57,777 nucleotides of DNA from Candidatus Microgenomatus auricola (lineage in GTDB: Bacteria; Patescibacteriota; Patescibacteriia; SBBC01). Below are positions 1 to 57,777 of the stretch, piece by piece. How positions within the stretch are numbered: the first letter of the stretch is position 1; every line of letters starts with the position of its first letter. The stretch is taken from assembly GCA_005239865.1 (NCBI GenBank), contig SBBC01000033.1, positions 1 through 57,777 on the forward strand, in the 5' to 3' direction. The translations under genes and the position numbers were made by a program. The notes under the pieces were generated by a model that did not search any database, was not told the origin of the DNA, and saw only the letters and a program-made list of their open reading frames with translations.

Positions 1-84
1 AAGGAATGCGAGTTCCGCTTCAACTACCGACACGCAAATCTCTTTCGAACACTCATGAAACTTGTCAAGGGACTACCCCTCTAA

Positions 85-522
85 ACTAGTCTTGACCCAT
101 TACAATATGTCTATACCGCGGCAATTCGAGACCTCGATAAACTTTCGACATTTTATGTCAAGACAGATTCATACCTCTTCGATAAGGATGAAAAACAACA
201 GCAGAATATGATAGGTTCTTTTGGGGGAGAGCAAGGACGAATTAACCCTCCTGAAGTACTCGAAGCGTTTCGTAAGCACGAGCCGATTCCTAGGGACAAG
301 TGTCGGTCCTATGAGGCATACATGCTCCAGTATCTGTCATGGATTTTTGATCTCAACTTATCAGACAGTCTACAAGCATCTGTTTCGTCAGGAATGATTA
401 GCAAAACACTCCGTTATTTGAAAAGTCGTCTTTCACGTGAAGAGTATGGAGTAATCGAGGATACTATTCAGGGATATGTAACGGAGCGAGGGCTCGGTAG
501 TATTCGCGGACCACAAGAATGA
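85..522 (+). pseudogene. 3' part of an HD-domain phosphohydrolase, 5'-truncated or frameshifted
   Basis: Frame 1 is open from the TAA at 82-84 and reads TSLDPLQYVYTAAIRDLDKL... into ORF 208..522. IRDxDKL and LxYLSWIFDLN resemble the C-terminal half of HD-domain proteins; the HD motif itself is not seen. Confidence 0.55.
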
Positions 523-701
523 CGATCAGTAAATGAATAACCGAGTGCGGAGTTACGGAAAAGTAGAAACAGTATTATCGTGGTAGGGACGCTACCAAGG
601 AGGGACTTGATCAATTAAAGTTCGTCTTGACCAATGTTAGTGCGATATGGTAAAAATACTTGTAAGACGATGATAACGATGACAACGACGGAGCAGCGCC
701 G

Positions 702-1385
702 ATGAAAATCGCGGTCGTCATCCCTGCCTTCAACGAAGAGCGGGTGATTGGCTCAGTTCTCAAGCAGCTTCCTCGGAAACTTCCCGGGATTGAGACTATC
801 GATATGATTGTTGTGAATGATGGATCGACCGACGCGACAGAAAACATCGCCAAAACATTTGATGTGGTTGTCCTTCGTCATGTGATCAACCGTGGTCTTG
901 GCGCCACCCTCGGGACTGGTCTTGCGTATGCTCGGGACCACGGCTACGATCTCGTGGTGACTTTTGATGCTGATGGCCAGCATGATCCGGCAGAGTTGAA
1001 AGACGTCATTCAACCCGTCCTTCAGGGACGTGCCGAGGTGGTGGTCGGAACGAGGTTGAAAAAACCGGATGGCATGCCCTGGCATCGACGGATTGGAATT
1101 TGGGCATTTAACCTTATAACCTTCGTACTCTTCGGGGTCTGGACGACCGATTCCCAGTCGGGATTGCGGGTCTTTAGCCGACGCGCGCTCGAGCAGATGG
1201 AAATCGATTTTCAGGGGATGGAAGTTTCCTCTGGATTATTTTCGGAGATCGGGCGGTTGAAGCTTCGTTACGTCGAGGTTCCCATTCAGGCTATTTACAC
1301 CGATTACTCTTTGGCCAAGGGGCAACGACCCGGAAATGGGTTTTCTATCCTCTTCCGATTGCTTTGGCACAAATTCGTTAAATGA
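702..1385 (+). CDS. GT2 glycosyltransferase, DPM-synthase-like (polyprenol-phosphate glycosyltransferase)
   Basis: Motifs VIPAFNEE, VNDGSTD, NRGLG, DADGQH, TDSQSGLR. Confidence 0.9.
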   Translation: MKIAVVIPAFNEERVIGSVLKQLPRKLPGIETIDMIVVNDGSTDATENIAKTFDVVVLRHVINRGLGATLGTGLAYARDHGYDLVVTFDADGQHDPAELKDVIQPVLQGRAEVVVGTRLKKPDGMPWHRRIGIWAFNLITFVLFGVWTTDSQSGLRVFSRRALEQMEIDFQGMEVSSGLFSEIGRLKLRYVEVPIQAIYTDYSLAKGQRPGNGFSILFRLLWHKFVK

Positions 1386-1386
1386 C

Positions 1387-1743
1387 ATGAGTGTCGAGTT
1401 ACCGTTTCCGCTAACACCGTTCAAGGTAATCCTCAGTATCTTTGTTATTTTTACTTGGACTCGAGTCCTCAAACGATATCATGAGAGAACTTTTACCATA
1501 GGGGAATTCCTAGTATGGACGCTTCTTTGGGGTGGGGGGGTCGTGGCAATATATATTCCAGGGAAGACAGATTTCATTGCGCGTCTCCTCGGTGTTGGTC
1601 GTGGTGCCGATGCGATTTTTACTTTGAGCATTTTGACTTTGTTTTACATTATTTACCGACTGTACGCACAGATTTATGCGCTTCGTCGTGATGTGACAAA
1701 ACTAGTACAACGGCTTGCGCGAGAGCGTACAGAGAGGATGTAG
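1387..1743 (+). CDS. DUF2304-family small membrane protein
   Basis: Three TM segments, IARLLGVGRGAD motif, C-terminal TKLVQRLA; ATG at 1387 follows the GT2 stop, a typical pairing. Confidence 0.8.
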   Translation: MSVELPFPLTPFKVILSIFVIFTWTRVLKRYHERTFTIGEFLVWTLLWGGGVVAIYIPGKTDFIARLLGVGRGADAIFTLSILTLFYIIYRLYAQIYALRRDVTKLVQRLARERTERM

Positions 1744-1836
1744 CATCGTTCGTCCGATGCGAATACAGGACTTTATCGTGTTGACACTACATGTTCTCAA
1801 GAGTTCACTTGGTGGTCAGGCAAAAGAGCTTCGGAC

Positions 1837-2991
1837 ATGACGATCGTGCTGGTGACCGAATTTTTTCCGATCACCCTCGGACTCGACGTTCGAGGCGGGG
1901 TTGAAACCGTCAGCGTCTACTGGACTCAGGTTTTGCTGCGTCGGCAACATCGTGTAATTGTACTTGCATCACGCGAGTACGGGACACCAAAACGCAGCTT
2001 GAATGGATCGCTTTCAGTCATCCGATGCGGGTTTCCTCGCGCCTTTAGTCAATCGGGATTTCTTCTCGAGAGACTCAGTTTTTTATTTCACGCGTCACTC
2101 TTGCGACTGCAGGAAAAACCCGATGTGATTATCGGAATGAATTTTCTCGGATACCTACCTGCCTTGGCACTCAGTCGACGATATCGTGTGCCCGTAGTAG
2201 CGGCCTACCATGACGTATGGATTGGCAAGTGGATCAAGAACGTCGGTTTGCTCCCCGGGATTCTCGGTGAGATGTATGAGCGAATGATTCTTCGTGCCGG
2301 GTGGAGTTTTTTTATCGCAAACAGCAACATCACCAAACAAAAATTAATTAGATGCGGTCGTCTTGCTGCCGAACAAATTGCCGTAATCTACAACCCGATC
2401 GATCTTGTTCGGTACCGGTCGCTGCGTGTCAATAAATCTGGTCATCCAACGGTCTGCTATGTAGGTCGTTTGGTCCGCTATAAGCGTATTGATGACCTCC
2501 TGCGGGCATTTGCAGTTGTACATCACTTGATTCCCCTACTCAAAGGTCGAATCATCGGTATCGGACCGGAAGAACAACGATTGCGCAAATTGACCCAAGA
2601 TCTTGGTCTTGAGTCAAGCGTAAACTTCCTGGGGTCACTGCCGAAACACGAAGACGTTATGGTAGAGATCGGACGAGCCCATCTGTTTTGCCTTCCTTCC
2701 GCAGTTGAAGGGTTTGGAATTGTCACCATTGAGGCCATGGCGATGGGGACGCCTTACGTCAACACCGCCATTCCCGCGACGACCGAAATTACCGACAATG
2801 GGATTGGCGGTATTCTTTATCCGGTGGGTGACATTCAGGCATTAGCTGAAGGGATTATCAAGCTCATCAGCGACAAGAACATGAACGAACGTAAGCGACG
2901 TGAGGGCCGTGCATTCGTCGAGCGATATAATCTTGAGTCAATAGGCGCAACTCTTGATCAAGCGCTCTTATCTCTGACCACATCGATCTGA
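1837..2991 (+). CDS. GT4 glycosyltransferase
   Basis: YVGRLVRYKR and EGFGIVTIEAMA (EX7E) motifs. Confidence 0.9.
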   Translation: MTIVLVTEFFPITLGLDVRGGVETVSVYWTQVLLRRQHRVIVLASREYGTPKRSLNGSLSVIRCGFPRAFSQSGFLLERLSFLFHASLLRLQEKPDVIIGMNFLGYLPALALSRRYRVPVVAAYHDVWIGKWIKNVGLLPGILGEMYERMILRAGWSFFIANSNITKQKLIRCGRLAAEQIAVIYNPIDLVRYRSLRVNKSGHPTVCYVGRLVRYKRIDDLLRAFAVVHHLIPLLKGRIIGIGPEEQRLRKLTQDLGLESSVNFLGSLPKHEDVMVEIGRAHLFCLPSAVEGFGIVTIEAMAMGTPYVNTAIPATTEITDNGIGGILYPVGDIQALAEGIIKLISDKNMNERKRREGRAFVERYNLESIGATLDQALLSLTTSI

Positions 2992-3001
2992 CTTCGCAGA
3001 A

Positions 3002-4144
3002 ATGATTTCCTCGCTCCACAATCGTCGAACAGGACAAGAATCTCGCGTTGATCACGACCGTCATTCACATGCCGAACATCCTTCAAAGTCCATTGCGTTA
3101 CTTGTTAGCACCTTCGATGCTTTTAGTGGTATCGACCGTGTGGTCGAACTTCAGGCGATCGAACTGGCGGGGCGAGGCCATCATGTGACAATTATTGCTC
3201 TCGCAGCCACAATGCCAGCACCTCGCGGTACACGTCTACTCACCCTCGGACTTCCATCGTCGACACTGCTCCAACGTCTCTACCGATTATTGATGTTTCT
3301 CGATCAGTCAAAAATCCAGCAGGCGGCTAATCTCCTTAGAGATACTGATATTGTGTACAGTCATCAGTATCCAATGAACCTCATCGCCCTGGAAGCACGA
3401 AAACGCTATGGGTCGACATTTATCTATTATGACCACGGCCTGCCCCCCGCGCGGGTTTTCGGTAGTATCGTTGAACGGGTGTACATTATCCTTTTTCGGT
3501 GGTTCGCCAAGTGGACTGTCCGCCGCGCTGACCGTATAATAACGATCAGCTATTTTCTCCGCCAGGAACTTCAACGACAGACCGGCAAGAAGGCCGAGGT
3601 GATTTACGATCGAATTGACGAACGTCGGTATCATCGAGGCCTTGATCAGGACACGGCCCGAAGATTTATTGGCATCGACGACCGGTTAATGGCGCTATTC
3701 GTCGGTCGCCTCTCACCACATAAAGGAGTTCATCTTCTCCTCCAGGCATGGTCAATTGTCTTTCGGAAAATCCCAAACGTAAAACTCGTGATCGTTGGCA
3801 AGGCAACTTTTCCCCGATATTTACGCAAACTCCACAACCTAGGAAAGGGGATTAACGTCTTGTTCACCGGTGTCGTTTCTGACGAAGACCTTCCGCGATA
3901 CTTCGCCGCCTGCGATATTTACGTCACCGCTTCACTCTGGGAAGGGTTTAATTTACCAATGGCCGAAGCGCACGCATGCGGTAAACCAATCGTTGCCTTT
4001 GACGTCGGTCCCCACAGAGAAATAGCCCGCAAGCGGTCGCGTTTTGTAGCTGCAGGAAACATCACCGAACTCGCCCACGCCATCATCGCGGTCTTCGAAG
4101 AAATACGGGACGATCTTTCGGTTGAACGAAGCGCAAGACCGTAG
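3002..4144 (+). CDS. GT4 glycosyltransferase
   Basis: FVGRLSPHKG and EGFNLPMAEAHA motifs; true start may lie downstream. Confidence 0.9.
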   Translation: MISSLHNRRTGQESRVDHDRHSHAEHPSKSIALLVSTFDAFSGIDRVVELQAIELAGRGHHVTIIALAATMPAPRGTRLLTLGLPSSTLLQRLYRLLMFLDQSKIQQAANLLRDTDIVYSHQYPMNLIALEARKRYGSTFIYYDHGLPPARVFGSIVERVYIILFRWFAKWTVRRADRIITISYFLRQELQRQTGKKAEVIYDRIDERRYHRGLDQDTARRFIGIDDRLMALFVGRLSPHKGVHLLLQAWSIVFRKIPNVKLVIVGKATFPRYLRKLHNLGKGINVLFTGVVSDEDLPRYFAACDIYVTASLWEGFNLPMAEAHACGKPIVAFDVGPHREIARKRSRFVAAGNITELAHAIIAVFEEIRDDLSVERSARP

Positions 4145-4152
4145 AGGTCAAG

Positions 4153-5637
4153 ATGAAGCGTACAACTGTTGTGGGAACGTTCCAACTCATCATCCTCGCA
4201 CTCGTTATCGTTTTTGTGCAGTTGTACTACAACGCTGACCATCAATTGCCACCCTGTTGTGATACCGCCCATACGCTAGTTCGGGCAAAGGCGATCACAA
4301 TGAATGAGTCGGTCAGCGGGATCTTGCCATACAACCCTTCATTCAGAGAACCAATGTACGGGGGCTTCATTTCGACCGAATTTCCTGTTCACGTTTTCCT
4401 TTCGCTATTCTATCAAGTTCAACCTGACCTCATTGGTGACCTAGCATTCGGTAAAAAGTTTTTTGTCGGGATGTTTCTCCTACCCGCCCTGTCTATCTAC
4501 ATTCTGGCCAACCGACTTCTCCACTCATCCATCGCCGGTATAATCGCGGTTCTCATCGTATATTTCGCCTACTGGTTTGGCAATGCCTATTGGACTGGTC
4601 ATGTTGCACAAATTCTCGGCATGTTCATTATTCCGTTCTATATATACTTTATTGTTCGCTACGAAGAGGAGGGCATGATTTTTTTCCTCTACTTTCCTCT
4701 GGTCATACTCCTTTTTTCTTTCTGGGTACATGTCTTGACCTTTCTCATTCTCCTTCTCGTTACAGCCAGTTACGCGATGATTAAAATTTTTTCAACTGGC
4801 GGGAAAGCCAAGGCGGCGATCGCCTACACTGCATTTAGCACCGCCACAATTGTCTATTTTTTGCTCGCACCATTAAATCTCCTCCCTCATTTCGAAGTCA
4901 ATGCGATGTACAATCAGTTTGGAAGCATCATCGAAAGTTCATTCGGGGGAGTGGTATTCCTGACGTTATTGATGGTCGGCTCATTCTTCGCCATCCGAAA
5001 AAGAAGAATACTCATAGTCTGGTTCCTCGTAACCTATTTTTTGACCCAATCGACTTGGCTCGGAGTGCCCTTTTTCGGGATTCGTTTCACCGAGTTCATT
5101 ATTACCCCAATCGCCATCATAGTAGTTTATGGTATGAAGGAATCTTTTAAGGCGATTGGAATGAGAAAAACTGGTTCAGTAGCGATGGCGGTTCTTCTCC
5201 TCATCTTTTTGCCCTTCGGCTTGATGCAGCAGGAGAGGTTGAAATCCTGCTACATTGACAATTGCCTGGGCCTCAACCCGACGCAAATCCCGCCAGACGA
5301 TCTCCAGGCGATGTCATGGATCAAAACAAATATCCCCCGAGAAAGCGTTTTTATCGGACCTCAAAAGTTCGGGTACTATCTTCCTTTCATCACCGATAAT
5401 ACCATTGAGTTTCCAGTGCTTGAACGAATTTCAATTTTTACCGCGCCGACGTCAGCTGAACGATGGCAAATTGCAAAGGGTATCGGCATTGACTATATAT
5501 TTTGGGACGCGATCATTGATTCGTACAAGAACGAACACCCCGATTTTAACAACTACGCGATCGAACCCCTTGAGAACGAAAAGTACTTTGCAAAAGTCTA
5601 TGACGAAGGAAACGCAAAAATATTCGCTGTTCGTTGA
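4153..5637 (+). CDS. Polytopic membrane protein, probable GT-C-fold glycosyltransferase
   Basis: About 11-12 hydrophobic segments, DTAH in the first loop, C-terminal AMSWIKTNIP...IDYI...FAKVYDEG domain typical of GT-C proteins. Confidence 0.6.
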   Translation: MKRTTVVGTFQLIILALVIVFVQLYYNADHQLPPCCDTAHTLVRAKAITMNESVSGILPYNPSFREPMYGGFISTEFPVHVFLSLFYQVQPDLIGDLAFGKKFFVGMFLLPALSIYILANRLLHSSIAGIIAVLIVYFAYWFGNAYWTGHVAQILGMFIIPFYIYFIVRYEEEGMIFFLYFPLVILLFSFWVHVLTFLILLLVTASYAMIKIFSTGGKAKAAIAYTAFSTATIVYFLLAPLNLLPHFEVNAMYNQFGSIIESSFGGVVFLTLLMVGSFFAIRKRRILIVWFLVTYFLTQSTWLGVPFFGIRFTEFIITPIAIIVVYGMKESFKAIGMRKTGSVAMAVLLLIFLPFGLMQQERLKSCYIDNCLGLNPTQIPPDDLQAMSWIKTNIPRESVFIGPQKFGYYLPFITDNTIEFPVLERISIFTAPTSAERWQIAKGIGIDYIFWDAIIDSYKNEHPDFNNYAIEPLENEKYFAKVYDEGNAKIFAVR

Positions 5638-5929
5638 AGAACGGATCGCGACTCTCATAGTTTTTATAGTTGCAGCTTCCTTGTTTATTTGGATCGATGT
5701 TCGCGTTGGTGATATTCCAAAAATTCTTCAATGGGCGGTCTTCCTGCCCCTTCGACTAGGACAACGATTGAGCGCAATGCTTCCGTTGAAGGAAGATTTC
5801 GAAATTCTCCTCTCTATCCTTCTGGGCGTACCGCTCCTTCTTGTGTACTGGGTTTACCTTTACTCCTCGGTTGAGTCGTTTCTTCGCTACCTCATTCGTA
5901 ACGCTAAACAGACAGCAAGCATTGAATGA
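5600..5929 (+). CDS. Small hypothetical membrane protein
   Basis: 3' part of ORF 5255..5929 with two hydrophobic helices; fills the gap between convergent genes; start uncertain. Confidence 0.4.
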   Translation: MTKETQKYSLFVEERIATLIVFIVAASLFIWIDVRVGDIPKILQWAVFLPLRLGQRLSAMLPLKEDFEILLSILLGVPLLLVYWVYLYSSVESFLRYLIRNAKQTASIE

Positions 5930-5971
5930 ACTCGTTCGTTGAAACCGGTCGTCACTCGCCGAATGTCGGTT

Positions 5972-8095
5972 CTAGGTTGACGGCGACCGTTCCGGCGTAA
6001 CGTACGCACGCCGGATGAGATGTCGTTCGATGTCCGGGATCGGCACTCGACGAATAGCCTGGATAGCGCTTCGTTTAGCGAGCATCTTGGGAATGCCTCG
6101 CAGGGCGTCCCACTTAGCACGGATGATGACCCTCAAGCGTCGCCGTTTTGCGTAGAGCAAGAAGGTTCCAAACTGGGTGGCGATGATACCCGGCAGGTAT
6201 TTCCACCACAGCGCCGTTGGGAAATCTTTAACCAAGAACCACAGGTTGTTGCGGTGACCGTGGTAGATGGAGAAATCTGAAGACGGCCCCCCGGACGTCG
6301 CGCCCTCTTTGTGATACCCAACCGCCGTTGGGACGTAAACCGCTTCGTAGCCATTCATCCGGAGCCGGAAACCGACGTCTTGTTCGTCGAAATAAGCGAA
6401 GAAATCGTTATCCCAGACTTGACCGTCAGGCGTCATGATTTTACGCAAGCCCTCAGTTCGGTAAAGACCAAGCCCAGAGCATGGACAAAAGAGTGGATAC
6501 CATTCGCTTTTTCGGTTATATCCAAGTCCAGCGGTGGTCATCGCGATACCCAAATTATCAATTCGTTCGCGCTGAAAGTAGTTCATCATCCGTCCAGCTA
6601 CCATCCCAATTCGTTCGTTGACTTCGGCCGGAGCCACAAGATGAGCGATCGTGTCCGCTTCGACCATGAGATCATTGTTCACCATGGCGACGTACTTTAC
6701 CGTCCGATCATTCAAGGCCTGACGGATACCAGCATTATTTCCACCAGCCACCCCTAGATTTTTAACGTTTTGTACTACCTCGATTGTCTGGGCAAACTTC
6801 TCTTTCAGACGGTCACCCTCGCGGTTGTTGGAACCATTGTCCACAATGATGATCTTCAGGTTTGGGTACGATGATTGTTGCAGCGACTCAACACATTCAA
6901 CTGTTTGATCATAGGCGTTCCAGTTCAGGACGACGATGGCGACCGTTGGTTGCTCGCGTTTAGCAAGCAATCCACGTTGTCGCATTTCTTCAAGCGCTAT
7001 GTAGAAACGGTCTTCTGCCATTTGATCTTTTGACCAACGGTGAAGTTCAGACATTCCATCAACGAAATCGATTTGCGGCACGAAATCCAACATGCGTCGA
7101 ATTTTTGCGATATCAGCTCGACTGTGCCGAAAGTCGTTCTTGCGATATTCATGATTCACAACTGGTTCCATCGTCGCGTCGTGGAGTTTAATAAGAAGCT
7201 TTGCTAGTGCCAAAATCTCGATTCCTTGGCCCGTGCCGACGTTAAATATCTGTCCATTGGCTTCGTCCTTTTCATATGCCAGAATGCAAGCCCGGACTAC
7301 ATCGTAGACCGATATGAAATCGCGCGATTCATGGCCATCCTCGATGACAAGTGGCGAATTTCCGTTTTTAATCCGTGAAGAGAAAATCGCAATCACGCCG
7401 GTATATGGATTTGAGAGTGATTGTCGCGGTCCGTAGACGTTAAAAAATCGGAGAATGGTATAGGGGATATCGTATGTACGCGCCACCGACTCGAGCAATT
7501 CTTCACAAGCTTTTTTATTTAATCCGTAAACGAACCTCGGGCGCAACGGCTGGGTTTCGGGGATCGGGGACGGGACCATCACACGTTGGCAGTGTTGACA
7601 ATGAAGCTCCCAGTCTCTCTGTTCTAGCTGTTCAATCGAACGCAAACCTGGAAACTGAAGTCCATGTTCTGGGCAGGTGTGGGCGCACTCGCCGTAGCTC
7701 GTAGCACTTCCGGCAAAAATGATCTTTGGTCGCCAACCGGTTTCAACCAGTATATCAAGTAGTTGTGCCAGTCCACCGAGGTTGACCGAGACGTATTTCT
7801 CAATCTGGTACATTGATTGTCCAGTGCCGACAGCAGAAGCAAAATGGAAGACGGCGTCGACACCATCAAGCGCACTCCGGAGGACTTTGCGATCGCGAAC
7901 ATCGCCTTCAATGAACTCACAGGAAGGACTAAGGTACGTCGGTATGCCGTTTGGATGAATCTGTGGATCGAGGTTGTCGAGAATTCGAACACGATACCCG
8001 GCTTCAACTAACCGATCTGTCAAATGCGATCCGATGAATCCTGCACCACCGGTGATGAGTACACATTTAGGCATAGAGTTGACGATAGAGCTCAA
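5972..8095 (-). CDS. Fusion of an NAD-dependent epimerase/dehydratase (N-terminal) and a GT2 glycosyltransferase (C-terminal)
   Basis: TGGAGFIG, YxxxK, RFFNVYGP; then VVLNWNA, VDNGS, NLGVAGGNN, NND, FFAYFDEQD. Confidence 0.85.
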   Translation of the reverse strand: MSSIVNSMPKCVLITGGAGFIGSHLTDRLVEAGYRVRILDNLDPQIHPNGIPTYLSPSCEFIEGDVRDRKVLRSALDGVDAVFHFASAVGTGQSMYQIEKYVSVNLGGLAQLLDILVETGWRPKIIFAGSATSYGECAHTCPEHGLQFPGLRSIEQLEQRDWELHCQHCQRVMVPSPIPETQPLRPRFVYGLNKKACEELLESVARTYDIPYTILRFFNVYGPRQSLSNPYTGVIAIFSSRIKNGNSPLVIEDGHESRDFISVYDVVRACILAYEKDEANGQIFNVGTGQGIEILALAKLLIKLHDATMEPVVNHEYRKNDFRHSRADIAKIRRMLDFVPQIDFVDGMSELHRWSKDQMAEDRFYIALEEMRQRGLLAKREQPTVAIVVLNWNAYDQTVECVESLQQSSYPNLKIIIVDNGSNNREGDRLKEKFAQTIEVVQNVKNLGVAGGNNAGIRQALNDRTVKYVAMVNNDLMVEADTIAHLVAPAEVNERIGMVAGRMMNYFQRERIDNLGIAMTTAGLGYNRKSEWYPLFCPCSGLGLYRTEGLRKIMTPDGQVWDNDFFAYFDEQDVGFRLRMNGYEAVYVPTAVGYHKEGATSGGPSSDFSIYHGHRNNLWFLVKDFPTALWWKYLPGIIATQFGTFLLYAKRRRLRVIIRAKWDALRGIPKMLAKRSAIQAIRRVPIPDIERHLIRRAYVTPERSPST

Positions 8096-9290
8096 TCAGC
8101 TTTGGGAATACTTTTGTAGTATCGAAACGTGTTAGCACTGTTTCTCTCGCCCGGTGGCCGAGACGCTCTCGCAAGGAGTTGTCATTGATCAGACGACGGA
8201 GATCTTTCGTCAATTCCTCAACTGAACCAGGAGAAAAGAGTAAACCGTTTTCACCATCAGTTACCACATCAACATTCCCACCAATCGCACTGGCCACCAC
8301 CGGTAAACCAACGCTCATCGCTTCAAGAAGTGCATTCGGAAGTCCTTCTCGACGAGATGGAAAGATAAAAATATCGCTTGCTTGTAGCGCATTGAAGACA
8401 TCCTTTCGTTCACCGAGAAACAGTATACTCGAGGTTAGGGCGCGTTGTCGAACTTCGTTTTGCAACTGGTCTTCTACGCTATCCAGACTTCCTCTCCCAC
8501 TTCCCACAATCAAAACCATCGCTCGAGAATGCAGATCGGGCGCCGTCGCCCAAGCGCGTACAAGAAGATCAATGCCCTTACGGTGAATTAAGCGACCACT
8601 GAAAGTGATGGCGATTTTGTCGTTTGGAATCTTAAATATTGCACGGAGGGAGTTGCGTGTCCACCGGTCGGCCGGAGAGAATACCTCGGCGTCAATAGCG
8701 TTGGGGATAACCACAAGTTTGTCTTGTAGGAATCCGTGATTCTGGAGCTCAACACTGATTTCTCGACTAATGCCGATAATCCGATCGGCCATCTTCAGGA
8801 TACTATTAATCACTCGGTTAACGATACGATGAATGAACGACGGATGAGCATTGACGTTTGCGCTCGTTTCCACCAGCTCCTTATGAATGTCTCCGGCCGT
8901 AGCAATTTTCACGACGGATTTTTTCCGAAGGAGTCGCACCACGAGAATGGCTACCGCGCCTGCAATTGAAGTGCCACTATGAAGGTGAACAACATCAAAA
9001 CGATGTCGAAGAGCGACGAGTTCCCAACTAGCGGAAAAGGCAAAGATAAACTCATACCAGATTCGACCGTAACCCGATGGCGGAACCCGGTAGACGTCGA
9101 CATGATCAATGACTTCGTGCGCTGGCAGTTCTGGCGAAAGTTTTCTCGTCAAGACGAAGACCGCAGTCCCCTGTTGACGTAGGAAGTTCGTAAGCAAACG
9201 ACATTGGACTTCAGAGCCGCCGATAAACGGTTCATAGCGCTCGATGAGCATGCAGATGCGAGGAATCATCGTTGAAATTCTTTCTGCCAT
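8067..9290 (-). CDS. GT4 glycosyltransferase
   Basis: FSGRLIHRKG and EGLPNALLEAM motifs. Confidence 0.9.
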   Translation of the reverse strand: MAERISTMIPRICMLIERYEPFIGGSEVQCRLLTNFLRQQGTAVFVLTRKLSPELPAHEVIDHVDVYRVPPSGYGRIWYEFIFAFSASWELVALRHRFDVVHLHSGTSIAGAVAILVVRLLRKKSVVKIATAGDIHKELVETSANVNAHPSFIHRIVNRVINSILKMADRIIGISREISVELQNHGFLQDKLVVIPNAIDAEVFSPADRWTRNSLRAIFKIPNDKIAITFSGRLIHRKGIDLLVRAWATAPDLHSRAMVLIVGSGRGSLDSVEDQLQNEVRQRALTSSILFLGERKDVFNALQASDIFIFPSRREGLPNALLEAMSVGLPVVASAIGGNVDVVTDGENGLLFSPGSVEELTKDLRRLINDNSLRERLGHRARETVLTRFDTTKVFPKLIELYRQLYA

Positions 9291-11140
9291 AGCGCTAGAC
9301 AGAGGAGCGCCCAGATTTTAATTCCGTGGTGTGCGTGATTCGAAAAATGTTCAGCTAACAAGCGGTCGATGGATGCGAAATTGAAGTATGGCATCGAGCG
9401 GAACGATTGAGAAGATAGAGTTTCTACCACGAACGGTTTCAACGTTCCGCGAATCCAAGCATTTACTGGTAGATCGAAACCACGTTTCCGTTGGTGGAGA
9501 AGTTCGGGCGGCAGAAGATGGCCGAACTGTCGGCGGAGCAGGTATTTCCGCATACCATCGCGAATTTTATAGTCATCCGGCAGCGTGGCCGTGAAATCGA
9601 TTACTTCTTGATCAAGAAATGGTGAACGTGCTTCTAGGGAATTCGCCATAGTCGCGATGTCTGTTTTCGTCATTAACCCTTCGGGAAGGTATAACCGAAG
9701 ATCGAGTGCAGAAACTTGACGTATAAATGAAGTATCGTTTTGAAGGTCACTAATACGAGCAGCAGCCAGCGACTCGGCTGATTTGCTACGTTCGGGGTAG
9801 TATTTGGGTATGAGAACTTGCTGTAATTCTGGGTCAGAAAAAACAGAGAAGAGGTCGATGTACTGACTGACAAGACTCCCGCCGAGAAGTTGACTGCCAA
9901 CTGTCACCTTGCGTCCGAAAGCCGACGGTAAAACCATGCCCACATTCTTCATGACTTTGCCGGCAAGTTGTCGCAGTGATTGGGGTATCCACATGAGGGG
10001 TTGGAGCAGAGAAAGCAGCGAGAATTTTTCGTATCCGGCGAAATTTTCGTCACCGCCGTCCCCCGTTAGCGCAACCGTAACGTATTTTCTCGTTTCTTTG
10101 GCAACGTAGTACGTGGCAATCGCCGAAGAGTCGGCGAACGGCTCCCCATAGTGTCGGAGAAGCTTCGGCAGGACCGCTACCACGTCTGGCTGCATCACGA
10201 ACTCGTGGTGATTTGTACGGAATCGTTCGGCCACCAACCGGGCGAGCGGAAGTTCATTATGGCTTTCTTCCATGAAACCAATAGAGAATGTTTTCACTGG
10301 CTCCGAAACCAACTCAGCCATCAGTGCGGTGACGATGGTTGAATCAAGTCCGCCGCTCAAGAACACTCCAAGAGGAACATCGCTCACGAGCCGAAGGCGA
10401 ACGGCTTCACGAAAACGCCTCTCGAATTCTCGACCGGCTTCGTCAATCGTCAGACCCGAATGTCGCGAGAAATCAAGGTACCAGTATGGCTCAATTGAAA
10501 GTGTCCCATTCTTCCATAGCAATCGATTTCCAGGCGGCAATTTGTGAATTCCTTGGTAGATTGTGAAGGGACTGGGGATGAATTGGAAGCGGAGGTAGTA
10601 TGTCAGCGCGGTCGCGTTAACTTCCGGGGACGGCAACACCTCCAAGAGCGCCTGAAGTTCCGATGCAAAGTAAATTGTATTATGGCGGACGGTGTAGAAA
10701 AGCGGTTTCTTGCCGAATCGATCACGAGCCAGGAGAAGCGTCTGCTTTTTTTTATCCCACAAAGCGAAGGCAAACATCCCACGAAGCTTCTCGAGGCAGG
10801 CAATTCCGTGCTCCTCATAGGCGTGAACGATGACCTCGCTGTCGGTAGACGATCTGAAGCGGTGTCCACGTTCCTCGAGCGGCTTACGGAGTTCTCGAAA
10901 GTTGTATATTTCGCCGTTGAAAATAAGCCAGAGAGCCCCGTCTTCGTTAGACAGGGGCTGGTGTCCGGCTGGTGAAAGGTCAATGATTGCCAGTCGGCGA
11001 AAGCTAAGACCGGCTTGGTTATCGATATACTCACCATCGTCATCCGGGCCACGATGCTTAAGCACGTTGCGCATGCGTCGGAGTTCAGCCGAGTCGATTT
11101 TACCAGGCGAAGATCGTATTATTCCGCTAATTCCGCACAT
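9266..11140 (-). CDS. asnB: Asparagine synthase (glutamine-hydrolysing)-like amidotransferase, glycan-associated
   Basis: MCGI N-terminus (ATG at 11140), HRGPD, FNGEIYN, LSGGLDS, GDGGDE. Confidence 0.9.
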   Translation of the reverse strand: MCGISGIIRSSPGKIDSAELRRMRNVLKHRGPDDDGEYIDNQAGLSFRRLAIIDLSPAGHQPLSNEDGALWLIFNGEIYNFRELRKPLEERGHRFRSSTDSEVIVHAYEEHGIACLEKLRGMFAFALWDKKKQTLLLARDRFGKKPLFYTVRHNTIYFASELQALLEVLPSPEVNATALTYYLRFQFIPSPFTIYQGIHKLPPGNRLLWKNGTLSIEPYWYLDFSRHSGLTIDEAGREFERRFREAVRLRLVSDVPLGVFLSGGLDSTIVTALMAELVSEPVKTFSIGFMEESHNELPLARLVAERFRTNHHEFVMQPDVVAVLPKLLRHYGEPFADSSAIATYYVAKETRKYVTVALTGDGGDENFAGYEKFSLLSLLQPLMWIPQSLRQLAGKVMKNVGMVLPSAFGRKVTVGSQLLGGSLVSQYIDLFSVFSDPELQQVLIPKYYPERSKSAESLAAARISDLQNDTSFIRQVSALDLRLYLPEGLMTKTDIATMANSLEARSPFLDQEVIDFTATLPDDYKIRDGMRKYLLRRQFGHLLPPELLHQRKRGFDLPVNAWIRGTLKPFVVETLSSQSFRSMPYFNFASIDRLLAEHFSNHAHHGIKIWALLCLALWQKEFQR

Positions 11141-12006
11141 ATTCGGGCGGTGATTTCGGAGCCAGTCGGGCAACGGCTTGGATGTAAATTCCTCCGCCAA
11201 GGCGATCGATAATCTTCGTTGTTAGACGTCCGAGCATACGAAGCAGCGGCGGGAAGTTGCGGTAAGGGACGTCGAGGGAGTAGGTGGTCACCTCGGCCAG
11301 AAATCCGGCTTGACGCAACGCATTATCCAGCGTGCGTGGTGTGAAAAAGTAGACATGGTGCATTGACGGGCGAGTGGACGGTTGGAAGCGACCCAAACCC
11401 CGACCAAGACGAACGAACAAGTTATAGAACTCGTACGGTACTTCAATCACAACAAGACCAGTCGGTTTTAAGAATGAGGCGATTGTTTTCAGCATCGCTT
11501 GAGGGCTTGGGACGTGCTCCAGAACATGACTCAAGTGAATGACATCAAATGAATGTTTAGAAAATGACGCTTGATCAAGCCAGCCGTGGAAAATATCGAG
11601 CTGGCGTTTCTCCTTTGCTATGGTCACAGAAGAATCGGAAATTTCCGTGCCGCTAACAGTCCAACCTCGCTTCCTTGCTTCCACGAGGAATTCGCCGGTG
11701 GCAGTTCCGACATCGAGAAGCCTGCCAGGTGGTCGCTGTCGCTGTTCAATCTGATCGAGCGCTCGATTGAACTCTCGAATTCTGGATATCGCTAAAAGGT
11801 TTTTTATAGCCGTACTCATTGAGGTATTCTTCACCGGCGTAGAAGTTCCGGTACTCCTGAGCGGTCACTCGCGGGTTCATGAAGGCTAGTCCGCAGTTTC
11901 GACAACGGACCACTGCGTACGGTGGTTGGAGTGCAACCGATTGCGTTGCCGTTCGATCGAAGACCGTCTGGCCACTATGGCATGAATCACACTGAACCAT
12001 TTCCAT
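11127..12006 (-). pseudogene. Class I SAM methyltransferase with N-terminal Cys/Zn motif, frameshifted
   Basis: N-terminal CxxC...CRNCGLAFMNPR in ORF 11746..12006 and LLDVGTATG / HVLEHV in ORF 11127..11834; removing one base from the T6 run at 11800-11805 joins them. Confidence 0.8.
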
Positions 12007-12122
12007 TGCGGAGTTGGGATGTTTTAACGATAGTGAAAATCAACTGAACGATATCATCAAAGCAGTTTTTAAAGCCAAGTGGTCACATCGATACCAATCA
12101 CAGCGAACATATACTACGCCAA

Positions 12123-12965
12123 TCAAAATAGTTGACTGAAGCGACTTTGGTGTCCAGTTTTTACAGTCACATAGGCGTAGACCGAGGTTTGTCCGAGACG
12201 TTCAAGCCACCGAGCGAGGCGCCGCCACCCCAGACCGTTACCAGAGGCTACCGGACCAGCAATAATCTTGATAATGGTAAAACCCACCATTTCGAATTCT
12301 TTCAGCCACCGTCGTTGACTGAACGCCCAAAATTCTTGGATGTGATGCCGCGAGACACCATGCGGTGGTGGAAAGAGGTGACGGAGAAAAGGAATCCGCC
12401 GACGCCAAATCTTTTGGTTATTTTCGAAATACTGACCCTCCAATTCTGATTGATGATGTATTTCGCGGGATAGAATCTTTCGTGCCTGTTGCCCACTGAG
12501 CAGCTGCAAAGTAGTCAACAGCAGATTTGGATAGTAGGTTGTCATCCACGCTAGCTTCCAGAAAGTAGTTGGCATAATATGAACGGCAATGCCATCATCT
12601 TTAAGCACAGCGTGAACTCCGCGCAAGACCTTTTGCGGTCGCGACACATGCTCAAGCAAACTAGAAGAAAACACCAGATCGAACGACCGGGGTGGAAATT
12701 GACTATCTACCTCCTCCGCATCACAGACTTGGTAGCTAAGGTTCAACCCCGCCTCATTTTTTTGAACTAAGGGGCTATAATCAGTACTAATTAACTTTTT
12801 TGTCAACGGCGCTAATAATCTAGATTGGTAGCCGTCGCCAGCTCCAAGTTCCAAGGCTTTGGGGAAGGTCCCAGGGGGCACTCGAGCAAAAATTAGTTGG
12901 AACTCTCGATGCCTGTAATCATGTAGATATGTTGACCAGTCGGGCTTGAGGCGCATGAGCAACAT
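12123..12965 (-). CDS. Class I SAM-dependent methyltransferase
   Basis: ALELGAGDG, FDLVFSSSLLEHV, VLKDDG. Confidence 0.85.
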   Translation of the reverse strand: MLLMRLKPDWSTYLHDYRHREFQLIFARVPPGTFPKALELGAGDGYQSRLLAPLTKKLISTDYSPLVQKNEAGLNLSYQVCDAEEVDSQFPPRSFDLVFSSSLLEHVSRPQKVLRGVHAVLKDDGIAVHIMPTTFWKLAWMTTYYPNLLLTTLQLLSGQQARKILSREIHHQSELEGQYFENNQKIWRRRIPFLRHLFPPPHGVSRHHIQEFWAFSQRRWLKEFEMVGFTIIKIIAGPVASGNGLGWRRLARWLERLGQTSVYAYVTVKTGHQSRFSQLF

Positions 12966-13046
12966 TGAGTGCTAGTAACGGTAACCACTTGTTTATATCA
13001 CGTTTTTTTGTTATCATCAAGCTTCGAATCTTTATCGCACCCAGTC

Positions 13047-14258
13047 ATGCGCATTGTCTATCTGTTAGGAATGTTCGAGTTCTTTGGCGGTCAGGAACTC
13101 TACTTGGCCCGTCAACAAGCCAGACAGGGGCATCAAGTTGCCGTCGTTACTTCCAACACACCCTACCTATTTCCCAATATCGTTGAGCGGTATCGTTTGG
13201 AGGGGTTCCCAGAGCAAATGGCAAGCCACCGGCCAGGCAAGTTTGATTTCGAAGGCCTGCGGATCATCCGGCTCCCCACACTTTTTCACTACCAGGACTT
13301 CGTCGTGGTGCGAGGAGTGAAGAATATCTTGGAAGAACTGCGTCCAGATGTTGTGTTTGGGCATGAACCGCGTACCATTGCCCCCATCCTCGGTGCTCGC
13401 TATAAGCGGCGATTAGGCTATCTTTACTATCTAGACAGTCACGATTTTTTCCATACCGTTCAGAATCATCGCTGGTGGCAACGGTGGCTGCGTTACGCCG
13501 AGTATTTCTGGTGGCGAAGGTGGTTCGTTGACTACGCCCTGCGCCGTGCCGACCGCATTATTGCCGTAGCCGAAGAGTGTCGGAGGTTCCTGGTTGAGCG
13601 ACATGGCATTCCAAATTATCGTATTGAATCCCTGCCGCTCGGCGTGGAAACTGATTTCTTCCAGTACGACGAAACCGCAAGACGTGAAATTCGACAAAAA
13701 CTCAATTGTGGTTCACGAGATGTTATTCTACTCTTTGCTGGCTATATGTTTCGTCGTAAGGCCTTAGAGAGTTTAATCGATCTAATCGCGCAGGTGCGCG
13801 ACTTTCCCTTACGCTTGGTTTATGCTGGCGAGGGACCACCTGACTATTTAAACGAATTGAAACATCACGCCCTCATGAAAAACGTCGCTGACCGCGTGCA
13901 CTTTACCGGTTTTCTTTCCCGAAAAGAGATCGCTCGGTACTATGCTGGGGCTGACATTGGTGTTTGGCCAGGAAACAACTCTTTGGCTATCCTCGAAGCC
14001 ATGGCTTGTCGCCTACCAATCATTATGGCTGATATGCAGCTCGCCCACCTTGTTTCGCATGGAAACGGTTTTGCTGTACCATATGCCGACGTCGGGGCGT
14101 TAGAGCAACGGATTCGAGAATTGGCAGTTAACCGAACTCTGCGCCATGAGATGGGCCAGATGAGTCAAGCGGCGGCCTTAGAGCAATATAGTTACGCCAG
14201 TCTAGCACGGCAGGTATCAGGCTGGATGGAAGCGGACCTGGCCAAGATGAAGCGTTAA
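13047..14258 (+). CDS. GT4 glycosyltransferase
   Basis: MRIVYL start, FAGYMFRRK, ILEAMACRLP. Confidence 0.85.
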   Translation: MRIVYLLGMFEFFGGQELYLARQQARQGHQVAVVTSNTPYLFPNIVERYRLEGFPEQMASHRPGKFDFEGLRIIRLPTLFHYQDFVVVRGVKNILEELRPDVVFGHEPRTIAPILGARYKRRLGYLYYLDSHDFFHTVQNHRWWQRWLRYAEYFWWRRWFVDYALRRADRIIAVAEECRRFLVERHGIPNYRIESLPLGVETDFFQYDETARREIRQKLNCGSRDVILLFAGYMFRRKALESLIDLIAQVRDFPLRLVYAGEGPPDYLNELKHHALMKNVADRVHFTGFLSRKEIARYYAGADIGVWPGNNSLAILEAMACRLPIIMADMQLAHLVSHGNGFAVPYADVGALEQRIRELAVNRTLRHEMGQMSQAAALEQYSYASLARQVSGWMEADLAKMKR

Positions 14259-15202
14259 GCTTTCTCTCCGGATATTGCGACCGGTAGTTCGAGCACGCGA
14301 ATGTTTTTTAATCCGGCCTCTTCGAACCAGGTAAAAACTTCGTAATCAGTGTGCCACCACTGATACTTCGGCGAGTACCAGTCGAAAGTGTCGAGCACAC
14401 GCCAACGCCAATCGGGCCACGGAGCGGTCGGCAAGATGGCGCGAAAGACGTGGCGCAGGAAGGGAGTTTTGAGGAGGTAATAGTATGGAACCGCGATAAA
14501 GGAAAGGTAGTAGAGCAACCGCCTGGGCAGCCGAGTCGTGATTTTCCGGTAGTATCGTGACATGATGACCGGGAGGTGGCTGTAGTAGTCGTAGACCCAG
14601 ATGGCGATTTTGCCCCCCCTCTTTAGTAGTCGGGGCAGCTGCGAGAAAGCCTTTTTTGTGTCTGGGGTGTGGTGGAGAACACCTATACTGTAGATGGCAT
14701 CAAAAATTTCCGGTTTGAAGGGAAGACGGAAAATGTCGGCTTGAATGATGTGAACCTTTGGGTCTTTCCCGAAGTTGGCGAATGCCGCTTCAACGGCGTA
14801 GGATAAATCAATGCCAATTACTTCACCGCCGTACTTTTTTGCGATTTCCAAAAAACGACCGGTGCCAACGCCGACGTCGAGTACGAGTTTGCCGTCAAGG
14901 TCTGACCGTGTGAAGCTGCACTTCCGCCGGAAGGTATCCTCCGAGTCATCACGTTTGGTATGAGAGTCGATCTGCGTTGTTCGGTTTTTCAGCCACTCCA
15001 GGGAAAAGTTGCCCACGTACTCATCGCTCTCGACAAATCGTGGAATTGATCGTACGACCGAGAAACGGTGCCCGCCGCGAGAACAGCGGAGTTCACCGCT
15101 TTTGATCCCGTCGTCGACTCGTTCGGTCACCTTGAGCGTGAAGTTCCCCCCACACTCCGGACAGGCCAGCCACTGCACCAGACGTTCTTTCATGGGGTGC
15201 AC
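14255..15202 (-). CDS. SAM methyltransferase with N-terminal Trm112-like Zn domain
   Basis: LACPECGG...LRC...IPRF; LDVGVGTGR; GVLHHTPD; DTFDWYSP. Confidence 0.85.
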   Translation of the reverse strand: MHPMKERLVQWLACPECGGNFTLKVTERVDDGIKSGELRCSRGGHRFSVVRSIPRFVESDEYVGNFSLEWLKNRTTQIDSHTKRDDSEDTFRRKCSFTRSDLDGKLVLDVGVGTGRFLEIAKKYGGEVIGIDLSYAVEAAFANFGKDPKVHIIQADIFRLPFKPEIFDAIYSIGVLHHTPDTKKAFSQLPRLLKRGGKIAIWVYDYYSHLPVIMSRYYRKITTRLPRRLLYYLSFIAVPYYYLLKTPFLRHVFRAILPTAPWPDWRWRVLDTFDWYSPKYQWWHTDYEVFTWFEEAGLKNIRVLELPVAISGEKA

Positions 15203-15263
15203 ACGCTAAAATTTCCTTTCAGTTACTTAGGTACAGGCAGTATACCGGCGTTTCCTAACGCGG

Positions 15264-16358
15264 TCAACGGTCCTGGATGAATCGGAACAGGTAAGTGGCA
15301 ATTTTTTCGCTTGCGTGACCGTGACCATACACAAACCGGTGTTCTCTCGGTTGATCCACACCGTAAAGTGCCCGGAGAATTCGTCGTGGACCAGTTCCAA
15401 CGAGAGTGTTCCAGCCAAGATCAACGGTCTCGGTCCACTCGGTACTGTCACGCAGCGTAACGCATGGAACTTTAAGGGAAAATGCTTCTTTCTGGACGCC
15501 GCCGGAATCGGTCAGGATGACTCGCGCCGAGGACATGAGTCGTAACATGTCGAGATAGCCGACAGGATGGATGAGCTTGATATATTGACTTCGATGAAGC
15601 GCTGGAAGCAGACGGAAGCGATTCAGTGCGTGTTTCGTTCGCGGGTGGATCGGGAAGACGACCGGCTCGCGGATAGCTTGGAGCGCATGGGCCAACGAAG
15701 ACAGCGATCTCCAGTCATCAGTGTTACCAGCACGGTGTATTGTAACGAGAAGGAATTGTTTTAATGTTACACCCAGTTTTTCCAAAACGCGAGAACGCTT
15801 TTTTGCTTTGGGGAGTAATCGGAAGAGGATGTCGAGCATGTTGTCGCCGACGAAGTGTACATGACGCCGAATCCCTTCGCGCTTGAGGTTATCGACTGCG
15901 GTTGGCGAGGGACAAAAGAGCAGGGAGGAGAGGTGGTCGGTGAGCACGCGGTTTAGTTCTTCCGGCATTGCGCGATCAAAGCTTCTCATCCCTGCTTCGA
16001 CATGTGCAACCGGAATCTGAAGCTTTGCGGCGGCCAGGGCACCGGCGAGCGTGGAATTCGTGTCTCCATAGACAAGGATCAGATCGGGTTGTTCAGTCAG
16101 GAGCACTTCCTCGATTTTCGCAAGCATGCGCCCGGTCTGCTGTCCGTGGGAATCAGACCCGACATTGAGGTTGTACTTTGGTTTTGGGAGGGCGAGTTCT
16201 TGAAAGAATTGATCGGACATCTCCCAGTCGTAGTGTTGACCAGTATGGATGATGGTTTCCCGTGCGTGCTTCCTTAAAGCAACAGACAATGTCGCAGCTT
16301 TGATAAACTGCGGTCGCGCACCGATGATAGTGATAATGTGAATGCGTCGTTTTTTCAT
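15264..16358 (-). CDS. wecB: Non-hydrolysing UDP-N-acetylglucosamine 2-epimerase (WecB/WbpI-like)
   Basis: GARPQFIK, HTGQHYD, GDTNSTLA, HVEAGMRS, TDSGGVQKEA. Confidence 0.92.
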   Translation of the reverse strand: MKKRRIHIITIIGARPQFIKAATLSVALRKHARETIIHTGQHYDWEMSDQFFQELALPKPKYNLNVGSDSHGQQTGRMLAKIEEVLLTEQPDLILVYGDTNSTLAGALAAAKLQIPVAHVEAGMRSFDRAMPEELNRVLTDHLSSLLFCPSPTAVDNLKREGIRRHVHFVGDNMLDILFRLLPKAKKRSRVLEKLGVTLKQFLLVTIHRAGNTDDWRSLSSLAHALQAIREPVVFPIHPRTKHALNRFRLLPALHRSQYIKLIHPVGYLDMLRLMSSARVILTDSGGVQKEAFSLKVPCVTLRDSTEWTETVDLGWNTLVGTGPRRILRALYGVDQPREHRFVYGHGHASEKIATYLFRFIQDR

Positions 16359-17490
16359 TGTCTAGCTGAAACACAGTTCAGGGTAGCAAGTCCAATCTGT
16401 CCTCTACCGTACGTTGTGTAAAATCCTCTAATCCAACCCTCGGTTTGACCGAACATGTTGTACCACATCTGGTAAGTCGTACCGACCTTCATGACAAACG
16501 GGCCATAAATGAGGAAGTCGATGGCCTGCTCTTGTGACGAACCACGTAAAACAGGTTGACGCTTCCAGAACGTCCATTTTTTGGATTCTTCATTTCAGCA
16601 TAGAAAACATCTTTTGATTCTGGTAAGGTGTTTGGAGAAAACCACATGCGGTACACCGCCCCTTCACGAAGAACTGTTGTGGTATATATATCAGATTTTG
16701 AATCTCTGTTGGTATCGACGAAAAATGCCGGGGAATAAAAAACGGTCCAATCGTAACCATTTGATGATTCCGCGTATTTGATCAGTCTCCCACGGTCTTC
16801 GTCGAGTACATTGAACCACATTTGGTAAAATCCTGAGAATTGTTGGATGATGGTGGGGTCGATATGGTGAAGCTCATAGGAATTCAGATCAAAAACAGGT
16901 CCGAATTTGGCCCAGTGAAGTCCATCCGGGGATGAGGCGTAACCAATTCGGTACCTTCCTCCGACAGCTTCTGCTTCTCCAGTCAGGCCGCGACCGCTGT
17001 ACCACATCTTATATCGCTCACTTTCTGGAGCATTTTCGTCTTTCAGCACGAACGGATAGGCAACGCTTTTGCTGTCCCACGACCCGTTTTCTCCTACGTC
17101 GATGACCGTTCCGAGTTTGGTCCAGTGAACACCGTCCAAGCTTTCGGCGTAATTGATTTTCCATGCAACGACTTCGTCGCTTGAGTACCACATTTTGTAC
17201 ACGCCGTCGGAGTAAAGAACCGAAGGACATTCAACCTCAAGAACCGCACCCCAACTTTCCTCTCTAGTGATAGTCCGTGTGTCATCACTTTCTAACACCG
17301 AGTTTTCGGCAGAGGGAATCCACTCGTTTCGCTTGTGGCAATTCGAAGCGAAAAAACTATCTGTTCCAGTCGACGACTGGAAGATAGACACAGGGAATTG
17401 CAAGAAGAGGAGAAGGGTCCCAAAAGTTTTTACGATTGAGCGGGAACGTCGATCAGGTTGTTGCTGCATTGTCACAAGAGAGCTACCCAT
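16355..17490 (-). pseudogene. Five-bladed beta-propeller glycosidase-like protein (GH32/43/130-like), frameshifted near the 3' end
   Basis: Repeated blades (PSV..GVYKMWYS..INYAESLDGVHWTK). A fifth blade (YGPFVMKVGTTYQMWY..QIGLAT) lies in another frame after the T6 run at 16577-16582 and ends in a TGA overlapping the wecB ATG (ATGA). Confidence 0.75.
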
Positions 17491-19342
17491 ACCAACGTTG
17501 TAGCCACTTTTCTAAATTGTACCAACGCCAAAGCGGAGCAGCAAGCGATGCTGTGCCGGTCTGGAACCGTTGCCATTGTATCCGCACCTCTTTCGGATTC
17601 GTGTACTTACCGATCCGCAAGTTGGATGCGGAGAATGACGCCTCGAGGTCATCCGTGAGTTCATGACGGAACCATTCCGTCTGCGGAACGACGAATCCGA
17701 ACTTATCCCGACGACGTCTAATCTGATCTGGAAGAATTTCTCCTAACGCTTTGCGGAGGATGCGTTTTGTCTCCCCTCCGCTCATCAGCATATCGTCAGG
17801 CAGTGAAAGCGTGAATTCCGCCAGTCGATGATCGAGAAAGGGGACGCGGGCCTCGATCGAGAACGCCATCGAATTCCGGTCTTCGTAGTGAAGGAGTGCC
17901 CGTACGCCTGTGGTAGTGAGCAACCGGTAGAGGTGGTTTTTAAACTGATTTTGGAACGGCGAGGGAAGGTCAGGATAGCGGAAGTTCGTAGTTCGAAAAC
18001 GCGGCTCGAGGATGTCGAGTTCAATTCGATTGGAGCGATTGAAAAACCACCGCCCGATACTTGGTGGGAGTACATACAATGCGAAAGTTGGAATGATGTG
18101 AGGAATCGACCGGCGGTGATGGGTGAGCACACCCCACAGCTCTCGTGCAAACCCAGGAACATTTCCGCGACGAAGTTGCTGCGCGAGCAGGGATCCGAAA
18201 ATCGGAATATACCCCGCCAGGATTTCGTCGCCGCCTTGTCCGTCGAGAAGCACCTTCACACCGCGCTGGCGGACTCGCTTCATGATTTCCCACTGCGCAA
18301 AAATACTCATCGAAAGGAACGGCTCTTCCTGATGCCAGAGGAGGCGGTGGAATTCTTGGCGGAAGATTTCTGGATCAGGGAACACCTCGTTTTGCTCCGC
18401 CCCGATCATTCCGTTCACGAGCCGACTGTACTGTCGTTCGTCATAATGTGGGTTGGTTGAACAGGCGGTAAAGGTTTTTTGTCCGAGGTGTACATTTTCA
18501 CTCCGCAAAAGCTTATGGGCAATGAGCGCGATGCTGGAAGAGTCAAGACCGCCGGAGAGGCACGTGCCGATTGGAACATCACCGCGTAGACGAACTCGAA
18601 TGCTGTCAATGAGGAGTTCGCGGAATCGCTCCGCCGCCTCATCGAACGAAACATCAATCTTGGCCTGATTACGGAGCGTCCAATATGGTTTAATTTCCAT
18701 CCCCTGGTCGGTGATGACTGCGTAATGTGCCGGAGGAATTTGCTCGATGCCGCTGAAAAAGGTTTCGGTTGTGTGATCGTGGAACCCGAAGACGAGGTAG
18801 TCGAAGACCACCCGATCGTTCGGTTGAGGAACATTTGGTAGTAAGTGAAACAGGGCTTTTATCTCCGAACCAAAGATGTAGCCGCTGTCGCGCTGTATGT
18901 AATAGAGCGGTTTTTCGCCAAAGCGATCTCGCGATAGCACGAGCCGCCCATTCCTCTTGTCCCTGATTGCCATTGCCCACATGCCGTTAAATCTCTTGAA
19001 GCAGGCGTTGCCCCAGGTGATGTAGGCGGCGAGAACGACCTCTGTATCGCTATGGGAGAGGAATTTCCACTTGACAGATGACTCGAGTTCTTGACGTAGT
19101 TCGAGGTAGTTATAAATCTCTCCGTTGAAAGCGACAGTCACTGACCCATCCGGCGTGGACATTGGCTGATGACCAGCCGGCGACAGGTCAATGATCGCCA
19201 GGCGTTGAAACCCGAGGGCAAGCAGGTCGTCATGATACATTCCCGCGTCATCAGGTCCGCGGTGTCGAAGAAGTTCGGCCGCCTGGCGGACCGCCTGTTC
19301 CCGATGTGTGGGTAATCTGAACTCGCCAACGAAGCCGCACAT
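17483..19342 (-). CDS. asnB: Second asparagine synthase-like amidotransferase (WbpS-like)
   Basis: MCGF, HRGPD, LSGGLDSS, DGQGGDE, EDRNSMAFSIEARVPFLD. Confidence 0.9.
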   Translation of the reverse strand: MCGFVGEFRLPTHREQAVRQAAELLRHRGPDDAGMYHDDLLALGFQRLAIIDLSPAGHQPMSTPDGSVTVAFNGEIYNYLELRQELESSVKWKFLSHSDTEVVLAAYITWGNACFKRFNGMWAMAIRDKRNGRLVLSRDRFGEKPLYYIQRDSGYIFGSEIKALFHLLPNVPQPNDRVVFDYLVFGFHDHTTETFFSGIEQIPPAHYAVITDQGMEIKPYWTLRNQAKIDVSFDEAAERFRELLIDSIRVRLRGDVPIGTCLSGGLDSSSIALIAHKLLRSENVHLGQKTFTACSTNPHYDERQYSRLVNGMIGAEQNEVFPDPEIFRQEFHRLLWHQEEPFLSMSIFAQWEIMKRVRQRGVKVLLDGQGGDEILAGYIPIFGSLLAQQLRRGNVPGFARELWGVLTHHRRSIPHIIPTFALYVLPPSIGRWFFNRSNRIELDILEPRFRTTNFRYPDLPSPFQNQFKNHLYRLLTTTGVRALLHYEDRNSMAFSIEARVPFLDHRLAEFTLSLPDDMLMSGGETKRILRKALGEILPDQIRRRRDKFGFVVPQTEWFRHELTDDLEASFSASNLRIGKYTNPKEVRIQWQRFQTGTASLAAPLWRWYNLEKWLQRWYG

Positions 19343-20809
19343 TTATTGTCGTTTTAAACGTTGCAATGCGGACTGGAAAAGATTTTTAACAGCTGCCAAC
19401 TCTCCGGTTTCAACAATCTGGAGAGAAAGAAGCAGCAGGGGAAAAATCGCAATGACCGCGGTCTTGAGAAGGAATGTCGTTGGCTGAACTTCTTGGGGTA
19501 ACAGAAACAAGATTAAGGTAGAGGTGATAAGCAGTAGCCAGGTTAACAATATTTTTCGAGATTCGAAAGGGATCGGGTAGTACTTCTGTGAAACTTGATA
19601 GAGGAGCCAGGCCGAAGCAATGTAAGATAGTAGCGTGGCGATCGCAGCGCCAACCATACCGTAGGGTGGAATCAGGATGAAATTAAGAACGATATTAAGA
19701 ATAGCGGCAGCAACAGTTGTCCAGGCCAAATGTGAAGTTTTTTTGCTGATCGCTACACCAATTGAAACAATGTAGTAACTCCCGTACGCGATAAGTCCGA
19801 GACAAAGCCATCCGACGACGCTGGCTGATCCAAAGAATGCCTCGCTGCTCGTGACCTTGATAATTTCTGGAGCGTAAGCCGTCAGGAGTAATGCCAGGAA
19901 ACCAGCGACAAGGGTGTATAGCGAGAGAACTTTTGCATATGTTAGTTTGGCCTCGGGTTCCTTCGCCAGTGAGAGGGCAAAGGGTCCCCAAGCGAGTTGC
20001 AAGGCGGCGATGCCGAGGCCGAGCACACTCGAGAGTTTGACGCCTAGGGAATAGAGTCCGAGCTCGTGCAGTGAATAGCGGCTAATAAAAAAACGGTCGA
20101 TCAGCGAAAGTGACCAACCGGCGATGGCTGCGGGGATGAGCGGTAATCCAACGGCCAATAGTTTTCGAAGAATTATTACAGAAAAGCGAGCGCTAAGGTT
20201 GCGTTGGGCAAGCGCGAGCGTAATGGCGCCGGTGACAGCCACGCTGACGAACCAAGCAATGAAGTATCCCAGCATACCCGCTTGGACCGGTACGAGCAGT
20301 ATCACTGTCAGGGTGATGGTCAGGATGACTTGGATGAGGATTGATAGCAAATAACGGCTGCGTGCAAACCGGAAACGGAGCCCATTAAGGGCGAAACCAA
20401 GCAGGAGGTTGAAAGGGATAATTGCTAGAGCCAGTTGCACCGGGCCAATATATATTTTGTTCTGAAAAAGTAGCTTCGACCATACCCCACTGAGCGGCAA
20501 GAGGACTAGAATCACTATTGACGACGCGATAAAAATAAACCAGATGGCGGTTGACAACACGTTCACTCTTTCTTCTTCTCGCTCGACCTCAAAAAAGAGG
20601 ATGGCCGCCGCCGAATCGAATCCAAAGGAGAGAAAGGCAATTGCCAGGGACGATACGGTTACGAGCAAATCGATTACCCCGTATTCCGAGGGCGAAAACA
20701 ATCGAGTCAATATCGGAACGAGGGCAATGCCAACGAAGCTCGACAGCGCGCTGCCAAAACCGTAGACAAGCGAATCTCTTGAGAGTTGCAAAATTCTGGA
20801 GCCAATCAT
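19343..20809 (-). CDS. wzx: Wzx-type oligosaccharide flippase
   Basis: About 12-14 TM segments, TRLFSPSEYG, DRFFI..LGLYSLG, LIPPYGMVGAAIAT. Confidence 0.85.
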   Translation of the reverse strand: MIGSRILQLSRDSLVYGFGSALSSFVGIALVPILTRLFSPSEYGVIDLLVTVSSLAIAFLSFGFDSAAAILFFEVEREEERVNVLSTAIWFIFIASSIVILVLLPLSGVWSKLLFQNKIYIGPVQLALAIIPFNLLLGFALNGLRFRFARSRYLLSILIQVILTITLTVILLVPVQAGMLGYFIAWFVSVAVTGAITLALAQRNLSARFSVIILRKLLAVGLPLIPAAIAGWSLSLIDRFFISRYSLHELGLYSLGVKLSSVLGLGIAALQLAWGPFALSLAKEPEAKLTYAKVLSLYTLVAGFLALLLTAYAPEIIKVTSSEAFFGSASVVGWLCLGLIAYGSYYIVSIGVAISKKTSHLAWTTVAAAILNIVLNFILIPPYGMVGAAIATLLSYIASAWLLYQVSQKYYPIPFESRKILLTWLLLITSTLILFLLPQEVQPTTFLLKTAVIAIFPLLLLSLQIVETGELAAVKNLFQSALQRLKRQ

Positions 20810-20819
20810 GCTGATAAAG

Positions 20820-21893
20820 TCATCGCGGTGGGGACGGCGACTCAAACGAACGGGCGTAGTCCGTAATGAGCTGTTGAGCAACGAGCATTGGATTGTACGC
20901 TCGTTCTATAAACGTTCGTCCCCGCCGTCCCAACCCCTCCCAACGCTCCGGATGCTTGAGGAGATCTTCCAAGACGTTGACAAGAGTGCTAGTTGTCACA
21001 TTGATAACGGGGAAATCTTTTCGCGCATATTCCGGAAGCAAGTCGATATACTCATTCTTGATGTAGCAAAGAAGCGGCTTTCCTAACGCCATCATTTCAA
21101 TTCCAAACGAACCATACCAACCGACCAGTACTTGGTCAACGGTCAGGTGTGCTTGCGCGGCCCGCGCGTAAAGCTCCTTATGGGGGACTCGTTTCGGCAT
21201 ATCAAGCCGGATTTTGTATCCCCGACCTTGAAGTTTAGCCACTGCACGCTCGATATGTTTAGTCCCTTTTATTATTGGGTCAGTCGGAGCATGGAAGAGC
21301 ATTACTTCTTCGCCGGCACGGTAGCTTCGGTAGTGAGGTTTCCAGTTGTTGAGGTCAACCGAGATCGGCGGAGAAAGTTTCGAGTCTGGGGAGAACGCCA
21401 GAAGGTCAGGCGTAGAAACGTATGTTTGCGAAGCGTAGCGGAGAAAATATCTAAGGCGACGACGCTGAACATGATTCGGTGCATGGCGGTGTCCTTTAGG
21501 GTTGAGCCTGGCCGAAAAACAGGCTTCAGTTGGACGGATGTCGCATCCCTGGAAAGTAAAAAAAATTTTCTTCCCGAGCGAATGGAGAATGGGAATGTCG
21601 ATATTGTTGGGGAAGAAGGTGGTGGAAAAATAGAAGTGGAAGACATCAAAGTTTCGGATGGCGAATAGAAAAAACCTGATGGCGCGCGCAAGGTCGATGA
21701 TTTTAGGATACCTTTCAAAGTGAAGGTTATAATCGCTTTGGAAGCCCTGGTTATGTTGGACATAGACAATCACTCGGCTAAAGTGACCGAGCGCGCGCTC
21801 CGCTTGGGAGATAGCCCAAGGGTTACCAACGTCAGTCGGCGCATGGAGAATACGTAAACGGCGTTTGGCGAATGACGTCCCCATAGTCAACAT
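20820..21893 (-). CDS. GT-B (GT4-like) glycosyltransferase
   Basis: HAPTDPIIKGT, DQVLVGWYG..IEMMALGKP. Confidence 0.8.
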   Translation of the reverse strand: MLTMGTSFAKRRLRILHAPTDVGNPWAISQAERALGHFSRVIVYVQHNQGFQSDYNLHFERYPKIIDLARAIRFFLFAIRNFDVFHFYFSTTFFPNNIDIPILHSLGKKIFFTFQGCDIRPTEACFSARLNPKGHRHAPNHVQRRRLRYFLRYASQTYVSTPDLLAFSPDSKLSPPISVDLNNWKPHYRSYRAGEEVMLFHAPTDPIIKGTKHIERAVAKLQGRGYKIRLDMPKRVPHKELYARAAQAHLTVDQVLVGWYGSFGIEMMALGKPLLCYIKNEYIDLLPEYARKDFPVINVTTSTLVNVLEDLLKHPERWEGLGRRGRTFIERAYNPMLVAQQLITDYARSFESPSPPR

Positions 21894-21920
21894 GTGGTTA
21901 CCGTTTGCGCCTGCGCCCGG

Positions 21921-22631
21921 CTACTGCTTTGAGAATACGACAACGGCTTCTGCGCAGTAGTCTGGCAGCTCTTTCCCCAGCTCGTATAATGAATCGCAGT
22001 ATGTCTCGGCCAGAGTTTCCATCTTGTTGTTAGGTAAGGGCTTGAGAAGAATCCCACCGGCGTGGCGCAGGCGATAGCCGGCACGGCGAACAAGGGTTTG
22101 TAGCATATCCGCATCGTAATAGCGTTTGTGCCCGACTCGACGGTCCGCTTCACCGAGCTCATGGAGGTTTCTGATGAGTCCCATATGGAGCCCGATGCGC
22201 CGATGGAGTGATCGTGCATTCGGCACAACGAGTAGACCATACCCACGAGCGGATAACAGCGAATGAATTTTTTTCATCACCGCCAGAGGACTCGGCAGAT
22301 GTTCGAGCAGATCAATCATAATAATCAGATCATAAGGACCACGGGTCGCGAGGCTCTCAATTTCTCCTCTCACAAATTCAAATTGTCGATATTGACTGAA
22401 CCGGCGGCGTGCTATACGAAGATACGTCAAATCCGTGTCGATCATGGAGATCCGCCGAACACATTGGATGATGCTCGATGTACGGAGAAGGCGTTTGATG
22501 ATATCGCCGGTACCGCAGCCAACATCAAGAATAGTTCGAATCTTTTTTCGGCCAAAATACTCTTGAATCCATCGCGCTCGATACTTGCTCATGAAGGAGT
22601 TGAAGCCCTCGTTGTACTGTCCTTGATGCAT
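21921..22631 (-). CDS. Class I SAM-dependent methyltransferase
   Basis: ILDVGCGTG, DLLEHL, VPNARSLHRRIG. Confidence 0.85.
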   Translation of the reverse strand: MHQGQYNEGFNSFMSKYRARWIQEYFGRKKIRTILDVGCGTGDIIKRLLRTSSIIQCVRRISMIDTDLTYLRIARRRFSQYRQFEFVRGEIESLATRGPYDLIIMIDLLEHLPSPLAVMKKIHSLLSARGYGLLVVPNARSLHRRIGLHMGLIRNLHELGEADRRVGHKRYYDADMLQTLVRRAGYRLRHAGGILLKPLPNNKMETLAETYCDSLYELGKELPDYCAEAVVVFSKQ

Positions 22632-22643
22632 GTTGAGGAATAA

Positions 22644-23654
22644 TCAGTAGAAGAGTTTTTGCCAGAGCGCTGGATCGGTGGAACGTGAATCACGGTACCA
22701 TTTGAATTCCTCCTCAATTCCGGTTTTAAAATCGACGGTCGGCTGCCAGCCCAGTTCTTTCTTAGCTTTTGTATTGTCCTGACAAAGATACTCGAGGTTA
22801 CCTGGCAAACGAATTCTGCTATTCCTTAAGAGTTTCGATGGCTCTCCCTCTTTGACGTCCTCATGGAGAACACGGCAGCCACTTAAATCTCGAATCAACG
22901 CGGCGAGTTCTTTGATTGTCGTTTTGGTCATCGAGGAAACATTGTAAATGTGGTTGGCAGGTGCCAGCTTGCTGGAGAGGAGCAATTCATGGAACCTAAC
23001 GACATCTTTGACATGGCAGTAGTCGCGGACCTCATGGCCGTCCCCAAATACGACAATTTTTTTATCATGAATACTATGCTTAATGAACAGCGTAAGCACT
23101 CGTCCGAACCATTCACGAACCCCATAGATGATTGAGTACCGTAAACCAATAAAAGGGATGTTGAGGTAATGGGAATAGATATTGCCGAGTAACTCGGTTG
23201 CGTATTTCGACACACCATAGACCCAGTGTGGTTGAAGCGGGGCATCAGATTCCCGTTGGAACCCCCCTTTTGATCGACCGTAGACCCCAGCCGAGGAGGC
23301 GTAGACAACTAGCTTCAGATTTTTACATCTTTTTGCAAACTCTAAAATATTCGTTGTTCCCAAGATATTCGACGTGAGGTCTTCTTGGGGATATTGGATG
23401 CAACGGGTGATTTCGAGCTGTGCCGCCTGGTGATTGATGATATCAACGTTAGTCGGGAGGGAGGCGACGAAAGTTTCGTCCAAGATGTCGCCGAAGACGA
23501 ACTCGACGTTCCTGTTCTTCAAAAGATGATTAATGTTTTCGATGCGACCACTGCGAAAGTTATCGACAACCACAACTTTGTGATGGTGACGAACATACAT
23601 GTCGAGGACGTGGCTGCCGATAAACCCAGCACCGCCGGTGAGGAGTATTTTCAT
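22644..23654 (-). CDS. NAD-dependent epimerase/dehydratase
   Basis: TGGAGFIG, ASSAGVYG, YGVSK. Confidence 0.9.
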   Translation of the reverse strand: MKILLTGGAGFIGSHVLDMYVRHHHKVVVVDNFRSGRIENINHLLKNRNVEFVFGDILDETFVASLPTNVDIINHQAAQLEITRCIQYPQEDLTSNILGTTNILEFAKRCKNLKLVVYASSAGVYGRSKGGFQRESDAPLQPHWVYGVSKYATELLGNIYSHYLNIPFIGLRYSIIYGVREWFGRVLTLFIKHSIHDKKIVVFGDGHEVRDYCHVKDVVRFHELLLSSKLAPANHIYNVSSMTKTTIKELAALIRDLSGCRVLHEDVKEGEPSKLLRNSRIRLPGNLEYLCQDNTKAKKELGWQPTVDFKTGIEEEFKWYRDSRSTDPALWQKLFY

Positions 23655-23658
23655 GATG

Positions 23659-24258
23659 TTAATGGGATGTTACGGGTTGGATTATTGAGCGAAACTCGTT
23701 CGTGGTCAGAAAGCTAACGCGCGCTAGTTCAGCACTTTTTTTGTCGTTTTCAGTGTCGCCAACGAAGAGGACATCGTTTGAATTAACGCCCCAGTACTGA
23801 AGGATTTTTTGGAGGTCAGCCCCGGTCGGCTTTGGACCGCTACATGTCTCTTTGGCGATGACAACACTGAACTTATCAGGAAATTTGTTCTCGAGGAGTG
23901 TGCGGACACAACGCTCGGTGTTCATTGAGTATACTGCAAGTTTTTGATCAGTGGCAGTGTGGATGAACTTGTTAACATCGTCGAAAAAAACATGACGGTC
24001 GACAGTGAGTTCGTGCGATGTCACGATCTCGAGCAGTCGACGGAAGAATGTTTCGCCGAATTTCGTACGGGCCCGAAAGAGTTGTTGGTCGAGCGGGGTA
24101 AAGGTAAAACGCTGTCCGGTTTTTTTCAGGACATATTCTGAAAGCTGTTTCTTCAATGCTGTCCAATCAACGCCGAGATCAACGATCGTTCCGTCGAGAT
24201 CGAACACGACTCCGCGATACGCTCCGATCGGTTTCCTTACACCTTTTTGCTTGTCCAT
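23659..24258 (-). CDS. HAD-family phosphatase
   Basis: FDLDGTIVD, KP, FVGDTENDKKSA. Confidence 0.85.
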   Translation of the reverse strand: MDKQKGVRKPIGAYRGVVFDLDGTIVDLGVDWTALKKQLSEYVLKKTGQRFTFTPLDQQLFRARTKFGETFFRRLLEIVTSHELTVDRHVFFDDVNKFIHTATDQKLAVYSMNTERCVRTLLENKFPDKFSVVIAKETCSGPKPTGADLQKILQYWGVNSNDVLFVGDTENDKKSAELARVSFLTTNEFRSIIQPVTSH

Positions 24259-25307
24259 TCATCATCCCTGATGAGTTTGTATCCCATATCCATCATTCGC
24301 ACCCAGTACCATCCCGCCGGAATGTTATTGTACGGTTTCATTCCATGTTTCACCGGTTCACCAAGACCGAGCTTGACGTAATAGTACGGCATATTGCAGC
24401 CCGCGAACGAAAAGAAAAAACTAGTCGTAAAAAAGCGGCCCGCATTTACTTCAGTCACTACTACCCGACCCTCTCTAGTTGTCTTGAGATCAGCACAAAA
24501 AATACCGGTGGCATGCGAATCGAGAGCTCGTATACCACTAGTGACCACGTTGTTGACCTCGTCGCTATGAACAGTGACTGCCACAGATGGGCTTGATGAC
24601 TGACCGCTGACCGTGAGGTGGCCGAAGATATATTCGATCCGCTCTCGGGCTTGGGACATGAGTAATTTACCGTTATGCCAGATACTCTGGAAGGCATATT
24701 CCTTTCCGGGGAGAAATTCGCTGACCATGAAATCGCCATACGACAATCCCTTCATCACTCGCCAGTAATCGATCCACATCTTTGCATGATTGATGTTTTT
24801 TACTGGGATTGCACCGCGTGAGCCAGCCCCCCGAATGGCTCGAAGCCATGCTTTTTCGTTATGTTTTAAAATCGTCTGGAGCGCCATTTCCAGGTCATGC
24901 TCGGTTTCAATGAAATACGCCTCTGGGACCGGAACACCTCTTTCCCGGAGGATCCGATTAAACTCCATTTTATTTTGACTCAACTCTATCGTTTCGTAGT
25001 TTGGTAAAAGCGTTTTTGTTTGAATTTCCTGAACGTGCTTGGCAAGGAAATTTACCTCAGCGTCTGGTTGACTATGGAGAAAGTGGATCCGTTCTTGTTT
25101 AATGAGCGTATTAAGCGTCGAGAGATACCGCGGTTCGGTGACCTTCGGCACGACGTATCTTTTATCAACATGAGAAAGCTCGAGGTGGTACCGGCTGACA
25201 TCAGTCCCGACGATGTAGAGTTGCTCTTGTGCTGGGTTGTGTCGTAACGACTCAATGAAATTGTACGCGGCTGATCCGCCAGCGCCGGTAACGAGAATGC
25301 GTTTCAT
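24237..25307 (-). CDS. ATP-grasp ligase (carbamoyl-phosphate-synthase-like), glycan-associated
   Basis: ILVTGAGG, GAGSRG, EFLPGKEY, TEVNAGRF. Confidence 0.8.
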   Translation of the reverse strand: MKRILVTGAGGSAAYNFIESLRHNPAQEQLYIVGTDVSRYHLELSHVDKRYVVPKVTEPRYLSTLNTLIKQERIHFLHSQPDAEVNFLAKHVQEIQTKTLLPNYETIELSQNKMEFNRILRERGVPVPEAYFIETEHDLEMALQTILKHNEKAWLRAIRGAGSRGAIPVKNINHAKMWIDYWRVMKGLSYGDFMVSEFLPGKEYAFQSIWHNGKLLMSQARERIEYIFGHLTVSGQSSSPSVAVTVHSDEVNNVVTSGIRALDSHATGIFCADLKTTREGRVVVTEVNAGRFFTTSFFFSFAGCNMPYYYVKLGLGEPVKHGMKPYNNIPAGWYWVRMMDMGYKLIRDDEWTSKKV

Positions 25308-25317
25308 AGGAATGGTG

Positions 25318-26295
25318 CTAAGTTTTTGAAGGCGTCAGGGCAATGCGAAGAGCGTCGAGCGCGAAGGTCGAATCGCTCCGCTTTCCTTCGCGGAGGTCAT
25401 TTAAGAAACAGAGAATTTCTTCGCGCAAGGGCTCTTTTTTGGCAACGGCGATAACAACCCTATCCGGTTCAGAGAACCGGAGGATGAAGTCGGAATAATC
25501 ACTCGTTTCGATACGGAGTTTTTCGTAACGGCTCTTATAAAATTCAATTTGTTGATTCACGTAGTCCATCTCAAGATATCCTTCGGAACCAGTGATGTTG
25601 AGTTTTCGTATTTTCACTGGCGTAATCCAGTTCGCCTGAATGTAAGCAGAGGTTCCATCGTATTGAAGAAAGAACTCAACAGAATCCTCGCGTCGTTCAG
25701 CGTGGTTACGTTTTTTATGCACCGCGACGTTAGCGGGAAGCCGTCCGAGGATGTAGTTGACAATGTCGATATCGTGGATAGCGAGGTCGACGGCGATGTT
25801 GGCATCTTTGATCTGCGGCGGAAAACCGCCGACACGACGTGCCATAATTGCGGTAAGCTGTCCGAGCTCTCCGCGATCGAGCATCTCTTTTACACGTCTG
25901 ACCGCCGGATTGAATCGTTCGATGTGCCCTACCATGAGATGGAGATTGTTTTTCTTTGCCAGAAACAAGAGTTCTTTTCCTTCTTCAAGAGTATACGCTA
26001 TCGGTTTTTCCAGAAGTACATTGACGTTGTGTTCTAAGCAGTACTTAGCAACATCATGGTGAAGGGTTGTCGGGACACAGACTGAAACAAAATTAGGTTG
26101 CGTCCGCTCTACCATTTCGCGGTAGTCGCTATACTGTGGAACTTTGTACATTGCTGAAATTTCCTTACCGATTTCCGCGTTGGTGTCTGCCACACCGACG
26201 ATTTCGACCTCGGAAATCTCGGCATAGGTTCGGACATGGTTCTTACCCATGTTGCCGACACCGATAACAGCAACTTTAAATTTACCTTTCGACAT
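25318..26295 (-). CDS. Gfo/Idh/MocA oxidoreductase
   Basis: GVGNMG, LLEKP, GHIERFNP, DLAIHDID. Confidence 0.9.
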   Translation of the reverse strand: MSKGKFKVAVIGVGNMGKNHVRTYAEISEVEIVGVADTNAEIGKEISAMYKVPQYSDYREMVERTQPNFVSVCVPTTLHHDVAKYCLEHNVNVLLEKPIAYTLEEGKELLFLAKKNNLHLMVGHIERFNPAVRRVKEMLDRGELGQLTAIMARRVGGFPPQIKDANIAVDLAIHDIDIVNYILGRLPANVAVHKKRNHAERREDSVEFFLQYDGTSAYIQANWITPVKIRKLNITGSEGYLEMDYVNQQIEFYKSRYEKLRIETSDYSDFILRFSEPDRVVIAVAKKEPLREEILCFLNDLREGKRSDSTFALDALRIALTPSKT

Positions 26296-26491
26296 GTTTG
26301 CGAACAGGCAAGACGATAGAGGCAACATTTTTCGGGATTACTCCAGATTGAGTGGATAGTAGCCCTAGGGGAGATTTAGTAATTGGTCTCTGTGTAAGCA
26401 TACTGATCGGAAAGATGGAAAGCACTGCGCCTGTTTCCCTTCGGCAATTGATGGAGATATCGAAAATCATTTTTTGTATCTTTCTTTGTGA

Positions 26492-27601
26492 TTAAGATGT
26501 CTGCGAAAAAAATTGGAGAATGCTATTTACCGACCTTCTGATTTCGGTATTTGGTAATTCGGGATAGATAGGAAGCGAGAGTACTTCCGCGGCTGCCCGC
26601 TCCGCAAGCGGAAGGCTTCCACGCCGGTACCCCAGATGACGTAGAGCGGGTTGAAGATGGAGAGGTAACGGATAGTAGATGGCTGTGGGAATTCCTTTCC
26701 TTTGCAGGTAGTTGGCGAGTTGATCCCGGCGCTCTTTCACGCGAATAGTATATTGGTTATAGACGTGGGTTAATCCGGGTACTGATGACGGTGTAACGAC
26801 CGATCGGCAGCTTCTGAGTAAAGAGGTATATAACAGGGCTTTCTTTGCACGGGTAGCATTCCAGGAGGTAAGATGCGGCAGCTTGACATTAAGAATGGCC
26901 GCCTGCAATGCATCTAGTCGCGAACATACCCCGACAAAGTCATGGATGTATTTCACCACAGAACCATGGACCCGCCATTTTCTAACGAAGGCAGCGAGCT
27001 TAGGATTGTTTGTCAATACTACCCCACCATCGCCGTAGGCGCCGAGGTTTTTTGAGGGGAAAAAAGATACACACCCAATGTCGCCGAGCGAACATACTCT
27101 TTTCCCTTGATATGTTGACCCGAGCGCCTGCGCGGCATCCTCAATTACTGCCAGTCGGTATCCCCGTGCAATTTGAAGAATCTCGTGCATCTGGGCGGGG
27201 AGCCCGAAGAGGTGGACCGGAATCAGGACGCGCGTCCGTTTTGTGATCCGTTGCTCGATGGAACCTGGGTCGATATTGAACGTAGTAGGATCTATGTCAA
27301 CGAAGACCGGTTTCGCACCAGCTAGGAGAATCACTTCGGCGGTAGCAAAAAAAGAGAAAGGCGTGGTGATTACTTCGTCGCCTTTCCCAATCCCAAGGGC
27401 AAGGAGCGAAGCAAGGAGGGCGTCGGTTCCGGAATTCACGCCGATCGCATAACGAACACCACAGAATTGAGCCATTGCTACTTCAAATTTCTCAACCGTT
27501 GGCCCGAGGATGAATTCACTTCGTTCGAGGGTCTGGCGGATTGCTTTCTCCATTTCCGGCTTTAACGCAATAAATTGTTTTTGAAGATCGAGAAATTTCA
27601 T
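26492..27601 (-). CDS. wbpE: DegT/DnrJ/EryC1/StrS aminotransferase (WbpE-like)
   Basis: NSGTDAL, IEDAAQA, SFFPSKNLGAYGDGG; adjacent to wbpD- and wbpB-like genes. Confidence 0.85.
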   Translation of the reverse strand: MKFLDLQKQFIALKPEMEKAIRQTLERSEFILGPTVEKFEVAMAQFCGVRYAIGVNSGTDALLASLLALGIGKGDEVITTPFSFFATAEVILLAGAKPVFVDIDPTTFNIDPGSIEQRITKRTRVLIPVHLFGLPAQMHEILQIARGYRLAVIEDAAQALGSTYQGKRVCSLGDIGCVSFFPSKNLGAYGDGGVVLTNNPKLAAFVRKWRVHGSVVKYIHDFVGVCSRLDALQAAILNVKLPHLTSWNATRAKKALLYTSLLRSCRSVVTPSSVPGLTHVYNQYTIRVKERRDQLANYLQRKGIPTAIYYPLPLHLQPALRHLGYRRGSLPLAERAAAEVLSLPIYPELPNTEIRRSVNSILQFFSQTS

Positions 27602-28188
27602 TGATTGACTCTCTTTACTATCATATCGTTCTTCACATACTCTCGTTTGCATCGATTGCACCGGCTAGAGTCCTTGTCGGCGAAGTCGAGTTTTGTCCCG
27701 CACTCACAGATCCAGCCTTTTAATTCGGCGGGAACACCATAAACGAGTGCATAGTCAGGGACGTCTTTAGTCACGACCGATCCCGAACCAATAAAAGCGT
27801 GCCGACCAATTGTAATGCCGCAGATAATTGTTGCATTTGCACCAATCGAAGTACCTTCTTTAACGAGCGTCGGTTTGTACTTTCCATACTTCGGGTATTT
27901 TGCTCGCGGGTTGATATCGTTGATGAACACCATTGAAGGTCCGCAGAAAACGTAGTTTTCAAGAGCGACGCCGTCGTAGACTGATACGTTATTCTGGATC
28001 TTGACGTGATGACCTATGACCGCTCGTCCCCCGACGAAAACGTTCTGACCTAAAACACAATTCCGGCCGATGGTGGCACCGCGGCTGATATGACAGAAAT
28101 GCCAGACCTTTGTTCCAGTGCCGATTGAGGCACCTTCATCAACGACGCTCGAGGGGTGAATAAAGGCTGTTGTCTGATCGCTCGGCAT
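27598..28188 (-). CDS. wbpD: Hexapeptide-repeat N-acetyltransferase (WbpD/WlbB-like)
   Basis: KVWHFCHI, KIQNNVSVY, GPSMVF, GANATI, C-terminal CECG...CxxC. Confidence 0.88.
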   Translation of the reverse strand: MPSDQTTAFIHPSSVVDEGASIGTGTKVWHFCHISRGATIGRNCVLGQNVFVGGRAVIGHHVKIQNNVSVYDGVALENYVFCGPSMVFINDINPRAKYPKYGKYKPTLVKEGTSIGANATIICGITIGRHAFIGSGSVVTKDVPDYALVYGVPAELKGWICECGTKLDFADKDSSRCNRCKREYVKNDMIVKRVNQ

Positions 28189-28192
28189 ATCT

Positions 28193-29101
28193 TTAGTCGG
28201 CCAGAGGTGTGACCGGATGCTGAAATGTTCGAATCGTTTGGCAGAGTTCGATCGCCGGTACCGCCTCCTCGAGTCCAAAGCCACGGCCAGCAAAGATATC
28301 TTCGTAGACGTGAGTATGGAGTTGATCGAAGCCACTGGTGAAGTCGATGGTTTCGCCATCAACAAGCATCATTCGATTCCGATCCTGTCCTGGTTCAAGA
28401 TCGCCTCGGTCGATGGACAAAAACCAGTCAACGTCAGCCCGCTCAAGCTTCAATAATCCGGTGACACGCGTCGGTTCCGATTGTCGGACCTTCACTGATT
28501 GTACTTTGCCGAAGAGCCACAACAGCGTATCGAAGAGATGAATCCCGATGTTTGTGGCTAATCCCCCAGATCGTTCAACTTGCCCCTTCCAGGAGGCATG
28601 ATACCAGTTGCCCCGCGGCGTAATATAACGCAGTTCAACGGCACGCCTTTTGTTTGTAGATGACGACCGCAATTTTTCCCGTAGCGCCACTATGGTGGGA
28701 TGAAGACGGAGTTGAAGAACGGTGTAGACGCGTTGGTGGTGTTCTTTCTCTAGATCGCGGAGAGCATTGATGTTCCATGAGTTGAGGACGATCGGTTTTT
28801 CGCAGATGGCATCAGCCCCGACGCGGAGAGCGAAACGAATGTGCGCGTCATGAAGGTAGTTCGGCGAGCAGATGCTAACGACGTGTACGCGCTCGGAATC
28901 CGGTCCACGGCGAAGTTTTTCCACGTGACGATCAAACCGTTCGAACTCGGTAAAGAATCTTGCATCAGGGAAAAACGAATCAAGAACCCCTACAGAATCG
29001 TGAGGATCAAGAGCGGCAACGAGTCGGTGACCAGTGTCCTTGATCGCCTTCAGGTGTTTTGGCGCGATGTACCCGGCCACGCCAATCAGTGCGAAATTCA
29101 T
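28193..29101 (-). CDS. wbpB: UDP-GlcNAcA 3-dehydrogenase (WbpB/WlbA-like)
   Basis: GVAGYIAPKH, FFTEFERFDRH, SPNYLHDAH, SWKG..SGGLATNIGIH. Confidence 0.9.
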   Translation of the reverse strand: MNFALIGVAGYIAPKHLKAIKDTGHRLVAALDPHDSVGVLDSFFPDARFFTEFERFDRHVEKLRRGPDSERVHVVSICSPNYLHDAHIRFALRVGADAICEKPIVLNSWNINALRDLEKEHHQRVYTVLQLRLHPTIVALREKLRSSSTNKRRAVELRYITPRGNWYHASWKGQVERSGGLATNIGIHLFDTLLWLFGKVQSVKVRQSEPTRVTGLLKLERADVDWFLSIDRGDLEPGQDRNRMMLVDGETIDFTSGFDQLHTHVYEDIFAGRGFGLEEAVPAIELCQTIRTFQHPVTPLAD

Positions 29102-29135
29102 CGCTGGTGAGTGTAGAAGAAAAAACTGCGTGGTG

Positions 29136-29921
29136 TCAAGCGCGAATCCTCTCGTGGGAGATTATCTCGAAGGTCACTTGTTGGTTGTTGAGTAGTGACG
29201 ACGCTTCCCGATCGAGGATGAAGGTACAGGCGGGGTGAGTTTGTAAAAAAGAAGCCGGAAGATCATCGCTCGGCGGTTCCTGAAGCGCTCTTTTGATGGC
29301 CAACGATTTGCCGCTGCCTGTCGCCAGAAGAAGAATTTCTCTCGCTTCCATAATAGTTTCAATGCCCATCGACAGCGCCTCATGCGGAACTACGTTTGAA
29401 TTTTTAAAAAAGCGACCATCGCCATTGGCGGCAATAGTGTCGTCACTAAGACGTACCTTCCTGGTTCGTGAGTTTCGTTTTGCTCCCGGCTCGTTGAATG
29501 CAATGTGGCCGTTTCGACCGATCCCAAGGATCTGAAGATCGATACCACCGGTTGCTGCGATTGCCGTCTCGTAGTCGCGGCACTCCCGCTTAGTATCTTG
29601 TGCCATGCCATTCAAAAGGTGGATGTGTGAGCGGGGAATGTTGATGTGCGAAAAGAGATGCTTAAACATGAAGGTTTGATAACTTTGCGGGTGGTACGGC
29701 GGTAGACCGACGTACTCATCGAGGTTAAAGGTGGTGACGTGGTTGAAGTCGATTTCGCCTGCCTTATATCGGCGTACCAGTTCGGAGTAAAGATCGATTA
29801 CTGTTCCACCGGTCGCTAGACCTAAGACGAGATTTGGACGGCGAAGAAGGCGCCCGGCGATAAATTGCGAAGCGGCGATAGCAAGAGTATGCGCGTCGGG
29901 CGTGATGATCACCTTAATCAC
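29136..29921 (-). CDS. nagB: Glucosamine-6-phosphate deaminase
   Basis: LGLATG, TFNLDEY, LGIGRNGHIAFNEPG, PASFLQ.HP. Confidence 0.93.
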   Translation of the reverse strand: MIKVIITPDAHTLAIAASQFIAGRLLRRPNLVLGLATGGTVIDLYSELVRRYKAGEIDFNHVTTFNLDEYVGLPPYHPQSYQTFMFKHLFSHINIPRSHIHLLNGMAQDTKRECRDYETAIAATGGIDLQILGIGRNGHIAFNEPGAKRNSRTRKVRLSDDTIAANGDGRFFKNSNVVPHEALSMGIETIMEAREILLLATGSGKSLAIKRALQEPPSDDLPASFLQTHPACTFILDREASSLLNNQQVTFEIISHERIRA

Positions 29922-31183
29922 AGTAGCTTTACTCCGGCTGCCTGACCGTAGTTGCGTTCAACTTGGGTTAGTTGAAAAATGCTTTTAAACAAGCGTTCAT
30001 CGCTGTCGGTAAAGGTCACATTTCGTCGTTCCATCACTCGCTTGGCGACCTCAATCGCTTTCTCCAGTCGGTACTCGGAGGGTGATATCGCGTTATCGTG
30101 CCAGGTGAATGATGGGATGTATTTTGGGAGATAGCCGGCACCGAAAACATTGCAAGAGAATCCGACGGTTGCACCGGTGTTGAACATCGTATTGATACCT
30201 GACTTTGAATGGTCGCCCATGATTAGTCCGACGAAGAGTAGTCCAGTTTCGACCTTTTTTCCGTTCAGCACGACGTCAACTGGACGGTAGTTGTTTTTTA
30301 AGTCACTGTTATTGGTGTCGGCACCAATGTTGCACCACATGCCGATGTACGAATGTCCAAGAAATCCCTCATGTTGTTTGTTCGAATACGCATGAATGAT
30401 AGACCCTTCGATTTCTCCGCCAGCCTTGCACATTTCCCCAATGGTTGTTCCAGCATAGATCTTGGCGCCCATTTTTACTTTCGTTTTCTTGCCAATATAA
30501 GCCGGTCCTTGGATCGTTGCGCTTGCCATTATTTCCGCTGCTTCATCGATGATGATTGGACCAGTTTCGGCGTCGAGTACAGCACCAGGTTTGACGACAG
30601 CGTTTTTTCCAATATATACGTTGTTTCGGTCGACGATGTGCGCACCTATATGCACCGTCCCTTCAACTTGCCCGAGGTGATATAGGTATCGTGCGTCGGC
30701 CTCGAGAAGTTCAGCATTCTTATGAATGAACTCCCATGGGTAGTTGAAAAGTGTGGCTGAAACCTCTCGGTCATCCAGTCCTTCTTTATCAAATAGGGGC
30801 GAAGCATTGTTGAGTTCGTTGGCTTCTGCCATCACTAGACGAACAGCAACGACGTTTCCATGCTGATCACGCAGACGGGTATTCGGTGGAAGTTGGCGAA
30901 GGGAAGTAACGACATCTGGAGTAGTCAGGAGTCGACCATTGACAAAAAGCGCGTCGCCTTTGTCGATGTAATTAATCGATGTCTCTCGCGTCGATTGACG
31001 GAATGTCTCCGTGACCTCGGCTCGGCAGATGTAGCCAGGAGGATTTGACGCCCCCCAGAACAATTTGAATCGTTCTCGAAGGGACATCGTGCCCGTGCGT
31101 AATTCAAACACCGGGCGCGAATACGCGAGTGGAAAAAAGTTCTTCACACGATAATCTTCTATAAGGTAAACTGTCTGGTTCAT
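29918..31183 (-). CDS. GlmU-like sugar nucleotidyltransferase/acetyltransferase (alternative, Bacteroidota-like type)
   Basis: PLAYSRPVFELRTG, SNKQHEGFLGHS, GADTNNSDLKNNY, GLIMGDHSKSGIN. Confidence 0.85.
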   Translation of the reverse strand: MNQTVYLIEDYRVKNFFPLAYSRPVFELRTGTMSLRERFKLFWGASNPPGYICRAEVTETFRQSTRETSINYIDKGDALFVNGRLLTTPDVVTSLRQLPPNTRLRDQHGNVVAVRLVMAEANELNNASPLFDKEGLDDREVSATLFNYPWEFIHKNAELLEADARYLYHLGQVEGTVHIGAHIVDRNNVYIGKNAVVKPGAVLDAETGPIIIDEAAEIMASATIQGPAYIGKKTKVKMGAKIYAGTTIGEMCKAGGEIEGSIIHAYSNKQHEGFLGHSYIGMWCNIGADTNNSDLKNNYRPVDVVLNGKKVETGLLFVGLIMGDHSKSGINTMFNTGATVGFSCNVFGAGYLPKYIPSFTWHDNAISPSEYRLEKAIEVAKRVMERRNVTFTDSDERLFKSIFQLTQVERNYGQAAGVKLL

Positions 31184-31192
31184 CGAGTCTGG

Positions 31193-31573
31193 TTACGGTG
31201 AACGCGTTGTACGTACCGTGGAATGACGTTTGGCGCGAAGCAGAAGGATGATGAAACCGATGATAATCACGGCAAGGATTTCTAGAAAAGAATTTCTGGA
31301 GTTGATCGGAACGCCGATTTTTGCCAAAGAGAAAATTGTCATTGAAATAAAGAAGATGGACAGTCCAATTGAGAGCGTGATCCGTTCAGCAACGTCAATG
31401 TCCGACTTACGCCAGAAGATTTGACTCCAGATAAGACCGGGTAGAAAAAAACTATAAAAGAACATGCCTACGTTTCTTATAGGACTCGGGAGAGCAAGAA
31501 GAACGATGATGACAGCGATTGTCAGCCAGAGCGGTAATTGAGAACGAAGAAACGGTAGTTGTTCCGCTATCAT
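31193..31573 (-). CDS. DUF1616-like membrane protein
   Basis: FFLPG...DVAERITLSIGLSI motif, four TM segments. Confidence 0.7.
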   Translation of the reverse strand: MIAEQLPFLRSQLPLWLTIAVIIVLLALPSPIRNVGMFFYSFFLPGLIWSQIFWRKSDIDVAERITLSIGLSIFFISMTIFSLAKIGVPINSRNSFLEILAVIIIGFIILLLRAKRHSTVRTTRSP

Positions 31574-31620
31574 GAGTGTGTATTATACCATTGAACGAGG
31601 AGCGGTCAAAGTACGATCGA

Positions 31621-32541
<921 letters not shown>

Positions 32542-32612
32542 GAACCGTGAAGAAGCTACAACACGCGTGCCATCTGCTATGGTATAGTGTAAATTGAGTA
32601 TACTATAAAACA

Positions 32613-34259
32613 ATGACACAGCTCAAGATTTGGCGTAACGAACTCCTGGTAATCGGTGGGCTTGCCACTTTGATACTTATATCTAGTTCCTTGTTATGGT
32701 ACTCATTTCCAGGAAAATTCGATTCGCCAGATGAAAACGCGAATTTTTTTCTTACGCAGCGTTTCGCTCAAGGGTTGTCGTTGAGCATCAAAGAACCACT
32801 GACCGAAATTGCAGACATCGTCGCGCCACGAAGTTTGGTCGTCAGCCAAGGAGCAATTCTACCCGGCAGCTTCTTGGGTCTGATTCTTCTATATGGATTT
32901 TTCGGAAAGATTTTTGGACTTTCGATTCTTGGCTTTTTAACGCCTCTTTTTTCAGCCATTGGCGTTGTTGCCTTCTATGTTTTGGTTAAAAAGTTTTTCC
33001 AACCATCGACTGCCATCCTATCCGCCCTACTCCTCGCCGTCCATCCGGCGTTCTTGTACTGGTCGGCCCGAAGTTTTTTTCATAATGCCCTCTTTTTCGA
33101 TCTTTTCGTTATCGGACTTTCCCTGCTATCTGTGGTGTTGATGAAATCACCATTCGAAGCGATGAGCGAAAGGAAGCGAAAAGCGATATTGTTTGGTTCG
33201 GGTCTGTCGATCGGGGCTGCCGTGGCTGTGAGAACATCCGAGGTAATCTGGATTGCATTGGTATTGGTTTTTTTTATCGTATATTTCCGGACTACCTTTC
33301 TACGCAGCGGCGGTTGGTGGGTATTCCCGTTAGGAATCGCGATTCCACTGATCCCAATTGTTGTTTTAAACGGTCAGCTATATGGCAACCCGTTGTCGTT
33401 CGGTTATAGCATCGGTCTAGACGATGAGACAACAACTCAGGTTGCATCCCCGGCCAGCTCGTTTTTCAGGGCGGTTGAGCTGATTTTTCCGTTCGGTATT
33501 CAATTTGAAACCGCAGCCGTGAATTTTTGGAATTACGGCCTCAAGCTACTATGGTTCCCCTCCCTTCTCACTCTACTCGGCATCTTTATGACTTGGCGGT
33601 CGTCATCAGCACAACAAATGGGTAAGCTCTGGGCGACGACGCTAGGATTCATCTCATTGTGGCTTGTTGTTTATTATGGCTCCTGGGAGTTTCATGACAA
33701 CCCCGACCCAACGAAAATAACGCTCGGCACTTCCTATACCCGTTATTGGCTCCCGCTGTATGCATTTGGCATTCCATACGCAGCGATAGCACTCCGTCGA
33801 CTTCTCACGCTGTCGGTGTTACCATTTTCCATTTGGCACCGGGTTCGACCAGTGATTGTAGTTGTCACCGTGCTCATTGTTGTTCAATTCTCGTCATCCC
33901 TCGTCATTACCGACGATGAGGAAGGACTTGTCGCTGTTCGGACACATACCATAGAATATAGAAACATGGCGGCCCGTGTCGTCCGCGAGACACCGGAGAA
34001 CGCCGTGATCATAGCGGGAAGGGCTGATAAAGTGTTGTTTCCTGAGCGTAAAGTGATATATCGCGTTGACCGCCCGGAGGAATTTGCTGGCGTCCGAAAC
34101 TTGCTTGAAACGGTGCCGGTATTCATCTATGTACCTCCAACCGAAGCGCTTCGTACGGTGAGACGGTTTTGGGAGGAACGAGGATTTCGAATCGAAACCG
34201 AGACTTCGTTGTCGGAGAATGAGTTGTTGCTACGATTATCGTCGGCGAGACGGGGTTAA
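32613..34259 (+). CDS. GT-C (ArnT/PMT-like) membrane glycosyltransferase
   Basis: SPDE motif in the first loop, many TM segments, YGNPLSFGY, RYWLP. Confidence 0.75.
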   Translation: MTQLKIWRNELLVIGGLATLILISSSLLWYSFPGKFDSPDENANFFLTQRFAQGLSLSIKEPLTEIADIVAPRSLVVSQGAILPGSFLGLILLYGFFGKIFGLSILGFLTPLFSAIGVVAFYVLVKKFFQPSTAILSALLLAVHPAFLYWSARSFFHNALFFDLFVIGLSLLSVVLMKSPFEAMSERKRKAILFGSGLSIGAAVAVRTSEVIWIALVLVFFIVYFRTTFLRSGGWWVFPLGIAIPLIPIVVLNGQLYGNPLSFGYSIGLDDETTTQVASPASSFFRAVELIFPFGIQFETAAVNFWNYGLKLLWFPSLLTLLGIFMTWRSSSAQQMGKLWATTLGFISLWLVVYYGSWEFHDNPDPTKITLGTSYTRYWLPLYAFGIPYAAIALRRLLTLSVLPFSIWHRVRPVIVVVTVLIVVQFSSSLVITDDEEGLVAVRTHTIEYRNMAARVVRETPENAVIIAGRADKVLFPERKVIYRVDRPEEFAGVRNLLETVPVFIYVPPTEALRTVRRFWEERGFRIETETSLSENELLLRLSSARRG

Positions 34260-34264
34260 CCTTA

Positions 34265-35809
34265 ATGATTAGTCCTCAACCAAGAACATATCGCTATTCA
34301 ATTTTCATCATCCGTCTTGTTATTTGGCTGATACCAGTCGTGTTGTTGCTGTGGGTTATTAACCAAAATCTCGTCGCTTTCGGGAGCGTCACTTACCGTT
34401 GCACAGCCAACGGATGCGATCGGAAAGTTAAAAACTTTGCCTCTAAAGAACCAGAGAAGCTTGTCGGAACGACGAAAGAAAACGGCGGCGATCAGTACCG
34501 GTTGATAACTGTTGACCCCTTTTATTTCGACATCAAGACGTTTCGTGAAACTCAGCGGGCGACTGTCCGTTTAACATACCAATTTACCGATGGACAAGGT
34601 CGACTCCGACTGGGTGTGATCACAAAAGGAAGTAAAGCGGAGTTTTACGATTTCGCAGATCAGAGTACCCAGTTCGCGGAACTGGAACAAGAGTGGCATC
34701 AGGTTCGTGAGGGGGACATCACGCTGTTTACTCGCCCTGGCACCGGATTACGACTATATTCTTCGATCGAGGACTTTCTACGAGACCCACCAGCTAAGTC
34801 ATCAACTGCGATCTATAACCTTGATCCAACTGGTCTTATTCGATTACCTTCATATATCTCTATCCCAGATAAACGAAAGTACGTGTTTGATATCCGTGGT
34901 ACCCATCTGCTGTATGTTTACGTTGGAAAGGACGAGCCACTCAATCTACAATTTTCTGTCCAGGATATCAATCGCCACGAAGGAAAAGACGACGTGGTTG
35001 TCGACGTCTTTCAGGGATCGAAAGTTATTCAAAACGTTGCTCTTCGTGACGATGGTGATACAAAACGAAGCGGTATTCCCTCCCCCGAAAGATCATTCGA
35101 TGTGACTATCCCCAATCTCTCGGAAGGCGTATATGGCATTAGAGTATCAGCGAACGACGACGCTTTCATTAGGTCACTCACTACTAGCCACCGCCTAATA
35201 GTTTTTGATAAAAAACTCTACTTGGCTGGCAGCAAGGAATATGAAATTCTCGGCGGGATGAGCAATGATCCGATCACGCTGTACGTTAGAGGTACTTTTT
35301 TAAGCGTTTTAACTTCACACAAGAATTCGCTCCAAACAATTACCGTTGGTTCGCGGAAGATCACCCTGACAAAAACATTGCGGAAAGTGACCATCCAATT
35401 ACCGCGCGGGCGAGATTTCGTACCGGTGACTGTTCCAATCCGCGACGTTGTTCTTGAGACCGACGGAACGTTTGTCTTTTCACGAGACCAGCATTTTGAC
35501 GGGAATTCACCGATTGCCACAACTCTCCGGAGCGGTGATGATATTTCCGGATACGACTACGTCTTGGCGTCATATCCACGTGTCTCACAAGAAGGAAGAT
35601 GGTTTATCGCCAAAAAAAACCTCGATCTCGTTCCGGCAGGACGCAACCTCCATTTTCTTATTGTCGGCGATCCATCTCTCGGTGAGTCAAAGGCGTCGGT
35701 ACGTATGAAAGAATTGAGTATTCGTCTTGAGGGCTCAGCTCTGTCACCGAAAAAAATCAGGCATTACATTTCTACCCTTTTTAAACGTGCCCGATCGGGA
35801 GGTGAATAA
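34265..35809 (+). CDS. Membrane-anchored extracellular hypothetical protein
   Basis: 514 aa ORF with a single N-terminal TM and a beta-rich remainder; co-oriented with neighbours. Confidence 0.7.
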   Translation: MISPQPRTYRYSIFIIRLVIWLIPVVLLLWVINQNLVAFGSVTYRCTANGCDRKVKNFASKEPEKLVGTTKENGGDQYRLITVDPFYFDIKTFRETQRATVRLTYQFTDGQGRLRLGVITKGSKAEFYDFADQSTQFAELEQEWHQVREGDITLFTRPGTGLRLYSSIEDFLRDPPAKSSTAIYNLDPTGLIRLPSYISIPDKRKYVFDIRGTHLLYVYVGKDEPLNLQFSVQDINRHEGKDDVVVDVFQGSKVIQNVALRDDGDTKRSGIPSPERSFDVTIPNLSEGVYGIRVSANDDAFIRSLTTSHRLIVFDKKLYLAGSKEYEILGGMSNDPITLYVRGTFLSVLTSHKNSLQTITVGSRKITLTKTLRKVTIQLPRGRDFVPVTVPIRDVVLETDGTFVFSRDQHFDGNSPIATTLRSGDDISGYDYVLASYPRVSQEGRWFIAKKNLDLVPAGRNLHFLIVGDPSLGESKASVRMKELSIRLEGSALSPKKIRHYISTLFKRARSGGE

Positions 35810-35826
35810 TACTGACTAAATTACGA

Positions 35827-36258
35827 ATGGAGATTTTACCAAAAACCAACCCACCCCCCGTCTACCGGAAACTACTCAGTGATATTTTTATTGCGTCGTT
35901 ACTTCTCTATGTCCTTTTTTTTCTTCTTGAGGAATTTTTCTCGGGATTTGTCGTTGATCATATTAATCTCAACGTCCTACTGGCTGTTGTTTTTATCAGC
36001 GGCACCGTGCTCGCCCTGACCCGGACAAAGATTACCGAGTCAACTGGCGACATGACGCGCGTTTACTCGGTATCAACAACACTATTCATTAGCATCGGGG
36101 TTGGTATTCTCGGTGGTGGAATCGTCTGGCTTCGGACCGTGCGAACGCTCGGCTCCCTCGCCACCCCAATTTCATTCTTCATCACCTTTGTGATTACGAT
36201 AATGATTTTTTTTCTCTTGACCGAGGATCACCGAGATCTTCAGGACAAGGACCAATAA
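35827..36258 (+). CDS. Hypothetical 4-TM membrane protein
   Basis: Hydrophobic ORF in the same operon. Confidence 0.7.
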   Translation: MEILPKTNPPPVYRKLLSDIFIASLLLYVLFFLLEEFFSGFVVDHINLNVLLAVVFISGTVLALTRTKITESTGDMTRVYSVSTTLFISIGVGILGGGIVWLRTVRTLGSLATPISFFITFVITIMIFFLLTEDHRDLQDKDQ

Positions 36259-36277
36259 GCGGTACGATGCAATATCA

Positions 36278-36769
36278 ATGAAACGCTACATTGTTACCGC
36301 CCTCTTGCCCGAACCTTTGCGAGGCAAACTCGCGGCGCTGCGACGTCATCACGACCGCTTCACGCGGCAGTGGCTGCCGCCGCACATCACGATCATTCCG
36401 CCGTTTGAAACTATTCTTTCCCGCGACGAAATGCAAGCCATCCAGACCATGCCGGTTGATGTCAAGGCGTCGTTCGGTGGTTGGGGTTCGTTCCGGCGCG
36501 ATACCACGAGCGTCCTGTTTTTGAAGATTGTGAACGACGTTTTCGGCGAGCTCCGGACGAAACTCCTGTCGACGCTTCCCGGTCTCGCGCCATACGCCTC
36601 GACTGATACGACGTTTCACGTAACAGTCGTCAGTAGAATTCCCAACGAATTGTTTGATGAGGTCTCGTCAGTTGTGACAAAGCAAGAAATCGCTGGCGAT
36701 TTTACGGTTGACCGCCTGACCCTCTACGAATGGGATGACGAGTATCGGCGGTGGATCGAAGTCACGTGA
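36278..36769 (+). CDS. 2H phosphoesterase (2'-5' RNA ligase/LigT family)
   Basis: Two HxT motifs: PPHITII and FHVTVV. Confidence 0.85.
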   Translation: MKRYIVTALLPEPLRGKLAALRRHHDRFTRQWLPPHITIIPPFETILSRDEMQAIQTMPVDVKASFGGWGSFRRDTTSVLFLKIVNDVFGELRTKLLSTLPGLAPYASTDTTFHVTVVSRIPNELFDEVSSVVTKQEIAGDFTVDRLTLYEWDDEYRRWIEVT

Positions 36770-36847
36770 GGCGATGACCCAAAACACCAGCGAGGAGCTA
36801 GATCCCTGCCTCCCGCTGTCGCCAGGGGCTGGGGCCATGGTCAGATC

Positions 36848-37642
36848 ATGAAGCGATTCTTGCTTTGGATCTGGAAGGACCCCCGACGTCGGGTGACGAT
36901 CGTCCTCGTCGCGACCTGGCTGGTTGCGCTCACCCGCTTTTCCGAGCCAGTATACGTTTGGGTGCCGCTTTTTGTCGTGAGCGTCGGCGCGGTTGCGGAC
37001 CTGGTGGTCCAACGGATGCTGTTGAGACGGTGGAAATTCCCTTCATCTGCTGGCGTGACTAGTTGGTTGGTGGCACTGATCCTCGACCCGACCACTGGCA
37101 TGGCGCCGATGGTGGCGGCGGTGCTGCTGGCGCTCGGATCGAAATACCTGCTGCGCTTCCGGCGTCACTGGTTCAACCCAGCGGCCTTCGGCATTCTGAC
37201 GAGCGCCTGGATTTTTGATGTGCCGGTGGCCTGGTGGGTAGTCTCCTGGTCGTGGATACCGGCGGCCATGCTCCTGGTTGGGATGTTCTCTATTTTGCAA
37301 CGGCTGAAACGATTGTGGTTGCCTGCAATTTTTTTTGTCATCTACGCGGTCTGGCTTGCGGCAACGAGTGGTAATACGAATCTGGTCTCGCGCACCCTGC
37401 TTGATGGAACAGTCATCCTCTTCGCGGTGGTCATGGTCACGGAGCCAATGACGTCGCCGGCTCACGGCAAATGGCGGTACGGTTTCGGCGCACTGGTGGC
37501 GGCGATGATCGTGCTCTTGATCGCCTTCCGTTTTACCGGCCCCCCCGATCTCTTCTTGCTGTCATTGCTGCTGGCTGACGCGGTCGCCGGAATTTTGCTG
37601 ACGGTCAGGCGATCGCGGCCGACCGTGTCGCCGGCTGCGTAG
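36848..37642 (+). CDS. RnfD/NqrB-like membrane protein
   Basis: SSAGVT..ALIL, SKYLLR..HWFNPAAFG, MVTEPMTSP. Confidence 0.75.
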   Translation: MKRFLLWIWKDPRRRVTIVLVATWLVALTRFSEPVYVWVPLFVVSVGAVADLVVQRMLLRRWKFPSSAGVTSWLVALILDPTTGMAPMVAAVLLALGSKYLLRFRRHWFNPAAFGILTSAWIFDVPVAWWVVSWSWIPAAMLLVGMFSILQRLKRLWLPAIFFVIYAVWLAATSGNTNLVSRTLLDGTVILFAVVMVTEPMTSPAHGKWRYGFGALVAAMIVLLIAFRFTGPPDLFLLSLLLADAVAGILLTVRRSRPTVSPAA

Positions 37643-37684
37643 AGGTTTGCGGGAAACGCGACCAGCGCTACACTACAGCATGGT

Positions 37685-37936
37685 ATGGCACATGAAGACC
37701 TAAAACCCGGCGAAGGCAAGGTGCTCGAAGACAGGCATGTGGCTTTGTACCGCGACGAACACGGGAATCTTCAGGCGGTGAGTTCGATTTGCACGCATGA
37801 GGAATGTGAAGTGGAGTGGAACAACGGAGACAAGACCTGGGACTGCCCTTGCCACGGCTCGCGGTTTACACGAGACGGTCATGTGATCAACGGGCCGGCA
37901 GTGGAGCCGCTCGCCCCAGCAGAGGTTCCGGAGTGA
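37685..37936 (+). CDS. Small Rieske [2Fe-2S] protein
   Basis: CTH...WDCPCHGSRF...GPA. Confidence 0.92.
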   Translation: MAHEDLKPGEGKVLEDRHVALYRDEHGNLQAVSSICTHEECEVEWNNGDKTWDCPCHGSRFTRDGHVINGPAVEPLAPAEVPE

Positions 37937-38142
37937 ACGAACCAGCACTAGGTATCTACGAGCACTACAGCGGTACGCAGTACCGCGTTATCGGCGTTGC
38001 ACGTCATAGCGAATCGAAAGAACAGCTCGTCGTCTACCAGCGTCTCGACGACCATGCGCTGTGGACGCGGCCACTGACGATGTTTCTCGAAGACGTTGAG
38101 GTCGAGGGCCGGCGCGTTCCGCGTTTCAGGCGCGTGGGATGA
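37933..38142 (+). CDS. DUF1653-domain protein
   Basis: GIYEHYSG.YRVIGVARHSE..VVY..LWTRPLTMF..RF; GTG start overlaps the Rieske stop. Confidence 0.85.
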   Translation: MNEPALGIYEHYSGTQYRVIGVARHSESKEQLVVYQRLDDHALWTRPLTMFLEDVEVEGRRVPRFRRVG

Positions 38143-38154
38143 GGCGTTCGCACA

Positions 38155-38484
38155 ATGCCCCGCGGTCAAAACCTTTATTTCCGGATCTACAACGCCGTCC
38201 GCAAGATTCCGCGCGGTAAAGTCGCGACGTATGGGCAGATCGCGGCGCTGATTGGGAGTCCGCGTTCTGCTCGAATTGTCGGCTGGGCGCTGCGGTCGCT
38301 TGATCCAGGAACGAAAGTCCCGTGGCAACGGGTGATCAACGGCCAGGGGATGATCTCGATCGAGAATATGAACTGCCCGAAGGAGCAGCAGGCGCTGGTG
38401 TTGCGGCAGGAGGGCGTTGAGGTCATGCAGCGGGACGGGAATTTTTGGGTGGATTTGGGGAAGTATGGATGGCAGACAGATTAA
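38155..38484 (+). CDS. Alkyltransferase-like (ATL/YbaZ) protein
   Basis: IPRGKVATYGQIA, ARIVG, PWQRV (Trp in place of the catalytic Cys of PCHRV). Confidence 0.88.
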   Translation: MPRGQNLYFRIYNAVRKIPRGKVATYGQIAALIGSPRSARIVGWALRSLDPGTKVPWQRVINGQGMISIENMNCPKEQQALVLRQEGVEVMQRDGNFWVDLGKYGWQTD

Positions 38485-38517
38485 AGTTGTTAGTTGAAAG
38501 TTTTAAGTTAAGGTACG

Positions 38518-39015
38518 ATGCATCAACCACCTCCTGACAACCTTCAACTTCCTCCTAAAGCCATGCCCCGCAGTTACATGATTCCCAAAAAATTCGTGCC
38601 AAAGTCAGATAACGGGTATTTCGAGGTATTATCGAAAACCGTGTTTCAGGTGGGATTCAACTGGCGGGTAGTGGAAAAGAAGTGGCCGGACATCCACAAG
38701 GCGTTTCATGGATTCAGGATCGAGCTAGTCGCCAAGATGGATATTGACGACGTTGACGCACTCTTAAAGAACAAACAGATCATTCGGAATGGTCGAAAAA
38801 TCATGGCTGTTATCGCCAACGCGCAGAAGTTTTTGGAAATTAAAAAAAAGCACGCTGCGGTAAAGAAATTCCTACGGTCACTGCGAAAGAAGCCCTACCG
38901 TGAGCGTCGAAAAATCCTGTCGAAAATGTTCGCGGGTATTGGTCCGACCGGCGTGTTTGTGTTTCTCTATACGGTCGATGAACCAGTGCCGCACTGGCAC
39001 CAACGTAACGATTGA
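38518..39015 (+). CDS. tag: DNA-3-methyladenine glycosylase I-like protein
   Basis: FE.L..FQ.GFNW..V..K, IIRN.RKI.AVI.NA, GPT; true start probably 38563 (MPRSY). Confidence 0.75.
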   Translation: MHQPPPDNLQLPPKAMPRSYMIPKKFVPKSDNGYFEVLSKTVFQVGFNWRVVEKKWPDIHKAFHGFRIELVAKMDIDDVDALLKNKQIIRNGRKIMAVIANAQKFLEIKKKHAAVKKFLRSLRKKPYRERRKILSKMFAGIGPTGVFVFLYTVDEPVPHWHQRND

Positions 39016-39088
39016 CGCGTGACTTTTGACTGCTGACTAATAGGCAGGAGGTTGATTTTTTCTTTATTTTTGTTACAATGCTTGCGTC

Positions 39089-39475
39089 ATGGATCGAGTA
39101 GCAATGAGAAAAATTCAGTACAACAAGTTGATTCGTGACAGGATTCCGCTGGTCATGAAGAAGAACGGCGCGGCGTTCAAGGTCAGAAGGTTGAAGTTAT
39201 CTGCATTCAAGCGTGAACTCTTGAAGAAAGTCGGCGAGGAGGCCAGCAGCCTCCCGCGTCTCAAGAAGAAGGATGACATCACCGATGAGTTGGCTGACAC
39301 GCTCGACGTCATCAAGGAGCTTCAGAGCGTATTCAAGATTTCCAATGCGGATATTCGCAAAGCGCAACAGCAGGCGATGAAAAGGAAGGGCGGATTTCGG
39401 AAGCGGATCTACCTGTACTGGTCGCAGGATACTGGCTACCGGACGAATGAGCGAAGGTATAAAAAACAACAATAG
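39089..39475 (+). CDS. MazG-like NTP pyrophosphohydrolase
   Basis: YNKLIRDRIP, K..EE, DELAD.L.V, KRKGGF. Confidence 0.85.
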   Translation: MDRVAMRKIQYNKLIRDRIPLVMKKNGAAFKVRRLKLSAFKRELLKKVGEEASSLPRLKKKDDITDELADTLDVIKELQSVFKISNADIRKAQQQAMKRKGGFRKRIYLYWSQDTGYRTNERRYKKQQ

Positions 39476-39514
39476 GCGCGCGGGTGTCGTATTACGGCTA
39501 TTATGTCACCCTTC

Positions 39515-39720
39515 TCCCGTAAAACGAGGAGCGTGAGCGACGAAGTTTTACTGATCCCGTACGACGAGCTCTTGTGACAATCCTGGCGCAGGTATCGTAT
39601 AATGGTAATACCTCAGCTTTCCAAGCTGATGCCGGGGGTTCGATTCCCCCTACCTGCTCCAAGATTGTCACGGGATCCTCGCAACCAGACGGGCTCGTTC
39701 GTAGCCTCGTCGTTGCGGGA
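39515..39720. mobile_element. 206-nt nested inverted-repeat element (TCCCG...CGGGA) carrying tRNA-Gly(TCC), inserted in the anticodon of the outer tRNA
   Basis: Concentric arms tcccgtacgacgag 39555-68 / ctcgtcgttgcggga 39706-20 and tcttgtgacaatc 39570-82 / gattgtcacggga 39663-75, plus the self-contained unit tcccgtaaaac...gttttac at 39515-51. Confidence 0.65.
39588..39661 (+). tRNA. tRNA-Gly(TCC), intact, CCA encoded
   Basis: Acceptor GCAGGTA/TACCTGC, anticodon arm TCAGC-TTTCCAA-GCTGA, T-arm GGGGG-TTCGATT-CCCCC. Confidence 0.97.
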
Positions 39721-39779
39721 CAAGGGGTAGAAGCCCCGCCGAATGGCGGGTCACCCGCTCCAGTGAGTTGCCCACCGTG

Positions 39780-41396
39780 ATGAACCAACGCTGGCAGCTC
39801 GTTGGTGTGTTTGCGGTCGTGGTGTTGGTTGCGCTCACGGCGTATTTCTGGAATCTCGGAGTGTCATCGATTGCCAACGCCGACGAGGGCGTGCACGCAC
39901 TGGTCACGCGAGAGCTCCGCGAATCAGGCGACTGGCTGACCTTGCACATCCGCGGGGTCGAGTACTTTCGGAAACCGCCGCTGTCATTCTGGATTCGCGG
40001 CGTCACGCAGTTGGCGCTGGGTGAAAATGAGTTCGCCACCCGGCTGCCGTCGGCGCTGGCCGGCGCGGGGACGACGTTGCTGATCGCGTGGTGGGCCTGG
40101 CTCTGGACGCGGCGCTGGCCGGCGGCGCTCGTCGCTGGGGTCATGTTTCCGCTTTTACCAGTCACGTTCACCCACACCTTTCGCACCGGCGAAACGGACG
40201 GCCTCCTGATATTTTTCCTGACGCTGGCCGCGTGGCTGTTCTGGCGAAGCGTCAAAACACCGTGGCTCGTAGTGCCTGCGGCCGGCGTGATCGGCTTGGC
40301 CTTCATGACGAAATCAGTGGCCGCGGGCGTCGTGCCGATTGGGTTTATGCTGACGTTGTGGCTGCAACGAAAATGGCCATACACTTGGAAGCACGTGGTG
40401 CTGACAGTTGTCCTGTTCCTGGCGGTGATTTTGCCGTGGCACGTTTACGAATATGCGAAGCACGGACAGAAGTTTTGGAACGAGTACGTCGGCTATCATA
40501 TTCTCCAGCGCGTCGAGGAACGGTTGCACGTCACGCCGAAAACCCACGGACCGTTCTGGTACCCGAGCGCGCTCGAACGCGGCATGTTCCCGTGGTCGTG
40601 GTTGGTCGTGCCGGCCTTGGCGCTGGCAATCGTCAGGGTGAGAAAACGCGAGGATGATGCATTCGTCCAGACTTTTCTCTTGGCTTGGGGCGTCGGCACG
40701 GTCGTCCTGTTCTCGCTGGCGGCCACGAAGCTGGCTTGGTACATCGCCCCGGCCTATCCGGCCCTGACCTTGCTCTTGGCGCGATTCCTGACACAACCGT
40801 TCTGGTCGCTGCCGCGCTGGCTGCTTGTGTTGAGCGTCGCGGCGGCAGTCGGTTACCTCATGCGGGTCACTCAACAATTCCAGACCGGTGCCAGCAAGTA
40901 CCTGTCGTTCGACTTCCTGCCCGCCTGGGTGAGCGTCAGCGCGATGGTGGTTGTGGCGGCGGGGGTCCTGACGATGGCCTATCGGAAATCAACGGCCGCG
41001 GGTCAACGGACGCTCAAAGTCATGGCCTTGCTCCTCGTGCTGCACATGGCGCTGGTCAGCGCCGCGCTGTTCTCGCGGAACGTCCGGAGAATCTACGACA
41101 GCCCGTTCCGCGTATTTCGCAACGAGGCCGTGGCGCGCGATCCGAAGGCGAACGTCTACATCTACGACATCGGTTATTATACCAGTCCGCTGGCCCACCT
41201 CTACCTGGTCGGTCCGCGGCAACAGCGGATACTCACGCCGCTGCGGGAACAGCCCGACAAACTGCAAGAAATCTTGGCCAGCCGAGCCGGCGCTTTCGTC
41301 ATTTTTGAGAAGACCAGGGAACATGAGCTAGAGGGACTGGCCGATTTGGAAAAAATCAGTGAATTTGGATCGCTCGCGCTGTACCGAGTTCGATAA
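39780..41396 (+). CDS. ArnT-family (GT83) glycosyltransferase
   Basis: ADEGVHA, KPPL.FW, RLPSA, GLAFMTK, HGPFWY, KLAWYIAPAYPA. Confidence 0.88.
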   Translation: MNQRWQLVGVFAVVVLVALTAYFWNLGVSSIANADEGVHALVTRELRESGDWLTLHIRGVEYFRKPPLSFWIRGVTQLALGENEFATRLPSALAGAGTTLLIAWWAWLWTRRWPAALVAGVMFPLLPVTFTHTFRTGETDGLLIFFLTLAAWLFWRSVKTPWLVVPAAGVIGLAFMTKSVAAGVVPIGFMLTLWLQRKWPYTWKHVVLTVVLFLAVILPWHVYEYAKHGQKFWNEYVGYHILQRVEERLHVTPKTHGPFWYPSALERGMFPWSWLVVPALALAIVRVRKREDDAFVQTFLLAWGVGTVVLFSLAATKLAWYIAPAYPALTLLLARFLTQPFWSLPRWLLVLSVAAAVGYLMRVTQQFQTGASKYLSFDFLPAWVSVSAMVVVAAGVLTMAYRKSTAAGQRTLKVMALLLVLHMALVSAALFSRNVRRIYDSPFRVFRNEAVARDPKANVYIYDIGYYTSPLAHLYLVGPRQQRILTPLREQPDKLQEILASRAGAFVIFEKTREHELEGLADLEKISEFGSLALYRVR

Positions 41397-41444
41397 TTTC
41401 GCCAACTGTATCCAGAATTACATTAACTGCAGAGGCCAAAGGGG

Positions 41445-41473
41445 TTGACAAAACTATCACACCGACGTACCAT
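41445..41473 (+). promoter_or_regulatory. Sigma70 promoter for the 3D-domain gene
   Basis: TTGACA-N17-TACCAT. Confidence 0.7.
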
Positions 41474-41566
41474 ACGTAAAGTTTTCTAAAACCTGCGGGT
41501 CATCCCGCGAGTTTTTGAACCCGGATTTTTCATGCCCAATCCGGCACTTACCAGTAGCGCAACTCC

Positions 41567-42082
41567 ATGATTCGACTACGACGATTTGTCCGACGAAACA
41601 GAAGGAAGTTGTACATTTACATAGCGCTTCTGTCCCTAGCTAATTTTTTAGTCCCGCACCCAGCTTCGGCCAAATCATTGCTGTCAGATGCGGAGACGCC
41701 AGTCGCGGAGGTAGTACCGGAACAGTCAGTGCCGACCATGAGCTGGCGTGAGGATCGACCGCTGTTCCCGGTGCCAGCCAACCTACCGGTGCAACGTACG
41801 GTTTGGGTTACGGCCACCGCCTACACCCCATCAGTTGATGAAACTGACAGCGATCCGCGGACCACGGCTTCCGGTGCAAAAGTAGATGATGGCGTGATCG
41901 CCTTTAACGGCCTATCGTTCGGCACGAAAGTGCGCTTACCCGATCAGTACGGCGATAAAATATTTATCGTCCTCGATCGAATGAGCCCGCGTTACGGTAA
42001 TCGGTACATCGATATCTGGATGCCGACCAAGCAAGAAGCGAAGCAATGGGGCGTGAAGTCGGTCCGGATGGAAATACTTTAA
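41567..42082 (+). CDS. Secreted 3D-domain (MltA-like) protein
   Basis: Signal peptide, VTATAYT...TDSDP..TASG, FGTKV, DRM, IDIWM, AKQWG. Confidence 0.9.
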   Translation: MIRLRRFVRRNRRKLYIYIALLSLANFLVPHPASAKSLLSDAETPVAEVVPEQSVPTMSWREDRPLFPVPANLPVQRTVWVTATAYTPSVDETDSDPRTTASGAKVDDGVIAFNGLSFGTKVRLPDQYGDKIFIVLDRMSPRYGNRYIDIWMPTKQEAKQWGVKSVRMEIL

Positions 42083-42106
42083 CATCCTTACCAAGGATTA
42101 CCGACC

Positions 42107-42135
42107 TTGATCGTGTCGGAGATTTTTGGTATGAT
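42107..42135 (+). promoter_or_regulatory. Sigma70 promoter upstream of tRNA-Cys
   Basis: TTGATC-N17-TATGAT with TG extension. Confidence 0.6.
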
Positions 42136-42161
42136 GGCGGGGCTTCATCACCGAGTCAATC

Positions 42162-42236
42162 GGCCTGGTAGCCAAGTGGTAAGGCAAGGGTCTGCAAAAC
42201 CCTTATTCAGGGGTTCGAATCCCCTCCAGGCCTCCA
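42162..42236 (+). tRNA. tRNA-Cys(GCA), CCA encoded
   Basis: Acceptor GGCCTGG/CCAGGCC, anticodon arm AGGGT-CTGCAAA-ACCCT, T-arm AGGGG-TTCGAAT-CCCCT. Confidence 0.97.
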
Positions 42237-42251
42237 ACAGAAATGAGCGGC

Positions 42252-42284
42252 CTGGTGCGGGGCGAATTCCCCTCGTGGCCTCCA
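42252..42284 (+). pseudogene. Relic: element right arm plus the 3' end of a second tRNA-Cys
   Basis: CTGGTGCGGGG followed by CGAATTCCCCTCGTGGCCTCCA (half T-loop, T-stem, a different acceptor 3' strand, U discriminator, CCA). Confidence 0.55.
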
Positions 42285-42288
42285 TCGC

Positions 42289-42647
<359 letters not shown>

Positions 42648-42650
42648 CCG

Positions 42651-42792
42651 TCCCGCACCACTTGCCAAATAATTGTGATTTCTGCGCGAGAGTAGTTCAG
42701 TGGTAGAACGCTTCCTTGCCAAGGAAGAGGTCGGGGGTTCGAGTCCCCTCTCTCGCTCCAAGTAAAGTAATTTCTACTCAAGTGGTGCGGGA
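42651..42792. mobile_element. Inverted-repeat element carrying tRNA-Gly(GCC), in place of the T-arm of the outer tRNA
   Basis: Perfect 14-bp IR TCCCGCACCACTTG (42651-64) / CAAGTGGTGCGGGA (42779-92). Confidence 0.75.
42686..42760 (+). tRNA. tRNA-Gly(GCC), intact, CCA encoded
   Basis: Acceptor GCGAGAG/CTCTCGC, anticodon arm CTTCC-TTGCCAA-GGAAG, T-loop TTCGAGT. Confidence 0.97.
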
Positions 42793-42810
42793 TCACCCGC
42801 TCCAGGACTT

Positions 42811-42843
42811 TTCCGTAACATATTGAATGGTACGGGATCACCC
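42811..42843. repeat. Degenerate empty copy of the TCCCG...CGGGA palindrome
   Basis: TTCCGTAACAT-attga-ATGGTACGGGA followed by TCACCC, repeating the CGGGATCACCC junction at 42788-98. Confidence 0.55.
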
Positions 42844-42920
42844 ACTTTTGGGATATGGAAACCCCGATGAACATCCTGTCCATCTGGGCACTACATGGGC
42901 TGGTGAAGATGGCGGTGCTC

Positions 42921-43835
42921 CTACATCCAGTCGGGCACCGGTTCCCCGCACTTCGCACAGCATCGTGAGCGAAGCACGGGAACGTTGCCGTCTGGGGGTA
43001 GGTATCTAGAGGGAATGAACTCTGTGCTCCCGCATCGAGGACAAGCATGCATTCCGGAGTCGCTGGGAGGAGTATGTTCTTCCGCACGAGTGCGGCCGCT
43101 GCTTTCAACGTCGGGATCGGTTTTCGTTGCTTGCTCCGTTCCACTGGAACCACTTAACTCCACGATGATGAAGACAGTATCGAAACCGAGAACGAGCTTG
43201 TTATTCGGGTTGAAGTGGATGTCGAATTCCCACGTGGAGAGCGAGAGCATTCGGCGCCCATCCAAGATTACCGAATGCCAACAGGTCGGATCGTCGTACT
43301 CCTGCTTCATCACTCCAGTTACCGGATGTTCGTTCGACCGTCCGGTGCCAATGACGAACGCAACGTGAGCACAATCCGGAGAGAAGATTGGACCATCGCC
43401 AACGTCACTGAACGGTCCCAAGGGTTGTTGATCAACGTAGACAAACCATGGACCCGGCGATTCCCGCACAGTGATCGTGTCGTACTCGTCGTCCCCCTCG
43501 ATGGTCCTAAGCGGTGGCGCAGCCTTCGGGCTCCACGCCGCGTAGGCGATGTGACGTGAATCAGGTGAGAATGTTGCGCGCTCGATGTGGCAAGCCCAGT
43601 TTTCCAACACCTTGTCAACGAACATTGCCTCCATGTAATACACTTGCCCACCAGAGATTTCCAAGTTGACATCGAACCGTGCGATATCGATGGTCCGCAT
43701 TCCGTCCGGGGACTTGATTGTTTCGAGCAGAGACACTACCGTGCCCGGAAGGTTTCCTGAATGATCTTTGAAATAATCCCTCGCTTGAGGTCCGAATAAC
43801 ACCTCTTTTCGTATCGGTCGGTTACCACGCATCAC
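42921..43835 (-). CDS. Hypothetical protein with TolB/WD40-like repeats and a C-terminal Zn ribbon
   Basis: FSPDSRHIAY and FSPDCAHVAF repeats; CPRC...CAKC; AAGGAG RBS upstream. Confidence 0.65.
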   Translation of the reverse strand: MMRGNRPIRKEVLFGPQARDYFKDHSGNLPGTVVSLLETIKSPDGMRTIDIARFDVNLEISGGQVYYMEAMFVDKVLENWACHIERATFSPDSRHIAYAAWSPKAAPPLRTIEGDDEYDTITVRESPGPWFVYVDQQPLGPFSDVGDGPIFSPDCAHVAFVIGTGRSNEHPVTGVMKQEYDDPTCWHSVILDGRRMLSLSTWEFDIHFNPNNKLVLGFDTVFIIVELSGSSGTEQATKTDPDVESSGRTRAEEHTPPSDSGMHACPRCGSTEFIPSRYLPPDGNVPVLRSRCCAKCGEPVPDWM

Positions 43836-43973
43836 GCATCTCCTTGTTGTTCGAGTCCGCGTTGTATAAGGAACACCCCACTGCTTGCGAGCCTACTTGC
43901 GCTCCTGGTAGTTGCCAATCAGGCCTTGATCCGGCCCCCCGCTCCAGTCATCAACTCGATGTACTGGCTGTAC

Positions 43974-44017
43974 TTGACAGCCGTGTTTTGGGCTGTTAAC
44001 ATACCCCCCAGGGGTAT
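43974..44017 (+). promoter_or_regulatory. Sigma70 promoter with overlapping CsoR/RcnR-type operator
   Basis: TTGACA-N17-(TG.)TAACAT; palindrome ATACCCC-CCA-GGGGTAT at 44001-44017. Confidence 0.85.
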
Positions 44018-44020
44018 ATA

Positions 44021-44290
44021 ATGCCAATTTCCCAATTGAAGAAAAGGTCATCCCGCACGGTCGCGGCGCGAATCCACAAGCTGTCCGGACAACTGGAGGC
44101 GATTGAGCGGATGGTCAATGAGAAACGGTCATGCCACGAGCTGCTAGCACAGATCGAAGCGGTCCGGGCCGGCTTGGCCAGCGTGGCCGCGATTTTGGTG
44201 AATGAGGAGATTTGCCGGATGGCAAAAAACAAGCGGCTGGAGCCGCATGACGTGGTCCAACTTACCAGGACGTTTATTGAGCAAACGTGA
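44021..44290 (+). CDS. CsoR/RcnR-family transcriptional repressor
   Basis: RI..L.GQL.AI.RMV...RSC..LL.QI.AV..GL; family-type operator immediately upstream. Confidence 0.88.
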   Translation: MPISQLKKRSSRTVAARIHKLSGQLEAIERMVNEKRSCHELLAQIEAVRAGLASVAAILVNEEICRMAKNKRLEPHDVVQLTRTFIEQT

Positions 44291-44378
44291 GGACGGAGCT
44301 GGGGATGGCGTTTTGGAATTTTGGGCTCAAGAGTAAGGAATTAAGAATTACGAATTAAGGCAGGCGAGGGAGAAAACA

Positions 44379-44702
44379 ATGGCGGAAATTACGTTGACCG
44401 ATCAAAGCTTTGAGCAGGAAGTACTGAAAGAGAGGTCAAAACCAGTGCTGGTGGATTTTTGGGCGAAGTGGTGTGCGCCGTGTAAAATGCAGAGCCCGAT
44501 CGTCGAGGAAATCGCCAAGGAATATGAAGGTAAAGCAAAGGTCGGCGGTTTGGAGGTCGACGAAAATCCGGAATTCGCACAGAAGTTCGGGATTTTGTCC
44601 ATTCCGACGCTCGTGATATTCAAGCACGGGAAGGTCGTCTGGCAGGGCGTCGGCTTGCACCGAAAGGAGCAGATCAAGCAGGCGCTGAATTCACAGCTCT
44701 AA
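44379..44702 (+). CDS. trxA: Thioredoxin
   Basis: VDFWAKWCAPCK, SIPT. Confidence 0.95.
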   Translation: MAEITLTDQSFEQEVLKERSKPVLVDFWAKWCAPCKMQSPIVEEIAKEYEGKAKVGGLEVDENPEFAQKFGILSIPTLVIFKHGKVVWQGVGLHRKEQIKQALNSQL

Positions 44703-45677
44703 ATGTACGATGTGATCATCATCGGCGGTGGCGCCGCTGGATTAACCGCCGCCCTCTATGCCGGCCGGCGGGCGCTAAAAACGCTGGTCTTGTCGCAGGA
44801 TATCGGGGGGCAGGCGTCTCTGACGTCGGAGATCGGGAATTACCCGGGCTTCGAGAGCGTTGATGGACTCGAGCTCATGGACAAATTCCGCAAACAGGCG
44901 GAGAAGTTCGGAGCCGAGGTCCGGCTCGAAGAGGCCCAAAGCGTGGAGCGAAACAGCGATGATTTTACAGTCACGACGTCGACCGGTAAATACGAGGCGC
45001 ACGCCGTGATTCTAGCGTTCGGTTTGACGCACAAGCATCTTGATGTCCCAGGCGAAAAACCGTTGATTGGCAAGGGCGTAGTGTTCTGCGCAACCTGCGA
45101 CGCGCCACTTTACAAAGGGAAAAGAGTAGCGGTGGTCGGCGGCGGGAACTCGGCCATGGACGCGGCTTTGCTATTAAGCAAGCTGTGTCCAGAGGTTCAC
45201 CTGTTGAACAAAAATCCGGAACTTCGCGGTGAACACGTTCTCATGGAACGCCTAAAGAAAACCAAGAACGTCACGGTCCACTACAGTGTGACGGTGGAGG
45301 AAGTACTGGGACCAGAGCGCGTTCAGGGGATCAGATTCACCCAAGACGGCCACGCGCAGACGCTCGACGTGGACGGCGTGTTCGTGGAAATCGGATTCAC
45401 CGTGAATTCTAAACTGGTTGACAATCTGGTCGAGCTTGACGACCGCAAACAAGTCATCATCACGAACGACAACGGGACAAGCATCCCGGGCGTGTTCGCC
45501 GCTGGCGACGTGACCACGATCGAACAAAAGCAGATCGTCATCTCCGCCGGCGAAGGCGCGAAAGCGGCGCTAGCTGCTTATCAGTACTTGCAGGCGCGGG
45601 GACTTAAGAAGAAAGCGGCTAAGATCGACTGGGGCGTGAAGACGCCGAAGCATCATGAGTCCGTTACCGTAGAGTAA
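44703..45677 (+). CDS. trxB: Thioredoxin reductase
   Basis: GGGAAG, CATCD, GGGNSA, GVFAAGD. Confidence 0.92.
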   Translation: MYDVIIIGGGAAGLTAALYAGRRALKTLVLSQDIGGQASLTSEIGNYPGFESVDGLELMDKFRKQAEKFGAEVRLEEAQSVERNSDDFTVTTSTGKYEAHAVILAFGLTHKHLDVPGEKPLIGKGVVFCATCDAPLYKGKRVAVVGGGNSAMDAALLLSKLCPEVHLLNKNPELRGEHVLMERLKKTKNVTVHYSVTVEEVLGPERVQGIRFTQDGHAQTLDVDGVFVEIGFTVNSKLVDNLVELDDRKQVIITNDNGTSIPGVFAAGDVTTIEQKQIVISAGEGAKAALAAYQYLQARGLKKKAAKIDWGVKTPKHHESVTVE

Positions 45678-45688
45678 CAGACAGTGCG

Positions 45689-46963
45689 GTGTCACCCACA
45701 AATTTTTTCCAGAACGTTATGCATGAGCTTCGTCAGGCCGCCGAGATCGGTCATCTGCCGCAGCACGCACTCGAGATCCTGAAACAGCCGCAACGGATTT
45801 TCCAGGTGGCCATTCCGGTTCGGATGGATAAAGGGACGACAAAAATCTTCACCGGTTTTCGCGTCCAGCACAACGACGCTCGCGGTCCCTTCAAGGGCGG
45901 GATTCGTTTTCATCCGCGGACTGATTTGAGCGAAGTCAAAGCGTTAGCCCTCCTGATGTCAATGAAGTGCGCGGCCGTCAATATCCCTTTTGGCGGGGCC
46001 AAGGGCGGGGTGGCGGTTGATCCGAAATCCCTTTCAGCGCGCGAACTCGAGGACTTGTCTCGGGGCTGGGTGCGGGCGATGTACAAGTACTTGGGTCCGG
46101 AAGTGGATATCCCGGCGCCGGATGTCTATACGACGCCGAAGATCATGGCTTGGATGGTTGACGAGTACAGCCGGTTGACCGGCAAGTGGCAGCCCGGCGC
46201 GTTCACTGGCAAACCTCGGGAAATTGGGGGATCAGTCGGACGCGAATCCGCCACTGGCCTCGGAGGAGCAATCATGTTGAAGGCGCTCTTGCAGAAACTT
46301 CGGCGGTCGCCGAGACAGACGACGGTCGCGGTTCAGGGGTTCGGAAACGTCGGCTACCACCTGGCCGAAGAACTCCATCGGACCGGCTACAAAGTCATTG
46401 CGATTTCCGATTCGCGAGGTGGGATCGCTGACCTCCGTCGCCAGGGGATGGATCCGGCGCACGTGCTGGCCACGAAACAGAAGCGGGGAATGATCGCTGG
46501 CGTGTACTGCGTCGGGACAGTTTGCGATTTCAAGAACTACAAAGCCATCTCAAACGAGGACGTGCTGACGATGAAGGTTGACGTGCTCGTTCCGGCGGCT
46601 CTCGAGAACGCGATCACGAAGGACAACGCCGGTCGCGTCCAAGCCAAGATTATCTTGGAGATGGCGAATGGCGCGATTACTTCGGAAGCCAACGCCAAGC
46701 TCCAGCGGAAGAATACGGTCATCGTGCCGGACATCATCGCCAACGCCGGCGGCGTTGTTGGCTCGTACTTCGAGTGGGTCCAGAACTTGACGAACAGCTA
46801 CTGGCCGGAGGAGAAATTCGAACAACGCTTGAGGTCGGTCATGGAAAAAGCCTTCACCAGCGTGTGGTCGATGGGGACGGAGCTAAAAACGAATCTTCGG
46901 GTGGCTGCCTGGATTATTGCGACGCGAAGAATTGCGCAAGCGATTGAGGCACGGGGATGGTGA
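45689..46963 (+). CDS. gdhA: Glu/Leu/Phe/Val dehydrogenase (glutamate dehydrogenase)
   Basis: GPFKGGIRFHP, GGAKGG, DIPAPD, QGFGNVG, NAGGV..SYFEWVQN. Confidence 0.92.
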   Translation: MSPTNFFQNVMHELRQAAEIGHLPQHALEILKQPQRIFQVAIPVRMDKGTTKIFTGFRVQHNDARGPFKGGIRFHPRTDLSEVKALALLMSMKCAAVNIPFGGAKGGVAVDPKSLSARELEDLSRGWVRAMYKYLGPEVDIPAPDVYTTPKIMAWMVDEYSRLTGKWQPGAFTGKPREIGGSVGRESATGLGGAIMLKALLQKLRRSPRQTTVAVQGFGNVGYHLAEELHRTGYKVIAISDSRGGIADLRRQGMDPAHVLATKQKRGMIAGVYCVGTVCDFKNYKAISNEDVLTMKVDVLVPAALENAITKDNAGRVQAKIILEMANGAITSEANAKLQRKNTVIVPDIIANAGGVVGSYFEWVQNLTNSYWPEEKFEQRLRSVMEKAFTSVWSMGTELKTNLRVAAWIIATRRIAQAIEARGW

Positions 46964-46966
46964 TGC

Positions 46967-47091
46967 TCGGGTGGGAAACCTACGGTTTCCCCCTCCGATG
47001 CTCCGCTTTTCCCTGTACGGTGTCGCGCTGCCTCGCTCGTCTAGGGTCCCGTCCTTCGGACACCCTGATCCTCGCTCCGGCGGACGCGACA
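46967..47091. repeat. REP-like compound hairpin element
   Basis: GGGAAACC-TAC-GGTTTCCC; long nested stem TGTCGCG/CGCGACA, CTGCC/GGCGG, TAGGGT/ACCCTG, GTCC-TTC-GGAC, with CTCGCTC on both strands of an internal loop. Confidence 0.6.
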
Positions 47092-47111
47092 ATTGTCTTT
47101 GAAGTAAATCC

Positions 47112-47537
47112 ATGATGCAGAAACTTCATCACTGGCCACTCAAAGCTGTCCACCCGTGGGTGTCGAAGCACTATCACTACGCCGTGGTTGGCGCTTCGGC
47201 CAATCCGGAAAAGTTCGGGAATATTATTTTTTTCGATCTCAAGAACGCCGGCTTTATGGTGACGCCGGTGAATCCCCGCCTACGCGAACTCGGTGGCGTC
47301 AAGGCCGTATCTCGTCTTCAAGATATGATGCCGAAACCAGAGGTGGCAATTGTCGTCGTTCCGCCTGACGTGGGCATGAAAGTGATTGATGATGCGGTTG
47401 AGGCGGGAGTCAAGAAACTGTGGTTCCAGCCGGGGGCCGAGTCGCCGGAACTCCAAAAGAAAACCGCTGACGCCGGCCTGGACGCGATCACCGACGGCTC
47501 GTGCATCATGGTTGTCCGTCGGCAAATCGAACGGTAG
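47112..47537 (+). CDS. CoA-binding protein (YccU family)
   Basis: AVVGAS.NP.KFG, PVNP, WFQPGAES, CIMV. Confidence 0.9.
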   Translation: MMQKLHHWPLKAVHPWVSKHYHYAVVGASANPEKFGNIIFFDLKNAGFMVTPVNPRLRELGGVKAVSRLQDMMPKPEVAIVVVPPDVGMKVIDDAVEAGVKKLWFQPGAESPELQKKTADAGLDAITDGSCIMVVRRQIER

Positions 47538-47584
47538 TCAATCGCGGATCAGTTCCTAACCTTAGCCAAAAAACAAACCCCGGA

Positions 47585-47613
47585 TTGACCAAATTAATAA
47601 AAAGGGATATAGT
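47585..47613 (+). promoter_or_regulatory. Sigma70 promoter pointing into the non-coding region
   Basis: TTGACC-N17 (A-rich)-TATAGT, with an A-rich UP-like sequence upstream. Confidence 0.75.
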
Positions 47614-47619
47614 CCTAGA

Positions 47620-48947
47620 TTGTAGTTTTGTTTTTCCACAACCGCAGGACTACATGAGGGATTTTCCCTCTTGAGATCTTTGATAGCGCGAGACAAGCGA
47701 GAAAGCGGTTTTTCCCCCATCCTTCAAGGACGGATGGTCGAAAGGAGCAGAGTACATGACGTGCTCGCTGAAGTTTCCTTCATGAGGATGTTGCCTGAGA
47801 AACCCCGCCATGGAATTCTCGAGTTCCATCCGCAATGACCGGGATACGGTCGCGAGTCCCTTTTGGGCACGGGGAATATCGAGCGTTCGCATGAACAGGT
47901 TTTTTGGGCGATCACTCCACAGCGCATGGAGCAGGCACAGCTGTCCAGGTGCTAGCGGCCCTCCCTCCAACCTGTGAGCCGCGGCGACGTTTCAAAACGC
48001 CGCCGCCGAACTTTCCGTAGCAACAGTTCAAGGAAAGGAACTGATGCATGAACACGGAAAGGGCGCCCCCCAGCTAGGGCGGGCAGTACGTTCCGACAGC
48101 CGTGGGTTCAGTTGGTTTGTTGGTGGCGCAAAGGCCTGACCGTTGTGAACCGACGGTTGTCGCGGTTGACCCAAGGCCAGCGGTGTCGCTGGAAGTCAAA
48201 TGGACTTGGGAAGAACTTACGGAGTTCCGGCACACCGCGGCCTTGGAAGGTTTCACCCAAGCGAGCTTGGTGTCAGGTTGTTTCCTGAAGACCGTGGACG
48301 CTCCACACCATGCACTCTCGGACCGAGAAACGGTCGTTCATAAAAAGCATGTGGTCGCTGGAGGATACGTCAAGCGGTTCTTCGGGACGTTCCCCCGCGA
48401 ACGGCTGACCAGAGTCCGTGAACTTTGGACAACCGTTCGCTCGACGGACCAGCGCAATCCAAGGAGGAGGATTGCAAGCCATGTGTATTCGTGGTCCGTA
48501 AGAAGTTTGGACTGGGAGCCAGGTGCGCCGGGCGAAACCAAGTCCCGGAAGTTCCCGGCGCACCACTCCCGGCACTTCCGCACACCTTGTGCACGTACGC
48601 GGCGGCATGGCGTTCCAATGCCTGGTCAACAAACCCGGAGTCCACGTAGGACACCATGTCGCCGTCTTTTTCACCAGGAAAGGTGAACTGCCACATGCCG
48701 ATGCCGAAGCATCTCTTTCGGACGTACCGGTTCATCCAGAGGCAGAGTGGGTACAAGATCTCCAAGCGCAGTCAGCGCCGCGGCTGGCACCGGGCCAGGG
48801 ATTGCCCGTAAATCGCTTTCAATGCTTGAGAGGCGAGCGTCACCAACACGGTGAAGTGCCCTTTCGCCAAGGTCAGGGCATCAAGATCCGGGGCGCTCGC
48901 CCCGCTGTTCTCCTGAAGGGTTTCCGATTTTCGGCCCCTTCTTTTTT
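47620..48947 (+). ncRNA. Candidate ~1.3 kb highly structured non-coding RNA of unknown family
   Basis: Bounded by a promoter and an intrinsic terminator; near-continuous helices with G-U pairs on the + strand; no ORF with recognisable protein features. Confidence 0.65.
48915..48947 (+). terminator. Intrinsic terminator
   Basis: GAAGGG..CCGA-TTT-TCGG.CCCTTC followed by T6. Confidence 0.7.
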
Positions 48948-48948
48948 A

Positions 48949-48977
48949 TTGCCTCTGGATAGTTCACGGCGTACAAT
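48949..48977 (+). promoter_or_regulatory. Sigma70 promoter for the rnhB operon
   Basis: TTGCCT-N17-TACAAT. Confidence 0.6.
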
Positions 48978-48989
48978 AGAGGTGATTGT

Positions 48990-49628
48990 ATGGTTGTGCC
49001 TCACACGAAAGAAGAGCAGGCCCTGCGTCAGGCCGGTCACCGACACGTCGCCGGAGCGGACGAAGTGGGCAAAGGCGCATGGGCCGGCCCGCTCGTGGCC
49101 GCGGCAGTCATCCTACCGACCGAGTTCGCGGTCGCCGGCGTGCGCGATTCAAAGCAGTTGAGCCCGCGTCAACGTCAAGCGCTGTTCGTGCGGATTACCA
49201 AGCGCGCAGTCAGTTGGGCGGTCCACGTCGTACCGAATTCCGTCATCGATCGCCGTGGCATCAAGCACGCCAACGTTCAAGCGTTGCAGCAAGCCCTGCG
49301 AAAATTGCACATCCAGCCCGACGCCGCGTTGGTTGACGCGATCCGCGTGAAGCACGGGAAGAAACCGGTCAAGGCGATCATCAAGGGCGACGAAAAGGTT
49401 TTGAGCATTGCGGCCGCATCGATTGTTGCGAAGGTCGTCCGCGATACACTGATGTCCGGTTTCGAACGTCAGTATCCCGGCTACGGCTTTGCGCGACACA
49501 AGGGGTATGGGACGGCAGAGCATGAACTACGTTTGAAAGATCTCGGCCCATCCGACATTCACCGGAAAAGCTTTGCGCCGGTCAAGAGGGTCGGGAAGAA
49601 ACAGACCTCACGGAAAGTAAAACCATGA
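48990..49628 (+). CDS. rnhB: Ribonuclease HII
   Basis: GADEVGKGAWAGP, RDSK.L, IIKGD, SIAAASIVAKV.RD, HKGYGT, HRKSF. Confidence 0.95.
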   Translation: MVVPHTKEEQALRQAGHRHVAGADEVGKGAWAGPLVAAAVILPTEFAVAGVRDSKQLSPRQRQALFVRITKRAVSWAVHVVPNSVIDRRGIKHANVQALQQALRKLHIQPDAALVDAIRVKHGKKPVKAIIKGDEKVLSIAAASIVAKVVRDTLMSGFERQYPGYGFARHKGYGTAEHELRLKDLGPSDIHRKSFAPVKRVGKKQTSRKVKP

Positions 49629-50188
49629 CCGAACTCGTCGCCACCGGTCGAACATTTCTTGATCCGGCAAAACTCCTGGAACGCGCCGGGATTGCGCCGG
49701 GCATGCGAGTCGGCGACTTTGGGGTCGGCGGGGCGGCGTACTTCGCCGTGCAGGCGGGAAAGATGATCGGCGAACACGGCCTCGTGTACGGGATCGATGT
49801 GTTCAAGCCGGCCCTGTCGGGAGCGATGAGCAAAGCGAAGCTCGCCGGTTGCAGGAACTTCAGGCCGGTTTGGTCGAACCTTGAAATGTTCGGCGCCGCC
49901 CGCTCGGTTCCGAACGACTCGGTTGATCTTGGCATTCTTGTCAACGTGCTCCATCAGTCAAAAAAGCAAAAGGACGTTTTGAAAGAGTGTGCTCGGATGC
50001 TCAAACCCGGCAGTCGCCTACTGATCGTCGACTGGATGAAGGGCGGCGAGCGCTTCGGGCCAAAACGCGAACAAATCGTGCCGGCTAATCGGGTGGTCGA
50101 CCTGTGTACCCAGGCAGGACTGGCCTTGTTCGACCAGTTCGAGGCCGGTCCGTATCACTACGGGATCGTGGTGGTCAAGGCGGGGTAG
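49625..50188 (+). CDS. Class I SAM methyltransferase-like protein
   Basis: GMRVGDFGVG, NVLHQ, LKPG.RLLIVDW, HYG. Confidence 0.8.
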   Translation: MTELVATGRTFLDPAKLLERAGIAPGMRVGDFGVGGAAYFAVQAGKMIGEHGLVYGIDVFKPALSGAMSKAKLAGCRNFRPVWSNLEMFGAARSVPNDSVDLGILVNVLHQSKKQKDVLKECARMLKPGSRLLIVDWMKGGERFGPKREQIVPANRVVDLCTQAGLALFDQFEAGPYHYGIVVVKAG

Positions 50189-50190
50189 GC

Positions 50191-50544
50191 ATGCCGACCG
50201 GCGCAACGCGACTCGGGTGGCGCGGCGAGGAGATCGCGCGTTCTTCCCTCGAGCGGCAGGGCTGGGTGCTCGTACAGAAGCATTTCCGAACGCGCGAGGG
50301 AGAAATCGATTTGGTCATGAAAGACGGCCGGACGTTGGTGTTCGTGGAAGTCAAAACCCGACGCAGCCCGAAGTTCGGTCTACCTGAAGAGTCGATTACT
50401 CCGAAAAAACTGGAGCGAATGTTCGCCGCTGGAGAACGGTATCTGCAACGGCATCCGCATCATGGACCGATTCGATTTGATCTGATGGTCCTTGACTCAA
50501 GCGCGGGGGAGCAAAAAGTTCGACATCACCGGAACATCTCCTGA
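50191..50544 (+). CDS. yraN: YraN-family endonuclease
   Basis: G..GE..A, GEIDLV, LVFVEVKTR, RFD. Confidence 0.92.
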   Translation: MPTGATRLGWRGEEIARSSLERQGWVLVQKHFRTREGEIDLVMKDGRTLVFVEVKTRRSPKFGLPEESITPKKLERMFAAGERYLQRHPHHGPIRFDLMVLDSSAGEQKVRHHRNIS

Positions 50545-50555
50545 ATGATCGGCTA

Positions 50556-50615
50556 TTGACAGAAAACAGCGACTTGCTATGATACCAGTAGACGAGCATC
50601 AAGCTCGTTGTTTTT
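50556..50615 (+). promoter_or_regulatory. nusA promoter and leader terminator-like hairpin
   Basis: TTGACA-N16-(TG.)TATGAT, then GACGAGC-ATCAA-GCTCGTT-GTTTTT before the start codon. Confidence 0.7.
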
Positions 50616-50625
50616 GAGTACCCCG

Positions 50626-52074
50626 ATGGCACAATCACCCCTGAAAGCTGCAATTCAGCAGATCACGGAAGAAAAGAACATTTCGTACGAATCCGTCATT
50701 GAAACGATCGAAGCGGCCTTGGCGGTCGCCTATCGCAAAGATTTCGGCGAGAAGAACGAAAATGTCAAGGTCGAGTTTAATCCGGAGGACGGGACCTCGC
50801 GGGTGTTTGACGTGAAAACGGTGGCGGCGGACGAGTTGTATGAGAAGTATCTGCAAGAGCAGGCCGAGCGGGAGGCGCGAGCGACGGCGGAAAATGAAGC
50901 CGAGAAAGCGGGCCTCAAGACCGAATCGATCACCAGCGAGCCAAAGGAGATGGCCAAGGGAAAATCGGACGAAGGCAGTGCGGACGAAGTAAAGGAAGAG
51001 CGCTTCGATCCAAAGACAATGATCGCCTTAAAGGTGATTCGTGAGAAAAACCCCGATGCTCAACTCGGAGAGGTCATCCGAACGGAACTCTTCCCGCCGG
51101 CGGCGTACGGCCGGATGGCGGCGCAGACGGCGAAGCAGGTCATCATCCAGCGCCTGCGCGAAGCCGAACGCGACACGATGTACAAGGAGTACAAGTCGCG
51201 GGAAGGCAAGATTATCACCGGGACCGTGCAGCGGGTTGAGGGTCGGCTGGTGTTCGTCGATTTGGGACGTGCCACCGCGATCATGCCGCCGCCCGAACAG
51301 ATCGGCAATGAGCGGTATCAACCAGGCGAGCGCCAAAAGGTGTTTCTCGTCTCGGTCAATACGACGCCGAAAGGACCGGAAATCGTTGTTTCTCGCTCGC
51401 ATCCGGAAATGGTGCGCAAACTTTTTGCAATCGAAGTGCCGGAGATCAGCGCTGGCTCCGTCGAGATTCGGGCGATTGCGCGGGAAGCCGGCTCGCGCAC
51501 GAAGATCGCCGTCTTTTCCAATCAGAAGAATATCGACCCGGTCGGTTCGTGCGTCGGGCAGCGCGGCACGCGCGTCCAAACCGTGATTAACGAACTGGGT
51601 GGCGAAAAGATTGACATCATCGAGTGGTCGGACGACCCGATCAAGTTCATTTCGAACGCCCTCTCGCCGGCGAAGATTCTGTCGATTAAAACGAATCCGG
51701 ACGAGCGGTCGGCAATTGCCGAAGTGCGAGAGGACCAGATGTCGTTGGCGATCGGACGGAATGGTCAGAATGTCCGGCTAGCAGCAAAACTGACTGGCTG
51801 GAAGATCGACATCGTTGGTGAAGGTCAGGATCTTGAAGCGCGGATGAAAGAACGCGAGGCAATGGCCGCGGCAAAGTCCGGCGAAGCCTCGCCTGCTGAA
51901 GCGCCAAAAGCCGCCGCCCCGGTGGAAGCTGAAAAAACAGGCGAGCCGGAAACCCCTGCGGCCGAGGAGGCAGTCACTGAAACTCCGAAGGCAGAAACGA
52001 CGGTCGTGGAAATTCCGACCGAAAGGCCAGCTTCGGAAGAGGTCAAGGACCCCGGAAAAGGGAATGACGAATAA
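50626..52074 (+). CDS. nusA: Transcription termination/antitermination factor NusA
   Basis: GRMAAQTAKQVI.Q, S1 domain, AREAGSRTKIAV, DPVGSCVG.RG, LAIGRNGQNVRLA. Confidence 0.97.
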   Translation: MAQSPLKAAIQQITEEKNISYESVIETIEAALAVAYRKDFGEKNENVKVEFNPEDGTSRVFDVKTVAADELYEKYLQEQAEREARATAENEAEKAGLKTESITSEPKEMAKGKSDEGSADEVKEERFDPKTMIALKVIREKNPDAQLGEVIRTELFPPAAYGRMAAQTAKQVIIQRLREAERDTMYKEYKSREGKIITGTVQRVEGRLVFVDLGRATAIMPPPEQIGNERYQPGERQKVFLVSVNTTPKGPEIVVSRSHPEMVRKLFAIEVPEISAGSVEIRAIAREAGSRTKIAVFSNQKNIDPVGSCVGQRGTRVQTVINELGGEKIDIIEWSDDPIKFISNALSPAKILSIKTNPDERSAIAEVREDQMSLAIGRNGQNVRLAAKLTGWKIDIVGEGQDLEARMKEREAMAAAKSGEASPAEAPKAAAPVEAEKTGEPETPAAEEAVTETPKAETTVVEIPTERPASEEVKDPGKGNDE

Positions 52075-52102
52075 AGAATAAGGGATAAAGGAATCATCAC
52101 GT

Positions 52103-54172
52103 ATGAACCTTGAAGTTCTTGCCTTGAGCATCAGCATCATCGGGATTATCTTTGCCTGGTGGCTGACCACCTACGTCCGGAAACAAGGTGAAGGGACCGA
52201 GGCGATGACGAAGGTCGCGCAGGCGATCCGCGCCGGCGCCAAGGCGTTCCTCCGCCGCCAATACAAAACCATCGCCGCGTTGACGATTCTTCTGGCAATC
52301 CTTATTTTTGCCGTTTACGCCATCATCGGCAAGATGAACGTGGCCATCGAAACCAGCAGCGCCTTCTTGTTCGGCGCCTTGTGCTCCGGGATGGCCGGGT
52401 TTACCGGCATGTACGTCTCGGTCCGGGCGAACAGCAAGGTCGCGGCCGCGGCCAACCGCCAGGATTTAAACGCGGCCCTCCGGACGGCGCTGCGGGGCGG
52501 CGCGGTCTCCGGAATTTTGGTGGCCGCCCTGTCCCTGTTGGGCGTAACCGTGCTCTATCTTTTGTATCGCAATGTTTTCCATTTTGATGATCGACAAATT
52601 CCCGAAGCCATTATCGGCTTCGGTTTCGGCGCTTCTTTCGTGGCGCTGTTTGCCCAACTCGGCGGCGGAATTTACACCAAAGCGGCGGACGTCGGCGCGG
52701 ATTTGGTCGGCAAGGTTGAAGCCGGAATTCCCGAGGACGACCCGCGTAACCCGGCGGTCATCGCCGACCTGGTGGGCGACAATGTTGGTGATTGCGCCGG
52801 CCGTGGCGCCGACCTATTCGAGTCGACCGCCGCCGAAAGCATCGGCGCGATGATTCTCGGCGTGGCGCTCTATCCGGCCTTCGGAGTGAAGGGCATTCTC
52901 GTGCCGCTGATCATCAACGCCTTCGGTTTGATTGCCTCGGCGGTCGGCGTCATGAGCGTCAAGGTTAAGCACGATGAGGATCCGATGAAAGCGCTGAACC
53001 GTGGTTACTACGTGACGCTCCTCTTGGCGGTCCTGGTGATGTTCTTTGTGACCAAGGGAATGCTCGGGCCTGCATACCTGTGGTTCTTCAGCGCTGGCCT
53101 GGTCGGTTTAGCCATGAACACGGTTTTCGTGTGGCTGACGCAATACTACACCGATCACAAGTACCGTCCGGTCAAGGAAATCGCTCGCGCCTCGGAGACC
53201 GGTCCGGGCACAAACATCATTTCGGGGCTGGCCGTCGGCTTTGAAAACACCGCTTTTCCGATCATGGCGATTGCCGCCGCCCTGCTCGGTGCCTATAGTT
53301 TGGGTCAGGCCAGCGGACTTGAGCATGGCGGGCTCTACGCGACCGCGATTGCGACCATGGGCATGCTGTCAACCGCTGGATATATCTTGGCGATGGACAC
53401 CTTCGGTCCGATCACGGACAACGCTGGGGGGATCGTGGAAATGGCCGGCGGCGAAGATGCCACGCGGAAAATTACTGATCGTCTTGACGCGGTGGGGAAC
53501 ACGACGAAAGCGCTGACCAAGGGTTACGCCGTTGGTTCGGCCGCCCTGGCCGCCTTCCTGCTGTTCTCGGCGTACCTTGAAGTGGCGGACATCACCGCGG
53601 TCGACTTGTCGAAAGTACCGGTCTTCATCGGCGCCATGCTCGGCGCGATGCTCGTGTTTTTGTTCTCGAGTTTGGCGATTCGGGCGGTTGGGAAGACGGC
53701 CCAGTACATCATTGAGGAAGTCCGGCGCCAGTTCCGTGAGCATCCGGGAATCATGCAGAGCACGGAGCAACCGGACTACGGCCAAGCCGTTGATATCACC
53801 ACACGCGGCGCTTTGCGGAACATGGTCTTTCCCGGCGTGATCGCCGTAGTCGTGCCAGTCATCGTGGGGTTGGTTCTTCGGGCCGAGGCCGCGGCCGGGT
53901 TTCTGATGGTCGCCACCATTGCCGGCGTGATCATGGCGCTGGTCATGAACAACGCCGGCGGCGCCTGGGACAACGCGAAGAAATACATCGAGTCAGGCGA
54001 GTTCAGAGATTCGAAAGGTGAGGTGCAAGGCAAAAAAACACCGGTCCACGCCGCAGCCGTGGTTGGCGATACGGTCGGCGATCCGTTCAAGGATACGGCT
54101 GGCCCATCGCTGCATGTCTTGATCAAGCTGTTGTCGACCTTAACGTTGGTGCTGGCGCCGTTGTTTGTGTAG
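52103..54172 (+). CDS. hppA: Membrane-bound pyrophosphatase, K+-independent H+-PPase signature
   Basis: GGGIYTKAADVGADLVGKVE, DNVGD, GNTTKALTKG (Lys/Thr signature), GDTVGDPFKDT. Confidence 0.95.
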   Translation: MNLEVLALSISIIGIIFAWWLTTYVRKQGEGTEAMTKVAQAIRAGAKAFLRRQYKTIAALTILLAILIFAVYAIIGKMNVAIETSSAFLFGALCSGMAGFTGMYVSVRANSKVAAAANRQDLNAALRTALRGGAVSGILVAALSLLGVTVLYLLYRNVFHFDDRQIPEAIIGFGFGASFVALFAQLGGGIYTKAADVGADLVGKVEAGIPEDDPRNPAVIADLVGDNVGDCAGRGADLFESTAAESIGAMILGVALYPAFGVKGILVPLIINAFGLIASAVGVMSVKVKHDEDPMKALNRGYYVTLLLAVLVMFFVTKGMLGPAYLWFFSAGLVGLAMNTVFVWLTQYYTDHKYRPVKEIARASETGPGTNIISGLAVGFENTAFPIMAIAAALLGAYSLGQASGLEHGGLYATAIATMGMLSTAGYILAMDTFGPITDNAGGIVEMAGGEDATRKITDRLDAVGNTTKALTKGYAVGSAALAAFLLFSAYLEVADITAVDLSKVPVFIGAMLGAMLVFLFSSLAIRAVGKTAQYIIEEVRRQFREHPGIMQSTEQPDYGQAVDITTRGALRNMVFPGVIAVVVPVIVGLVLRAEAAAGFLMVATIAGVIMALVMNNAGGAWDNAKKYIESGEFRDSKGEVQGKKTPVHAAAVVGDTVGDPFKDTAGPSLHVLIKLLSTLTLVLAPLFV

Positions 54173-54173
54173 T

Positions 54174-54234
54174 TCCCACCCCCTCGGCTACGCCGTACCC
54201 CCTCCCTAATTAGGGAGGGGGCTTGGGGGTGGGA
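54174..54234. repeat. Nested palindrome at the 3' end of the DUF559 gene
   Basis: TCCCACCCCC/GGGGGTGGGA enclosing the perfect 24-bp palindrome CCCCCTCCCTAATTAGGGAGGGGG (54198-54221). Confidence 0.85.
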
Positions 54235-54590
54235 GTAAGCAGGATGCGCTCCAACTTCCGAAGGACGCCCCGGATGTTCCTCATCACTTCGTTATTCCGA
54301 AACCGAACGACGCGAATGTAGCAGGAGCGGAGAAACCGTGTGCGTTCGTGGTCGTAGTCTTTTTGCTCAGGTGCATCATGATTGTCCCCATCAATCTCAA
54401 TCGCCAATCGTTTCGCCGGACAGTAGAAATCAACAATATACCGTCCGATTCCTTCTTGCCGTCTGAACTTGAAGCCATGAAACTGCCGCTGACGCAAATA
54501 CCGCCACAACAACCTTTCGGCATTGGTGGCATGATTTCGTAACGACTTGCGTAGCGACGTGTATTGGTTGAGGTGATATAAACGCGGCAT
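54210..54590 (-). CDS. DUF559 (Vsr-like PD-(D/E)xK) endonuclease
   Basis: LR..AT.AE..LW..LR, KFRRQ..IG.YIVDFYC, IEIDG..H, D..RT..L, RF.N; AAAGGA RBS. Confidence 0.92.
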   Translation of the reverse strand: MPRLYHLNQYTSLRKSLRNHATNAERLLWRYLRQRQFHGFKFRRQEGIGRYIVDFYCPAKRLAIEIDGDNHDAPEQKDYDHERTRFLRSCYIRVVRFRNNEVMRNIRGVLRKLERILLTPTPKPPP

Positions 54591-54652
54591 ACGGTCCTTT
54601 GCCGCGCCACCATAGACACAATATCGGATTGTTTAATTTCGTCAATACTCGG

Positions 54653-54712
54653 TATGCGTTGCTTAAACTGCTATCCATCCTGACTATGGTCCTGGCGCCG
54701 TTGTTTGTGTAA
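54653..54712 (+). repeat. Diverged duplicate of the last 20 codons of hppA
   Basis: YALLKLLSILTMVLAPLFV* versus HVLIKLLSTLTLVLAPLFV* (54113-54172); exact 540-bp offset; 20-nt identity CTGGCGCCGTTGTTTGTGTA. Confidence 0.9.
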
Positions 54713-54847
54713 CGTCAAATCGAACGTCGTTTCCCGGCGCGGGCTTTTAGCCCACGCTGTAGTTTGGTTGGTTAAATATCAAATTTTTCCCATGTACAAA
54801 CCTCTCTTCAACCTATAAGCTAAAAGCTAACAGCTATCAGCTAACTC

Positions 54848-55486
54848 ATGGCTTACCCGATCGCCCGCCACAGCTTGCTCCCCTTCGTTCGCGTGTTCGC
54901 GAAAAACATCGAGGGGATGGAGCGGATTCCGAACGGTCCGGTGGTAGTCGCGGCCAATCACCTCGGCTTGTTCGATCCGTTGTTCATCGGCGCAATCTAT
55001 GTCCAACAGACGAAACAGAAATTGCGTTTCCTCGTGGGTACCGCAAACATGTTCTGGCGCGCACTCGGGTATTTCCTCCAGCACTGGACGAACACTATTC
55101 CGGTTCGCCGCCATCGCGAAGCCGAAGCGGTTGAGCAAGCGGTCATGGCTTTGCGGAGGGGCGAAAGCGTGGCGGTTTTTCCCGAGGGCAAGGTGAACCG
55201 CTTGCCCGCGTTGCTGACCGGAAAGACCGGCGCGGTTCGGATGAGTTTATTGGCACCGGCGCCGATCCTACCGGTCGGCATTGAAAACACGAACGTGCGA
55301 TTGCTGACTATTCTGGGCCGGAGATTTCTCAACCGGCAAGAAGGGATTTCCATCCGTTTCGGCGAACCGTATCAACCGCAGGGCGACGTCAATGAACCGC
55401 ATGCGGTCAGGAAGCTGACTGACGATCTCATGGAGGAGATTGCCCGCTTGAGCGGTAAAGTTTTCCCGAACAGCCATGCCGCATGA
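54848..55486 (+). CDS. Lysophospholipid acyltransferase (PlsC family)
   Basis: NHLGLFD (HxxxxD), FPEG, KTGAVR. Confidence 0.9.
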   Translation: MAYPIARHSLLPFVRVFAKNIEGMERIPNGPVVVAANHLGLFDPLFIGAIYVQQTKQKLRFLVGTANMFWRALGYFLQHWTNTIPVRRHREAEAVEQAVMALRRGESVAVFPEGKVNRLPALLTGKTGAVRMSLLAPAPILPVGIENTNVRLLTILGRRFLNRQEGISIRFGEPYQPQGDVNEPHAVRKLTDDLMEEIARLSGKVFPNSHAA

Positions 55487-56138
55487 TTTCCTGCGCCGGA
55501 CCATTCTGCCGCGGCTCGCCCGTCGCGTGCAGGTTGAGGGCTGGGAGCATGTACCGCCAGCCGGACCGTATATCATCGTCGCCAATCATCAGAGCTACCT
55601 CGACGCCGTCCAGCTTGCCTTTCCTTTGCTCGTCGAGCGCAATCAAGACGTCTGGTTTTTGACGACCGAGCGCGTCTGGCGGACGTTTGCCAAGTTTGGC
55701 GGACGACGGTTTCTCCGCTGGCTCGGGATGATCCCCATCCTTAACTCACAAAAAGCCGAGAGTTTGGAGCGGGCCAGCGAAGTCTTGCAGCACCGCGGCG
55801 TCATCGCCGTCTTCCCCGAGGGAAAACGGAACCAGCCGAGAGTTAATCCCGATTGGGAAAAGGTCTTGCTGAAGGGAAAGACCGGGGCGGCGCGGCTGGC
55901 GCTCAAAACCGGCATTCCGGTCGTGCCAGCTGGCATCATTGCGCCACAGGGGTTCACGGCCGGACAGGCGATGAAGAATTACCTGCAGCGGAAGCAACCG
56001 GCCATTGTTCGCTTCGGACAACCTCTGCAATTTTCAAAAACGGACATGCCCGCGGTCACGAAAGACCGGCTCGATCAGGCGACGAAAACAATGATGCTCG
56101 CGATCGCCAAGTTGTGCGGTAAGAGTTATCCTTTTTGA
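55476..56138 (+). CDS. Lysophospholipid acyltransferase (PlsC family)
   Basis: NHQSYLD, FPEG, KTGAARLA. Confidence 0.9.
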   Translation: MPHDFLRRTILPRLARRVQVEGWEHVPPAGPYIIVANHQSYLDAVQLAFPLLVERNQDVWFLTTERVWRTFAKFGGRRFLRWLGMIPILNSQKAESLERASEVLQHRGVIAVFPEGKRNQPRVNPDWEKVLLKGKTGAARLALKTGIPVVPAGIIAPQGFTAGQAMKNYLQRKQPAIVRFGQPLQFSKTDMPAVTKDRLDQATKTMMLAIAKLCGKSYPF

Positions 56139-56141
56139 TTC

Positions 56142-56753
56142 ATGGCCTACGTCTCCGCCCGCACAATTCTTTTTCCGCTCTTCCGTAGCCGTCTGGCCGA
56201 GGCCCTCGGCACCGAGCACCTGCCCCAGCAGGGGCCGTACCTCCTGGCAGCCAACCACATTGACTTCCTCGACGGTTTTTTCATTGCCACCGTTGTTCAT
56301 GACACGCGCAGTCACAACGTCTACTTCCTGACAAAGACCCGGAACTACTGGTGGACGAAGGCGACGATTCCGATTGACGCGCAGCACCGGTCCGTGAGCC
56401 TGGACGAGGCATTGGTGTGCCTGCGGCAAGGCAAGGTGATCTGTAATTTCATCGAGGGACAGCGGAATCCGGCTAAGACCTTAGGGTCGGCGAAAACGGG
56501 GACGGCGCGCCTGGCGCTGCATGCCAACGTGCCGGTCATTCCCGTCGGCATCACCGGTCCTTCGAGCAGGAATTTCGCTCAAGCATTGACGACGCTGATG
56601 ACGTCAAAAGGATACGTTTCGCTCCGGTTCGGCCGGGAGCTCGATCTGTCCAGCTTCCGCGGACAGCCGCTGAATGCGGCCGTTCTTGACCATGCGACGC
56701 ACGCCATCATGCGCGCGCTCGCGCCTTTGACTGGCAAGGCCTATGCTGGCTAA
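56142..56753 (+). CDS. Lysophospholipid acyltransferase (PlsC family)
   Basis: NHIDFLD, FIEG, KTGTARLA. Confidence 0.9.
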   Translation: MAYVSARTILFPLFRSRLAEALGTEHLPQQGPYLLAANHIDFLDGFFIATVVHDTRSHNVYFLTKTRNYWWTKATIPIDAQHRSVSLDEALVCLRQGKVICNFIEGQRNPAKTLGSAKTGTARLALHANVPVIPVGITGPSSRNFAQALTTLMTSKGYVSLRFGRELDLSSFRGQPLNAAVLDHATHAIMRALAPLTGKAYAG

Positions 56754-56812
56754 CCACGCTTTCAGGAAAGTGCGATGATTGTTTTCCATGGCGGTTTTGT
56801 TACACTTATGAT

Positions 56813-57777
56813 ATGGCCTTAACCTGGCAACGGGTTGCGCACCTGCGAACGGACGAGCGGAAGGAGCTGCAGAATCATCTGCTTCGGAAATTCTTCCGGC
56901 ACCAACTGCCGTACTCCCCATACTACCGGCAGCTGTTCGAGCAGCACAAACTCAAGTTTGAAGACATCAAAACCGTCGACGACTTGCAGCGCGTGCCGTT
57001 CACTTCGAAGGCCGATTTAGCGCCGACCGAAGAAGACCGGGCCAAGCCGCGAACGTTTATCTTGCAGCCAGACGAGCGCCTGATCAAGCACCACGCTGCT
57101 AAAAGCACGCTCCTCAAAATCGTCTGGGGGAAAATCACCAAGCAGGACGTCAAAGCCAAACTCGAATGGCAGTACAAGCCGGTCCACATGCACTTCACCA
57201 CTGGTCGGACCGCCCTGCCGACACCATTCGTCTACTCCAGCCGCGACCTCGAAACGTTGAGGGAGACGGCCCGCCGTCTGTTCGACGTCGGCGGCTTTAC
57301 CAAAGACCTTCGAGCCTTGAACGGTTTTCCCTACTCGCCGCATTTGGCTTTTTGGTTGGCCTACTACGCCATGGTGACCGTTGGCATGACGAGCTTGGCG
57401 ACCGGCGGCGGCAAGGTCATGGGTACGCAGAAGATCATTGATGCCATGGAACGGCTGAAGATCAACCTCGCTACGTTCATTCCCGGTTACTGCTACCACC
57501 TGCTGCGCGAGGCGGTTAAGCAGCAACGCGATTTCTCCGATTTGAAGTTTTTGGTGTTCGGCGGCGAGCGGGTGAGCGATGGGTTGCGGCAAAAGGTGCG
57601 CGAGATGACTGATCAGCTCAAAGCGCGGGAAGTGCAGATTTACGCCACCTACGCTTTGACCGAGGCGAAGACGGCCTGGCTGCAGTGCAGCGAGACCACC
57701 GGCTACCATCTGTACCCGGACATGGAATACATCGAACTCGTTGACAAGGACGGTAATCGCGTACGCGATGGCGAGCC
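56813..57777 (+). CDS. PaaK/F390-synthetase-like adenylate-forming enzyme, partial (runs off the window)
   Basis: Own translation: MALTWQR...SPYYRQLF...DDLQRVPFTSKADL...HFTTGRTA...GGE...TYALTEAK...GYHL; absent from the ORF track because no stop is reached. Confidence 0.85.
   Translation, partial: MALTWQRVAHLRTDERKELQNHLLRKFFRHQLPYSPYYRQLFEQHKLKFEDIKTVDDLQRVPFTSKADLAPTEEDRAKPRTFILQPDERLIKHHAAKSTLLKIVWGKITKQDVKAKLEWQYKPVHMHFTTGRTALPTPFVYSSRDLETLRETARRLFDVGGFTKDLRALNGFPYSPHLAFWLAYYAMVTVGMTSLATGGGKVMGTQKIIDAMERLKINLATFIPGYCYHLLREAVKQQRDFSDLKFLVFGGERVSDGLRQKVREMTDQLKAREVQIYATYALTEAKTAWLQCSETTGYHLYPDMEYIELVDKDGNRVRDGE

What the first reader, a model, noticed from the sequence alone, without database searches (positions are those of the whole stretch)
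39480..39762. tRNA-Gly(TCC) locus records several successive insertions: concentric IR layers in the anticodon and an empty hairpin in the T-arm
The insert splits the anticodon TC|C. It contains three TCCCG-type units: a self-contained one (39515-51, loop GAGGAGCGTGAGCGACGAA), a middle pair (39555-68/39706-20) and an inner pair hugging the tRNA (39570-82/39663-75, fully paired with two G-U). The inner arm extends (CCTGG versus CCAAG) to pair with the CCA end of the inner tRNA. The outer T-arm is separately replaced by CCCGCC-GAAT-GGCGGG (39735-50), the same position and end motif as at the GCC locus. Inference: repeated targeting of the site, with 'empty' and 'tRNA-loaded' forms of one element family.
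Basis: partly seen in the sequence, partly recalled or inferred. Interest (0 to 1): 0.8.

Follow-up and report, generated by a model that had tools for sequence, protein, structure and literature searches.

The report
tRNA gene nested inside its own tRNA gene
A working glycine tRNA gene sits on a small hairpin-ended insert that splits the anticodon of an older, now dead copy of the same tRNA gene, and the same nesting, up to three layers deep, recurs across this tiny groundwater bacterium and its relatives.

Summary
An intact tRNA-Gly(UCC) gene (39588-39661) lies on a 206-bp non-coding insert (39515-39720). The insert splits an older tRNA-Gly(UCC) gene (39480-39514 and 39721-39762) between anticodon nucleotides 35 and 36.

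The same junction (TTC|TCCCG ... CGGGA|CAAG) recurs in 10 insert layers at 7 of 9 related loci, one to three layers deep. Another sample holds an uninterrupted copy of the outer gene type. Other contigs show the inner gene type itself split at 35|36.

In this 1.0-Mb genome at least 17 of 40 tRNA genes are flanked by fragments of the same tRNA. Nine of 39 are enclosed by perfect leader-trailer stems of 9 bp or more.

Best reading (0.6): a DNA-level, hairpin-ended cassette carries a replacement tRNA and disables the resident cognate gene, which then decays. New rounds hit the working copy. The enzyme is unknown; candidates are two RAYT-like HUH transposases and a Xer/integron-type recombinase.

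RNA splicing is unlikely. No EndA was found, RtcB is in 1 of 41 genomes, and the outer gene here is broken.

No known family passed its membership test, and six literature searches found no description.

The parts
39480..39514 (+). 5' half of the outer (resident, now dead) tRNA-Gly(UCC) gene, from acceptor strand GCGGGTG to anticodon-loop CTTC, ending at nucleotide 35.
   Evidence: Read. A contig in another sample (X21) matches 39480-39514 with 3 differences and runs straight on into CAAGG, an uninterrupted allele (tables 7 and 8). ARAGORN finds no tRNA after in-silico removal of the insert.
39515..39554 (+). 5' accessory unit of the insert (TCCCGTAAAAC ... GTTTTACTGA). It is the positional counterpart of the TCCCGC-AT-rich-CTGGCGRGA unit that precedes the cassette in 10 of the 11 other left parts listed.
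   Evidence: Weak hairpin: DNA fold -3.8 kcal/mol, z -0.4. Positional homology.
39555..39587 (+). Left arm of the tRNA cassette: terminal inverted repeat TCCCGTACGACGAG (39555-68) and leader stem TCTTGTGACAATCCTGG (39570-86).
   Evidence: Pairings read. Inverted repeat I1. The same left-arm start (TCCCGCACGACG) is present in L233 and L271.
39588..39661 (+). Inner, intact tRNA-Gly(UCC) gene with encoded CCA (acceptor GCAGGTA/TACCTGC). This is the working copy.
   Evidence: ARAGORN. Rfam tRNA 65.7 bits, E 3.8e-13. 98% identical over 92 nt, short flanks included, to the inner copy in G014, a genome of another family.
39662..39675 (+). Right arm and trailer stem AGATTGTCACGGGA, which pairs with 39570-82.
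   Evidence: The cassette fold shows the stem coaxial with the acceptor stem (item 2, z -5.3).
39676..39720 (+). Conserved 3' hairpin module of the cassette (TCCTCGCAAC ... GTTGCGGGA). Its last 15 nt (39706-20) are also the right terminal inverted repeat.
   Evidence: DNA fold -13.4 kcal/mol, z -3.8. Homologues lie at the same place in G014 (two layers), G016, L233 and L271. 93% of cells paired; 4 pairs with changes on both sides; 0 of 500 shuffles reach the covariation score.
39721..39762 (+). 3' half of the outer tRNA-Gly(UCC) gene: CAA, decayed anticodon-stem strand, hairpin CCCGCC-GAAT-GGCGGG (39735-50) in place of the T arm, acceptor strand CACCCGC, and TCCA.
   Evidence: Hairpin fold z -3.7. 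The identical 16-mer occurs at G000 C12:810 and C13:3000.
42603..42805 (+). Sister locus. An outer tRNA-Gly(GCC) (42603-42650 and 42793-42805) has its T arm replaced by a cassette, TCCCGCACCACTTG ... CAAGTGGTGCGGGA (42651-42792), which carries the intact tRNA-Gly(GCC) at 42686-42760.
   Evidence: outer part 43.7 bits; z -6.1. Nested homologues with related arms are shown in G010, G014 and G020; in G005 a 75% match spans 204 nt of the nest.

Best explanation
SHOWN
- A 206-bp non-coding insert (39515-39720) interrupts the resident tRNA-Gly(UCC) gene between anticodon nucleotides 35 and 36.
- The insert carries a complete tRNA-Gly(UCC) gene of a different lineage: acceptor GCAGGTA against GCGGGTG in the resident gene.
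- The resident gene is no longer a tRNA gene. Its anticodon stem is mispaired relative to the uninterrupted allele, and a 16-nt hairpin stands in place of its T arm.

INFERRED
- The insertion happened in DNA. It switched off the resident gene, and the cargo tRNA took over decoding. The resident gene became a neutral shell that decays and is eroded by deletions.
- The inner tRNA is transcribed from the old promoter inside a hairpin-rich precursor and is released by RNase P and 3' processing. Its leader-trailer stem and the 3' hairpin module are kept by compensatory change.
- The cassette, or a relative of it, can later hit the anticodon loop of whichever copy is then working. This gives the Russian-doll stacks seen in relatives.
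- Only hits in the cognate gene survive, because only there does the cargo make good the damage in a genome with single-copy tRNA genes.

SPECULATIVE
- The insert has no target duplication, its two ends pair with each other, and insertion points lie in loops of the folded gene. This suggests an enzyme that acts on folded single-stranded DNA.
- Candidates encoded in the genome are two RAYT-like HUH (Y1) transposases and one Xer/integron-integrase-like tyrosine recombinase. None is linked to the insert by any test here.
For: Junction and layering:
- The junction is constant. TTC|TCC on the left and GGGA|CAAG on the right occur in 10 layers at 7 of 9 loci examined; inserts are 190-252 bp (sequences).
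- Layering is one or two deep by script. A third shell is visible by eye in G014, L233, L242 and L271.

Empty and filled sites:
- A 263-nt contig in run X21 carries the outer 5' half (3 differences) followed directly by CAAGG.
- Two contigs in run X15 carry the inner-type tRNA split after 39621 (nucleotide 35) by TCCCGC.

Shell decay:
- After in-silico removal of the insert, ARAGORN recovers a tRNA-Gly in 2 of 10 layers, and not in the window.

Two tRNA lineages swap roles:
- The GCAGGTA type is inner in G000, G014 and G018. The same type is the outer shell in G016, where a GCGGGTA type is inner.
- The inner copy plus short flanks is 98% identical between two families.

Genome-wide pattern:
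- 17 of 40 tRNA genes have a fragment of the same tRNA within 450 nt (BLAST E <= 1e-3; neighbouring annotated tRNAs left out).
- Perfect leader-trailer stems of 9 bp or more enclose 9 of 39 tRNA genes, against 67 of 3000 random windows.
- 11 of 23 CCCGCAC/GTGCGGG pairs lie within 400 nt of a tRNA gene. By my arithmetic those windows are about 3.5% of the genome.

Conserved module:
- The 3' hairpin shows compensatory changes.

Splicing machinery:
- PF01974 (EndA) gave no match.
- RtcB is found in 1 of 41 genomes, although nested loci occur in four genomes without it.
- No group I intron match in 38500-43500 at E <= 1.
Against: - The long arms of the window's units have no other copy in this genome. 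This is unlike ordinary transposable elements.
- No copy with a gene for its own enzyme was found among the 5 genome loci and 6 true metagenome hits read.
- The RAYT link is loose. Close homologues are in 7 of 41 genomes, including all 5 with a nested Gly(UCC) locus. But short CCCGCAC hairpins occur in 18 of the 20 other genomes of the order, including G008 and G010, where the RAYT query found nothing.
- The RAYT genes are not flanked by such hairpins.
- The GCC nest has homologous arms in three families of the order. This fits old vertical inheritance and a host-level role for the stems.
- Hairpins with the same end motif lie inside the RNase P RNA gene and directly before the tmRNA gene. This points to an RNA-level role.
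- Two of 10 outer shells would still be intact tRNAs after removal of the insert, so splicing cannot be excluded for those.
- No RNA data are available.
Confidence: 0.6

Rival explanations
1. RNA-level intron. The 206-nt insert is removed from the outer pre-tRNA by a protein endonuclease and a ligase. This releases the inner tRNA and rebuilds a working outer tRNA, so both copies function.
For: - Insert ends always pair at the exon junction.
- Inserts sit in loops (anticodon, T, D), as archaeal introns do.
- Exon sequences of some shells are well kept: 2 of 10 are intact after removal.
- Read by hand: UUUC (32-35) can pair with the insert's last GGGA, leaving 3-nt bulges UCC and CAA. That is a bulge-helix-bulge-like shape.
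- G000 encodes RtcB.
- The 3' hairpin covaries.
Against: - The window's outer gene cannot give a tRNA. Its T arm is a tetraloop hairpin.
- No EndA was found.
- RtcB is in 1 of 41 genomes, while G003, G014, G016 and G018 have nests without it.
- Cleavage at the canonical positions in the bulges (recalled, not tested) would leave UCU plus C37 instead of UCC plus A37.
- The stable pairing is UCCC/GGGA, not the bulged form.
- RNase P and RNase Z products lack the ends that RtcB needs (recalled).
Confidence: 0.12
2. No mobile element. Nests arose from old local duplications and deletions. The hairpins are host elements for processing or stabilising stable RNAs, kept by selection, and the shells are relics that erode up to the edge of the selected stems.
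For: - The arms are unique in the genome.
- The GCC nest, with homologous arms, is present in three families, and the shell is cut back to different points in each.
- The same hairpin motif occurs in the RNase P RNA gene and beside the tmRNA gene.
- Stems are kept by compensatory change.
- Hairpins are common across the order whether or not the RAYT query finds a match.
Against: - Duplication and deletion do not explain complementary arms or a junction that falls at 35|36 in 10 layers.
- The inner and outer lineages swap between genomes.
- There is an uninterrupted outer-type allele, and a split inner-type allele, in other samples.
- The 5' unit, the cassette and, in most layers, the 3' hairpin recur as a set layer after layer.
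Confidence: 0.2
3. Assembly artefact. Two organisms were joined through the conserved tRNA sequence.
For: No single Logan contig of the likely source runs spans the locus. Two contigs overlap only at 39603-39632, inside the tRNA, where depth rises because other organisms share it.
Against: - The arms (39570-86 with 39659-75; 39555-68 with 39706-20) and the outer acceptor strands are complementary across the join.
- Depths are alike on both sides: 29.7 and 24.6.
- The same nested architecture stands in four other genomes and four distinct metagenome sequences (six contigs).
Confidence: 0.03

Closest known systems
Integrative elements (phages, islands) that target tRNA genes with tyrosine integrases
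   Same: They cross over in the anticodon or T loop of a tRNA gene and bring tRNA sequence with them, so that a working gene remains (recalled: Williams 2002). Displaced 3' tRNA ends 100-150 nt downstream, as such elements leave, are seen at other tRNA genes here and in relatives.
   Different: The focal insert is 206 bp and has no integrase. It brings a whole tRNA gene, not a 3' part. It splits the target without the direct repeat of a crossover core. Its ends are inverted, and it nests inside itself.
Enzyme-spliced, apparently mobile tRNA introns of Archaea (Thermoproteales; Asgard preprint seen only as a listing)
   Same: Short inserts with paired ends lie in loops of tRNA genes, several per gene, and are gained repeatedly.
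   Different: This is a bacterium: it has bacterial RNase P RNA and tmRNA. No EndA was found. The shells decay, the position is 35|36 rather than 37/38, and the insert carries a tRNA gene.
REP/REPIN elements moved by RAYT (HUH Y1) transposases
   Same: They are non-coding palindromic units with short conserved ends, no target duplication, and a whole-element hairpin. Two RAYT-like genes are present (NF047646, 70.6 and 60.9 bits).
   Different: REPINs are many near-identical extragenic copies, and RAYT genes are flanked by them (abstracts). Here the arms are unique and the RAYT genes have no such flanks. The targets are tRNA genes and the cargo is a tRNA.
Group I introns in bacterial tRNA anticodon loops
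   Same: An insert of about 200 nt in the anticodon loop of a bacterial tRNA gene. A 2014 review calls group I and II introns the only significant structural exception among bacterial tRNA genes (passages of PMC4033280).
   Different: No group I core was found by Rfam at E <= 1. The insert is built of a tRNA plus hairpins, and the host gene is dead.
Split tRNA genes of Nanoarchaeum (recalled)
   Same: tRNA halves are flanked by unique GC-rich complementary stretches that would bring the halves together.
   Different: There the halves are trans-spliced into the only copy of that tRNA. Here a complete copy sits between the halves, and the halves decay.

Membership tests
Group I intron in a bacterial tRNA gene | Conserved catalytic core recognised by the Rfam group I model | tested here: not met
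   cmscan of 38500-43500 at E <= 1 lists only tRNA and two chance hits.
Enzyme-spliced (bulge-helix-bulge) tRNA intron | Splicing endonuclease (EndA) encoded in the genome | tested here: not met
   PF01974: 0 matches in G000 (99% complete). The control rang in 4 archaea.
Enzyme-spliced (bulge-helix-bulge) tRNA intron | Bulge-helix-bulge at the exon-intron junctions that yields the right mature loop | tested here: inconclusive
   Read by hand. A 4-bp helix UUUC/GGGA with 3-nt bulges can be drawn. Cleavage at the positions I recall as canonical would give the wrong anticodon, and UCCC/GGGA pairing competes.
Enzyme-spliced (bulge-helix-bulge) tRNA intron | Exons join into a functional tRNA | tested here: not met
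   No tRNA is found in the window after in-silico removal of the insert. Over all layers, 2 of 10 are recovered.
Enzyme-spliced (bulge-helix-bulge) tRNA intron | RNA ligase (RtcB) present wherever such introns are | tested here: not met
   RtcB is in G000 only, 1 of 41 genomes. The nested loci in G003, G014, G016 and G018 lack it.
REP/REPIN with RAYT | RAYT (Y1 HUH) gene in the genome | tested here: met
   Two ORFs, at C25:4972-5553 and C36:7064-7729. PF01797 scores 32 and 25.9 bits (cut-off 23). NF047646 scores 70.6 and 60.9 bits, below its cut-off of 80.
REP/REPIN with RAYT | Many near-identical copies dispersed through the genome | tested here: not met
   BLAST of each unit against the genome finds no second copy of any arm. 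Only the 16-mer hairpin recurs, three times in all.
REP/REPIN with RAYT | RAYT gene flanked by its own REPs | tested here: not met
   No TCCCG...CGGGA hairpin lies within 400-500 nt of either gene. None was found within about 1.5 kb in 6 loci, apart from one unrelated MITE-like copy in L138.
MITE of a cut-and-paste (DDE) transposon | Terminal inverted repeats | tested here: met
   39555-68 pairs with 39706-20: 14 pairs with one bulge. Similar ends occur in L233 and L271.
MITE of a cut-and-paste (DDE) transposon | Target-site duplication | tested here: not met
   TTC|insert|CAA rebuilds the loop TTCCAA with nothing duplicated. The uninterrupted allele reads ...CTTC CAAGG....
tRNA-targeting integrative element (tyrosine integrase) | Direct repeat of the tRNA 3' part at both ends, with an integrase inside or beside the element | tested here: not met
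   There is no direct repeat at the focal locus. The only PF00589 matches in the genome are at C38:7356-7829 and C58:1-132, not in the window.
Integron cassette with attC | Imperfect hairpin with bulged bases at the 3' end of the cassette | tested here: met
   39676-39720 has bulged T39679 and T39707 and an unpaired CA. Covariation supports the fold. This is a resemblance in form only.
Integron cassette with attC | Conserved core sites (recalled as RYYYAAC / GTTRRRY) and an array beside an intI gene and attI | tested here: not met
   The ends read TCCYCG / CGGGA. Cassettes lie inside tRNA genes, not in an array. The Xer/integron-like recombinase (NF040815, 225 bits) is on another contig.

The most novel reading that the evidence does not exclude
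These are self-replacing tRNA cassettes, a previously undescribed class of bacterial mobile element. A cassette has no gene of its own except a tRNA. It recognises the folded shape of its cognate tRNA gene and inserts in the anticodon loop between nucleotides 35 and 36. It survives because its cargo replaces the gene it destroys. In effect this is a gene drive on single-copy tRNA genes. It leaves a dated stack of dead shells and spreads between families of ultra-small groundwater bacteria.
Probability: 0.4. Interest if true: 0.92.

Novelty: categorically new. Interest (0 to 1): 0.86.

Why it matters
A 2014 review describes bacterial tRNA genes as uniform, with group I and II introns as the only significant structural exception (passages of PMC4033280). 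Here a streamlined 1.0-Mb bacterium keeps fragments of the same tRNA beside at least 17 of its 40 tRNA genes, and relatives stack up to three copies of one tRNA gene inside each other.

If the cassette reading holds, several things follow:
- It is a new way for selfish DNA to persist: it replaces an essential gene instead of avoiding it.
- It is a route for horizontal replacement of tRNA genes.
- It is a natural layered record of successive invasions.
- It points to an unknown activity that places DNA precisely into the loops of folded tRNA genes. That could be tested with the candidate enzymes.

There is also a practical consequence. tRNA finders report only the innermost gene, and the shells can be mis-called as pseudogenes, introns or assembly errors in such genomes.

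Tried and rejected
- RNA evidence: no RNA holder was listed among 21 runs, so expression and splicing could not be examined.
- Read laying: contigs only; no joints, no indels.
Of the loci checked, 3 passed a loose upstream filter, and all 3 were false on reading.
- 17-mer junction scan of metagenome contigs: 6 of 118 hits are real tRNA-Gly junctions. Three of the six are the same sequence.
- Search for the outer-type gene in the order, 28-mer with up to 3 mismatches: found in 0 of 20 other genomes.
- Viral contigs: 0 of 45 matches to the start of the 3' hairpin carry the whole hairpin. No sign of carriage by phages.
- Promoter scan: the one sigma-70-like hit (39574-39603) ends in the tRNA's own D loop and was set aside.
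- My first reading of 'three tandem units, not concentric' was dropped in part. The left arm start and the end of the 3' hairpin form a terminal inverted repeat that is also present in L233 and L271.
- The dispersed 77-81-nt family TCCCGTTAGAG... was considered part of the system and then set apart. It has 3-4-bp target duplications.
- RtcB as the splicing ligase was rejected on its distribution.
- Six literature searches found no paper on nested bacterial tRNA genes. Supplementary files could not be seen.

Full report
1. WHAT IS THERE

The window is contig C50 of a 1,002,208-bp, 58-contig genome with 57% G+C, rated 99% complete. The genome has a bacterial RNase P RNA and a tmRNA, and its DNA is held by groundwater metagenome runs. 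It is therefore an ultra-small bacterium. I infer a member of the candidate phyla radiation; no name was available.

ARAGORN and Rfam find one intact tRNA-Gly(UCC) gene at 39588-39661, with an encoded CCA. Around it lie the two halves of a second tRNA-Gly(UCC)-like gene:
- 39480-39514: acceptor GCGGGTG, D arm, and anticodon arm up to CTTC.
- 39721-39762: CAA, the rest of the anticodon arm, a hairpin in place of the T arm, CACCCGC, and TCCA.

The 206 bp between the halves start with TCCCG and end with CGGGA. They split the anticodon between nucleotides 35 and 36.

- 39570-82 with 39663-75: 13 pairs, two of them G-T. The stem runs on as TGG/CCA, with one C-A mismatch.
- 39555-68 with 39706-20: 14 pairs, with one bulge.
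- CCCGCC-GAAT-GGCGGG at 39735-50.

The 285-nt locus folds far better than shuffles (z -7.1, 0 of 200). So does the GCC locus (z -4.6).

2. ANATOMY, CORRECTED

The insert has three parts.
(i) 39515-39554 is a weak hairpin (z -0.4).
(ii) 39555-39675 holds the tRNA between a leader and a trailer that pair with each other (z -5.3).
(iii) 39676-39720 is a 45-nt hairpin (z -3.8).

Part (iii) is conserved at the same place in G014 (two layers), G016 and two metagenome contigs. Across six sequences it keeps 93% of cells paired, has four pairs changed on both sides, and exceeds all 500 shuffles in covariation score.

The end of part (iii) is also an inverted copy of the start of part (ii). L233 and L271 share this terminal inverted repeat. 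However, the right end has an alternative self-fold, and that is the fold supported by evolution.

3. ALLELES ELSEWHERE

Among 41 related genomes searched with the locus, four others carry a nested tRNA-Gly(UCC) with the same junction: G003, G014, G016 and G018. Some carry a plain gene (G005, G024). Others carry a gene followed 100-150 nt downstream by a second copy of its 3' end.

A 17-mer across the left junction found six true cases among 118 metagenome hits.

I peeled inserts in silico at TTC|TCC and GGGA|CAAG. This gave 10 layers in 7 of 9 loci, with inserts of 190-252 bp. A tRNA-Gly is recovered after removal in only 2 of the 10, and not in the window. By eye, G014, L233, L242 and L271 show one more, more decayed, outer shell.

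Most layers bring the same set: a 5' unit TCCCGC-AT-rich-CTGGCGRGA, then the tRNA with its arms, and usually the 3' hairpin. A second arm type, TCCCGCCGCGAC ... GTCGCGGCGGGA, lacks the 3' hairpin. It sits inside different shells in G014 and in L242.

The lineages swap roles. The GCAGGTA-type tRNA is the inner copy in G000, G014 and G018 but is the shell in G016. The inner copy with its short flanks is 98% identical between G000 and G014, which belong to different families.

Contigs of other samples add two alleles:
- In X21, the outer 5' half (3 differences in 35 nt) runs straight on into CAAGG. This is an uninterrupted gene of the outer type.
- In X15, two contigs match the inner tRNA up to 39621 (nucleotide 35) and then continue with TCCCGC. 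Here the inner type is itself split.

4. THE WHOLE GENOME

Of 40 tRNA genes, 17 have a fragment of the same tRNA within 450 nt (BLAST E <= 1e-3; hits on neighbouring annotated tRNAs were left out). The focal locus is too diverged to be counted in that figure.

Examples read:
- tRNA-Thr(UGU) sits in a shell that looks intact by eye, again split at 35|36.
- tRNA-Phe sits in the T loop of a shell identical to it over 44 and 16 nt.
- The shells of tRNA-Gln and tRNA-Lys carry several hairpins.

Perfect leader-trailer stems of 9 bp or more enclose 9 of 39 tRNA genes, against 67 of 3000 random windows. For 12 bp or more the figures are 3 of 39 against 2 of 3000.

Pairs of CCCGCAC and GTGCGGG within 350 nt number 23. 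Eleven lie within 400 nt of a tRNA gene, windows that by my arithmetic make up about 3.5% of the genome. Four enclose an intact tRNA. Others lie in the RNase P RNA gene and directly before the tmRNA gene.

Short hairpins of this kind occur in 18 of the 20 other genomes of the order, up to 21 per genome, with reversed-pattern controls of 0-2. They are rare in the rest of the class.

The exact 16-mer of the T-arm hairpin occurs at two more places in the genome. The long arms of the focal units occur nowhere else in it.

The sister GCC locus is nested too. It has relatives with homologous arms in three families, with the shell cut back to different points in each.

5. HOW IT MOST LIKELY WORKS

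Shown:
- The resident gene is split at a fixed position by a non-coding insert that carries a complete cognate tRNA gene.
- Shells decay.
- Layers stack.
- Empty and filled versions exist.

Inferred:
- Insertion happened in DNA.
- The cargo replaces the function of the gene it disrupts.
- Only cognate hits survive in a genome of single-copy tRNA genes.
- The next hit lands in the copy that is then working.
- Shells erode by deletion up to the stems that still matter for the inner tRNA.

The insert causes no target duplication, its ends pair with each other, and insertion points lie in loops. These features fit an enzyme that works on folded single strands.

The genome encodes two RAYT-like HUH transposases and one Xer/integron-integrase-like recombinase next to tRNA-Met. 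Close RAYT homologues occur in 7 of 41 genomes, including all five with nested Gly(UCC) loci. These genomes are related to one another, however, and the short hairpins also occur where the RAYT query found nothing. The enzyme therefore remains unassigned.

6. RIVALS

Splicing at the RNA level is disfavoured:
- No EndA was found.
- RtcB is in 1 of 41 genomes.
- No group I core was found.
- The shell here is dead.
A bulge-helix-bulge-like drawing is possible by hand. Cut at the positions I recall as canonical, it would give the wrong anticodon.

A purely host-level origin (old duplications plus selected processing stems) explains several facts: the unique arms, the ancient GCC nest, and the hairpins in RNase P RNA. 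It does not explain the fixed 35|36 junction, the swapped lineages, or the empty and filled alleles.

An assembly chimera is unlikely, given complementarity across the join, similar depths on both sides, and the same architecture in independent assemblies.

7. COMPARISON AND NOVELTY

Each known family that I considered fails at least one defining feature that I could test: group I intron, enzyme-spliced intron, REPIN with RAYT, DDE-type MITE, tRNA-targeting integrative element, and integron cassette. The membership table gives the details.

Six full-text searches found nothing on nested bacterial tRNA genes. A 2014 review states that bacterial tRNA genes are uniform apart from group I and II introns (passages). 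Supplements were not available, and most subscription-journal papers are outside the library, so prior description cannot be excluded.

8. LIMITS

- There are no RNA data.
- The reads tool offered only contigs.
- The covariation test rests on six related sequences.
- Co-occurrence counts are not phylogenetically independent.

Noticed in passing
window 42249-42284: Twelve nt after tRNA-Cys (42162-42236) lies a 36-nt 'minihelix'. It has the same acceptor strands (GGCCTGG ... GGCCTCCA) around a GGGG-CGAATT-CCCC hairpin, as if the D and anticodon arms had been deleted from a second tRNA-Cys copy.
   Followed up: partly
window 42806-42850: After the outer end of the GCC locus comes a further hairpin, TTCCGTAAC ... 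GGTACGGGA (z -4.8). It is followed by TCACCCAC, a second decayed copy of the outer acceptor strand. This suggests one more, older layer.
   Followed up: partly
G000 C2:12120, C4:49314, C5:11266, C16:14691, C24:17002, C25:8268, C26:4824, C36:3051-3209, C38:4646, C47:19477-19633, C53:3870, C57:85829: A dispersed family of 77-81 nt with 14-nt inverted ends TCCCGTTAGAGAG and unrelated interiors. It is flanked by 3-4-bp direct repeats (TGA, TCA, TAA, TTGA). Two copies are nested in others. It looks like a separate cut-and-paste-type MITE that shares only the first five letters with the tRNA inserts.
   Followed up: partly
G000 C46:17940-18403 (L147): The RNase P RNA gene is long: 464 nt against a 367-position model. 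It holds two CCCGCACC ... GGTGCGGG hairpins. One lies in the linker before the 3' end, where the model has no helix.
   Followed up: partly
G000 C28:7317-7345: A CCCGCACC-loop-GGTGCGGG hairpin abuts the 5' end of the tmRNA gene (C28:6914-7316, minus strand).
   Followed up: no
G000 C44:9415-10710: RtcB RNA ligase (576 bits) is present in this genome but was found in none of the 40 relatives searched. It is probably a recent acquisition. Its neighbours were not examined.
   Followed up: partly
G000 C42:1-74 (L153, minus strand): A 'microhelix' stands alone near a contig end. It consists of the outer-type acceptor strand GCGGGTG, six letters, the inner-type acceptor strand TACCTGC, and TCCA. It looks like a deletion relic of a nested tRNA-Gly(UCC) locus.
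   Followed up: partly
G000 C38:6886-7000; L010 and L011 downstream of tRNA-Gly: An element of about 100 nt (GACTTCGC ... TTCGTCTGGCGAGCC ... GACGAAG ... AGTCGGA) follows tRNA-Met in G000 and tRNA-Gly(UCC) in G002 and G006. In each case a repeat of the tRNA's 3' end comes after it. It looks like a miniature integrative element that uses different tRNA genes.
   Followed up: no
G000 C38:7320-8141 and C58:1-132: The only two tyrosine-recombinase matches in the genome lie beside tRNA loci that carry remnants: tRNA-Met on C38 and the nested tRNA-Arg(UCU) on C58. The complete one scores as XerA/integron-integrase type (NF040815, 225 bits).
   Followed up: partly
L137-L141 (RAYT-like genes of G014, G003, G004, G016): Perfect 10-14-bp hairpins lie inside the coding sequence of the RAYT-like genes, in the variable middle part that also differs between the two G000 paralogues. 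This looks like palindromic insertions read through as protein.
   Followed up: no
G000 C58:501-571: Rfam scores a tRNA (47 bits) that ARAGORN does not call, 130 nt after tRNA-Arg(UCU).
   Followed up: no

What the first reader, a model, noticed from the sequence alone, without database searches (positions are those of the whole stretch)
47585..48947. Candidate giant (~1.3 kb) structured non-coding RNA with its own promoter and terminator
This is the only long gap in an otherwise gene-dense window. It is framed by TTGACC-N17-TATAGT and a hairpin plus T6, and the downstream rnhB has a separate promoter. Helices follow one another almost without gaps: 47810-17/47822-29, 47981-92/47995-48006, 48011-18/48054-61, 48094-103/48153-62, 48171-86/48232-46 (closing a multiloop), 48397-404/48433-40, 48444-51/48492-99, 48522-32/48554-64 (11 bp perfect), 48599-610/48654-65 and 48670-75/48682-87, among others. 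Mismatches are mostly G-U on the + strand, as expected for RNA-level selection. The overlapping ORFs look like noise. I see no hallmark of RNase P, tmRNA, rRNA or group I/II introns, and it is longer than OLE, ROOL or GOLLD RNAs.
Basis: partly seen in the sequence, partly recalled or inferred. Interest (0 to 1): 0.88.

Follow-up and report, generated by a model that had tools for sequence, protein, structure and literature searches.

The report
Structured 1.3-kb RNA carrying tiny genes
A 1.3-kb stretch with no ordinary gene in a tiny groundwater bacterium folds as tightly as known structural RNAs, yet the only parts shared with related bacteria are three very short protein-coding frames, so it looks like a new structured RNA that is partly translated rather than a purely non-coding giant RNA.

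Summary
Window 47538-48989 is the only stretch of 1 kb or more in the window without an ORF that fills it. All ten listed helices are there. The whole RNA folds at z = -8.5 against dinucleotide shuffles, while coding flanks score about -1.5 to +2. Each third is as structured as this genome's own tmRNA and RNase P RNA. The promoter and the hairpin-T6 terminator are present, and two relatives have a promoter-like site at the equivalent 5' end. Nothing in Rfam or Pfam matches, and no protein homologue was found.

The label "non-coding" holds only in part. Units of about 0.8-1.7 kb sit upstream of rnhB in four other species of the same candidate-phyla-radiation family. They are weakly homologous to this one. 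The three blocks shared with this unit each hold a tiny frame led by a Shine-Dalgarno site:
- a 9-codon frame at 47756-47785;
- a 9-codon frame ending E-R-A-P-P-x-stop at 48048-48077 (RAPP is a known ribosome-arrest motif);
- a 36-codon arginine-rich frame at 48701-48811.

Differences between genera in these frames are largely synonymous. About 88% of the RNA is structured and diverges fast. With only two sequences, covariation is not significant.

Best reading: a lineage-specific, partly translated structured RNA. No expression data exist.

The parts
47585..47613 (+). Sigma-70-type promoter-like site: TTGACC, 17 nt, TATAGT. The predicted start is near 47620.
   Evidence: 10 of 12 positions. 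A promoter-like site lies at the equivalent 5' end of the unit in G005, and one near the contig start in G006.
47620..47947 (+). 5' third of the predicted RNA. It includes the 5' hairpin 47621-47631 / 47644-47654.
   Evidence: MFE fold. The segment 47620-48062 folds at z = -3.8.
47740..47747 (+). Shine-Dalgarno GAAAGGAG of mini-ORF 1.
   Evidence: Sequence. The same motif stands 8-11 nt before the ATG in G006 and G002.
47756..47785 (+). Mini-ORF 1: 9 codons plus stop (MTCSLKFPS).
   Evidence: G006 and G002 have MSWSFKIGT and MSWSFKLGT at the collinear place, with the same length. G006 and G002 differ by 3 synonymous changes and one I/L change. The degenerate pattern hits only these units.
47791..47799 (+). 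TTGCCTGAG after the stop of mini-ORF 1. The core TGCCT is kept in all four units. In the consensus fold its CCT pairs with the AGG of the Shine-Dalgarno site.
47966..48111 (+). Conserved domain ('block B') closed by a long-range helix. It encloses mini-ORF 2.
   Evidence: 65% identity over 150 nt with G005, E = 3e-7. All 30 consensus pairs are kept in both sequences and 3 are compensatory, which is not significant. Model R1 finds only G000 and G005.
48030..48039 (+). Shine-Dalgarno AAGGAAAGGA of mini-ORF 2.
   Evidence: Sequence. G005 has AAGGAAGGA 7 nt before its ATG.
48048..48077 (+). Mini-ORF 2: 9 codons plus stop (MNTERAPPS). It carries the RAPP arrest motif.
   Evidence: G005 has MPHERAPPL. 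All four differences within the ERAPP codons are synonymous, and the stop falls at the same codon. The pattern hits only these 2 of the 21 genomes of the order, and the backwards control hits none.
48481..48501 (+). Third Shine-Dalgarno-led mini-ORF (MCIRGP, SD AAGGAGGAGG at 48461-48470). Seen only in this genome.
   Evidence: No counterpart among the SD-led frames listed for the relatives' units.
48063..48505 (+). Middle third, the most structured part.
   Evidence: z = -5.2 on + and -5.0 on -.
48676..48686 (+). Shine-Dalgarno-like AGGAAAGGTGA of the 36-codon ORF. It lies partly inside the hairpin 48670-75 / 48682-87.
   Evidence: Sequence. Helix checked.
48701..48811 (+). Small ORF of 36 codons plus stop, arginine-rich, ending RRGWHRARDCP. 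An alternative start lies at 48695.
   Evidence: G004 has a 36-codon ORF at the same place before rnhB. 21 of 36 residues are identical, 8 of them through synonymous codons, and the stop is TAA against TGA. Two G004 alleles are 91% identical in the ORF against 86% overall.
48890..48903 (+). Hairpin GGGGCGCTCGCCCC. Its core GGGCGCTCGCCC is also present in G004.
48915..48947 (+). Terminator-like hairpin (GAAGGG...CCCTTC with an inner CCGA/TCGG stem) followed by T6.
   Evidence: Sequence and MFE fold. Not listed by the scan. G005, G006, G002 and G004 end their units with a hairpin and a T run.
48949..48977 (+). rnhB promoter-like site, outside the unit.
   Evidence: TACAAT, or TACACT in G002, stands about 12-13 nt before the start ATG in G000, G002 and G004. 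An AGGTG lies between them in G000 and G004, not in G002.

Best explanation
The gap is one transcription unit on the + strand, from about 47620 to 48947. It makes a heavily folded RNA of about 1.33 kb that is specific to one family of candidate-phyla-radiation bacteria. The RNA is partly translated. It carries two 9-codon mini-ORFs and a 36-codon ORF for an arginine-rich peptide, each led by a Shine-Dalgarno site.

Shown:
- the exceptional folding;
- the promoter and terminator signals;
- the syntenic, weakly homologous units in relatives;
- the substitution pattern in the three short frames, which indicates selection on the peptides.

Inferred:
- Ribosomes that load on the mini-ORFs melt the helices their start regions sit in. 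The mini-ORF ending ERAPP-x-stop stalls the ribosome at Pro-Pro, as RAPP arrest peptides do.
- Ribosome occupancy therefore remodels the fold. This sets the RNA's stability, the translation of the downstream 36-residue basic peptide, or both.
- That peptide, having an arginine-rich motif, may bind structured RNA, possibly its own transcript.
- The long structured spacers are under selection for being folded rather than for their sequence.
For: Structure:
- z = -8.5 for the whole RNA.
- The three thirds score -3.8, -5.2 and -3.6. This genome's tmRNA scores -3.6 and its RNase P RNA -7.1. Six coding controls score -1.5 to +0.9.
- The units before rnhB in G005, G002 and G006 are also strongly folded. 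The + strand is more folded than the - strand in G005 and in most G002 windows.

Unit boundaries:
- Promoter, and hairpin plus T6.
- G005 has TTGACA-16-TATTGT just after its CoA-gene remnant and a terminator just before rnhB.
- G006 has TTGACA-16-TATGTT 173 nt before its mini-ORF 1, near the contig's start.

Homology:
- Collinear weak matches: G000 with G005, 150 nt at 65%, E = 3e-7; G000 with G006, 59 nt at 68%, E = 0.002; G000 with G004, 139 nt at 66%, E = 1.5e-10.

Translation:
- Mini-ORF 1 is present in 3 of 7 family genomes, once each. It is absent from the 299 other genomes of a class sample of 301, with no control hits. In a scan of all species representatives, only the G006 and G002 contigs hit.
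- Mini-ORF 2 is present in 2 of the 21 genomes of the order, with no control hits. All four differences in its five ERAPP codons are third-position and synonymous.
- In the 36-codon ORF, 21 of 36 residues are identical to G004, 8 of them through synonymous codons. Length, start (MPK) and stop position are the same.

Arrest motif:
- RAPP gives robust arrest that EF-P does not relieve, is avoided in proteomes and occurs near the C-terminus of small upstream ORFs (PMC12992588, abstract and sections 8 and 13).
- The minimal RxPP motif is reported as sufficient for arrest (PMC10951233, Discussion passage).

Long ORFs are not genes:
- Coding scores are negative in most frames.
- There is no codon-position GC pattern.
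- None of the 10 gap ORFs tested has a Pfam match.
- The 194-aa + ORF has no homologue, and neither does the 191-aa - frame.
Against: - There are no expression data of any kind.
- Only five species carry a unit, and no single block is shared by all. Mini-ORF 1 was not found in G005 or G004. Mini-ORF 2 is missing from G002, G006 and G004. The 36-codon ORF was not found in the three genomes of the other genus.
- Covariation is not significant. In block B 3 of 30 pairs are compensatory, and 72 of 500 shuffles reach this. The three-sequence consensus around mini-ORF 1 has an unfavourable covariation term.
- The RAPP codons also form one arm of a hairpin in both genomes. Some third-position changes could therefore be compensation at the RNA level rather than synonymous drift.
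- Known RAPP arrest peptides are far longer and carry export signals. Five residues before the motif matter in them (PMC10951233, passages). Here only four residues precede RAPP.
- The helices are mostly Watson-Crick and the - strand also folds at z = -6.2. The strand is therefore inferred mainly from the signals and the ORFs.
- The mini-ORFs lie 600-900 nt from the 36-codon ORF, so a direct regulatory link is conjecture.
- The synonymous-change arguments were made after seeing the data.
Confidence: 0.5

Rival explanations
1. It is a purely RNA-level giant ornate non-coding RNA. The RNA acts through its three-dimensional fold, and the short frames are incidental or untranslated.
For: Exceptional folding. 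Own promoter and terminator. No long coding frame. Some conservation extends beyond the short frames: block B spans 146 nt, and the G004 match runs 78 nt past the stop. A hairpin between the two G004 alleles changes on both sides.
Against: Differences in the three frames are mostly synonymous. Frame lengths and stop positions are kept, and each frame has a Shine-Dalgarno site at working distance. Most of the RNA cannot be aligned even within the family. As far as I recall, known ornate RNAs keep many invariant nucleotides. No Rfam family matches.
Confidence: 0.17
2. It is a giant cis-acting leader of the rnhB operon. Ribosome stalling on the mini-ORFs decides whether the hairpin-T6 terminator, 42 nt before rnhB, is read through.
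For: The unit lies directly before rnhB, in the same direction, in all 5 genomes that have it. In G006 a small repeat lies between them. In two relatives of the same order that lack the unit, the CoA gene is followed by rnhB within 49-85 nt, so rnhB was probably co-transcribed with it before the unit arose. The scan found no separate rnhB promoter in G005 or G002.
Against: A -10-like TACAAT (TACACT in G002) stands before the start ATG in G000, G004 and G002, and G006 has its own promoter before rnhB. This points to an insulated rnhB. No mini-ORF lies near the terminator. The shared position may reflect common descent only.
Confidence: 0.12
3. It is decaying DNA without present function: a remnant of inserted or formerly coding sequence in which a few short frames survive by chance or recent descent.
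For: Very fast divergence and a patchy, mosaic presence of every block. Weak coding-like patches (+ frame near 48160-48400). The other genus holds a 47-54-codon ORF that this genome lacks. The genome has many other stretches of low coding score.
Against: Neutral DNA should not fold at z = -8.5. Other ORF-poor stretches of this genome are mostly far less folded. A gap of 0.8-1.7 kb is kept in 1-Mb genomes of three genera, with promoter and terminator in place. Substitutions in the short frames are biased to synonymous sites.
Confidence: 0.13
4. It is a DNA-level element, in which hairpins or cruciforms act in replication, recombination or as a mobile-element remnant, rather than an RNA.
For: Both strands fold well (z = -8.5 and -6.2). 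G-U pairs are rarer than in shuffles, 34-35 against about 50.
Against: No repeat families and no terminal repeats. Single copy in the genome. No match in phages or plasmids. No GC-skew turn. In G005, and mostly in G002, the + strand folds clearly better. This genome's RNase P RNA also folds well on its antisense strand, at -5.7.
Confidence: 0.05

Closest known systems
RAPP/RGPP ribosome-arrest peptides encoded by upstream ORFs (ApdA, ApdP, CruR and the Streptomyces examples). Sources: PMC10951233 (abstract and passages); PMC12992588 (abstract, sections 8 and 13).
   Same: Arg-Ala-Pro-Pro lies one residue from the stop of a small frame led by a Shine-Dalgarno site and embedded in mRNA structure. 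The motif is conserved between two genera while the neighbouring residues change.
   Different: Only 9 codons, with four residues before the motif. The known ones have tens to hundreds of residues with signal or membrane segments. No regulated gene follows within a few tens of bases. Arrest was not tested.
Large ornate bacterial RNAs OLE, ROOL and GOLLD (PMC12286853, search listing and start of abstract only; sizes and conservation recalled).
   Same: Size class, dense helices, a discrete unit, no long ORF.
   Different: No match to their Rfam models. Longer than them. Known in five species of one family only. Conservation is confined to three blocks that each hold a tiny ORF. The RNA is probably translated.
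Dual-function bacterial RNAs that are both structured regulators and mRNAs for small peptides, such as RNAIII, SgrS and SR1 (recalled, no call).
   Same: A structured RNA with its own promoter and terminator that also encodes a short peptide.
   Different: Two to three times longer. Several frames rather than one. No target or base-pairing function is known.
Short leader peptides of attenuators and drug-sensing leaders, such as the 8-19-codon leaders before cat, erm and cmlA (recalled, no call).
   Same: Frames of about 9 codons with a strong Shine-Dalgarno site, placed inside helices that translation would melt.
   Different: In those systems the regulated gene starts a few bases after the leader hairpin. 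Here the next conserved frame is hundreds of bases away.
Arginine-rich-motif RNA-binding peptides, such as the N proteins of lambdoid phages (recalled, no call).
   Same: A short, very basic peptide (8 Arg, 3 Lys and 2 His in 36 residues) with a conserved Arg-rich C-terminal stretch that includes a Trp, encoded next to many RNA hairpins.
   Different: No sequence relationship was tested or claimed. Binding is pure inference.

Membership tests
Any Rfam 15 family (including OLE, ROOL, GOLLD, group I/II introns, RNase P, tmRNA, rRNA) | Match to the family covariance model at its gathering score | tested here: not met
   One search found only 4 tRNAs in the window. One search found three matches in the gap at E 0.22-5.1, all far below gathering score. 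This genome's tmRNA and RNase P RNA lie on other contigs.
Large ornate non-coding RNA (as a kind) | Structure supported by covariation across many homologues | tested here: inconclusive
   Only two sequences can be aligned for block B. 30 of 30 pairs are kept and 3 are compensatory, but 72 of 500 shuffles do as well. The block A consensus is weak.
Large ornate non-coding RNA (as a kind) | No conserved translated frame | tested here: not met
   Three short frames are conserved, with differences that are largely synonymous.
RAPP-type arrest-peptide upstream ORF | R-A-P-P (or R-G-P-P) close to the C-terminus of a small ORF | tested here: met
   MNTERAPPS in G000 and MPHERAPPL in G005.
RAPP-type arrest-peptide upstream ORF | An N-terminal export or membrane signal and a nascent chain long enough to fill the exit tunnel | tested here: not met
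   The frame has 9 codons, with four residues before the motif.
RAPP-type arrest-peptide upstream ORF | A regulated gene immediately downstream, whose ribosome-binding site is freed by the stalled ribosome | tested here: inconclusive
   The next conserved frame starts 624 nt downstream. Local helices would be opened by a stalled ribosome, but no target is evident.
RAPP-type arrest-peptide upstream ORF | Translation arrest shown by toeprint or reporter | not testable with these tools
   Needs a bench assay.
Ordinary protein-coding gene or recent pseudogene filling the gap | A long frame with codon bias or homologues | tested here: not met
   Reading stop codons through opens no convincing frame.
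Independent transcription unit | A promoter at the 5' end and an intrinsic terminator at the 3' end | tested here: inconclusive
   The promoter-like site matches 10 of 12 positions. The terminator was seen by eye and in the MFE fold but not by the scan. The arrangement is repeated in G005. These are consensus matches, not mapped ends.
Repeat, mobile or phage-derived element | Several copies, terminal repeats, or similarity to phage or plasmid records | tested here: not met

The most novel reading that the evidence does not exclude
This is the founding member of a new class of giant (0.8-1.7 kb) structured RNAs in candidate-phyla-radiation bacteria. Such RNAs have ultra-short, ribosome-arresting mini-ORFs built into their fold. 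A 9-codon RAPP frame, the shortest RAPP arrest unit I know of, would act as a translation sensor that switches the architecture of a large RNA. The 36-residue arginine-rich peptide encoded on the same RNA would bind it to form an RNA-peptide particle.
Probability: 0.2. Interest if true: 0.85.

Novelty: new variant of a known kind. Interest (0 to 1): 0.62.

Why it matters
Candidate-phyla-radiation bacteria have genomes of about 1 Mb with little spare DNA. A unit of about 0.8-1.7 kb kept in three genera is therefore probably doing something, yet it would be annotated as nothing or as a spurious hypothetical protein.

If the reading is right, three things follow. The RAPP arrest motif can work, or at least is selected, in a 9-codon frame, which would shift the known lower size limit of such sensors. 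It would add a case in which a very large RNA fold and tiny translated frames are combined. And it shows that 'giant non-coding RNA' candidates found by gap-and-hairpin criteria need a check for micro-ORFs before they are called non-coding.

If the reading is wrong, the region remains one of the most strongly folded unannotated stretches of this genome and a good target for metatranscriptomics.

Tried and rejected
- Known RNA families: Rfam on the window, on the gap at E up to 10, on three relatives' loci and on 20 other ORF-poor loci of the genome. Only tRNAs were found.
- Long ORFs as genes. Ten stop-to-stop frames have no Pfam match. The 194-aa + ORF has no homologue among the word-sharing candidates. 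The 191-aa - frame, read with table 4 across one TGA, has 0 hits in 1.84 billion representatives. The 345-codon - frame under table 4 looks like noise. Reading stops through opens nothing convincing.
- Direct DNA homology. Standard BLAST found nothing in 40 relatives, in the 7 family genomes, in the genome itself, or in phages and plasmids. First-pass blastn, nhmmer and tblastx against relatives' gaps also found nothing. Homology appeared only with +1/-1 scoring.
- Global MAFFT alignments of whole units are unreliable.
- The metagenome scan with RnhB gave 2 distant loci of no use.
- Sequencing runs: no RNA holder is listed. The two DNA holders are the probable source sample. Laying contigs showed a 10.7-kb contig across 47061-50000 with no differences and no variants in the gap. 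It comes from the same sample, so it is not independent.
- The covariance model of block B found no further member in 21 genomes.
- The 54-codon ORF of the other genus has no counterpart in this genome and no homologue.
- The 36-codon ORF has no Pfam match, no usable Atlas hit and no homologue when searched as the 51-codon form.
- RAPP depletion in a crude proteome of this genome: 2 observed against 6.7 expected. This is too few to weigh.
- An 11-nt perfect pairing between 48734-44 and 48950-60 is within chance by my estimate of about 0.25 expected.
- Literature: 'Patescibacteria + noncoding RNA + structured' gave 1 irrelevant paper. 'large noncoding RNA / GOLLD / ROOL / Candidate Phyla Radiation' gave none on this group. 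'Kerfeldbacteria + intergenic' gave 0. Supplements were not opened.
Full report
WHERE AND WHAT. The window is contig C50 of a 1.0-Mb assembly in 58 contigs, 99% complete. A relative's record title reads Candidatus Kerfeldbacteria, so this is a candidate-phyla-radiation bacterium. The DNA occurs in groundwater metagenome runs. The finding lies between a CoA-binding-domain gene (47112-47537) and rnhB (48990-49628), both on the + strand.

THE OBSERVATION. The gap 47538-48989 is real. In a crude codon-usage map of the window it is the only stretch of 1 kb or more without an ORF that fills it. The other low-score stretches of that length each hold an ORF of 282-553 aa. The promoter-like TTGACC-17-TATAGT at 47585-47613 matches 10 of 12 positions. 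The hairpin 48915-48941 followed by T6 at 48942-48947 is in the sequence and in the MFE fold, although the terminator scan did not list it.

The fold is far beyond chance.
- The + strand of 47620-48947 has an MFE of -587.3 kcal/mol, against -500.6 +/- 10.2 in 40 dinucleotide shuffles (z = -8.5).
- Eight of nine 300-nt windows across the gap score -2.0 to -4.7, and the last scores -1.5. Seventeen flanking windows score -3.0 to +1.9.
- For calibration, the three thirds of the gap score -3.8, -5.2 and -3.6. The same method gives -3.6 for this genome's tmRNA, -7.1 for its RNase P RNA, and -1.5 to +0.9 for six coding segments.
- An independent assembler's contig from the same sample spans 47061-50000 without a difference.

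Two details of the observation fail. The - strand also folds at z = -6.2. G-U pairs are equally frequent in the two MFE folds, 34 and 35, and rarer than in shuffles, about 50. The claimed G-U asymmetry is therefore not there.

NOT A KNOWN RNA, NOT AN ORDINARY GENE.
- Rfam gives nothing.
- The gap has no codon-position GC pattern: 0.56/0.58/0.54, against about 0.6/0.4/0.7 in neighbouring genes.
- Six-frame codon-usage scores are negative almost everywhere. One weak + patch of 0.19 bits per codon lies near 48160-48400, against 0.25-0.5 in real genes.
- Ten stop-to-stop frames have no Pfam match.
- The two most protein-like long frames have no homologue.
- The gap holds no repeat families, is single-copy in the genome, and has no match in phages or plasmids.

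RELATIVES. In two genomes of the same order, G012 and G013, the CoA gene is followed by rnhB within 85 and 49 nt. A third, G007, has 542 nt between them. In the window's own family, G005 has about 1.56 kb between a truncated CoA gene and rnhB. G002 has at least 1.7 kb and G006 at least 1.2 kb of ORF-poor sequence before rnhB. G004 has about 0.78 kb.

These stretches fold as unusually as ours. In G005 the rnhB strand is clearly the better one, about -4.5 against -2.1 over seven windows, and this is mostly so in G002 as well. G005 has TTGACA-16-TATTGT just after its CoA remnant and a terminator before rnhB. G006 has TTGACA-16-TATGTT near the start of its contig, 173 nt before its mini-ORF 1. The three genomes of that genus share a terminator hairpin, and G004 has its own terminator.

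Standard BLAST, nhmmer and tblastx saw no similarity. With +1/-1 scoring, collinear weak homology appears:
- G000 with G005: 150 nt at 65%, E = 3e-7.
- G000 with G006: 59 nt at 68%, E = 0.002.
- G006 with G002: 268 nt at 64%, E = 1e-17 (all).
- G000 with G004: 139 nt at 66%, E = 1.5e-10.

The units are therefore homologous but have diverged almost beyond recognition.

WHAT IS CONSERVED. Each block that our unit shares with another genus holds a tiny frame led by a Shine-Dalgarno site.

(1) 47756-47785 encodes MTCSLKFPS behind GAAAGGAG. G006 and G002 have MSWSFKIGT and MSWSFKLGT, with the same length. Those two differ from each other by three synonymous changes and one Ile/Leu change. A motif with the core TGCCT follows the stop in all four units. 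A degenerate pattern for this frame hits once each in 3 of 7 family genomes. It hits nothing else in a 301-genome class sample, and backwards controls hit nothing. With its flanks, the pattern hits only the G006 and G002 contigs in the scan of all species representatives.

(2) 48048-48077 encodes MNTERAPPS behind AAGGAAAGGA. G005 has MPHERAPPL. Within the five ERAPP codons all four differences are third-position and synonymous, and the stop is at the same codon, TAG against TGA. The pattern hits only these 2 of 21 order genomes, and controls hit none.

This frame sits in a 146-nt domain, 47966-48111. All 30 of its consensus pairs hold in both genomes, and three pairs changed on both sides. With two sequences that is not significant, since 72 of 500 shuffles reach it. 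A covariance model of the domain finds no third member in 21 genomes.

(3) 48701-48811 encodes a 36-residue arginine-rich peptide ending RRGWHRARDCP. G004 has a 36-codon frame at the same place. 21 of 36 residues are identical, 8 of them through different codons, and the stop is TAA against TGA. The two G004 alleles are 91% identical inside the frame against 86% over the whole unit.

A further mini-ORF (48481-48501) with a strong Shine-Dalgarno site is seen in this genome only. The other genus carries a 47-54-codon frame at the position equivalent to our 36-codon one. Between G005 and G002, 22 of 53 residues are identical, 12 of them through synonymous codons. It has no detectable counterpart here. 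Whether the two frames are related is open.

READING. Together the three frames cover 171 of about 1330 nt. The rest is folded, fast-evolving and without coding signal. RAPP is a documented arrest motif. It gives robust arrest that EF-P does not relieve, is avoided in proteomes, and sits near the C-terminus of small upstream ORFs before genes of many functions (PMC12992588, abstract and sections 8 and 13). A minimal RxPP is reported to be sufficient, while the residues just before it modulate arrest (PMC10951233, passages of the Results and Discussion).

I therefore read the locus as one + strand transcription unit for a large structured RNA that is partly translated. I infer that ribosomes on the mini-ORFs open the helices in which the start regions lie. 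Examples are the AGG of the first Shine-Dalgarno site pairing with the conserved CCT after the stop, and the body of mini-ORF 2 forming the 3' arm of helix 48011-18 / 48054-61. I also infer that a ribosome arrested at Pro-Pro holds the fold open. What this controls is not shown. It could be the RNA's stability, translation of the basic 36-residue peptide, or, less likely, read-through into rnhB.

The read-through idea is weakened by a conserved -10-like TACAAT directly before the start codon of rnhB in G000 and G004, TACACT in G002, and by a separate promoter in G006. An arginine-rich peptide encoded amid hairpins suggests RNA binding, but this is conjecture.

LIMITS.
- There are no expression data.
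- Only five species carry a unit, and the conservation is a mosaic.
- Covariation is not significant.
- The substitution arguments were made after seeing the data.
- The RAPP codons also take part in a hairpin in both genomes, so compensation at the RNA level could mimic synonymous drift.
- Known RAPP peptides are much longer.
- The strand rests on the signals, the frames and the relatives' asymmetry, because our own unit folds well on both strands.

VERDICT. Its interpretation is half right: this is a giant structured RNA, but not a purely non-coding one, and not demonstrably of the OLE, ROOL or GOLLD kind. I found no description of it in the searches made. I rate it a new variant of known kinds: structured RNAs that carry leader or arrest mini-ORFs and small peptides. 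It is of moderate to high interest, pending expression data.

Noticed in passing
window 46955-47090 (+); also G000 C4:60255-60397 (+), C11:874-740 (-), C57:115668-115568 (-); L034:1214-1349; L032:10116-10052: A repeat of about 135 nt, present in four copies in this genome (72-74% identical) and in two relatives. It folds into a hairpin plus a long stem-loop. 15 of 37 consensus pairs show changes on both sides. It has no Rfam match. It is probably an undescribed small structured RNA or leader motif. Assembly graphs break at it.
   Followed up: partly
G000 C57:114750-116400 (locus L076): A second stretch of about 1.5 kb with strongly negative folding z (-3 to -6 per 300 nt). It holds a copy of the small repeat and overlaps a plausible 165-aa ORF. 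It has no sequence similarity to the finding.
   Followed up: partly
L032:5698-5862 (-), L033 (unit positions 1318-1482), L034:898-1041: A 47-54-codon ORF ending W-x-G-R-x-x-P-G-stop is conserved in the rnhB-upstream units of the other genus. It has many synonymous differences and no homologue in the protein collection.
   Followed up: partly
L096 (G004:C65) and L005 (G004:C38): Two contigs of one assembly carry the same locus at 86% identity. These are either two strains in the bin or a duplication. Between them a hairpin after the small ORF changes on both sides (CTCGCC/GGCGAG to CTAGCC/GGCTAG).
   Followed up: no
L032:7000-7239 (G005): The CoA-binding gene is cut down to a 79-codon remnant in G005, next to the unit's promoter.
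   Followed up: no
L093: The record title of this contig names a gammaproteobacterium. Its length (15,481 nt) and the position of the match equal those of G006 contig C12, a same-family relative of the window's candidate-phyla-radiation genome. The label is probably wrong.
   Followed up: no
window 12450-14254, 16362-17482, 26338-28192, 32623-33893: Long ORFs of 282-553 aa with near-zero codon-usage scores relative to the rest of the genome. They may be recently acquired or atypical genes.
   Followed up: no
G000 C9:9102-10553; C44:1829-5077: Other ORF-poor stretches with moderately negative folding z (means about -3.1 on the - strand and -2.3). Rfam finds nothing there.
   Followed up: no

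Follow-up and report, generated by a model that had tools for sequence, protein, structure and literature searches.

Analysis of the whole 57,777 nt contig (the window) showed a real structure at 54113..54757, in which the intact hppA gene is followed by an insert, a relic of the hppA 3′ end and an acyltransferase gene (Table 1). A previous sequence-only reading of this DNA had described a 540 bp unit, consisting of a nested palindrome and an antisense DUF559 gene with its own ribosome binding site, between two copies of the hppA end, and this was confirmed by the repeat, hairpin and Pfam analyses. The only protein family matched by the insert was DUF559/MTES_1575, and no transposase, integrase or methylase was detected among the ORFs and Pfam matches of the 540 bp. 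The nested hairpin directly behind hppA was highly stable (z -6.0, with 0/200 shuffled sequences as stable) and contains a perfect 24 nt palindrome (54198–54221), with the stop codon of the DUF559 gene at its centre. The predicted σ70 promoter of the DUF559 gene came from a search that found 1 site versus 0.8 expected by chance; its predicted -35 box ends 5 nt short of the second hppA-end copy, and its predicted -10 box is followed by a GCCAC motif (54606–54610, + strand) which recurs ahead of many DUF559 genes. The hairpin at 54737–54757, also reported in the sequence-only reading, was present exactly as written; similar hairpins are located behind the hppA stop codon in two relatives (G017 and G018) and a fully paired version is found in the empty allele from run X3 described below, with the 91 nt region that contains it showing no unusual stability (z -0.99).

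Table 1. Features of the hppA locus and its insert, in window coordinates
Feature	Position	Strand	Basis
hppA, membrane pyrophosphatase, 689 aa, intact	52103..54172	+	ORF list; Pfam PF03030 (H_PPase) E 3.8e-260
Working 3′ end of hppA with TAG stop (LHVLIKLLSTLTLVLAPLFV), of the form canonical in the order	54110..54172	+	Comparison with order hppA ends
20 nt block, same letters in both hppA-end copies; likely site of latest crossover or conversion	54152..54171	+	
Nested hairpin, left arms C-rich, right arms G-rich	54174..54234	no strand	Fold versus shuffles
DUF559 gene, 126 aa, predicted stand-alone Vsr-like PD-(D/E)XK nuclease domain	54210..54590	-	PF04480 E 4.8e-35
Shine-Dalgarno-like AAGGA, 4 nt ahead of DUF559 ATG	54595..54599	-	Sequence
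Predicted DUF559 promoter (σ70): TTGACG 54645-54640, 16 nt, TATTGT 54623-54618	54606..54645	-	
Displaced, decayed copy of hppA 3′ end (RYALLKLLSILTMVLAPLFV, stop TAA), at ancestral position	54650..54712	+	Repeat alignment; relatives
Host hairpin, terminator-like (putative function), after hppA stop in empty relatives	54737..54757	+	
Acyltransferase gene, hppA neighbour at empty site in family relatives	54848..55486	+	Pfam PF01553

The two hppA ends form a direct repeat (54114–54171 and 54654–54711) of 76% identity with a spacing of exactly 540 nt, and their alignment score of 60 compares with a maximum of 28 for shuffled sequences. Within the last 20 codons, 8 were identical between the working end and the second copy, 6 differed synonymously and 6 carried amino acid changes, with the stop codons being TAG and TAA, respectively. 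Judged by its sequence, the second copy is a decayed relic of a formerly coding allele; it is regarded as decayed because it is changed at five residues (H, V, I, T and L at positions -19, -18, -16, -11 and -8) which are invariant in 18/18 other hppA ends of the order, and the same changes rule out that it serves as a second functional allele. The sequence-only reading, which took the differences to be mostly synonymous or conservative, was thus right that both copies were once coding, but understated the decay. Of the 62 nt compared, the first 42 contain all 16 nucleotide differences (p 0.0007 by permutation) and the last 20 contain none, and as this last block is identical in just 1/171 pairs of hppA ends of the order, it was therefore probably exchanged or converted late. 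Third-position identity to 18 relatives failed to separate the working end from the relic, and the end of the empty X3 allele is distant from both. The decrease in identity to X3 from 143/171 before the junction to 22/37 after it (counted by hand) is suggestive of a foreign origin of the working end, but a decrease at this place is common to all pairs and its border was set by the aligner. Common ancestry with the third relic of genome G012, which shares the H>Y and T>I changes, would be tentative at most, with the two matching at 28/39 nt, no higher than the match to the working end of G003, in a comparison from which out-of-frame G008 rows were excluded. A pattern search for the hppA end throughout the phylum gave a match in 13/401 genomes, and two copies were present only in the genome studied here, which is the sole representative of its genus.

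A single contig of the probable source run covers the whole region, and cassette contigs of approximately 94% identity (23 differences in 397 nt for X3) were detected in runs of two other studies, which together rule out an assembly artefact. Empty alleles, for which the sequence-only reading had advised to look, were found in two places. A contig from run X3 joins 54102 to 54680 via 37 letters coding GPSLHVLIKLLAT, making this allele exactly 540 bp shorter, and continues into the hairpin at 54737. In G018, the hppA stop codon and the acyltransferase ATG are separated by 135 nt, the same distance as between the relic stop codon and the acyltransferase start here, with 96/138 alignment columns identical to 54713–54850. 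The empty alleles in G018 and X3 show that the insert is real and that it is polymorphic; the copy behind it occupies the ancestral place, which settles the question of which 3′ end is ancestral in favour of the downstream copy, the hppA gene itself being intact. No DUF559 gene adjoined hppA in the five family genomes having hppA, one of these with only 242 nt of flanking sequence. The X3 cassette contigs, which are of low depth (3.7–5.7), stop aligning at 54155 and 54708, within the two copies of the 20 nt block, and continue for 68 and 134 further letters which mostly do not fit; breaks inside both blocks may point to movement between hosts.

The DUF559 domain spans residues 11–115 of the protein, and in an alignment of 61 sequences D54, E65 and D67 were invariant, E25 and H71 were conserved in at least 90%, and G68 was conserved as well. 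The DUF559 family profile matches the catalytic domain of I-Bth0305I (3r3p, E 1.3e-4), and the protein keeps the putative catalytic residues. An N-terminal DNA-binding region was not found, with its relatives having a median length of 128.5 aa and only 1/76 ORFs exceeding 170 aa. We surveyed DUF559 genes in the order (45 matches, 38 fetched, 33 with a testable convergent gene) and in JGI metagenomes (the best 80 of 315 loci, 32 testable). A hairpin with a stem of at least 9 bp was present at the 3′ end of DUF559 at 33/37 order loci and 59/76 JGI loci versus 17/300 control gene ends, and hairpins were located on both sides of the gene at 9/37 and 34/65 loci, respectively; a hairpin scan of the 1.0 Mb genome studied here gave 28 matches, versus 4 DUF559 genes. 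The pair of promoter and GCCAC motif was found at 24/38 order loci, a count that is partly circular as the motif was derived from the same loci. The neighbouring genes, which from their translations we take to be dnaK, recA, an ileS-like gene and others, carry DUF559 in a patchy manner (5/16 dnaK loci and 3/20 recA loci with upstream DNA), and the gene is not fixed among relatives; fixation with synteny was an outcome that the sequence-only reading had named as speaking against its interpretation. Several DUF559 clades follow the neighbouring gene (support 98/96 for ileS-like, 100/98 for recA and 100/99 for L,D-transpeptidase-like genes), while the sister of the protein described here (68% identical, support 99/87) is encoded elsewhere, at a locus that is unrelated to this one and has a copy of the hairpin on either side of the gene, the two copies being separated by 480 bp. 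No close relative was detected among the best 80 JGI loci (best 52%) or 40 viral loci. DUF559 and its hairpin behave as a separate, patchy and probably mobile unit beside conserved genes, and the tight association with hairpins makes the protein a fair candidate for the enzyme acting on the palindromic elements, as had been suggested. Among the titles and abstracts listed in literature searches, none described a DUF559-hairpin unit or an hppA-end cassette.

Displaced hppA ends are not restricted to this genome. Of 21 order genomes searched, 19 contained a complete hppA end, and 4 of these 19 had clear displaced ends, namely the present genome, G012 with four copies stacked in tandem, G008 and G003. 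In the wider class, for which 20 of 23 further genomes were fetched, 1/20 had a displaced end (G116, behind 3 kb of cargo), whereas two near-threshold loci (L242 and L253) were dropped as AT-rich matches lacking an hppA-like translation. Of 80 more distant hppA loci, many with a different gene end, 78 were scored, and none of these had a displaced end. At seven of the eight clear displaced hppA ends, DUF559 is absent from the cargo. The proteins encoded there include an HTH protein, a radical SAM protein, a methyltransferase, TrmB, and several membrane or unknown proteins, and none of the 9 cargo proteins scanned matched an integrase or nuclease family. Conversely, a displaced gene end was found at 1/33 testable DUF559 loci in the order, which is the locus described here, and at 0/32 in the JGI metagenomes. 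Because 7/8 clear relics are without DUF559, and only 1/65 testable DUF559 loci have a gene-end copy, the gene-end duplication belongs to the hppA site and not to the nuclease. The suggestion in the sequence-only reading that gene-end replacement represents the homing logic of the element itself is not supported, in view of these counts and of the missing N-terminal DNA-binding region. Displaced dnaK ends were also detected in G008, G010 and weakly in G016, with none at the five dnaK loci that have DUF559. A scan of the present genome for gene-end copies gave 8/802 ORFs scoring at least 28 (control 1), and the other high-scoring ORFs look by translation like tandem paralogs or chance matches, which does not indicate a genome-wide habit of cassettes at protein gene ends.

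The relics begin at variable points, roughly -72 to -23 nt, with 6/8 of the clear hppA relics starting between codons G-23 and H-19. Mean pairwise DNA identity at the hppA end drops from 0.81–0.88 to 0.69 where the relics mostly start, and the longest identical run ends at codons -30 to -21 in 106/171 genome pairs. Most relics thus start where the best conserved hppA block ends, which fits a homology-anchored capture in a competent cell. In G011, a second DUF559 gene (54% identical) is located 1.6–1.9 kb behind hppA, and a probable relic of six codons comes immediately after its promoter, with a score (18.5) inside the general null range, yet the highest when set against 37 other DUF559 promoter windows. 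As this protein is not the sister of the one described here, DUF559 has therefore reached the hppA site twice, which speaks against the origin favoured below.

Directly seen are an intact hppA gene, an insert, a decayed gene end in the ancestral place, relatives with empty alleles, and other genomes in which unrelated cargo is arranged in the same way, and from these we infer every step of the origin that we cautiously favour, in which the 540 bp insert is a hairpin-ended DUF559 unit captured at the hppA 3′ end via host recombination, stranding the former end. The donor would have had a DUF559 unit immediately behind its hppA stop codon, by analogy with the units located right behind dnaK, L,D-transpeptidase-like and glutamate-dehydrogenase-like genes. 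Donor DNA would have entered a competent cell and paired over the most conserved hppA block (codons TVGDPFKDTAGP), with its non-homologous far end, just beyond the nuclease promoter, being joined at the edge of that block, so that the gene would continue into the end supplied by the donor and the last ~20 codons of the recipient would be shifted downstream. The relic would then decay, and the unit may later have moved between hosts or been homogenised via the last 20 nt, for which the simplest route would be a 540 bp circle entering by a single crossover. A length of 20 nt is short for RecA-type exchange. The genome encodes ComEC, DprA and RecA, and natural competence has been demonstrated for Saccharibacteria (PMC10633639). 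Circles carrying part of a gene are described to enter E. coli by single crossover and give duplications of 109–950 bp, and in the same account homology-facilitated illegitimate recombination (HFIR) usually deletes recipient DNA and gives no duplication (PMC3240628); the zero-deletion junction found here would therefore be an extension of the published model. In this capture the nuclease was probably carried along as a passenger that has a hairpin-linked mobility of its own; it may raise local recombination and would be dispensable for the gene-end duplication.

A more far-reaching proposal, which we consider rather unlikely, is that DUF559 and its C-rich/G-rich hairpin represent an undescribed minimal selfish element, the nuclease of which would nick hairpins or neighbouring conserved genes and use the competence machinery of ultra-small bacteria to spread itself as well as unrelated cargo, forming integrase-free cassette arrays at gene ends such as that of hppA which excise and re-enter via ~20 bp of coding sequence.

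Free-standing homing, along the lines of the sequence-only reading, is a rather unlikely alternative. The DUF559 protein would cleave empty hppA alleles close to the GPSLH codons, and the break would be repaired using a filled allele as template, in which hppA and the relic serve as left and right arm, respectively, so that the cassette is copied in; other cargo would represent decayed units or have been moved in trans. The layout is like that of endonuclease ORFs in fungal mitochondria that are accompanied by a C-terminal duplication (PMC3630166), 9/17 of the listed differences to the X3 allele are synonymous, and homing nucleases also favour conserved motifs, with which the clustered junctions are compatible as the result of a nuclease cut. 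The resemblance of the family profile to the I-Bth0305I catalytic domain and the retained putative catalytic residues fit such an activity, but I-Bth0305I is described with NUMOD motifs (PMC3239194), while the DUF559 protein has no N-terminal DNA-binding region. Similarly, the patchy clades tracking their neighbouring gene recall the free-standing enzymes reported for phages (PMC2988022), but the agreement of clade and locus also fits vertical descent with losses, and the hairpin-flanked position of the sister protein at a different, unrelated site speaks against homing, as do the near absence of gene-end copies at DUF559 loci and the relics lacking DUF559.

The hppA end could alternatively serve as attachment site for a recombinase acting in trans (of a phage, an island or a host Xer-like system), with the cassettes being minimal or decayed islands, which we consider distinctly unlikely. 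The clustering of the relic starts and the tandem stacking in G012 would be explained in this way, and tyrosine recombinases are encoded in the genome (one full, one partial), but neither of them on this contig, the cargo proteins scanned have no integrase family, the relic starts vary, no viral contig has the hppA-end pattern (0 matches in a strict test using an exact-match degenerate pattern), and the copies are most divergent in their 5′ part, where an att core should be identical. A local event, in which a hairpin-DUF559 unit inserted in one lineage and duplicated 60 bp of target, followed by drift and later conversion of the last 20 nt, is very unlikely despite two relics elsewhere that resemble their own host end (35/39 and 34/39 nt) and long non-coding direct repeats at 5/37 order DUF559 loci (hairpins masked, and including this locus and one tandem DUF559 pair) versus 0/37 in the inverted control and 2/150 control genes, since synonymous positions are near saturation with only 5 non-synonymous changes in codons -19 to -7, which therefore calls for two alleles diverged under selection, direct repeats at JGI loci are no commoner than in the inverted control (5 versus 6 of 63), and the relics without DUF559 are left unexplained.

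Capture at the hppA end, as favoured here, would provide small-genome bacteria with an integrase-free route of gene gain, in which a conserved gene end acts as landing site and the gene stays intact, and stranded hppA ends would record such capture events, with four in one genome. The DUF559 units, made up of promoter, gene and hairpin beside conserved genes and known from filled and empty alleles, also offer a lead on a common domain of unknown function.

The layout is not without precedent. Insertion with long target duplication, as described for restriction-modification genes (PMC2853133), shares with this locus a nuclease gene, a direct repeat of >30 bp, a unit without transposase or integrase, and an empty allele in relatives, and the hosts in that description are mostly naturally competent. 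The corresponding values here are a 58–63 bp repeat around a 540 bp insert (<20 kb), with a single copy at the empty sites of G018 and X3. The repeats reported in PMC2853133 are near-identical (44–47 of 46–47 bp) and the units hold restriction and methylase genes, whereas the repeat described here is a coding gene end at 76% identity with a lone DUF559 gene, at a site that also takes non-nuclease cargo. The mobile endonuclease ORFs of fungal mitochondria (Allomyces atp6, and Glomus atp6, atp9, cox2 and nad3) have the same order of gene, working C-terminus, endonuclease ORF and stranded native C-terminus, but these are LAGLIDADG or GIY-YIG proteins stated to drive the mobility (PMC3630166), whereas the insert here encodes an antisense, hairpin-ended, bacterial DUF559, in a family in which the duplication is almost never seen. 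I-Bth0305I (EDxHD; PMC3239194) and the free-standing homing endonucleases of phages (PMC2988022) have a related Vsr-like catalytic domain and a free-standing place beside conserved genes, but unlike I-Bth0305I as described, the DUF559 protein is without a NUMOD/HTH N-terminal region and is chromosomal rather than phage-borne, and the likeness is one of predicted sequence features. HFIR and single-crossover insertion-duplication share with the proposed capture one homologous anchor and a non-homologous joint, with partial-gene circles giving partial duplications, but HFIR as reported deletes about as much as it inserts (PMC3240628), while the junctions described here have zero deletion and are clustered at one conserved motif across genomes. 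Unlike a tyrosine-integrase island at a gene 3′ end, the unit has no integrase in or beside it, and the 5′ part of the repeat lacks an identical att core. REP and REPIN sequences are short palindromes dispersed over the genome and tied to RAYTs, which are HUH Y1 transposases. The DUF559 gene is similarly tied to a family of dispersed palindromes, often on both sides of the gene, but according to Pfam it encodes a PD-(D/E)XK-type nuclease domain and no HUH Y1 transposase, and its tie to the hairpins is one of position. Overall, the locus works like a long target duplication and looks like the fungal endonuclease ORFs, and departs from each of them in a defining test.

Direct repeats also surrounded DUF559 units (a promoter, a small nuclease-domain gene and a hairpin) at loci other than the hppA end. 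Another unit of the source genome, at locus L147, was located between two 25 bp direct repeats, which were identical at 23/25 positions and spaced 629 bp apart. Upstream of an ileS-like gene in genome G017 (L109), the DUF559 unit was flanked by a duplicated operator-like palindrome (30/32 identical, copies 530 bp apart), and a weaker form of this duplication accompanied the unit upstream of the ileS-like gene in genome G020 (L106); at both loci the duplicated palindrome is a long target duplication of a promoter region.

The final 7–17 dnaK codons recurred 260–640 bp downstream in three relatives (G008, L285; G010, L288; and, weakly, G016, L287), where the downstream copies apparently act as the stop for an inserted same-strand ORF. 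A tandem pair of DUF559 genes was located behind dnaK in G020, each with its own promoter motif and hairpins. In G012, four hppA relics (displaced copies of the hppA 3′ end) were stacked with small antisense cargo genes in between, whose promoter-like boxes adjoined the relics. Behind hppA, G008 and G012 also shared an antisense protein, judged similar by eye, which is uncharacterised, 100–130 aa long and carries the motif GPSKWDL; a Pfam search with the G012 copy gave no match.

Coordinates of the features described
Feature	Location	Position
Other DUF559 unit, source genome	G000:C49 (L147)	about 3915–4570
Stack of hppA relics	G012:C67 (L137)	1500–3730
GPSKWDL protein	G008 (L136)	about 2860–3170
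GPSKWDL protein	G012:C67 (L137)	3837–4133
Tandem DUF559 pair	G020:C15 (L122, L133)	85247–86260
tRNA-Gly(GCC) and its upstream partial copy	window	42602–42760
tRNA-Cys 3′ end and its copy	window	42207–42285
tRNA-like piece and tRNA-Gly(TCC)	window	about 39479–39661

Partial tRNA gene copies were present in the window: the first 49 nt of tRNA-Gly(GCC) recurred 83 bp upstream with 86% identity, a 61% copy of the tRNA-Cys 3′ end was located 48 bp downstream, and a degenerate tRNA-like 5′ piece was recognised by eye upstream of tRNA-Gly(TCC).

An ORF adjoining the DUF559 gene on contig C10 resembles a reverse transcriptase by its motif. A repeat starting GACTAGTTTAG was found near the ends of eight contigs (C4, C10, C12, C17, C38, C42, C50 and C54) in two variants, one adjoining the tyrosine recombinase on C38, and probably represents a collapsed mobile element.
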